48,127 nt of DNA from assembly GCA_043381765.1 (NCBI GenBank), contig JBHJMP010000644.1, positions 1-48,127 of the forward strand, written 5' to 3'. A model generated the notes under the pieces. It did no database searches. It saw only the letters and a list, made by a program, of their open reading frames with translations, and was not told where the DNA came from. Made by a program: the position numbers and the translations under genes. Shown piece by piece: positions 1 to 48,127 of this stretch. The DNA comes from Collodictyon triciliatum. Taxonomy: Eukaryota. Positions within the stretch are counted from its first letter, which is position 1; every line of letters begins with the position of its first letter.

Positions 1-2197
<2,197 letters not shown>

Positions 2198-2731
2198 CGC
2201 CCAATAGTGTCCCTGACTCTGTTTTTTTACTTTGTTTTTATCTTTGTCTCGGTATGAGCTGGGCGTCTTTGTGTTTGTGTGGTTCAGGTTTCCAGAATCC
2301 ACGACAGTTAGCCTCTGTGCTTGAACTGGCTTATGTGGCAGAATCCGTTTCGGACGAAGTGGATCAGAGAAGAGGAGAATGAAGAAGCTATCTCTTTTGA
2401 TATAGGTTTTGTGCCAAGCGAACTCGCAAGGTTAGCTTGCTTCTTATATTGTCGGTGTTGTTAATATATTTGGGTTTGACCGAGTCTACAGAAGTGGCTT
2501 TGCTGTGTTGGTATTCGCATCTTACATCTCTGTCGAGCCAGATGAAAGAACAAACAAACATACACATAACACACCTATCATCGTCACGATTCGTTCGTTA
2601 ATTCGCTCATCTTTATTTTTATCGTCATCAATTATTAATCTGACCATTCCCGTCGTTTCGATGTTACATCTCAACAGATTAGTTTCCTCCACACATATGC
2701 AGACTGAAGGAGGTCTGGCATGAACTTATTT

Positions 2732-5109
2732 TCAAGGAGAGACAAACTTTTGGATGCACGTCGATATTTGTCTGTGCCATTCATCCATCTCGGCCTGGTC
2801 ACGACCACGGAATTCGGCAGAGTAGGACTACAAACCACGACGAAAGCAAAAGTGTGAAATATAAGTGAAATGATCAAGAGAACGGGCAATACATCTCTCA
2901 TACATTATCCACGTTTAGACAAGGCCAATACAACTGATGTGTTATCTGGGATGTGTATGGCTCGATATGGCAGAGGAGATTGATAGAGGGGGTCTACCTT
3001 GCCGTTCGAAGTGATTGTGATGACCAAAATGCCATCTCTGTTGGGCTTTTCTACCTTTAAAAACATCAAAGGAAGGTATCTCCATCCTTTGGTTCCCTAT
3101 GAGTCACCAACCACAGTTACAAAAGGTCAAACTCATAAGAAAGAGCGAAAATCCATAAACTGGAAAATCAGGATTTGGTTTATCTGCTTGCTCTATTGTC
3201 ATCTAGATGATAATAAGATATAATGCGTGAATAAAATGTAATGCAAATAATAAGCCTACCTGTCTGTCATTTGCGTACTCTAGACAAAGAGGGACCAGCC
3301 TGACAAACTTCTCTTTCCATCCAACCCAATTTCTAGACTTCTTGAGTAAGTTTCCTTCAATCACAGCTATATTTGATTGTTTTTTATTTTATTTAACAGA
3401 ATCATATAGGGTTAAAATTATCTTCTATATGAATATATATGATTCTATCGAGTTTTCATCTTGCATAACATAAGAATAACTATACGGCACAGCTTCAGTG
3501 ATTTGCGAGTGGTAATATTTGATTACGTTGCTGATGCTTGATATACGTTGTGTATATCTTAAGTTCCTGAATCTGTTGCTGTAGCACATTAGCTTGAGAA
3601 CTCTCGGTCTGGAGTTGATATTGAAGCTGTTTGATGCTGCTTTCTTTTTCCTCGATTTTCTTTCTCAAATGGTGGTGTTCCTCAGTCTTTGTTTCAATTA
3701 GGCGGTCCTTCTGAATATTCATTTCCTCAAGCTGGGATTTCTTCTCTAGTAGTTCTCTTGATTCTTCGATGCCATGCTTCTTTTCCATGTCTCTAGAGTA
3801 ACACGAAGAACATACAAACCTACCACTGATAGGTGATTCAAGAAACAATCCCTTCCATTCAAACTCACTCATATACTTTTGCAGGGCAACAGAGCCACTT
3901 GCATAATCATTGACAGGAATCGATTCAGAATGCAACTTGTGTTTCCAATACTCCAAAGCTTGTAACATGACGCGAATCATATCCAAACCTTGGCTCTATT
4001 TCGAATGTGAGGAATTTACATATTATTTTTGTGTATCTGGAGAGAGATTTGTCATATCGATAGTACTCATGCAGTATTAGATAAAAGGGATATATGCGTC
4101 TTATTGTATTTATGAAATTAAAAACCTTCTCAAAGAAACTAGGATTTGGTAAATTGAGGCTGTGTCTAGCAGACGTCCCTCCACTGACCAACACAAAGTA
4201 AATGAATTGGAGTGTCATTTCGAGGTGCCCAGCATACTAATAGGAAGGACAAAAGAATTACCATGCCATCCTAACATTACTGTATCATCACTGGTTACAT
4301 AACCCCTTTGAATCGAATAAAGGAAAAAAATCACTGGTTACATAATCAAAAAAATGTAATAAATATTGGAGCTTGTACCTCGTGAAAGTCGCGTTGAAGA
4401 TTTAGAACATCGAAGCCACCAGTAAGTTGGCCTTGGGCAAAGTGATACTAAATTATTTTATTTTTTGGGGGTTAATTTGAAGTCGCAAAAGCTATGATAT
4501 TGAAGGAAAACATGGATGTTGGTTTGTAATGTTCATGATTCTAGCTATACGGGACAAGATGCTTGGGCTCTATTCGAGGTGTCTGATATCCCACTATCGC
4601 ACAGAGCAAAAATGCTACACATAAGGATTTTTGGAAGAAGAGGTAAACTTAAAATGAAGGGCCAAAAATTTCTTTTTTTTTTTAAGAAAAAAAATATACA
4701 TTGTACGTCATAGTTTTCTGAGAAGATAAGACGTAATTAGTCTAGTGGAAACTGAAGGATACCTGTGGGGTATGTCAAAGAAGTTCTGAATAAACTCGTT
4801 GGTTGGCATTTGTATATCCTGAAAATTTTTGGGTAGTATGCAGAATACATATGGAAGTCCTTCATAGATTATCGAGGAAAGTTTTTGTCTGGACTCAATC
4901 CCCTGGTTATGTATTAGGTATCATTTAATGAGTGGATATCGTTGCTTGGCATATTTTATTAAAATCGATGATTTACCGCCTCTGAAAAATCTGACATTGA
5001 AGATAATTGCTTCTTCATTTCCTTTTCTCTTGCATTGATATGGTCAGCTTCTCTGTCAACCTAATTTGAAACACAGCCATACGATTTCGATGCATTGCAA
5101 GGAGTTAGA

Positions 5110-5144
<35 letters not shown>

Positions 5145-5150
5145 AAAAAA

Positions 5151-5195
<45 letters not shown>

Positions 5196-5962
5196 AAACT
5201 GGTTTATGTAATTTTCTTAAAATAAAAAGATATAAATACCAAGTAATTCCAAGCTGGTCTTTTCAAACAATCCAGAAAGAATGTGTGATTCTATAAAATT
5301 TATCCCTTTAATTGTATCGCTTGACATTTCCACACAATTATTTGTATATTCAACCGAAGGTCGATGATGATTTCCTATTATTTTATGCGACACACTTACC
5401 ATTACACCGAGTATATTACATCTCTTGTTTGGGTCGATCTGGAGCATTCTAATGATCAATTCAGACATGTGTGTCCTTTTGACCTTTTTTATCACATGCT
5501 CGTTCAACGCTTCTTGTGAAACAAACTTTGAGAGGGTCTCATACAAATGCTTCTCATTATGGTTGCTGGGGCCCTTTTTTAAAAAAAAGAAAATAAAAAA
5601 AAAGAAAATTATTAAGAATTAAAAAATTAATAATCAGTATTAACTCGCCACATTTTTTTCTTTCTGTCCCAAAGTAGGTGAATGTATCATTGTGTATACT
5701 TTCAACAAATATAAAACATGAATATTACCTCTAATTGAACTCTAGAATCTCCAACGAGCAAGGGACTTCCAGTAGCAAGCTCGAACAGGAGTGCTCCAAA
5801 ACTCCATATGTCCAATTTGGGATGCCCGAGCACCGGACCAGGGATGGCTTGCCTGTCTATACCCAACTTTGCTGCAAACAGCTGAATATAAATTACATAT
5901 CAAGGAATGAATTTGTGTGCTCAATATTTATTTTTTTTAAAAAAAAACAAAAAAAAACAAAA

Positions 5963-6040
<78 letters not shown>

Positions 6041-7960
6041 AGAAGAGCTAATATTCACTCATTATCGAGTAATAAAGAGATCCAATAAAAGAAGAAGAAG
6101 AAAGAAAGAAAGAAGGCTTCCTCCATAATGCAAAAGTTTATCTGTACTTCAGGTGCACTGTATTCATTCAAATCCGACATAAATTCTTCTAAGCCGTGGA
6201 CATTCCATTCTCCAGTTGAAGGGTCAGACACATATTCAAACTTGCATGAATTTCCCAATGAAAGGAATCGGTAGCTTTATGATGACATTTAGAAGTTAAT
6301 ACTAAAATTGAATCACGGAGCATCGTGTGATGTATTCTTTAAGAGTACCAAACTACCAGTGAATATTAAAATCGCACATACCTTCCATCGAAGAAGCGAC
6401 CTATATTGGAAGGGCGGAGAGAACCCAACAAGAAACCAGGGAATTTCATCTACGAGTAAATTTAGGTATGTTTTGGATGAAAGGTCGCCAAGGAACCACA
6501 AAAATACATATGAATAATATATTGTCAAACTGGATAAGATTTTTCTGGCTTTTTCTTTAAATATATATTATGAAGAAAGAAAAACTATATGTAATCAAAT
6601 AAATGAAACTTCTAAAACGGTCATATATTGGTGTTGTTGTTATTCTCTCACCGATTTTGAGGGCTTTTTGGTAGAAGCTCCATGCGGGTCGTGTAAGAAA
6701 CACAAAGACTGACATATAAAACTTGAAATGTGCTGGATTTCTGTATCGGACAAACGTTGATGTCTTCTGTGAAGGTAGGTTGCTAGAGTCTCTTCTCCAG
6801 CTTCTGTGATGATGCAATGAGGATTTTCACTGTGCAAAGACGACCCGACATGTCTGGCGTCGAAAAACTCAACCAAGTTTGCGATTGGCGACGTAAGGTC
6901 TGTTTGCACAGTCGTTAGTATGATATACATGTTATAAGAAGCAATGACTGAATTAAGATATGTTCTTACTTATTTAAATTAATATGAATCTTATCGAATA
7001 AAAATGACGCTTTCCATGTAGCTATTGTATTTGTTCATTCTTTACATTTTTTTATTACTATATATAAGTCTACCATATCTAAAGCGAATCATACGAATCA
7101 AGAAAGTAAATACCCAAAAGGACTGAAATGATGATTACCTGTGGTTGATTTAGAACGGACTGATTCTATTGTGGCACTAACTTCCCTCACTTTATTCACT
7201 TCAGACTCATAGCATGTCATTAAGCTTTCTGGGTATAGGGTTAAAAGCACTCGAATACCNNNNNNNNNNNNNNNNNNNNNNNNNNNNNNNNNNNNNNNNN
7301 NNNNNNNNNNNNNNNNNNNNNNNNNNNNNNNNNNNNNNNNNNNNNNNNNNNNNNNNNNNNNNNNNNNNNNNNNNNNNNNNNNNNNNNNNNNNNNNNNNNN
7401 NNNNNNNNNNNNNNNNNNNNNNNNNNNNNNNNNNNNNNNNNNNNNNNNNNNNNNNNNNNNNNNNNNNNNNNNNNNNNNNNNNNNNNNNNNNNNNNNNNNN
7501 NNNNNNNNNNNNNNNNNNNNNNNNNNNNNNNNNNNNNNNNNNNNNNNNNNNNNNNNNNNNNNNNNNNNNNNNNNNNNNNNNNNNNNNNNNNNNNNNNNNN
7601 NNNNNNNNNNNNNNNNNNNNNNNNNNNNCATTATAATCTTCAACTGGTATAGACCTGAGCTCCAAGACGAAGGAGCTCTTGAAGCAGAGAAACATGACTA
7701 TACAAGACAGCAATCGAAACTGCTGATTTATTATCCATAGTTAAGGATGGAAGACGAGAGCGTAGCTCTTGTGAAGTAAATTCCAGAAGCAATTGAAGCT
7801 TTCCACAGAAGATTGCTGGCCTGGCGGACTCTTCATCGAAAGTAACTAAAATAGGATGAAATTTATATCTTAGGTTACAATTTCGTTCAAGAAACTATCA
7901 TTGAAACCCATTCCGAACGTTGTCAAAATATCAGCAAGATAGACATGAATGATATGCTAA

Positions 7961-8056
<96 letters not shown>

Positions 8057-8596
8057 CTTATATTTAACAAAAGATAATGTAAAGAAAAAGAATGGAAAAA
8101 CAAAGAGATATTGCATAAGAAATTGCATAAGAGAGGGATAGGAAGTAGAATAATGATGTGAAATTACATGTTTGGTGGTCAACCAAGCACCATGTTTCAT
8201 TGAACTTATTTTGAAGCTGCAGTAGATTCCAAACTGAGGGAGAAGCTTCTAAACTGAGAATTCCGTGGAACTCAACTATGAGAAATTTATTTGTTTATTG
8301 ATTCAAATGGAATTGATAAGAAGAATGCTGCATAAAATTTATTTGAAGGGTACTTATCGAATGAAATAAACCATTTAAAATATTGATATGATATGGTATA
8401 AGTTGCTTTGTTTTTTAAAATACATATAATTATTTAAAAAAAGAAAAAAATAAGGATCCAGACAAGCGTAAAATAGAGAAAGAATTTATTGTTTTTTTTT
8501 TAAAAAAAAAAAGGGAGAGAATCTCGATAAAGTTGAGGGATGGACGAACGCAACAACAATCACGTAGTGAAATTGAACATTCATATTGTTGCTGTT

Positions 8597-8657
<61 letters not shown>

Positions 8658-10209
8658 TTTTGTGAATGATGTTGTCGCTACCTTTGCAAAAATTGTGTTG
8701 GCGCAGCAGCCGAACGGCCGAGAGGATGCCAGAGAACGGGATGGAGGCAGAGAGGTGGATGTGCCTGAGCTGTTTGCAGACAGCCAAGTCTGGAGCTATT
8801 TCCTGGATGGGACATCCGAGAGCAGAGATTGTCTGTATGGCGGGCAGATGGGAGAGAGCATGGCCCAGGATGGCGACTTTCGTGTTGTCTATGACGAGGA
8901 CGGAGAGATTGCGGAGGACGCGGAGGTCGCTGGGGAGGTGGAGGAGGGGGTTGCTGGAGAGGTCGAGGCGGAGGAGGGACTGCAGGTCTGCGGGGAGGCA
9001 GGCAGGCAGGGAGGAGAGGCGGTTTCTGCTGAGGTCGAGATTGGCGATGGGGATGAAGGGAGAGAGGGGGAGGGCGAGGGCGAGGGAGTGGATGGCCATG
9101 CCGGCGAGGGCGAGGCAGGAGCGGGGGAAGGAGTAGTAGGAGTAGAGGGCGGCGTGGTCGGGGGAGAAGGGGTTTCCGAGCAGGGAGAGGGCGGTGAGGG
9201 CGGAGAGGGCGGTGAGGGAGGGCGGCAGGCCGGACAGGCGGTTGTGCGCGAGGTTGAGGAGGGCCAGGGCGGTGAGGCACGAGAGCCCCGCGGGGAGGGC
9301 GCCGAGCGAGTTGTTGTTGAGGAGCAGGACGCGGAGGCCGTGCAGGGCGGAGACGCCGTCGGGGAGCCCGCCGAGCGCGTTGAACCCCACGTCCAGGTGC
9401 GTGAGCCCCGCGCAGACCGGCGGCCGCAGCAGGAACCGCGGCAGGGCGCCCAGGCGGTTGTGGGCGAGGCGCACGTGGCGCACGGCCGGCAGCAGCTGCT
9501 GCACAAGGCCCAAGTCCAAGCCCAAGTCCAAGTCCAAGTCCAAGTCCAAGTCCGACTCCGACTCCGAGTCAAAGTCGCGGGACAGGTCCAGCAGGCCGGC
9601 GGACGGGGCGCAGAGGAGGCGCAGCAGCGGCGGCAGCGGGTTGCCGTCCAGGGCCAGGGAGCGCAGGCGCGTGAGGGAGGCCAGGCCCGGCGGCACGCGC
9701 GTCACGCGGTTGTTGCGCACGTCCAGCAGCTGCAGCGCCGTGCACGCGGCAAGCGTCTCGGGCAGCGCCGTCAGCAGGTTTGCGCTCATGTCCAGCCCCC
9801 GCAGGTGCGGCAGCGTCGCCACGACGTCCGGCACGTGCTGGAAGCGGTTGTGCCCCAGGTCCAGCAGCTGCAGCCGCGTCAGCCGCGACACCCCCGCCGG
9901 CACCGCGTCCAGCCGGTTGTGCCCCAGCCACAGCTGCTCCACCCGCGTCAGCTGCCCCACCTCCCCACACACCTCCACCAGCTCGTTCCACTCCAGATGC
10001 ACGATCCGCACCTGCCGCCACCGCCCCACCCACCCGGGCACCCGCCTCGCCCCCCGGTGGCTCAGATCAATCTCCTCCGGGCCCTCATTCTCCTTCTCCC
10101 CGTCCCCGTCTCCGATCCTGAACCCTTGCTCCGCCAGATACCGCTCCAGCTCGTCCTCCTCCCTTTGCGCCAGCCCCTTCACAAGCGCTTTCGGAGGCGG
10201 CTCAGACAT
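2732..10209 (-). CDS. Large multi-exon protein: N-terminal leucine-rich repeats, ankyrin-like repeat, degenerate protein-kinase-like domain, coiled coil, C-terminal PH domain
   Basis: Exon 1 (10209-8682) has many LxxLxLxxNxL repeats and ends at a GT donor without a stop. Exon 7845-7655 reads SAVSIAVLYSHVSLLQELLRLGAQ (ankyrin-like). About 6900-5400 has kinase-like segments (ICQSLCFLHD, GDLSSKTYLNLLVD, EYSAPE, LIIRMLQIDPNKR). About 3790-3540 is coiled coil. 3367-2732 is PH (IEGNLLKKSRNWVGWKEKFVRL...FRGRDQAEMDEWHRQI), stop TGA at 2734-2732. Joining into one gene is inferred across an N gap. Confidence 0.68.
5111..5192. repeat. Poly(A) tract, intronic
   Basis: Near-pure A run with a short T interruption. 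Confidence 0.95.
5939..6039. repeat. Poly(A) tract, intronic
   Basis: Near-pure A run. Confidence 0.95.
7260..7628. other. Assembly gap
   Basis: Run of N. Confidence 1.
7961..8056. repeat. (AAT)n microsatellite, intronic
   Basis: Pure AAT tandem. Confidence 0.98.
8600..8658. repeat. (AAT)n microsatellite in first intron of LRR gene
   Basis: Pure AAT tandem. Confidence 0.97.
8682..10209 (-). CDS. Leucine-rich-repeat region (first exon of the multidomain gene)
   Basis: Repeated LRR motifs, e.g. LQLLDLGHNRFQHVP, LRVLLLNNNSLGALP, LALLNLAHNRLSGLP. The poly-Leu tail of the ORF-track translation is intronic (TTA)n after the donor at 8681. Confidence 0.93.
9510..9576. repeat. Coding hexamer repeat (CAAGTC)n/(CCGACT)n inside LRR exon
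   Basis: Encodes DSESESDLDLDLDLDLGLDLG on the minus strand. Confidence 0.9.
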
Positions 10210-11496
10210 CTATGCTACCAACAGACAATTGAATCGAATAAAGAAAAGAAAAAGGGAAAGAAAAAAGGAAAAGGAACTGTGTCTTAGTCACAGTAGCTTG
10301 TTGGGTTATGGGTTCCTCTTATCTTCTTTCCTTCTTATTTTTTTTCCGTTCTTGCTCTTCAATCTTTTTCCTTTCTTCTTTCATCCTACTTTCTCCCTTC
10401 TTTTTTTGTGCCAGATCACTGCAAGGGGGGTGGCGTTTGAGCCGCAGGTCGTTTCCAGCGAAGTTGGGCGCTTGCAATGACTGTTTGACTGCAGGGAAAT
10501 ATCAGCATTGGCGTTTTTTTTTTTTTATTATTGCCGTGTAGTGCGTGTCTTTCATACATTTATGGATTTTATATGATTGTGCTTTATGATATTATTTAGT
10601 GCTGATGAAAACAACTCGATGCATAAATTCAGCACATGTGTAATAAAATTACAGCATTCACAAGTGATTAAGCTGGGCTTATTTGCGACCGTGGGTTGGT
10701 TCGTTCTCTAAAACCATCTATATTTGGGAAAAAATTGGGCGAAAAGTTCAACCAACTTCGTAACCATGATTGACCAAATTTCTGCCCGAATCAAACACAC
10801 ACCCCAAAAAAAAAAAAAAAAGAAACGAAAGCAAAAACGCCAAGGGGCTCGCGCAGAACAATCAAACCCCCAAGAGGGCAGCCACTCTCGACAGAAGGAC
10901 GCGAACCAAAAAACGAGCCGTAAGACCTAGGTGTAGTGATAAGAGGCCTCTCCAGCGACAACATTCAGGAAGGCCAGAACCTCACGATCGCAACCAATAA
11001 CGTCACACATTATGAAAACCAAAATACAAAACGTACTTGTTGTTCAAAAGGCTGGTTTATTTCAAAGGATCGATTTCTTTGATCAGGAGCTTGTCTATCA
11101 CGTCCTTATGACCCTAACTCGGTTGCTTGGTAACTTAACGGAGATATACCTTTTTCTTTTTAAAGTTTAAAAAATACTCAAGAATTCTTCCTAAACTTAT
11201 TTCACGGCCTTTCTGGTCTCCCCCCGCACCATACTTTCTGAATACGTGATCGCCCCTTCTGTATCTTCCCGAGGAAATAGTAGTTTTCCCTTTTCCCCCC
11301 CTTTTTTATAGTTTTTTTTTTTATTAAGAAGCTGAAAAAGTCAGCTCGATCTACTCGCCCACTGCTATTCGTTGTTGAGTTTGCAGGCGGCTAGTCTCAT
11401 CCAAAAGTCTGTGGTTTAGATCTTCAGCGCAGCTGTCTCTCTCGCCAACTAACCCGGAGAAGAAAATAAAAACAGCCTTCTGTCAAGCACCCGATC

Positions 11497-14400
11497 ATGT
11501 CTGAGCGAGAAACCGCCGATCGCAAAGCCGAATCTGTTCGTGAGCATCACCCCTTGGTCGCTGTGATAGCAAAGAAGCACCGTGCCGCCCGCAAGAAGCT
11601 GACAAAGGTTGAGGAGACTGAAAAGAAGATTGCCTCGCAGAAGATCAAAGCTCTGCCTGAGCAACTTGAGGCGATCAAGAACAAGACCAAGCTTTCGATT
11701 CTTGTGGAGGACTATGAGGAGACATTAGAACAGCTGGTTGTGGCTGAAAAGGAGGTCGAAAAAGCGGTTAGTAGTTGCTTAAATGTGTCCCTGAAGTCTT
11801 TATGTGGTGCTAAAACGTAAAAAATAGTCAATTTTTTTCTTCTTCATTCCTACCCGTACCTTTATTGCGCCAAAAATCGCCCCGCTATCTAGCCTGAACC
11901 TTATTAAAAAAAGAAAAACATCACCATAGAGACTTGAGTCACTTAACGCTTTGGAGGCTCAGTTTGAGGAAAGACTTCAAAATGAAAAGTTGCTGTGGGA
12001 AAAAGACTTACTTGAGCGCTACGAGGTTTGTACCCCTGGGGACTATGAGAATATAACCATAAACACTTACCTGTGTTTGTACAAACCGAATTATTCACGC
12101 CTTTTCCCTTAAACATGTATGTTGTTGTTGTTGGATAAACACTAACACTATCCTCTCTTGACTACATGCATACTATTGTGATTTAAAATAAATATACCTC
12201 TCTTAGGTTGTTCGTCAAGAAGAGTTTAAGAGCATCGCACGCCTGTACCGCTTGTCTGATTACTTCAATCCTCAAGTGTCCGTCTCCGAGGAATATGTGG
12301 AGGAAATCAAAGCTAAAGTCCCCAATGCGAAGGTGCGAACCTAACTGCCGACTGCTCTCCTTCCTAATGCAAACAAATAATCGATTATAATTTTAGAATA
12401 ACAATCACGCAAATAAACGAGAGTCAAACATACACTACCTAGTCACCCTATTTTTTTCTTTTACTACCATAGTACGCCACTGCCGAAGAGTTTCAAACAA
12501 TTGTCAACAACATGAACATCTTGAGAGGATCCGTTTCTGCTTTTGAGTATGATTCCAACCTCAAAGTTTTTTTCTTCATCTCACAATTCTCTCATTCTAT
12601 GTCAAGAGAATATCAAGTATAGTAATAATAATAATGACCCTCAACCCAACCCCAGCGACCCTCATTACACCGAGTCAGTATCACTTTCTCTTGGAGCAGA
12701 GAGACTCCGAAAATTCGTGGATAGGTCCACTGATCTTCTTACAGATGAGCTCGACTGTATTTTTTTTTAATTTTACGCATACACAATCCAAAATAATTAT
12801 TTTTATGTAGATCGTCTAGTTAATGTACTAATTCGATTTTATCTCACAATTTGCACTTATCTAATGATCGACTTCTCTTCATTTTGACAAAGTTTCCACT
12901 GTCGCTCAACAAGTCGAAGACCTGGAATCTATCCTGGAAGCTTTTAGAACTGCAAATACGACGGTCCCCGAGGAGGAGGAGGTTATCGAAGTTGCTGAGA
13001 ATGCCGAGGTTGCCAAATCTTCCAGACAGCAACATAGACACACTTTATTGTTTTTTTTTTATTTGAACCTTTATAGTGTATCTAATTAACTTTATGTACA
13101 GTCTGTAGAGGTTCAAGATGAACAGGCAGTCGTTGGAGAACAATCCGAGAAACTCAAGCCATGTATGATTACCCTTTTCAATCAAAGCTGAATGATTATA
13201 CCGGGCTTCCATTCCGCATTTGCACTTTGAAATACTATATTCCAAAATGTATACAAGAATTATATGTCATAAAAGTATGATATAATTTCTTGAGTATTTC
13301 ATGAATGATGTTATCCTAATCATCTTCAAACCAAATATCTAGCATTCAAGTTCTTGCATCCCTCTTTCCTTGAAGAAAGTATGGCATATGTTTTTTATTT
13401 TATTTTATTTTACTTCTCATACCCGGTTTATGCATATTTACATTTCAATTATTGAGTGATTATGTATTTTTTCCTTTCGCGTTGTAAAACATCCCAATTT
13501 TAATCTTGCAACATGTATCCATTCCATTCTCATTCACTCGAAACATATTTCGCTACACGAGCCCCCTCATCACTCAATCTGTTATGTTCTCGTTAGAGCA
13601 AGAAGAGGAGCAACAAGAAGCTGTCGAAGGAATCGAGCAAGCTCAAGAAGAGTCTCAGCCTGAGGTGGTGGAAGTAGAAACAGAAATTGAGGCCGAGGCA
13701 CCAGTACAGAGCGATTCGACCCAACCAGAGGACGATGCTCAAGCCGCCGTGGTCGCAACAACCGGATCCCCCGCCGAAAGTGAGAACACAGTCGAAACAC
13801 CCCAGACTGCCATTACCGAAGCCACCACAGTTGCCGAAGTACCTGCACAAACACCTGTGCCCGCGCCGGTTGCTGCTGCTTCGTCTCCTGTGTCTTCGGC
13901 ACCTGAGCACATACCTGCATCTTCAGAGCAACAGCGCCGCAAGGGCACCCGCTCGGGCAAACACGAGAGATCTTCCAAGACCAGCCTGTCCACTACCATA
14001 GTCTCCACCAACCTCGTCAGCATCGCCAATGGAGTCCAGGTTCTCGTCAAGACGAAGGTCGATACCTCATCCACACCCGCCCCGGCTACCGGCTATGCTG
14101 CTGCTTTGCTCTCCAAGCCAGCTGACAGCCAGCCCCGTAATGCTCAAGTGCGAGTGCAACGGTTTGTCCCTAACCTATATTGGCTGTCTTGGCGTCGCAA
14201 TCACAGGCTCTTTTCTTTATATATTTTGGAGTTAAATCTTTCCCTTCCTTTCAAAGTACAATTCATGATAAGCAAAGACGAACGCATGACTCATATTGGC
14301 CGTTGGCTTAGTGTTCCTGCCACAGGACTTGCTGTGAAGACCGAGAGCGCCGAGGAGGCCGCTGCTGAGTCAGAGGCAACAAGCAAGAAAACACCAAAGT

Positions 14401-14768
14401 CTGGAGAAGGCGAGAAGGAGAAGAAGTCGGGCGAGTACGACAAAAACCGTCAGCGCCCCTCCGGCCGCACCGGCGAACGGGGCTACTCCGGTCGCCCTCG
14501 TACACACCAAGGGGACGACCAAACCAAGCCACGCAAGCAGGCTGATGCCGACGGTAAGATTGTTATTTGGGTCTCTATTTGTGCGCCTCTGGGCTTAGAG
14601 TCGCTATGCGACATCAAAAACCCCGCTTCGCTTCAAGCCCCTCCTGCATATTTTCTTATTCATTTTGAAAATCAGAGAGCTGGCTATGGCTGTTTGAATC
14701 TATCTGTGTGTTTATGAACAGAGTGAGTAATGCATGAATCTGCGTGCTTAGGTTGGACAAAGGCTTAA
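11497..14768 (+). CDS. Caprin-like / coiled-coil protein with acidic, Ala/Pro-rich disordered middle and Arg/Gly-containing tail
   Basis: N-terminal VIAKKHRAARKKLTKVEETEKK...LPEQLEAIKNK resembles the Caprin-1 N-terminal helical region (KKLRNLEKKK...LNQDQLDAV). Several GT-AG exons. The last short exon 14752-14768 ends DADGWTKA-TAA. Family call is by resemblance only. Confidence 0.6.
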
Positions 14769-16148
14769 GTATCCAGATACATCCCCTTCTGAGCCGCCTT
14801 GCAACACTTGTTTAAACAGAATGAATGCCATTCCCGAGGATATATTTTTTTTCTTCCTTTCCCGAACTCTCTGACCGATTTACCTTCGATTTTTTTGAAC
14901 CTTTTTCTTGAGAAAAAAAATGGCCTCCTCAAAAAAACAGAGCATGAAAGTCATGGCCTGTGCCACGTTCTGTTCGGTCGCATAAACCAACAATTTTCTT
15001 CGTCCTTTCCAACCGAGCACAAAGTCGATGTTCATGTCTGAATATCGTGTGGTGGGTTCCTTCCTACCCTCCCCTTTGCCGTCGTTGTATTGTGGCGGCA
15101 GCTGCTCGTGTGACAACGCGGACTTCGAACCGCAACAAAATGCAGCCGACGCGGTTGTTCCTTTGCTGCTGCGCTGCGTGAGGAGATGGGGTTCGGCCAC
15201 AGTTCGCGCCGTTGTTCTCGTGTGGTCAGTCCGGTGTCCATTCTAAATGTGGAATCGTAAGGAATCAGGACTGGGGACTCAGAATTTTGGGGTGCGACAT
15301 CCTCTTCCGGTGCTCTTTCCTTATTGGTCGATTAAAGGGCAAACTTGTTTCGGACATAATAAGTTCCATATGCGTCACTAAAAAAAACGGGCATTCCACT
15401 TCAGGTACAAAAAACCGGATCTATTCCTAAATAAGACCTTCATTCAATAAAAATTGACTTTAAAGAATAAATTATTGAATCATTCGATGCCATCAGAATT
15501 TTTTTTTCGCCCTTCTGTTCCATATTTTTTCTTTGCTTTCTGTCTTCATATTTATGGGTATGTGTACAAAGTTGTGATGGTGATGGGCGAGCGAAGCCAC
15601 CGCGTGATTTCTCGAGAACTTCTTGGGGCGGTAATCGAAACTGTTGGAGGTGCAGTGGAGGCTTTGGACGAGAACCAAGCGCGTTGCGTAAGTTGATGCA
15701 GGGAGACGCAGCCAAGCCAGTTTCCTTTCCCCTTCCCCCATTTTTCCATTTTCTTCTGTCCTTTTCCACGGTATTTGAGTTGCCATTCCTTCCTCGGTCG
15801 CACGAAGCAGGCAGCGGCCAGAGGCCAGAGCGGCTGGGGTGGGTCAAGGAAAGGAGAGGCCGCCAAACGCTCGCGAATGGCTAGTTAGTGGAGAGGCGAG
15901 TGCATCTATATGGAGAGTGCCAAGCTCAGAGCAAAAGAAAGAAAAAAATGTCAAGAGAAAAAAAGTGATAGTAGTCAGTAAGAGGAGGCTAAAATCTGAT
16001 TGCGTGGTTTGTGCTGTCAAAGCGCCCTCTTTACGCTCGTTATTCCCACCAGACTTTCTCATCATGCCCATGCTCCAACCATATCCTGAAAACACTCCCC
16101 CTTACACTTACCCTAAATGAAAGACAAGCGACTCAGTAAACGCCCGTG

Positions 16149-19100
16149 ATGAGCACCTGCGCGCAAGAACCCACACCCACTACCGCCGCGTCTTCCCCTG
16201 AACGGACTCACAAGCCTGCTGCAGACGAGCGACTTGCCGTAAAACTTCTACTTTCTCATATGCTTGCATAGAGCCACTGTCGCTTGTTTACTTCAGAGGT
16301 TCGGCTTGCTGTCCCTACTCTGCACATACCCGCTGCTTCCCCAGATGCCCTTATCTGATTATTCGCATAATAAACATCTTCGCAGACAAAGTATGTTGGC
16401 CCGTATCTTCTGAGCAAGACTATCGGCACCGGTTCCACAGGTTCGTTTCATTCTAGCAACTCCATTCCTACCTGTCTCTCCACAACATGTGTATTTGACA
16501 GAAGCTGTTCTCTTTGACTTTGCTTTTACCTCTCTCTCCACTCGCCCACGTCATGTGTGTGCGCGTGTGTGTGTATGTGTGTTCTCTGCCGACGAGCCAT
16601 TGGGATTACTCACCTTCGTTCGTGCAGGCAAAGTGAAGCTGGGTATCCACGCACAGGACGGAACGCGGGTGGCTGTCAAGATCATCAAGAAGGAGGCCAT
16701 TGATTTGAAGCCGTCACTTCGCAAGAAGGTCGAGCGCGAAATTGCGATCCTCAAGCTGATCGATCACCCTCACGTTCTCAGGCTCATCGACGTCTACGAA
16801 AACGACACATACCTGTATAACTAACTCGAAATCTCGTCTCGATTATTATCTTTTGTTTTGTTTGTTATGACCTCTTGTCTCGACCCTTGGAATTCATAAG
16901 GGTCAAATTCCCTTTCACACCGCAGATTCATTGTCATGGATCACGTCGAAGGAGGAGAACTATTTGACTATCTGGTCCACCGCGGCCGCCTCGAGCTCTC
17001 TGAAGCCCTGACCTTTTTCCAACAAATTATCGTGGGCCTCGATTACTGCCATTCCATGCTGATATGGTATGCTTATTTTGCATGTATATTTTCCCCCTAT
17101 TGCTGTAGCATGGTTCATTTTATATCCCGAGCTACCTCTAAATTGAATGTCTCCCCTTAAGCGCTCATAACTTAATCTTCCTTCAAAGCCACCGCGACCT
17201 AAAACCTGAAAACTTGTTGTTGAACGCATCGAGGAAAATTCAAATTGCAGACTTTGGAATGGCCTCTCTGAATCGAAAAGGTTCCATGCTTGAGACAAGT
17301 TGCGGGTGAGTTTACCGTTTTGCTTTCGGGCTTCTCCCAATTATTTGTTTGTTCTGTTTCCTTATCTTCCATTAATAATTGCAGCTCTCCTCATTATGCC
17401 AGTCCCCAAGTTGTCATGGTCAGTAGCACTTGAAATATTGCTTATCAGCATGTATACGTGCGAGAATGCTCATTTGTTGTAAGAATTTACCTGTCCATCT
17501 AAAATGTCATGTTTAATATCGCACAAAATATCAAAGGGGGTTAAGTACGACGGGATGCAAGCTGATATATGGAGCTGTGGTGTCATCCTCTACGCACTGG
17601 TCACTGGGAGACTGCCATTCGACGACCCCAACATCAAGAAGCTGCTCGGGAAGGTCTTTCTTCACCCAAACTATGAGTATCGATACAATTCCCATATATG
17701 AAGCCAACTTATGCTCTCATGACTCACCCCTTTTTGTCCAGGTAAAAATAGGCACGTTCCATATGCCTGAAGATCTGGACCCAAGAGTCAAGGATCTTAT
17801 CTCCAGGATGCTCACAGTCGACCCAGAGAAAAGAATAACGGTAGATATGATATTATAAATATTACAAACTCTTTCCACGATGGTGGAAGCTTTTATCATA
17901 TTCCCAGAAACCAAAGGTAGCATAAGCAGAAACTAATTACATCATCGACTGTACGCACAGATTGACGCAATTAAAAAGCACCCGTGGTTCATGTCAAACG
18001 GTGGCCCTACAGTTTACTCTCCGCCATTTGATGTCCAGCAGGTGCATCTCTCACTCTCTTATATGCCAATTTATTCGTCCTACATTGGAATTGCTCTCTC
18101 AAATATGTCCTTCAACAATCTCTTCATGCCACTGCACTGTATAAAAACATTCGAATATATTCCCATCATTCAGCTGTCATCGCCTGTCAAGCGTGACCAA
18201 CTAGACTGGGAAGTGATATCTGACCTTCAAACCCTTGGATGGGGATCTGATGATCAAATCGCAGCAAAAGTAGTGGCAACAGAGTAAGAGAGCTTATCCC
18301 TCTTCTCTCTATCGTCCTTTTACGCCCTTTTACCGCTCCCCATCTACTAAATTCACATAGGAGAAAACCAAATCACTAATTTGCGCCTGTAGAAGAAGTC
18401 TGGAGAAGATATTTTATCATCTATACGAGAGAAAGAAAGCCCCACAAAAGATATCACCAGTAGCAATTCCAAACAGGTAACCCCCAACCAGTTTATCACC
18501 CATGATCTAATGCAGAGAGCATGTGTTGTCCTTCTTTCTTCTTTTTTTTTAACACCACAGTCTCTCATCTACATTTGCACATGGCTATGTCTGCACTCTT
18601 CAGGAGATCGGTTTCCATGTCTGCTGCTACCTCCCCCTACTCAAATTCACAGCAAATTCAGAGACCCAATAGCCGTACAGCCGTGGAAAGTCCTGTGTGA
18701 GTAGGCCTTCCAAAAGACGTTTTCTCTCCTGCTCTGTGCTATTCCACACTCTAGGAGCGATATTACTCAAAATTTGCAACTCACGTTTCGTGGATATAAT
18801 TGTAGGCGACCCCATCCCGTCTCCATAGCCTTGGACGACTCTGCAATCAAACCAAAGAACGGCTCTGCAAAAACTCCGGCACAGCGTCTTATTGCCAAAG
18901 ATTCATCGTATGGCCATCACGAGATTATAAGCACTTACCTTGAACGTGACGCCAACCAATTACAAACGCAACGCTTTTCATTTTGCCAGGACACGCAGCA
19001 GCTCCTCATCTCCTTCGAAGCGTCCATCCCTGGCTGTTGATAGTAAGCCTTTCGACTCACCGCAGAAGATAATATCGCTTTTGCAAGTTTTTGTGGGATA

Positions 19101-20323
19101 CCCTCACACTGACAAGAAATGAGAACTTTGAATGAATTTTGACCACTCATCCACATCGTAGCACTAGACTATGATACTCCTGTGTCATCTCCCATCTCTG
19201 GCACACCAAAGTCGCGTGATAGCCACATGGAGGATCATCTATCGGCTGCCAACGATAGTAGCACGAAGGCTGCCCGCAAGAAAATTTGTATGGTGCCTAA
19301 TCAAACGCGACTCATGTCGCCTAATTCATGTATGAATAAATAAGCGGATGAAATATGTATTTATGTGTCCCATCATTTAGTGCCCGATATTGGCGGCTCG
19401 TCAAGCACATCTGGTGGAAGGTAGGCCTCATATATAACTATATCTGAATGATAAACCTTGCTGTTGCTCGGTCGCTCCGTCAATTGGCCCAAGAACTCAG
19501 CCATACTTTTATTTACCTTCCTACTTGCTCACTCTTAAAAAAAAAACATGAATGATTCAATTATTAGCCCCAAGTTGCTATGGGTATCGGTCAGCAATGA
19601 CAGTTGCCGCACTGTAAGTTTTGAAGCCAATCTACATTATGCTTCCTCACCTCACCGACATCCCCTATCGAGCCATCACCGTAGAATCACTTACAAACCA
19701 CCATCATCAGAACGGGGATTCATCTTCTTCATTGAGCCCTGCCACAGCTGGACTATCGAGCAACCGCAGACCCTCCAACTCCAAGTACGACACCCAGCGT
19801 CCTGTATATCTTTCGACCTGCCGTTTCTTTATTGTTGATTTCTTCACGAGAAATATATGAAGAAATAATTACAACTCGCCGCTGTTGTCAATGATACCGA
19901 AATCCCCACCACCACCACCACCACCACCATCATCATCATCATCGCCACCTCTCCAGGTCTTTCGGCTTCGTGGTCAACCGGACGTTCGAGGACACACTCA
20001 CTGTGCTCCAAAAGTGTCTCCAGGAGTTGGCCATAGACTTTTCGCAGGTCGATGCCAGCACACTGCACTGCCACGCAGGCTCCGTCGTGTCGCGATGTAA
20101 GTCAGACCATCCTCGCAAACAGAGTCTCTCGCTCATCTGCAATCGCAAATGCTGACGCCGTTGCTGAAACACAGCACCTTCTGTCGAGTTCCGCGCGTCC
20201 ATAACTACGATGGTCGACCACTCGTCGCATCTAATCCGGTTCCAGCGCATATCCGACAACATATTCCTCTACGACAAGTTCCTTGACCGCATCCACAAGA
20301 AGCTGCGCGTCTGCGCCGTGTGA
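16149..20323 (+). CDS. BRSK: BRSK/SAD-family (AMPK-related) Ser/Thr kinase with UBA-like region and C-terminal KA1-like domain
   Basis: Spliced exons give [105 protein letters not shown]. The C-terminus [21 protein letters not shown] is KA1-like. Stop TGA 20321-20323. The ATG at 16149 is predicted. Confidence 0.9.
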
Positions 20324-21224
20324 CCAAACGGACTGGCTGCTTCATTCTTTTTCATTCCCGTTTTCTTGTGTACGTTTTGGTCACCAATTGCCCAGCCTGT
20401 CGGATGAAGAGGGCTAGGTAATCACCCACCTCACTCGTTCTCCCTCTAATCGTGGCAATCGCGTTGTGCGCGAGCGTCTTCCTTCTCTGGAGACAAGACA
20501 TATTGCTTCCATATATATAAGACTCCCTTTCTCTCTGTTGGTTCCCTCTTTCGTTCGTTTTAAGTCTGCGTCGTTGGTGTGGTACGTGGGCCCGAATTAG
20601 TGTTTGGGTTCTCGGGGACATGTGCCGCACCAACGACGGGCCTGTTTCTTTCCCAAAAAGAATATACCATCTGTTGGTCCTAGAATAAATTCTATACGAA
20701 TATATAAAGTGTGAGATATCTCCCTGGAGAGTCTGCAGTATTGTTTCATGAAAAGAGACAATCCGACTTCCTCCATTAAGCGAAGCAAATACTGTGCCAC
20801 ATAAGACAAAGATAGGGCCATTGAAAGACTGAAAGAAAAAATGTCCGATTTAGATTGTGTTGTGTGCATTGGCTTGCCAGAGGGGTGTGGTGGACAGGAC
20901 GTCGAGAGAAAATAGGGAGGAATAGTAAGAACAGCAAGATTTGTGATTCGATCCAAGGATGGCTGGCTCGGGAGGGCTGGGCGTATGACAAACAGATTGC
21001 AGATGGTTTTGTGGGAAGCAACAGCTATGAGAGAAAAACATTAAAGCCAGAGACTCAAACGTGGTAACTCACTCTCTGTGTTAGTTTGTATGATGATTGT
21101 AAAAAAAAATATATATGTTGACGAACAGGGATAGATCCGTACTGTGTGAGTTGAAAGTCTACTGGACATGTGACCTTCCACAATCGTTATTATGTTGGTC
21201 AAAGGCGAATGAAGGCAGCGCACA

Positions 21225-22196
21225 TTACGCTCTTCCACGGCCACCACGCCCACGTCCACCGCGGCTGCCACGTCCACCGCGTCCTCTTCCACGAACTCCA
21301 CCGCGAGTGGCTAAAGCAAGGAAATGTGGTATTCAATTTATCACAGCATGCAGCAGTCAATACTCATTAGAATCATGGAGGCAACACTATACAATAATAA
21401 AATAATCTATTTCGGATGGGAGCATATTTGTCGGGTTCGAATCTAAGAGTGAACAATGTATGATTGAGTTGGGTTTCTTCAAAACCTGCGCGCATCTTTT
21501 CAGCTTTGAGCTTGGCTTTTGGCGTGTCATCAACAAGAAGTGTATCAAGGTTTAAGCTGTCGGGAAGGATAACATATCGGATGTTATTTCCACGGATGCA
21601 CAAGGTGTCCAACGATACAGGATTTTTTCCCTTCATCGTGACTTTAACCGACTTAAGATGGGTGTTCATGGACATATCCACACCTATTCACAATGATAAA
21701 ATTTACATGAGCCAGTATTACAGAAAGCGAAAGGAGGGTACTGCGTCAATAAATATGCGGAGTTTTGGCCATATTAGCAAGCAAACCGGTGATTGTGCCC
21801 GAGACAACAGTTCCGTTCTTAAGTTCGATCGTTACTGTCTCATTCGACAGCTTCATCAAGAATCTATGGACATAGAGACAAGGACACGATATGCTCAGTC
21901 AGAAGAGCGAAGCCACTTTGAAGCAGCAAGGAAAGGCGTGGAACTTTTGTTAGTTGCCCGACATTGTCGCAACTCAGATCAAAAGCCAAGAGGTACAGAG
22001 GGCAAAAAAATAAAACGGAAAACGGAAAAAGAAAACAGTAAGAAGGAAAAAGAAACAAGGTAGAGAAAGAGAAATACAAAAGACAAGAGAAAAGAGAAAA
22101 GGAAAGAGTAAAAAGGAAACAGAAAAGAAAAAAAAGGGAAGGAAAAAGGAAGGCGAAAAAACCAAGACTTTAGGTGGCAAACCTGACTAGCTTCAT
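21225..22196 (-). CDS. SNRPD1: Small nuclear ribonucleoprotein Sm D1
   Basis: Four exons (22196-22183, 21863-21787, 21683-21486, 21310-21225) give [23 protein letters not shown]...MNTHLK...[24 protein letters not shown] and an RG-rich tail ending TAA. Confidence 0.97.
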
Positions 22197-23128
22197 GGCT
22201 CCTTCGACTAGTTGTTCCTGGCTTGAAACTAAGTGAGAAAGTGTATGGGTGAGAAGATCTTTGAAGTGAGTCCACCACGAAATATTGAGCAGTTGAAGGA
22301 TTCAGGTCGTTGGATGAAAACAGTCAGCTTTGCTCTGAACAAGGTTGGAAAACCAAACCGCCTCAAAAAGATAAGAAAGGCGCGTTGCACTCCATACTGA
22401 CAATGAATGGCGCAGCGATCCACCGAATGGAAAGCCAAGCGGCAGGTTTAGAAAGCACAACTTCTTTTTGCCTGGCTGTATTCCTGCCCTCGAATAGCAG
22501 ACCAAAGCGAAACACAATCAATGAAAACCATGACCAAAGAAAAAGCTGTCCCTCTCTTCAGTTGATGGTTTCATGCAAAGGCTGTTCCACTGAAGCCACT
22601 TGGCCTTCCGTGAGTATCCCCAGAAGCCATTCGTCACACGGTTTCCACGCCGCGTCTAAGCAGTCAATTGTTGATCGGCGGGTTGGGGAAAAATTAATTT
22701 TGTGGTATCGATAGCACCGCTCATTCTAAATGTGGAATATAATTTAATTTACTTTGAGGCTGCAAAGTATTACAAGCGAAGAAGGGCTAAATGTAAATTA
22801 ATACCACGTCAACATGCGATGCATTGCTCAAGCCACACCCACAGCGATACACCGGCACACAGCGACACAGCTAATTTTTCTTTTTCTGTTAGTGATGACT
22901 GTGTTTAATACATCGCAAAGAGAGGGCCGCGCAGGGGCAAAGGAAGAGGGCTGAATTAATGGGGTTGTTGGTGTGATGAGGGTGGCGGATAGCAGGGGAC
23001 GTTGGAGAGGGCAGTGACGAGTTGGGATGTTCTGGCTGCTGGCGATGTGAAAATCTCCCTCGCGATGGCTGCCCCGTGAGTCACGCGGCGGTTTCTGACC
23101 CGCGTCTTCTCCGAGTGCGATTCCCGGT

Positions 23129-25991
23129 TTACTCAAACTTTATGCCCTGGGCAAGGACCAACTGGGAGGTGTAGTTGATTGTGCTGCATGGGTGCGCAAT
23201 GATTAGCAAATAGATAAGTTGCTCCGTGAAGAGTAATTGAAAAAAAAAAAAAAAAAGCCCAGGTACACTCCCAGCCCAAAGGAAAGAAAGAAGCTGGAGT
23301 AGGAAGCTGGCGTTTGAATGGGTGACCTAAGGAAAACCCAAGTTGGGGAATGAAGGCAGAAAGAAAAATGATGAATTCAGATAGCGTAGTGGTTACCATG
23401 TAGAGCGGCGCATGTACTGCTTCCAAGAGTCGCTCCCAGCCTCGCGGCCGCATCCGGTTTCCTTCTCTCCTCCAAAAGCACCACCAATCTCGGCACCGCT
23501 TGTTCCGATGTTTACGTTGACCAAACCGCAGTCAGAGCCCAAAGGTCTGCAGGGTTGAGGAGCAAAATAATTATGAGTGCCTCCAGACAGCTGGGAATGG
23601 GTCCCAATAGCACACTTAGTATTATGGTTTGGTGATAAAACGGGAGTAGGTGATTAAGAAAAACTTACCCGAGCCATTCCCAAACTCTGGAGTGGTCTCG
23701 CGTGAAGATGGAGCTGGAGAGCCCCTGGGGGACGCTGTTATGGTACTTGACGGCCTCTTCGAACGTCTTCATAAAGCATAATGCCCAATGAATTTTCGTT
23801 TAGTGAAAAGGAACCCAATTCACGAAAATGTGGACAGAGAAAGGAAATAGCATTTTGATGGGCTGGCAATAAACACAATAGATAAGTGGTAACGCCAAAA
23901 CTGCAAATAATGCATTACAAGATTGTAAGTACTTACAGAGAACTTCATGATGTATGTGATAGGCACGAACAGCTCAGTCTTGATGACCTCGGCGCTGGGG
24001 TCAATTTCGACCAGAGTGGGCTCCACATAGTTACCTGGGCCTTCTATTCTCTTGCCTCCGTGGATAATTTTGCCACCCTAAATTGAAATTGGGCTTTGTA
24101 AGCCACAATTGTGATTCTGCAAATAAAAGCAATAGAGGTGTTGAACAGCGTTGGAAAATCTATAGAGCTTGTCATAGAACAAACCTGGGACTTGATGGTT
24201 TCAATTCCATCAAGGTATTCCTTGATTGCGGCAGGGGTATGAAGTGGTCCGCACAGCGTGCCAGCAGCAAGGGGGTCGCCGATACGGACTTGCTTGTATG
24301 CGTTCAGCAGGCTGGCCACCACCTGGTCGTATATCGACTCGTGCAAGAAGAGGCGACGGGTGGTCGTGCAGCGTTGGCCACAGGTACCGACAGCTCCAAA
24401 CACAACGGCGGGGACGAGAAGCTTTAGGTCAGCATCAGGCATAACTAAGGATATAAATGTCGGAATCCAGTGGTGGGTTGGTTAAAACGCCTGAAGAAAA
24501 CACCATCAGTATCACAGTGCTCACATTGATGATTTCAAATATTCATACTCACCAATGATGCCGTTATTCCCACCGAGCTCCAGGATGGTTCGCCCTGTTT
24601 ATGTGCACAAGTTATCAGGACAGGCCTCGGGTGTATAAAATTCCCTTTCATACATAAATGACGCAATATTTTGTACAGATATGACGGAGGCAAGGTTACC
24701 AAAGCGGGATGCAACAGATGAGCTGACACGGCGCCCAATCTATTTTGTCAACAGAGTGAGAAACTCGAGTGAAGTGGATGAGAAATTATGGGGACTGGGA
24801 GGACAGAGTTAGTTCATACGTCAGTGCTGCCTGTGAAGGAGATCAGTGACAATCTGTGGTCATTGATCAAGCGTTCTCCGATGCTCTATATCAAAAATGA
24901 TAAGCACATGTGGCATCTGGACTGAAAAAATTGATTCATGCAGGAATTGGGGGCCGGCGAGGAGGGACAGGCACAGGGTCTTATGAAAACTAAAGCTTAC
25001 TCTGCCGGGTCCAACAACCATGGTGCACACAGCACCAGGGACGTTCGCAGTCTCCATCACACGAGAAATAATCTTCATGATGGCGATAGTGCACAAGCTT
25101 GTGGAAGAGGCTCCCTTCCTAAAACCAACAATGTCAAAAGAGGGTCTGAAAACAAAACTGACGCATGGGATGGAGCAGGGGAATGTCCAGAGAAGATATT
25201 ATGAGCAAACGGAGAGCCTTTTGTGTTGAGGAATGTGCAGTGGGGTTACTAAGAGACGAACCAGATAACAGTGTTTCCACAGATCATGGCAAGGGTGACG
25301 TTCCAGCCGTAGACAGCCATAGGGAAGTTGAAGGCGGAGATGACACCAATATGCCCAAGGGGGTTCCATCTCTCCAGAATGACGTGACCAGGGCCTGGGA
25401 CATGGACACAACAGATCACATCACATCAGTATGAGAACGGCTATTAACAGGCAACACCAGAGAGTATGGCCTTCTCAAGTGCCTGACTTTAACAAGTAAC
25501 CACACGATATGAGCTGCCAAAAAAAAAAATGAAGAACGAAATGATCAGCCTGTTTAAGACATACGCTCAGAGGGAATGACAGAGCCACTGATCATGCGAC
25601 TCAGGCCCGTGGCAAAGTCGCACATGTCGATGAACTCCTGGACCTCCCCTTCGCCTTCCGTCAGGATCTTCCCCATCTCAAGAGAGATCAAACGGCCGAG
25701 CGGCTGCTTGTACTTGCGCAGCTCCTCCCCAATGCGGCGCACAAGCTCTCCCCTCTGAGGAGCCGGCATAGTCTGCCAGACCGGGCGGGCCTGTTCCATG
25801 GCGCTCAAGCAGGCCTCATAGTCCTCGGGCGTGGCCTGGCGGATCGGTGCGATCGGCCGGTTGTCATGGGGGCTGTGCGTGTCAAGCAGCTCTCCGTGCG
25901 CCTCCCAGCGTCCCGAGTAGCAGCCGGCGTTTTCCGACGTGATTCCGAGCTCGGCAAGGAAGGGGTGTTCGGCCAGGAGATTAGTGCTCAT
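23129..25991 (-). CDS. ALDH7A1: Aldehyde dehydrogenase family 7 (antiquitin / alpha-aminoadipic semialdehyde dehydrogenase)
   Basis: Motifs [50 protein letters not shown], catalytic [44 protein letters not shown], ending [11 protein letters not shown]. Confidence 0.96.
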
Positions 25992-26757
25992 CGTTCTAGA
26001 GTCCTCGGTGCTTGGCGGTGTCTGTGTGTTTAAGCGTCAGGCTGTGGACGTATTTTTGCTCCCTGGTGGAAGGAATTGAGGAAGAAAGAAGCAGTCTCGA
26101 TTGCGGAGGGTTCTTGTTTTTCTTGTTTTCTTTTTTTTTAGGGTGTCATTCGTGATCGCTTTGGAGGTTTGGTCAGGTTGTCCAGGCATGAGTTGCGCAG
26201 AATGCCAGTGGTTGTTTGGGAATGTCCCTCGAGTGCGGCTTGCTTGGGCAAGTAAGATGCTGTGGCTTGGACGCGAATCGACGCGTGGGTGAGGGCGCAA
26301 GGCGATTGGCGTATTTATAGACGCGCCTTTTCGCGGTGAGCGCCTCATTGCACTTTAATTTCCACATGTGGATTCCGCTTTAGGGATTGACCACATGCAC
26401 TTCCAGAATCTTCCGCGACCACACAGCCGAAGTAAATCTCTTGGACTTGATTGGTCTAGTGATTTCATTTCGTGATTGCAATTGCCTGATGGGTTTGTCT
26501 CAATGCGTTTGTGGAAAATACGCTTTGGAAGGGCTGCAGGGTCAAGTCTGCTCGATCATCTCGTGCCGCTTTATTTTGATGAGGTGATAGTGCCTTTGTG
26601 AAGACAGGATATCAGGGTTTGGAGATGGGGATGAGGGGAGGGGAGAAAAGTGTGCGAAACCAGAAAAAAGTGAAAAAAAGTGAAAAAAAGGTTATTTATT
26701 CTGTTGGTAGGAAAAGGCAGTTCTCGGCCAACATGCTGGGAGTTCTAACAAATTTTA

Positions 26758-28601
26758 TTACTTGCCTACAGCAACCGCGGCGATGATAGCGGCGCCAACA
26801 CTGGAGCCATCCTTGCTGAGTGTCAGATTGATTTTGGAGGAGTTTTCGGTGCCAATTAGCTCCGTGAATGCATCCCTCATCTGCTGTTGAAATCCTGGAT
26901 ATTTCTCAAAAACACTTCCGTCGACAGCAACAGTCGTCTTGGTGCCAACAATCTTCATGTGCTCCAGTATCGCCACCAAGCCTGCAGTGGTGAGCCGAGC
27001 GGCACGCAAGGAGACCAAGTGGCAAACTTCATGGAGGATCTTTCTGTCTTCAAGCGAGCCTCCCTCGTGGACCTGCAAAACTTCTTCAACAAACTTTCCG
27101 ACCTTATCCAAAGCTTCAGAGTCGTCTCTGTGGAAATCCATTGAGGAAGAAAAAAATAAAGATAAAAACGAAGTGTGCTGTTTAGTGGATTGCAAGGTAT
27201 GGACAAGTTTAATCATGATTGTATCCTTCACACCAATTGAGAAAGATGTTGCGGTTAAATTAGATGTCCCACACTCACCCAGCAATTCTCGACATGAACT
27301 CAGTCTCAAAGAGGTAAGGGATGTTGAGTATGTGAGGCGAGTTTCCATTGAAGAGGACCTTGGATACAATCAACTTCCGCAGGAAAAGGCGGGCGATTTC
27401 TCCTAGGTACATTCCAGAGATCATTTTTTCAAAAGTTTGGGTTCCTGGATGGAGGGAGTGAGAGTCCAGAGAGCGGTCACACTCGGTCAGGGGAAGGGCT
27501 TTCTTTTCGAGGTTATCAAATGCTCCCCATTCCATGTTGATGATTGTAGGAGTTTCTTTACGGTCTTCTGGGACTCCGCTGTGGTGTGAATTAGATTAAA
27601 GTCAGGATGTTTGCTATCCAGAGGCTTATTGTCCGACAGAACCGGCTCAAAATGAAAAGTGGGCAAAACAAGAGGTATTAACGTATTTCATACTTTTGAT
27701 TATCATTATTTTTTTACCTGAAATCCTCAAAATAGCAGGCGTTTGTGCCAGTTCCAAGAATCAGACCGACATTACACTCAGTATCGGCGTATGTGCAAGC
27801 AACCATAGTACCGACGGTATCATTGGCCAACGCAGAAATATCAATGTTAAGTCCTTGTCTGGTGAATGCCTCTTTCAGCAACTCCACCTGCAGTTTCATG
27901 TGTACGAAAGCATACTTGGTCAAATACTGCAATGAAACAGCAAAAATAAAATAATTTATTTGTAAATATTTAGGTGTTATTCAAACAATACAAACCACGT
28001 CGCGACCAACGACACCTTCCACGTCAAAGCCCTTGGTCCAAGCCAGAAGTGTTCCTCTGTTGATGGAATGCTGCTGGACAGGGAAGGAGAAGGTAAAGCC
28101 GAGTTTGTAGTTGGCCTCTTTGGAACCAGACTTTTCAATGAACTGCGCCACACTGGAGGCCAGGAAGTCGAAGAGATCGGAGGCGACCCCTTTCATGGCA
28201 TCCTGGTGGACGGTGAAGCTCATGTGCTGATTCTCCACGATCTTGCCCTCTTTGATGCTCACCAGAAAGACTCTGAAATTAGTGCCCCCAAGATCTAGCG
28301 CAAGGTAGGAACCTGTGATCGGAATGAAGTGAGCTGCGCCGTTGTAAAAGCAGGAAAAAAAATAGTGGAAGATGAAAAGAAAACTTGCGATAAATCAAAG
28401 CTCAGTAAACAAACCCTCCTCAAGGCCGGTAGCCTTGCCAACGAAGGAACGAAGCATCAATAGAGAGCTGCGTTCCTTGAGCAGACCCGCAACCATTTCG
28501 GAGCGGAAGTGCGCAACAACTTCTCGGAGAGTGGCAGACGAAACAGTAAGTTGGTCGCGGGCATGAGTCATATTGAATTCGGGAGCAGAAGTTGGATCCA
28601 T
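26758..28601 (-). CDS. HXK: Hexokinase
   Basis: Motifs LALDLGGTNFRV, LGFTFSFPV, WTKGF, NDTVGT, ILGTGTNACY, NMEWGAF, FEKMISGMYLGE, VDGSVFEKYP, DGSSVGAA. ATG 28601, stop TAA at 26760-26758. Confidence 0.96.
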
Positions 28602-28807
28602 AGCGGGTGATTGAGACAGAACTACGAGCGTGGCGATCAACGGGACAACGGCGACGATTACCTGAGCGATCAAAGGCAAAGATGCTTTAAAATGTGTCTT
28701 CTACACAAAACTCTTGAATGGAATGATCATAGACAGATTTATACGAAGGAGGTTGGTCAACCAGACTAGGGGCGATCATGTAAAGGTCTTTGAACCTCTG
28801 GGAAACA

Positions 28808-28849
28808 ACAAAGACAAAGACAAAGACAAAGACAAAGACAAAGACAAAA
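28808..28849. repeat. (ACAAAG)n hexamer repeat upstream of hexokinase
   Basis: Tandem ACAAAG copies. Confidence 0.93.
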
Positions 28850-30617
28850 CAATCAAATGAAAAGTATATTAAAAAGAATCATAATATGCTTCGAACATCG
28901 GGCGACTCAACGGACCGTGTGTTCTTTGCAGAACCACCCCCAAAACACAGCCTTGGCACGCTGCTTGCCCATTTATGATCGGACAGTCCAGTACTATCAC
29001 TCGGCTGCTAAGTGTGTTTGGTGCTTTCCACCCAACTATCGCACTTCTCTATTGCTCTCTCGAGCTAACTGGATAACACTCTAGCTCCTCGCAAGTGTCA
29101 GTGTGTTTGCTCGATGCCCTCTGTCGTTTGAGAGGAGTTGTGAGTGGTGAGGCCGGTTGATTCACAGACGCTGGTCTTGATCACCCTATGCGCTTTACTT
29201 GGGGCATTTATACAGCACCGAATTCCAGAGGGTTTAACGCATGAGCGTGGTATTCTCATTAATTTTGTCACTGAACAAAGTCCAAGAAGCCCGTAACACT
29301 TACAAAATTTGAGGGGTATATGTGGAAAAATAGTGCGGAAAATGCGTGAAATATCCATATCAAGTTGTGAGGCCAGCTTGTGGCTAGCATCTATTTACTG
29401 TGGCCACAGATGACCGTATCAAAAAACATGTTTATAATTATTAAATGCATATATAGCAAACTGAATGCAATACATAGAAAATTTTAAATATATTTATTGT
29501 AATTTCCACAATTGAAAGTGAATGAACTGAAATGTTCCGAAATTGCTTCGTTTCTTTGAAAATATTATATGGAAAATAAAAACAACAATAAAATATGGAG
29601 CTTGGTTGCACATTCCTACAAAGTTTACTAAAAATAATTGTATAATGATACATATGGTATATAGAGAGTGTGATTTGAGAAGGATACAATCTTTCATTCA
29701 AAAGAACTTTTTTTTTATACAAATTTAATAGGATTCTGATCCGCTTGGTAAAGTGGGCGATGATATTTCATGTAATCACACTTACGCTATGATAATTTAT
29801 GTAAAAAAAAAGTTTTCCTCGTTGTTTTTCTTGATAAAAACATGTCTTCATCGACAATACATGGTCAGAATTGTAAAAGGCCTTCTAGTCTAAAAAAGCC
29901 TTGCATATTTGTGTTTTCTCATCGCCATAACAAGATTCCATGCAGATATTTCCTTGACGAATTCTCTTCAACGCACAAAAGATCTGTAATGGCCCGCTCA
30001 AAAGTTCACATTTATTTCATTTTTGTATCGTTAACATCTGTCTCATTAAAAACAGAATCATCTGGTATTTATCTCATGCAGCTGTCTATTTGACAAAAGG
30101 TTAATCTACCCGTTTTCAAGGTCATCAATATGGTATAATGAAAAATAACAATCAAAAAGATCAATTAATTTAGATTTCGCCGCACCTACAATTCATATTT
30201 ACTATGAAATTTTATTTTATGTAATTTTTTTTGGAACTGGTTATGCATGTCTTATTTGTGGGTGTGAATTGATGCTATTTTCCCCATCGCTTTGTGGTTT
30301 GTAAATCTAAAGCCAAGATACACTCAAGAACATAACTCGATGTGATGTGGACTGAAAATGAAGCACAAAGAATTGAGACTGGCAGAGTTCTCTGTATTAT
30401 TTGCATAAATGAGCCCAAGCCAAGATTTTGTGTACCTCATGATAATATGGAAGGTAATAAAATGTAGCGGAAACTAAAAATCATAATTTTTTTTGAAAAT
30501 ACAATAAGATTTTAAAAAAATTTCAATATGGTGTATAGAAAGTGTGATAGAGCGAAATAAAAGGTGCTTATTTAATGAGCATGATACTGAAGGTAATAGG
30601 GTGAGAAAATGAAAGCT

Positions 30618-31510
30618 TCATTTTCTTTGGGTCGCTCCAGAGCTCAAGTCTAATGCACTCATGAATTGCACTTTTTTCGTGGGGCTGATGCGAAGGTAAT
30701 TCTTTCGCAGATTAATGGACATCTTTGCAATATTAGAATTATTTTACAATTTATTCATCTCATGTCGGGTTGAAAAGTGAATATAACTCCAATCTAAATA
30801 CCTTATGAGCCTTTAGTATATCAAGTCCTAGCATCAAATCTATGTGAGTCTCTGAGATTACTACAAATGAAGCATACAAGATCTTTCCACCAATGTCCAT
30901 TTCTGCACTCGCTACGCGTCCGTGGATAGTAGCTGACCCTACGCCCAAAGCTACTCCTGAGTATTGCCTGTTGATTAAATGGGATAACCTAAAACAAAGT
31001 GTGGGGTTTCTTGAGTTTGGTTAAACAAGTTTTTTAAAATGAACGGGATAAAATCGGCCATTTTCATTCTCTTGAGCGATTACATTTCTTTAGTGTTGAA
31101 TTTAATCAAGGAGAAAATGTCTTCATAATTTCATAGATAAGAAAAAATCATTTATCTAGATATAATTCCCATCTAAAGTCATCCTGACTGCAAAAAAGAA
31201 AGCGAAATGAAACAAAAACATCGTCATCAGGTTCATTCTATTTAAATATACAACTACCCGCATTTCATCGCGCACGAAGGGGTTACTAATGTTCAAATGT
31301 TATGAAATTTATTAAATACAGTTCAATTTTTTTTATTAGAATATTGTTTGACAGTCTCAGCTAAATCACTAATTGCTCTACTCACTAACTGAGCTTTGTG
31401 CCCCTGTGTCAACAAAAGCACGAAGTTTGTGTCCATTGAGTTTACATTCTACATAAAGCATCGTGGTTCTCACGAATGAATGAGGATTCTTCTTCATCGC
31501 CTTTTGAAAG
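30618..31510 (-). CDS. DDI1: DDI1-like retroviral-type aspartic protease domain (3' part of a spliced gene whose 5' exons probably extend to about 33400)
   Basis: Exons read PHSFVRTTMLYVECKLNGHKLRAFVDTGAQSSV, SCAMKCG, YSGVALGVGSATIHGRV, IDLMLGLDILKAHK, SINLRKNYLRI, stop TGA 30620-30618. Upstream exons and start codon not resolved, so orthology is uncertain. Confidence 0.8.
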
Positions 31511-32200
31511 ATGCAGCAAATATTTAGAATCTATGAAAAATTCTCAAAAAAACGGGAAAACAAATTATATATTTTTTCACGAGTGTGATTCCTTCGAATC
31601 TGAATTGTGGGCAGGAGGCCATGATTATTATCATTTAAAAGAATCATCACCTGGTTGAAGTTATCTTGTATGACATCGCTTTTTTGGTATTTTGTGCCCA
31701 AAGGAGAAGGGATACAGATTGGCTTATCTCTGATGGACGAGGACGATGTTGGAAAGCATTCGTCAGAAAGACATAAATCACCAGAGTGCAATGATAATTC
31801 AGTCATATCAAAGCCCAAAGTCTATTTGAACAAAATGGAATTTAAAAGGTTAATCATATGTTGAGCTTCATGTTTGATATATATGAATATACATACATCG
31901 TGTCTCTGCAAAGCTCGTGTGGTATCCAATCTCGGTTCCTGATGTGTAAATATATTAGGTGTATTACAGCAATTCTCAGAATTCGGAGAAGGGCAACCCA
32001 CAGAACTCTAACGCGAATGAAAAGAACTCATGTTGAAGAATACTTACTGAATCCTGAATGAAAAGCGAAATGGAATTTGCTGCATTTTCTCTGGCCATAT
32101 TCTCAGTATATTCTGATGCCCTTCTGCAATTCACTTAACGTTGCTTTTAGCAAGCGATTCCTTCTTCTTCTTTTTTTTTTTAAAAAAAAATAATAATAAT

Positions 32201-32608
32201 CAAAACCAAAACCAAAACCAAAACCAAACCAAAACCAAACCAAAACCAAAACCAAACCAAACCAAAACCAAACCAAAACCAAACCAAAACCAAACCAAAA
32301 CCAAAACCAAACCAAAACCAAACCAAAACCAAAACCAAAACCAAACCAAAACCAAACCAAAACCAAACCAAAACCAAACCAAAACCAAAACCAAAACCAA
32401 ACCAAAACCAAACCAAAAACAAACCAAAACCAAACCAAAACCAAACCAAAACCAAACCAAAACCAAACCAAAACCAAACCAAAACCAAACCAAAACCAAA
32501 CCAAAACCAAACCAAAACCAAACCAAAAACAAACCAAAAACAAACCAAAAACAAACCAAAAACAAACCAAAAACAAACCAAAAACAAACCAAAAACAAAC
32601 CAAAAACA
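32201..32608. repeat. Mixed (AAACC)/(AAAACC)/(AAAAAC) satellite
   Basis: About 400 bp of alternating 5- and 6-mers, largely an 11-bp higher-order unit. Confidence 0.97.
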
Positions 32609-33846
32609 ATGTGAATATCCCTGGTGCCATCACAGATGGTTCTTTTTCTAAAGTCACTTGAGTTTGCGAGATATGTGCTGCTCGTGGTGCCTTTAAAGAC
32701 GTTCGAGCCAATTTTAAAAAAGAAAAGAAAAGAAAAAGGACAGTTCTCCGCTGTTGCAGCTTTTTATTTAGTAGTCCCTGATATTGCCGTTCAATGCGCC
32801 CTACCGAAAGCTTCAGCTGTTTTTCCCTTTTGCGTTTACAACGACTCACCTTAAAAAAATTGCTGTGCGTATTCAATAAGGGTGTTCTCATCAGATAAAG
32901 CGAGTCAGCATTTCCTTGTCAGCGTAATGACATACCTCTTACAGTGGACAAAGACTGCCTGATTGGTAATGACTGTTGCTACTTCTAATTAGAAGATATT
33001 GATGAGGCTTGATGCTTGCAAACTTGCTAAATGCCTTGTAGCTGGACTTTAGATGATTAAGTTATAATTTCCACATATATAGAATGTCATTCCATCACTT
33101 GGAGATTTCAAATTCTCTGAAAGCAAGATTAGCATAAGGGAAAATGAAGTCAATTTCAATAGAAATGGATGATATTTAGAAATAAATTTATACAAGAATT
33201 AATGCCATAGAGAATTAGACAATTTTGGCAATAAAAGTTAATCACACTTTGTGTTTGAATGGAATATTCTCTTTCGCTTGTGGGTGATGAATCAAAACAT
33301 TCTGTGCAGCCACCAATCACGCAGAACCTCACCCAATACCCACACCAGCACGAGCCCCACCTCAAAGCTCCTTCGTCTGAGTAAAGGCACCTCACATGAT
33401 CGACACTCACAACTACACAAAAGAACAGAGAAAATTAAAAATCTTCTGGGCTTAGCTCCTTACTCCCACGCACTGCCCCCAACTCTAGACTTTTTCTTAT
33501 TTAGTTTCTTTTCCTAGCTTCTTTTCTTTGTTTCTTCTCGATTGCCCTAGGCAGAATACAGATAGTTCTTATTCAATTGCTTCTCTCCTAGCTCAGTGAA
33601 TGAGTCTGATATATTTTTTTTTTTGCACGAACAGTGAGTCACGCGCACCTTTCTCATTCGATCGGAGGGTCTTGCAACACTTTTTAATACTCTGTTGCTG
33701 TGACTCAGCATTTTTCATTTGATTTTTTTTTCGGGATCTACATTGATTGCTGCGATTTTTCGACAAATTAAACACCAGTGTCTTTCCAACTGACCTCCAA
33801 ACCCACTAGAACCAGCAATCACCACAATAACCGACGTCGAGACAGA

Positions 33847-34124
33847 ATGTCCCAAAAATCCGGAGCATCAAACTCTAAGCCTTCACAAGCCTTTGGCGGA
33901 AGTTTCGAAGAGAATCTCCAAAATCTGGAGAGGATATTCACCAAAACCCCAAAGGAAGACCTGGCCCAGGCTTTGAAAGACAACACGAACGACTTCGATC
34001 TGACGATGAAGCGTCTATTGGGTGAGATTATTGCAGATCTGCTTGTGTCGTTCTAGCGCCGCTATGATTGCTGCTATTTTAGAATATGTGATATGAATGT
34101 CGACATCACCCCCGCTTGTCCTTG

Positions 34125-34155
<31 letters not shown>

Positions 34156-34444
34156 TTTTTTTTATTTTTTTTTTATTTCTATTTTTTATTTTATCTTTTT
34201 TCTTTTTTTTTTTTTTAAAAAAAAATAATAATAATCAAAACCAAAACCAAAACCAAACCAAAACCAAACCAAAACCAAACCAAAACCAAAACCAAAACCA
34301 AACCAAAACCAAAACCAAAACCAAAACCNNNNNNNNNNNNNNNNNNNNNNNNNNNNNNNNNNNNNNNNNNNNNNNNNNNNNNNNNNNNNNNNNNNNNNNN
34401 NNNNNNNNNNNNNNNNNNNNNNNNNNNNTTTTTTGGTGTTGTTT

Positions 34445-34478
<34 letters not shown>

Positions 34479-34484
34479 CCCTCT

Positions 34485-34526
<42 letters not shown>

Positions 34527-37500
34527 AAAACTATTGTTAACTTACTGACAATGACAATACTCTAATTCAACTTCTTCCCTTCTATTATTTTGAACTGTGT
34601 GACTGCGTGGTCTCAAATTTCAACTCGAAGATGAAAACGAGTGGCTTGGAGGAAAGGTATTGGATGCTCTCTGTTACATTCCCCATTGTTCTTTCTTTTT
34701 CTACACCCCTCTTGTGAAGAGGTTCAATGGCCTTCAAAATAACAAATGCTCTTACTAATCCCATGCTAAATAACTTTCAGCCCGTCAAGAAGGACAAAGA
34801 GGTCCGCACCCCAGGTACCCCGCCAGTGCTTAAAGTCCCTATCGTAATGAATGCAACAAATTCTTTGTGTGTATAGCTTAACTGAATTTATTTTCCCTTT
34901 TTTTTTTTTCAATGCTTGGTATACTGGCCTTTGTTTGGAAGTGAACAAAAGGGACAATAAAGGTAATTCAGCACGCACAACTTTTATCCTATGGAACATC
35001 GTGTCTATCGAACCATATTAACAATTACATACAAGCTTTATTTACCCACCTAATCTACATTAGTCAATACAATCATATTTAACCCCAAATTCGAATAGGA
35101 CAATCTGAAACCACTCGTCCCCCAAGGAGAAACGAGGAGAGGTACCCCATATTTCTTAATATAAGCTGGCTGTTCTGTTGAACTAATGACATATTTTGAG
35201 ACACAAAACTGTGCAGTAACCTTCTCTCCCCTTTTCCTCTCACCTCCACCCCATTGTTCAAAGGACCAACCAGCCTACTGGACAATCTCGCCCTCCGAGA
35301 CCTTTTGCACCCAACGCTGACGGTGCACCCCCTTCTAAGCCTAGGGCTTTCACCCAAGGAAATCATAAAGCGGACAGCAATCGAGAGTCAGCCACAAAAG
35401 TCAGCCCACATAAAGCGGCTCCATCTGCCTCACCTGCAGCCGTCACCACTACCACTACCACTACCATAAGCAACACCGCTGCTGCACCCGCGGTCGCACA
35501 GAAGCAAAAGATAGTGCCAGAAAATTCAGCAAAGAAAACAGCTGAACCAGTGAAAGCAACACCAACTGCTGGCAAATGGGGCGCCCACCATGACTGGAAA
35601 AGCCACTTTGCAGCACCCAAGACAGAGCCTAGCCCGACTACCATCTCAACCCCACTACCCAAGAAGGAGGCTCCTAGCAATGCTCTCCCAGATCTACAAA
35701 CAGACTTTCCTGACATCCAACCAACACGCCACAATACAACCTCCTTGAAGACTCACCCAGAGCACGGGGAAGGAGATGCAACACAAGCCCCTCAGCCACT
35801 AGGACCTAAGCCATGGGTCAACACCCGTTCTATACCAAGTGGGATGCCCTCTTATGCAGCTGCCGTTGCTGCCCGCCCTGGGCAACTCCAGGCTAAGGTT
35901 GTCCAAGAGCAACCAAAGTCTGAGGCCGCACCACCTGCAGAGGTAAGTGCTAATTCGACCTCTGGGCAAGAGACGTCAGAACCTGAAATCGCACCAGCTC
36001 CGGTAGCTACCAGCCCTGAGGCAGTAGAGGCCTTACCTGAGCAGGAACCTACCCCTCAGAAACCACAAAAGCCAAGTGCGACAAAAGAGAAAAAGACCAA
36101 GAAGCCAGCTCAAGACAGACAAGAGACCTCGAAAGATGAAGCTACCACCATTGCGAATGTACAACCCACAATAACAGAAACAGCAAGCGTAGAAGCGCCT
36201 GCACAAGCTTTGGAAGTGTCATCTCCGACCACAACAGTTGTGGACTCGATTGTAAAATTTAGCAAATGAGGGCATGCTGTACTTTTTCTTAATAGAGGAA
36301 AAATATAAAAATTCATCTCTTGGCTAATATATATTCTTTCACACAAGGAGCCAGAAGTAAGGTCTTCAGTCAGTTCAACAAAACCCAGCTCCGAGCCTAT
36401 TGTAAATACTCAACCTGCATCGGAAACCGCCTCCACTGAAGTAAAAAACCCTCAGAAAGGTAATTCATATTCTCCTTTTTCCAACCCTGAAGCCCCATCA
36501 TGCAAAGTCAATTTTACTCGACTATATGGTGCCCGATTTGTGATGTTCCACTTTTCCATAGGAACTGTTGCAAACTCTGTCCCTTCGAAAACTGTTACCA
36601 AAACAGCCACGTCATGTGAGTCTTTTCTTCTCATCAACACGGCAGATACACCAGCAATATTTTTTTCCTGGAAAAACGCATATGTAGCCCTTGGCATAAA
36701 TAGATGCTAGTGAAGTATCACCGCCTGCTTTTTTTTTTTTTTTTGCATATTTTTGAGAAACAAGATGACGCCACTATTATCTGATGATTTCATTTGTACG
36801 ATAACAGCCGCCGGGACCACTAGTGCACGTACGATGGCATTCAAATTCGGAAGTTTTGGAGTGTCTGCTAGAGCGACAAGTGTTTTTGATGAAGTTCAAA
36901 TAACGTAATCTTACACTTATGATTGATTTCACTGAAGAATCCGGCGATTTGCGCACCTGACACGATACAAGAAAGAACATTAGAAAAATGAAGTATCAGC
37001 AGGGCTCCTCTTGTACCACTTCTTTACAAAGAAGCACCGTCTCAACTCTTGCAAATTTTACACCTTACCCGTTTTTTTTATATTAGAAGCGCGTCTGCAG
37101 CTGGAGCCACCTCTGAAAAGCCGGAGGAAACAAAAAAGGTCACGGAGACAACCTCATCAGAAACTGTGCCTAATTCCTACCCAGCAGCAAGCAGCCAATC
37201 CACTACTGAGCCAGCTACAGCACCGGAGCATACCCATACAGCTTCAGATGCCGCTGCGGTTGATGTAGCTGGACCTACAGAGGATGAAGAAGCCTCCAAA
37301 GACATGGACGAAGCCCATGTACCTTCATCACAAGATATCAGCGACAGAGTGTCCCCACCCCCATCGGAGATAGCCAACGCACACCCTGGCAACCTGCCGG
37401 CCCAAGATGGATACTCTGCACAAAACATTCTTCCACTAAATCCTTCTGCGGGAAGCAACCAGGTCTCAAAAAATTCATTTATTTCTCACAACTATGTATG

Positions 37501-38913
37501 GTTCTATTTCTATCTTCTTTTCATATTACTTATTTCAAGATATATCTCTCCGAAGTTTATGATTATTATAGTTTGGAATTACAAAAACAAAAAACTATAT
37601 CATCACACACTTCCTCAGCGCAAGTACAGCACTAACCATGAAGCCGTGCAGAAGCTGCATATCCCAGGCAACAACCCAGCACCAACACCATCTGGTCATC
37701 GCTCGTCAAGCTCACCCAACTATTCTGGAGGCAATCGCGGGCAGAAGTTTAACCGCGGCTACACCAACGCCGAGTACGCTGACCCCCACACTTCGGGTTT
37801 TGGGTCCCAGTACTCTCCCCACGGGGTTGGATACGCTGCATATGGTGGCGTCTATGACGACGGAACACAGCGCATGGTATTCAACTTGATTCATACCCAT
37901 AATACACCCACATCTCCAGACTATCTCACAGAGAAATGGCGCGTGTACCCCTCCCCTGAGGAGACATATATCTAGAGATAGTAATAAAAGAAAAGAAGAA
38001 ACCCAACGATTGAAACACTCCTCCAAATCCAGCAGGCCGGAGAGAACGGATACGGAGGCGGCTACCACCGCGGCAACGAGCACAAGGGACAGGGAGCAGG
38101 CAGCCAAGGACAAGCCAACGCCGCACCGGGCGGAAACGGAGCGCCGCAGACCACAGGCACACAAAGCGCGAGCGCAGGCACAAACGCAGCGCCGAACGGA
38201 AACGCGGGCACAAATGCAGCGACAAACGCAGCCGCTGCAAACGCAAACCCTGCCGGGTCGATGCAGATTCCTCCAACTATGCCAGTAGGACAAGGACAAG
38301 GACAAGGACATGGCCAAGGCCAAGGCCAAGGCTACGGGCCGATGGATGGGATGGGCTTCCTGCCCGGCATGATGACGGGGTCGTCGTTCGCACCCATGTT
38401 CCCGCCGTTCATCTACCCGATGGTCGGGCAGATGCCATACTATGGCGTGGGCGGGCCGTTTGTGCCGGCTGGGCCGCACGCGTTCATGCCGCATATGGGC
38501 GCATACCCGATGCCCGCCGATGAGGACATGCACGCGCACATGCATCCACACGCGCACCCACACGCGCACCCACACGGCCACTACGGCCACATGGCACAGC
38601 CACACGCCTCGGCCCAGCCACAGACGCAGACGGTGCCGCCACACAGCCACAACCACAGCCACAGCCACACACACGGGCAGGGCCAGGGCATGGGCCAGGT
38701 CGGGCCACACCCCGGCGGCCGCGGCGGCCGCGCACACGGCTACAACGGCGGCATGGGCGGCCCCGTGAGCGGACCGATGGGCATGCCGCCCGCACAGCAG
38801 CACTACGCCCAGGGACACCCTCACGCCCCGGTCTACGCCCCGCCCGCCGCTGCTGCGCCCAAGGCCTACGGCGGATACGGATACCCCCCGGACCAGGGCT
38901 ACCGCGCAAAGGT

Positions 38914-38966
<53 letters not shown>

Positions 38967-39239
38967 GCACGCACCCCTTGTCTCCCGCTCCCGCTCCCTG
39001 TCCCTGCGCCCCGCCTTCCAGCATGGCCCTGCCATGGCGAGTGTGGGCGGGCGAGTGAGGTTGCTGGTAGTGCGATTGTGAATGCGGTGCTGACGCCGCT
39101 GATTACCCCTCTGTAGCCGGCCATGGGAGGCGCCCCGCAGGAGTACGCCGCCCCGGCCCCAGCCCCAGGGTACTTTGGCGGCCAGTCGGGGAATCTGCCG
39201 GGCCACCCCAGATCGCACCCGAACGCGGCCAAGTGGTAG
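33847..39239 (+). CDS. CUE/UBA-like domain protein with long disordered and prion-like (G/Y/Q/P/M/H-rich) C-terminus; Def1/UBAP2L/lingerer-like
   Basis: Exon 1 reads LQNLERIFTKTPKEDLAQALKDNTNDFDLTMKRLL (CUE/UBA-like), followed by DENEWLGGKPVKKDK, the Trp-then-lysines pattern seen after this domain in Def1/UBAP2L. Then P/T/E/A-rich exons and an RGG/YGG/GQ-rich end. Last exon ends NAAKW-TAG at 39239. Confidence 0.65.
34236..34328. repeat. Second (AAACC)/(AAAACC) satellite copy, abutting N gap
   Basis: Same units and same upstream leader as the array at 32201. Confidence 0.95.
34329..34428. other. Assembly gap (100 N, probably unknown size)
   Basis: Run of N. Confidence 1.
38912..38967. repeat. 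(GTT)n microsatellite at start of last intron of CUE gene
   Basis: Tandem TGT directly after the splice donor. Confidence 0.96.
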
Positions 39240-39347
39240 CGCTGCCTTGTGGCTCGGCCTCTATCTCGTGACTCTGTCTGTGGCGTGACATCTCGCCTTC
39301 ATAACCCTGCGGATTCCAACCTCTGTCCTCCTTGCTGTCTCTTGTGC

Positions 39348-39406
39348 TTTCTGTTTGCTTTTCTGTTTGCTTTTCTGTTTGCTTTTCTGTTTGCTTTTCT
39401 GTTTGC
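39348..39406. repeat. 12-bp tandem repeat (TTTTCTGTTTGC)n
   Basis: About five copies downstream of the CUE gene stop. Confidence 0.92.
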
Positions 39407-39605
39407 CCTGCGTCTGTGCCCCACCACGCGCTGGGCAGGCTCTATAAACTGAATCACGCTTCTGATGAATGAGCGGAGGGGGCGCTGTGTCTGGGATCAG
39501 AGCCGGCCGACCATGAACCTAGTTCTGACTGCCGCGCCCCACCTGAGGTTGTGCCCCGGATCAGTCCCACACGCGCTCGGTCTGCGTCCCACTGGCTCGC
39601 CGATA

Positions 39606-39789
39606 ATGTTCCAGCAGCTAAGCTCGTTGGCCTCCAACATTATCCCTGCGGCTGCTCCGCCCGTGCGCTTCAATATGTCCCAGTCCAGTGCTGATCTATT
39701 TGAAGGGAGTCGCTCTCGTAGTGCGAGCGTGAGCGTAGCAGCTGACGTTGTATGTCTCGCGATCTTTCTTTCCTTTTTTTCCAGGTGTA

Positions 39790-39880
<91 letters not shown>

Positions 39881-42800
39881 GTGTGTGCAATTAGAAACTC
39901 CCTTGTGTAGGTATCTGGCAGAGAGTCTGAGCGAGAAAGAACGCAGCAAGGCCGGCAGATTCTGAACACGCTCGATCCAGCCCTCCAACAGAAGGACTTT
40001 GACTCTGCTGCGTATGTGCTATCGCACTTGGAGAAAGTAGCTGGCCATGTAGTGTTTCTTTCGTTTCATATTTCCCTCCTATCATTCCTCCCTATTTTTT
40101 TCCAGTCAATTGTTTTTATATAACCTCTTTTTATTTTTTTATCTTCCTCCCTCCCTCCATTCGTTGTTGTAACAAATTTAGACTAAATAATTATACCCTT
40201 ACAATAGCACATTTACTTTTTATTTATCAATTTGTTCATTTTTATTCTTACATCATACTTCTTTGGGGAATTGTTATATTTTACCTGCAACTTTAGCATT
40301 CTACCTGTTGAAATCCTTTTATTGTTACCTTTTCTATGATGATACATGGAAACTTGGTAGCATATTTTCAATCTCCCATCTATTCTGCATGTTCCTTTTG
40401 CATTCAAAAAATGTGACATTTTATCAAAGAGTGATGTGATTGCCTATTTATGCAACACTCAAAAGCTGCGTATTCAGAAGCATTAACACACAAACTCACT
40501 CTCAATGTCCCCTTGTAAATCTAGCAGCAACTATCTGCTGATGCAATCGAAGAACTCATGGCTCAACAAAGCGAGACCCTGGATATTGTGATGGGAGAGT
40601 TGTCATCAAAAATCATCGATAGTTATGAAGATGTCGGTCTGTACCAATCTAATGAGTCTATTTTCAACTTTTTTTCTTTTTTTTTTTTACTGCAAATACC
40701 ATGAACATGACCTAAAATATAAGACGGACTATACATTCAAATTCATGTGCGTACAAGCCAGAATGATCAGAGTAAAACCAATAGACAAGACTCAGTCTAA
40801 ATAATTCATAGTTAAGGGAATCACGCAGATTCAGCACCTAGGCACTGACATGCAGACAGCTGTAGATTTGTCAAAGGGAACTCGCTCAAAACTCTCTGTT
40901 ATTGAATCTGGTCCGATGAAGGACTACGCTCGAATCCTTACGCAGTACCGGAAACAACAGATTCTCACAGTATGTAAAGTATACGATGCCCCCTTTCTTT
41001 AATAAATACACGCACATATTTATGTTTATAATTTAAAGATATTATTTTCCAAAATTAAATATGCATGAGTATACTATGAATCTTCTTGCAATAGCTGAAA
41101 GGGAGATTATAAAAAAAATGCAAATGTTCTTTGTTGGTTGATGCCAGCGGAAAAACATAAACCAAAACAAAGAAAAGCAAACATTTAATCAAGAAAAAAT
41201 CAAGAAAAAAGAAAGTAAAAAGAAAGTAAAAAGAAAGTAAAAAGAAAGTAAAAAGAAAGTAAAAAGAAAGTAAAAAGAAAGTAAAAAGAAAGTAAAAAGA
41301 AAGTAAAAAGAAAGTAAAAAGAAAGTAAAAAGAAAGTAAAAAGAAAGTAAAAAGAAAGTAAAAAGAAAGTAAAAAGAAAGTAAAAAGAAAGTAAAAAGAA
41401 AGAAATAGAAAGAAAAAATGAAGAAAAATAAAGAAAAACAAATGAATAACTCAAGCATCATGAATCGCCCGCATATTCAAGATTCTATTACATCGCTTTT
41501 CTCAGTAGATGTATTTACTATTCGCTATATTATAGAAAATAATTGATGAGCTTGAGGTGATTCAGCTGGCATATAGCATCGAAGTTCGAATCAGCGAGGA
41601 GATGACATCTGGGAATTATGAACAGGTTTTCTTCTGTCTTTTCTACTCCTTCCCTCACCACCAACTTTTCTCCATTCTACACTTGATATGAATTCTTCAC
41701 TTTACCTCCTATTGTGGTCCTCATTAATTTTTTCACAAAAGCCAATTCGAAACATCTTAAATTCCAAATTTTTTTACGAGTAATATTATTTTAAGTAAAT
41801 ATTTATCACATCATGCTCATATATCCATTCACTATATGAATAATTGGATACAGGCCATCTCTCTGATCCAATCGTTTCAAAGTTCTCTTGAGGTTCTCGA
41901 CAAGTACCAGGCGACAAAATTAATATCCAACAAATTAAATGTACCTTCTTTATTTGAATAACATGTTTCGTCTTACCACATATACTTATCTAATCATTCA
42001 AAATCATTTACGTCAGCCTCGAATTCATACTAAACTGCTGTATACAAATGAAGGAAACTAACAGCATGATTGAGAATTCTTTGAGGGAAGCTCTGGCTCG
42101 CATCTGCAAAATATTTGAAAAATCTAGCTATGAGAAGGTTTATTACAGGTAATATTTTCTTAATTTGAAACGGACCATAGTTTTCACTCAAGAACATTAA
42201 ATTTTATGTTGCATATTCCAAAGCTACAAAGCTCTTGGTCTCCTTCCGGAGTTTGTAAGAACTGTGCAACAATTGGCCTTGGAAGTTGTTGAAAAAGTGG
42301 CCCATGAATCCGTTTATTATTTCGTCTTAAATACAGTGCAAACACCAGAAGAAGCGGATGTACTGAAAAGGTTGAATATATCTTCCTTCACAAAAACAAT
42401 TCCTTTTTTATTTATTTATTTTCTTCATGCCCTCTTTATAATCAACTGACAAACCATTTGACTCATTACTATTCTAACACTTATGGGCACAAATCCGACA
42501 TAATATTAGGTCACCCTTCGAAAGTCTGTGCCCAAACATTCCGCTGGCTACTTTTACTAGATGTTTTCTGCAGCTATTGGGAGCCTTCTTGGATTTGATG
42601 CACAGTTTCAATTCCATTCTCCATTGGCATAAAACACACGAGTAATTGGATTGTTTGCTTTCAAGATATAATATTGTTTCATATTTGGGATATTTCTTTA
42701 TAAATTGAATAAATTGCTACAAAAGATCAAAAAAATATTATTTTTATGCGCAGATCTGACGAAGAGGGAGAGCTTCAGATATTCGAGCTTATCAGAACAT

Positions 42801-45530
42801 CTATTCCTTTAATATGGGATGACATGCAAAGAAAAGTATCATCCATCCTCACAAAAGCGCAGCATAGAGTTCGTTCTATCCAAGTAACGGCTTCACACCT
42901 TTCTCCATTATTTTTCTTACATATGGTTTCTTAATCTGAATTTCATGTTTCATGTGTAATCAAACGATTCATGAATGGCTAACTTTTTATAGCAAATTTT
43001 CATCAATTTTTTATTATTAAAATAAACTCTAAATTGTTCGTATTATTATGCATATTTAGGTCGAAGAATACTTACAAATATTTAATGGGATGAACCTAGT
43101 GAGTATTAATCGAAGAAATCCAAGAAGTTTGAACCTGTCTCCCAGCTTTATTTTTGATGTTAACTTCGTTTTTTTTTGATATAGACAGCAAATTATTGTT
43201 TACATTCTCACCTATTTCACATGTTGTTCCATAGTTCATTGAGTTTGGAAAGGAATTCAGTGGGAGCTCAGTCCCTCTGCTATCATCAGCTTATTCACAC
43301 ACAAAAGATTATTTCGATTCATTTCACAGACAAAATATAGAGGTATTCTGTTTGACAAAATTAAATCACAGTATACACCATCCAGAATCGATCAATTGAT
43401 GCTGATATTGCCCTTTTGCATTTTTTTTTTGAAAAAAAAAAAGCTTATTCGCACTTTGCTCGACAACGAATTCTGGCATCGCTGCCCTGTGCCGTTGAAC
43501 TACAGTTACAAAGGTTGGTGGCTTGTATTTGTAATAAGGGATATTTTGATTCTCATGAGTATGTCAAATATATGGCCCGTATGTTCTCGATGTATCCCCA
43601 TTTTTATGCCCTGCCTTTACCATACACATTTGACTGATATTCCTATATTTTTCCTTTGGTTAACGTTTCATTTTTGAAAGATATACATGAAGTTGCATCA
43701 TTTTTACTTCAAAAGAAAGAGGAGGCTACTGAAGATGATACACAAAAACCGTCTCTATTTTCTCAATATGAAGTGACTGGAAATCCTTTTCTCAAGAGAA
43801 AGAAGCCAGGGCATAATAAACAACCAGATCAAGTAGTTTTTTTTTTTTATAGCTTTTCATACAAATAATATTATACCATAATTACAATTCTCACTCTTTT
43901 TCCAAGAAAAATGCGAAAGTATAAATGGATCTAAAAAATAACATCAGGTTGTCGTAAAGGATGAGGCTACTTCAGTTGGAGGACATGAAATACAATCACC
44001 TCATAAAACTGAATGTATCTTTTGTCTCGCCACAATTTGTATTTTATGAGTATCACTTACATGGTATTTTCGTTATTGTTATTAATATTAATATTATTAT
44101 TGTTATTATTTTTAGTGAGCCCTGTCAAAGAAAAGAAAGCCTCAGCCGATTTCTCAAGTAATGGGCGATACATAACATCGACAGCAAACACATTCGCGAA
44201 AATTCTTGGTCGATATTTCCAGTTGATGAAAACCTTCCCTCATATCTCACACGATATTGCGAATGGAATCACGAGCCTTGTTTACTTATTCGTAATGCAT
44301 CATCCTTGATCTAAATATTCTGTTATAGTAGCTTATTTCTACATGTAGATGAAACCCTTAATACTTTGGATTCCGTTTCTTCTCTAATATTTTTTCCTAC
44401 AAAATTGTAAAGGGATACTCTATTTACTCAGTATTTGTTCCAATATCAGAAGCTCCAGGACCAGGTTCATAATCTACAGTATATATTACGAGTTCCTTTC
44501 TTTAAACAATAAAAAAACATCTGTTCCAAAAGGATTACGGAAACTTGATGATTTTATTTCATAATGCAGTCATCAGCGTGCCCCTGGCATCCTCCTTGCA
44601 ATACATATATGAGCAACTTTCCACTCAGCCGTGGTGGAAGCCACTCGAGGGGAAAACTGGGATACTGGGTTCGTTTTATACAAACGCATATTCTATCTTG
44701 ACACACTTTCCTATTTTTCTCCTGTGTAGTTCTGTAAGTTAAGCCAACATGCAGACAATGTATTTTCCCCCTTTATTCATTCAAAGAACATGTATACCAA
44801 ATTTAATTTGTGTCTTCTTGGAAAAGAACAATTGTGGAGTTGCATCCTTATAATTATTCGGATTAAAAAATACTCTGTCATCTGATTTTTCATATCAATG
44901 ATATTTAGATGAAGAAAGTGAAAGGCTCCCAAAGCAAATGCAAATAAATTCGAGACCCACACCCCTAACACCTTTAAGTAACCAGAGTATCCTGGAAAGA
45001 ATTGCTGGAGCAGAATCGCTTCCCTTTATTCTTGAAATTCTCGAGGAATCGCGTCGTCCCATTGAAGTAAATAATTCGCACACATATTCTCTTTGATTTT
45101 CTTATCCAACAAATCGCATTTTTTTTTTGGATTTCTTAAGAATAACAACAATATAGGCTCTACTTCCCGTATCAAAACTAACCTGGGCAGGCATGTTCTA
45201 TAAGAACATAAACACTCTATACGGAGGTCTTCGTGAGCATATTTACAGAATTCTCGCACATCAACTAGTGAATGTACAAACTATTTTTTTTTATTTTGCA
45301 TTTAATGTCTGAATAAGTCATTTATGGGTGTGTATGATTAGACCAATAATTATTTAATTTTTTTTGTACAAAAAATTGAAGAAAAATTGAAAATGCATTA
45401 TTTTCAAAAAAATAAAATAATAATTATGTTTTCATCAACCCCTGATTAGCTTGACAACTACGCAAATCTTATACAAGTATGCAAGTGGGATATTCAAGAA
45501 TTCGACAACACAAATTCTTATGTTGGTATC
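39606..45530 (+). CDS. VPS50: VPS50 / syndetin (EARP complex subunit, CCDC132)-like; many exons, 3' end in or after the N gap
   Basis: Exons read DFDSAAYVLSHL, LDIVMGELSSKIIDSY, VKGITQIQHL...ILTQYRKQQIL, IWDDMQRKVS, YFDSFHRQNIELIRTLLDNEFWHRCPV and ERIAGAESL, matching the layout I recall for VPS50. In-frame ATGs at 39465 and 39513 are alternative starts. Confidence 0.82.
39785..39886. repeat. (GTGTAT)n microsatellite in VPS50 intron 1
   Basis: Pure hexamer tandem. Confidence 0.97.
41208..41400. repeat. 10-bp minisatellite (AAAAAGAAAGT-type unit) in VPS50 intron
   Basis: Homogeneous tandem of AAAAAGAAAGT-like units, about 190 bp. Confidence 0.95.
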
Positions 45531-45552
45531 CAGATGATTTTTTTTAAATATG

Positions 45553-45940
45553 NNNNNNNNNNNNNNNNNNNNNNNNNNNNNNNNNNNNNNNNNNNNNNNN
45601 NNNNNNNNNNNNNNNNNNNNNNNNNNNNNNNNNNNNNNNNNNNNNNNNNNNNNNNNNNNNNNNNNNNNNNNNNNNNNNNNNNNNNNNNNNNNNNNNNNNN
45701 NNNNNNNNNNNNNNNNNNNNNNNNNNNNNNNNNNNNNNNNNNNNNNNNNNNNNNNNNNNNNNNNNNNNNNNNNNNNNNNNNNNNNNNNNNNNNNNNNNNN
45801 NNNNNNNNNNNNNNNNNNNNNNNNNNNNNNNNNNNNNNNNNNNNNNNNNNNNNNNNNNNNNNNNNNNNNNNNNNNNNNNNNNNNNNNNNNNNNNNNNNNN
45901 NNNNNNNNNNNNNNNNNNNNNNNNNNNNNNNNNNNNNNNN
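45553..45940. other. Assembly gap
   Basis: Run of N. Confidence 1.
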
Positions 45941-47150
45941 AAGTACGCACATGGCTGTTAATTCAAGAATAGAATCCGATAAGACCTTTCAAACATCTAT
46001 ATCATACAAGTTTTACATCCTATTTCATTGCACAGGATGCGTCTTATGAGTGGACAACGGGTCACTTTCCTTACGTTTCTTGCTGGGCAACTCAGACAGA
46101 AAGCGATATATCGTTGCTTGTATGATATTCACGAAAGTGACGCTTGACCGTCCCCTGGTTTCAGAACCATGCGTATTTGGCAGTGGACTTCGCCTAACCA
46201 GTGTATGGCTAAGCGTTTGTGGTTTTAGAAACGTACGCTTCTGCTTGCTCGGACTGTCATTGGTATGTGAAGTTTCTAAGCTCGGATTCGACTTGTGGTA
46301 TTTGCTCTTGCTCCTTGGTTCTCGGTGCAACGGGCTGGGGTGGGATAAACGAACTATCCTTGGTGGGCGCTGATTCTTGTGATGCCTTCGCTTTGGAGTA
46401 TCGTTTCGGATATGTAACAATGGCTGCCTTGATACTCAAGTAAATGAGGCACGGAATGATGGAGTGTCTTTGGTTACTTTCATGTGGCAACTCAATTTAA
46501 AATCTAAAAAGAAAAAAAAAACCAAAGTTGAAAAGACATTCCCAGCGTGACATAAAGGAATGATTAGATTATGGAGGAATATAAATTACAGGTGTTTTTT
46601 CCAGTAAAGGTTGCACTGAAGGCGAAAGCTTCCAGAGGCTTCTTGGATACCTTTGACCCAATAAGGCCCACATGTCATCCTGTCAGCCACCTCGCCAAAG
46701 GGACTTCACCTAATGCGTTTCGTATTTGCTTCGCCATTGCCGGCTGGGATTTAACAGGACATAAAAATAACGCACGTCTAGCTTGAGGAACACACAAATA
46801 GGTGTTCGGTTTGACAGAAGACAGAAGATTGAAGAGGCAAGATATTTCCTTATGAAATCTGAACGATAAGTGGATTGCTTTGCCGAGCACCATGCGTGAC
46901 ATATCTCTGTTTTCTCAATGAATTAACCTATCAACAACAAACCAACTGTAACTGCAAAAAAAGAGTGACGAGAATCTTTAAAACCCACAATCTAAATAAC
47001 CATTATGTATTTTTCATCACCCTGCCTCAACCTTGTCAGAGCATCTTGGAGATGATTTCTCAACCCAGCACGCCAATAATAATGCATCATCAAGATTGCT
47101 TTATTTTCTTTCAACTTACCCCGCTTCTATCCCATATAAAAAGCAGCCAT

Positions 47151-48072
47151 ATGGCCGTTGACACCAGCGTTTCATTCCACTCCTATGCCGCTTGAGTGCT
47201 GGAGCAGCTCTTGAGCCATGGACATATCATCCTGCATCCTTGGCCCGCGCAACTTTGAGTTCAAAATCAGCCACTGTAGATTCTGCGGTCGGGTGAGTGA
47301 CGTTTGAAAAAAATACACAGAGGCTGCAGCAGGTTGTAAAGCTCAGCTTGTGATGAGAAGCAACGCCGCGCCGTAGACTCTGATGTTGTTGCTCCGCTTA
47401 TCCGTATTATTCACAACCTTACAGATATCCATACCATCGATAACGGCTGGAAGAGGTCGGTCTATATTATGGTGGTTGGACATGAGGTTATCAGCGAGGT
47501 TGTTGCCACAGGTCACAACATGACGAACCTGATGTCAAGTCTCATAAAAAAGATGCCTCATCATGTAAAGCTTTGCATGTTACGTAGTCTTGCGCTCACC
47601 TCTCATCAATATCGACCTTCCTTCAGTGTAGGAGACCGAGTGGGCGTGGGCGCTCAGTGTTTTGCCTGTCTGAAGCCCGATTTTTATGAGTGCAACTGCA
47701 AGGATAACCAATGGTACCCAAAGAAAGTCTTCACCTACAATATACCCTACGCTGACGGTGAGCTCTCAAGGGGCGGATATGCTGACCGCATCCGTCTCTT
47801 GTCCGACTTCGCCTTCCTCATCCCAGAGAGTATCCCTTCTGATGTTGCTGCTCCTCTTCTATGCACTGGAATCACAGTTTCCACTGCCCGGAGGCAGTAG
47901 ACATCATTTAGACTCACAGATGCCTAAGTTATATAATTTCTTGATACAAGAAACGAAGCGCTATATTTTTACGTTTTTTTTTCTATAAGCAGCGACCGTG
48001 CAAGCAACGGAATCAAGGTGGGAATCATTAGTATCGGAGGACATGGGCATTTGGGAATTCAGTTTGCCAAGG
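47151..48072 (+). pseudogene. Zinc-dependent NADPH alcohol dehydrogenase (cinnamyl-ADH/ADH6-like), probably pseudogenised; runs off right edge
   Basis: Motifs IHTIDNGW...VVGHEV, GDRVGVGAQ, GGYAD, AAPLLCTGITV, IGGHGHLGIQFAK. The start frame stops at 47193-47195 and two frame changes are needed to read LEPWTYHP then LGPRNFEFKISHC. Structural-zinc cysteines are partly replaced (CLKPDFYEC...QWYP). Confidence 0.78.
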
Positions 48073-48127
48073 TTTGTTTTCACTATGATATTTATGTTAC
48101 AAAATAAAATACCTTCACGGCACACAC

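Follow-up and report, generated by a model that had tools for sequence, protein, structure and literature searches.

The first exon of an LRR gene in the window (i.e., the whole stretch of 48,127 nt that was analyzed) forms a GC-rich island along which synonymous sites pass from a strong preference for G to a strong preference for C. The change is a smooth log-linear gradient rather than a step; it is symmetric, is confined to the island, alters the encoded protein, and is accounted for at neither the protein nor the RNA level. The gradient points to a local strand-specific DNA process. The preliminary description of this DNA had proposed a focal strand-asymmetric process, and an asymmetric cause acting on DNA is upheld by the synonymous sites and the confinement to the island, while its identity is more than a single sequence can settle. 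The most likely cause, which we propose tentatively, is a recurrent recombination-initiation (double-strand-break) zone, with GC-biased conversion and strand-specific damage of resected strands; recombination was among the options originally named, and it would fit the data best.

The LRR gene and the gradient in its first exon

The gene lies on the minus strand, with its ATG at 10209; exon 1 ends at 8682 and is followed by a GT donor (8681-8680). Exon 1 makes up the entire GC island in which the G3-to-C3 gradient occurs. The elements of the gene are as follows.

8682..10209, minus strand: exon 1 of the LRR gene (1,528 nt; GC, 0.69), supported by the ORF and its translation, Pfam, tblastn, and RNA contigs
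8276..8681, minus strand: intron 1 (406 nt; GC, 0.22; sense strand G29:C62), from an RNA contig joint
8599-8657: (TAA) x19.7 tandem repeat inside intron 1
8191..8275, minus strand: start of exon 2, AT-rich (5' edge at 8275 supported by RNA; 3' edge at 8191 a GT read by eye)
10210..10290, minus strand: tract rich in pyrimidines and then AG, immediately 5' of the ATG in the sense direction (GC, 0.35)
9510..9576: hexamer microsatellite, (CCAAGT) x11.2, encoding a DLDLDL linker between two LRR blocks

One RNA contig splices 8682 to sequence matching 8246-8275, and the gene is expressed and spliced. RNA contigs, aligned over 8665-13400, matched exon 1 with 100% identity at 8682-8757, 8716-8858, 9147-9500, 9581-9887, and 9316-9451; none fell on 9929-11417, which carries no evidential weight, and library adaptors at the contig ends make the strand and the 5' end of the LRR transcript unreadable from them. 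The tract at 10210-10290, as read by eye, may be a splice or trans-splice acceptor. The gene product is an LRR protein, with repeated LxxLxLxxN-type units that are recognized by profile models (Pfam LRR_8, 3.7e-39 in seven stretches; LRR_4, 6.2e-30; LRR_14, 9.1e-21). A protein search gave 489 homologues at E<=0.001 among 8,000 scored, with a top identity of 36%, and tblastn with LRR homologues matched a single frame across 10149-8656, both arms included. The best-scoring homologues belong to the ROCO (LRR-Roc-COR) family. For Roc GTPase and COR domains, tblastn with 14 homologues, LRR-Roc-COR proteins among them, matched 8656-10149 alone and nothing downstream in the window; we do not assign the gene to this family on the sequence in view, the later exons being undefined. 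Rfam gave no match anywhere in the window, and a leader sequence looked for in the literature did not turn up there.

As the preliminary description had stated, exon 1 is far richer in GC than the AT-rich remainder of the gene (GC3 at the start of exon 2, judged by eye, is about one third). In 200-nt windows of the plus strand, GC is 0.58 to 0.76 over 8701-10200, whose GC skew changes from +0.65 (9001-9200) to -0.49 (9901-10100). The reported G-rich left side (e.g., agagagggggagggcgagggcgaggg at about 9059-9085) and C-rich right side (e.g., ccgccccacccacccgggcacccgcc at about 10021-10046) are both present. In 30-codon bins of the sense frame, GC3 is 0.77 to 1.00 in codons 1 to 450 (0.87 to 1.00 over most of the exon), and the third-position (G-C)/(G+C) value drops from +0.83 to -0.93 along the same codons. 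The early LRRs do use G-ending codons and the later ones C-ending codons: four-fold sites count G77:C5 in codons 1 to 150, G49:C34 in codons 151 to 270, and G21:C106 in codons 271 to 450 (r=-0.60 between position and G or C; the computation ran on 8674-10209, so that the last bin holds 2 to 3 intron codons, and the three bins quoted are unaffected). The parts of the gradient and its G-rich motifs are listed below.

9760..10209, minus strand: G-ending arm, codons 1 to 150; protein rich in Gly, Arg, Trp, Val, and Glu
8860..9399, minus strand: C-ending arm, codons 271 to 450; protein rich in Ser, Ala, Pro, and Leu
8682..8859, minus strand: 3' tail of exon 1; GC3 decays to 0.53 to 0.73, with C3 still above G3
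9049-9086 and 9183-9222, plus strand: G-quadruplex-type motifs in two clusters, both on the template strand for LRR gene transcription
10024..10055, minus strand: G-quadruplex-type motif of the 5' arm, on the sense strand

Protein content is excluded as the cause, in agreement with the earlier view. When third bases were permuted within each codon family, none of 20,000 permutations was as extreme, and all eight four-fold families shift in the same direction (seven significantly on their own; TCN, p=0.11). The shift had been called a flip, a word that the model fits do not sustain. At 292 sites, a linear logit in which the G-versus-C log-odds drop by 1.73 per 100 codons (logL, -118.7) outperforms the best step (-131.7) and the absence of any trend (-191.7). 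Its zero crossing, at about 9485, falls beside the hexamer microsatellite and outside the originally proposed center of 9500-9800. It is also close to the middle of a plateau at about 9130-9939, where GC3 is 0.97 to 1.00 before declining toward both ends. Individual families switch at different points, Arg, Gly, and Ala near codon 150 and Leu, Pro, Val, and Thr near codon 270. The gradient is dyad symmetric, since either strand is G-rich 5' of the center.

Codon positions 1 and 2 and the amino-acid content shift together with the third positions, as mutational or conversion pressure predicts. The second position goes from G37:C24 in codons 1 to 150 to G25:C57 in codons 271 to 450, Glu content falls from 11% to 0% between these arms, and just three two-fold R-ending codons (Glu/Gln/Lys class) are left in the C-ending arm.

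Assembly, antisense coding, and selection on the transcript

A composite origin (i.e., a misjoined or inverted assembly, two fused genes, or amplified G-type and C-type repeat units) might be suspected from the three runs of N in the window and from the repeat linker that connects the two LRR blocks, and it is largely refuted. A single reading frame with LRR matches spans both arms, and a 786-nt RNA contig shows zero differences across 9147-9500 and 9581-9887, the aligner having skipped the hexamer repeat between them. The change is gradual inside each block, with the families switching near one or the other of the two codon positions given above. The LRR units are 60 to 75% alike at the DNA level, which also dismisses amplification of a founder unit. 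An antisense gene was rejected as well. Three plus strand ORFs lie over exon 1, none with a Pfam match; those from 8666 and 9146 have wobble sites in common with the LRR frame, and the third (8656-10284) is codon-aligned with it. Nor is exon 1 a classical CpG island, since the observed/expected CpG ratio is alike throughout, at about 0.8 (island, 0.83; rest of the window, 0.79; 5' arm, 0.77 to 0.98).

Selection on the transcript would take the form of a ramp of less-favored G-ending codons followed by favored C-ending ones, or of selected mRNA structure, G-quadruplex, or R-loop elements. At the four-fold sites of other genes in the window, C is preferred to G, which may mean that C-ending codons are the favored ones, and such a ramp would place C at 3' ends (PMC3315797, in the text cited). 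Predicted long-range pairing between the 5' and 3' parts is also raised (205 pairs versus 117 in global synonymous shuffles). We nevertheless regard this explanation as very improbable. The native MFE (-688.5) is not below that of local (-692.9 +/- 8.2; n=12) or global (-682.5 +/- 13.5; n=12) synonymous shuffles, and selection for mRNA structure is rejected on this ground. The G arm is at least 150 codons long and uses GGG, CGG, and GCG, and codon positions 1 and 2 and the amino acids shift too. A metagenome scan for an orthologue of the exon gave two LRR genes of 24 to 29% identity, usable as controls only, and neither of these distant genes has the gradient.

Flanks, second GC island, and other genes of the window

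Intron 1, beside the island, is AT-rich (GC, 0.22 to 0.38), and at the ATG, GC falls from 0.69 to 0.35 in about 100 nt. The flanks keep the sign of the adjacent arm, with a plus strand skew of +0.36 in intron 1 and of -0.17 at 10210-10420. In the 997-nt intergenic flank (10421-11417), by contrast, the skew is lost (-0.05; -0.34 to +0.16 in 150-nt bins); the near-zero intergenic value likewise gives no support to a plus strand transcription unit starting inside exon 1. The gradient is limited to the GC island.

Replication origins had been proposed among the focal processes, and a replication initiation zone is the weakest of them. Fork direction would change across the island, a replication-linked bias would set G versus C, and the G-rich motifs 5' of the center would act like origin elements. 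A sign change with a linear ramp and G-quadruplex-type motifs on the plus strand left of the center and on the minus strand right of it are consistent with such a zone. According to the texts cited, G-rich elements lie upstream of initiation sites in fly, mouse, and human origins (PMC7506530), and the leading strand of yeast is rich in C and A, which would yield the observed polarity (PMC3459929). The polarity of human and Escherichia coli origins is the reverse in the cited part of PMC2817419; replication-skew direction is described as species-dependent (PMC3459929), and polarity therefore decides nothing. The sign change would be expected to persist over kilobases of intergenic flank; instead, it is confined to 1.5 kb, and the sense-strand rule described below would also cover the +0.36 of the intron. 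The skew is also much larger than any replication skew that these texts describe, those being averages over many loci and kilobases, and GC3 saturation is left unexplained. We therefore consider a replication zone improbable.

The preliminary description proposed to check for skew switches of the same sign at GC peaks, and such switches are not borne out within the window. Of its 17 GC-rich runs, a strong sign change occurs in the exon 1 run alone; one other run changes partially, at four-fold sites.

38330..38905, plus strand: comparator, the second GC island, within the last large exon of a plus strand gene; four-fold sites go from G22:C9 to G7:C25

This shift (Fisher p=1.3e-4) has the same direction as that of exon 1. 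In the 5' part of the second island (37988-38257), C exceeds G, and the skew over all sites does not change sign. The island sits at the 3' end of its gene, and the partial shift lies more than 3 kb from the gene start. An intron inside it has a GC of 0.66, versus 0.26 to 0.36 in seven ordinary introns; GC richness in this genome can thus be regional rather than codon-bound. Two other 5' exons are flat: the GC-rich first exon of the ALDH gene has no four-fold shift (C12:G11), and the first 60 codons of the neighbor gene have no G3 excess (C10:G5).

On the sense strand, C exceeds G in eight of eight introns (the seven neighbor-gene introns total G119:C205), and C is also above G at the four-fold sites of the hexokinase exons and of the neighbor gene. 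Skew domains of kilobase scale track gene orientation in the window. Together with the position of exon 1 as the first exon of its gene, these observations favor an asymmetry tied to the phase of transcription: the sense strand would favor G where the transcription unit begins, in the manner of R-loop-prone CpG-island promoters, and C in the gene body, the latter being the general rule in this genome, with GC3 saturation magnifying both. A sign change of intragenic skew at four-fold sites and in amino acids has a direct fungal precedent in the cited text of PMC3315797, where the polarity is reversed, with C bias 5' and G bias 3'. We judge this explanation to be possible but rather unlikely, since the two flat 5' exons lack a G3 excess, the partial shift in the second island is remote from a gene start, and the arm skews (about +/-0.9) far exceed those of introns (-0.27 to -0.36). 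In addition, the acceptor-like tract suggests that transcription starts at a more distal 5' point, although the strong G bias sets in at the ATG.

Exon 1 showed no differences from RNA contigs over 737 nt, and five variable sites are listed for the neighbor gene. The closest protein matches of the hexokinase exons (58 to 64% identity) and of the ALDH exon (83%) are transcriptome proteins.

Possible recombination initiation and known systems

Under the favored recombination reading, exon 1 would be a 1.5-kb island subject to a two-fold-symmetric local DNA process centered at about 9485-9580, at the hexamer microsatellite. GC-biased gene conversion would strip A and T from free sites until GC3 approaches 100%, leaving only the choice between G and C open. 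Resection after a break would then leave a 3' single strand, which is the plus strand to the left of the break and the minus strand to its right. If cytosines on the exposed strand were damaged and repaired as C>G, the plus strand would accumulate G left of the center and C right of it, and breaks dispersed across the island rather than at one point would smooth the change into a gradient. The further claim, that a recombination-initiation zone has persisted here for long and has left its standing footprint in the composition of exon 1, where G versus C records the single strand left on each side, is one that we hold with more reserve and consider doubtful.

Several results argue for recombination initiation: the gradient at synonymous sites of all eight four-fold families, the superiority of the log-linear fit, the GC3 plateau with its zero crossing near the middle and beside a microsatellite, the regional GC richness seen in the intron of the second island, the shift of that island in the same direction, and the flanks that hold the skew sign of the adjacent arm. 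As at hotspot islands, GC at free sites is far above that of the flanks and peaks centrally (GC3, 0.97 to 1.00; flank GC, 0.22 to 0.36). Raised noncoding GC, another expected feature, is found in the internal intron of the second island and not in the intron adjacent to the first (0.22 to 0.38). In human meiotic-break hotspots, DNA to the left of the break is single-stranded on the forward strand and DNA to the right on the reverse strand, and the flanks carry strand-asymmetric C>N and A>N mutations with C>G peaks off-center (Hinch et al. 2023, PMC7615360, in the text cited). The resemblance lies in a mirror asymmetry on a scale of about 1 to 2 kb (here, a plus strand skew of +0.65 to the left and of -0.49 to the right, in composition), in cytosine loss on the resected strand, with C>G prominent, and in a polarity that would agree, the side of C>G and the mapping to mutation types being deduced from that text. 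The human work, as cited, concerns new mutations at PRDM9-defined sites with off-center peaks at a narrow center, whereas exon 1 offers a compositional ramp alone; the linear ramp thus demands the extra assumption of dispersed breaks.

Other results count against recombination initiation. The AT-rich intron 1 and the GC drop at the ATG suggest that the edges of the island follow the exon and not a position in the DNA. The absence of RNA-contig differences sits awkwardly with a mutagenic hotspot, for which more variation might be expected, although the counts are low. The second island replicates the pattern imperfectly, and the ALDH first exon is GC-rich without a four-fold shift. Meiosis would have to be assumed for this organism, and we counted this against the explanation.

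If recombination is the cause, such gradients would mark break zones, and the strand that resection exposes, from sequence alone. If this were general, break zones and resection spans could be deduced from the genome alone in organisms without genetics, and break zones would rewrite proteins, enriching them in Gly, Arg, Trp, Val, and Glu on one side and in Ser, Pro, Ala, and Leu on the other. Should transcription or replication be responsible instead, exon 1 would display the corresponding asymmetry with unusual clarity in a natural setting. The exon also warns that position in a DNA-level gradient, and not protein function, can set intragenic codon usage and amino-acid content.

Ginno et al. 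reportedly described, in 2012, GC-skewed, R-loop-forming CpG-island promoters. Exon 1 resembles such promoters (see also PMC4412123, as far as its cited text goes) in having a GC-rich 5' region, a G-rich nontemplate strand, and undepleted CpG; it differs in that the CpG ratio is uniform window-wide and that the C-rich second half has no counterpart there. It shares with origins a point sign change of skew and G-rich or G-quadruplex motifs 5' of the center (PMC2817419, PMC3459929, and PMC7506530), but origin skews in the cited texts are small and extend over long flanks, whereas that of exon 1 is extreme and stops where the island does.

Intragenic GC-skew gradients and GC-biased islands are each already known; in the literature on skew gradients, GC3, and hotspots, as cited here, we found no single exon that combines GC3 saturation with a mirror-image log-linear ramp reshaping the protein. 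In unicellular fungi, GC skew changes sign along genes at four-fold sites and in amino-acid usage, as in exon 1, and was argued to be mutational (McLean & Tirosh, PMC3315797). The cited text describes a modest genome-wide average that is C-biased 5' and G-biased 3' and reaches promoters and UTRs. Exon 1 has the reverse polarity, involves one exon, attains about +/-0.9 at third positions within a GC3-saturated island, and is not matched by other 5' exons of the window; we therefore reject a gradient of the fungal type, general across genes. In the text cited from Tatarinova et al. 2010 (PMC2895627), the CG3 skew of grasses, followed along codon number, levels off at values as small as about 0.05 to 0.1. 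As described in the cited portions of three papers (Clement et al. 2014, PMC4316631, and 2017, PMC5460877; Pracana et al. 2020, PMC7403616), which contain no G-versus-C reversal inside an island, gBGC islands and GC3-rich first exons have a local GC3 far above that of their flanks. Exon 1 shares this elevation, together with high GC3 in a long first exon, low GC3 past the first intron, and amino acids dragged along.

A third-position gradient across exon 1 of the leucine-rich-repeat gene

In this window of eukaryotic DNA, the GC island corresponds to the first exon (exon 1) of a leucine-rich-repeat (LRR) gene, which has its ATG at 10209 (minus strand) and a single open frame down to a GT donor (8681-8680). 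An RNA contig (run X1) covers 8682-8757, and its next letters match 8246-8275 (29 of 30); this places intron 1 at 8276-8681 and the 5' edge of exon 2 at 8275. Contigs with 100% identity (i.e., 8716-8858; 9147-9500 plus 9581-9887, a single contig of 786 nt; and 9316-9451) lend support to the assembly of exon 1 and to its expression. The product is an LRR protein (Pfam LRR_8, 3.7e-39; LRR_4, 6.2e-30) with only 36% identity to its closest homologues. In a tblastn search, 14 homologues matched through both exon halves in one frame, with no match downstream of exon 1 in the window. LRR units are just 60 to 75% alike in DNA, which rules out repeat amplification; together with the identical contigs and the shared frame, this makes an artefact or composite origin of the exon scarcely credible. 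A contig of run X3 matched just 39 nt (9058-9096, in the C-rich arm), at an identity below that of the contigs listed here, and its sequence on both sides is very GC rich and does not resemble the window; this contig may represent a GC-rich paralogue.

Features of the window
7260-7628, 34329-34428, and 45553-45940: three N runs (assembly gaps), each within very AT-rich DNA
8276-8681, minus strand: intron 1 of the LRR gene (RNA contig joint)
8682-10209, minus strand: exon 1 of the LRR gene (ORF, RNA contigs, Pfam)
9510-9576: (CCAAGT)x11 microsatellite, encoding a DLDLDL linker
26761-28394 and 24047-26012, minus strand: hexokinase exons and an adjacent ALDH7A1-like gene
38000-39300, plus strand: second GC-rich island, in the last exons of a plus-strand gene

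In 200-nt windows, plus-strand GC content is 0.58 to 0.76 over 8701-10200, and GC skew runs from +0.65 (9001-9200) through approximately 0 (9401-9800) to -0.49 (9901-10100). In the sense frame, codons 1 to 450 have a GC3 of 0.77 to 1.00 and a third-position skew that declines from +0.83 to -0.93. The four-fold sites count G77:C5 in codons 1 to 150 (5' arm; 9760-10209), G49:C34 in codons 151 to 270, and G21:C106 in codons 271 to 450 (3' arm; 8860-9399). These skews and counts confirm the preliminary description of a GC-rich exon whose plus strand is G rich on the left and C rich on the right. Protein content was likewise correctly dismissed there as the cause, since in a test made within amino acids none of 20,000 third-base shuffles within codon families was as extreme as exon 1; seven of the eight four-fold families are individually significant. 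The protein also tracks the DNA (second positions, G37:C24 in the first arm versus G25:C57 in the second), with Gly, Arg, Trp, Val, and Glu in the first arm yielding to Ser, Ala, Pro, and Leu in the second. Only 3 two-fold R-ending codons (Glu/Gln/Lys class) are left in codons 271 to 450.

The G-to-C change is a ramp with no switch. In a model with family-specific intercepts, the G-versus-C log-odds drops linearly by 1.73 per 100 codons (log likelihood, -118.7, versus -131.7 for the best single step and -191.7 for no trend), and a cubic term gave no improvement; the internal skew "flip" described earlier is therefore not borne out. Because codon families differ in baseline (CTN, GTN, CCN, and ACN toward G; CGN, GGN, GCN, and TCN toward C), the switch falls near codon 150 for Arg, Gly, and Ala and near codon 270 for Leu, Pro, Val, and Thr. 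The gradient crosses zero near codon 240 (coordinate 9485), next to the (CCAAGT)x11 microsatellite and not at 9500-9800, where its centre had been placed. When a sequence is G rich in its 5' part and C rich in its 3' part, so is its reverse complement. This gives the pattern two-fold symmetry, and gene orientation is not readable from it.

Causes acting through coding or RNA

Antisense genes were rejected, as the long plus-strand ORFs over the exon have no Pfam match; those from 8666 and from 9146 have wobble sites in common with the LRR frame, and that at 8656-10284 is codon aligned with it. CpG methylation was excluded (observed/expected CpG, approximately 0.8 both in the island and elsewhere). 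LRR coding as such was excluded by flat third-position usage in both of two distant LRR genes, and mRNA structure by a native MFE (-688.5) within the range of synonymous shuffles that kept (-692.9 +/- 8.2) or destroyed (-682.5 +/- 13.5; n = 12 each) the gradient. The last two results also make translational or RNA-level selection very improbable.

Skew elsewhere in the window and candidate mechanisms

The sense strand has more C than G in all eight introns (8276-8681 and those in 11766-13342; skews of -0.17 to -0.46), and the four-fold sites in the hexokinase exons and in the neighbour gene (plus strand, from 11418) show the same excess; skew domains of approximately 10 kb track gene orientation. 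Thus, the C-rich arm has the usual sign at several-fold strength, and the G-rich arm runs against the rule. An asymmetry set by transcription phase has a fungal precedent, with skew sign changes along genes and shifted amino acids in the passages concerned (PMC3315797). However, the fungal polarity described there is opposite, other 5' exons of the window lack a G3 excess (none in the first exons of the ALDH gene and the neighbour gene), and the second island sits at a gene 3' end, all of which leaves this explanation rather doubtful.

The second island shifts at four-fold sites from G22:C9 to G7:C25 (p = 1.3e-4), and its repeat-like 5' part has C > G, so that it is a partial replicate only. 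Its intron (38906-39116) contains a (TTG)n run and otherwise has a GC content of 0.66, versus 0.26 to 0.36 in seven ordinary introns. The terminal exons (37988-39240, plus strand) are of low complexity (Gly/Gln/His/Pro/Tyr rich), with no Pfam match, and GC richness reaches approximately 500 nt beyond the stop codon. At the window scale, the same-sign skew switch anticipated at GC peaks failed to recur: exon 1 alone, among 17 GC-rich runs, has a strong sign change. Its skew contrast ranks second among all window positions, after the edge of an 11-bp minisatellite (32203-32609; AAACCAAAACC x37, 94% matches).

A replication initiation zone would be consistent with the sign change and with the G-quadruplex-type motifs on both arms, and the direction of replication skew is species specific according to part of the text of PMC3459929. 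This origin is nevertheless unlikely: strong skew stops at the island end (-0.05 at 10421-11417) with no spread into the flanks, its size is unlike that of replication skews, and GC3 saturation is left unaccounted for.

The best reading, which we hold tentatively, is that the gradient may be the footprint of a recombination-initiation zone. GC-biased conversion would yield a saturated, centre-peaked GC3, as well as the regional GC of the second island, and, with A/T excluded, G versus C would be the sole remaining freedom. Passages of Hinch et al. 2023 (PMC7615360) describe resection that leaves single-stranded DNA on either side of a break (the forward strand on the left, the reverse strand on the right), strand-asymmetric flanking mutations (C>N and A>N), and an off-centre C>G peak. 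Such resection with asymmetric C loss predicts a plus strand that is G rich on the left and C rich on the right, matching exon 1; which side carries C>G we infer from the text of that paper. A linear ramp would follow from breaks dispersed over the island. The evidence against a recombination zone is that the island edges are exon edges, that RNA contigs show 0 differences in 737 nt of the exon, compared with five variable positions in the neighbour gene, and that the second island is an imperfect replicate.

Both ingredients (i.e., a skew gradient and a GC3 island) are already known. Literature searches covering gradients of skew, GC3, and hotspots of recombination found no within-exon G3-to-C3 reversal this strong; the nearest likenesses are the fungal intragenic gradient (in the portion of PMC3315797 concerned) and the CG3-skew curves of grasses, which plateau at approximately 0.05 to 0.1 in the text excerpted from Tatarinova et al. 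2010 (PMC2895627). The finding rests on one locus, with several candidate causes.

Neighbouring genes and other features

Contigs of the neighbour gene (11418-13378 and beyond, plus strand) from four of four runs (at least two studies) open with identical 21 to 26 letters. In the genome, these letters do not precede the AG acceptor (11418-11419), and with up to 3 mismatches allowed they occur nowhere in the window; this suggests trans-splicing of a spliced leader, or a 5' exon that lies very far away. The gene continues with seven GT..AG introns (93 to 181 nt). A metatranscriptome contig (run X2) matched only the exon at 12471-12546, differing at 11 of 76 letters, and the match breaks off precisely at each exon boundary; these intron positions appear to be shared by a relative from the same water. 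The top two matches of the hexokinase exons are eukaryote transcriptome proteins, followed by bacterial ones (Omnitrophota and others; 45% identity), and the adjacent ALDH7A1-like gene is 83% identical to a transcriptome protein. The N run at 7260-7628 is flanked by long (TAA)n and (ATT)n trinucleotide microsatellites.
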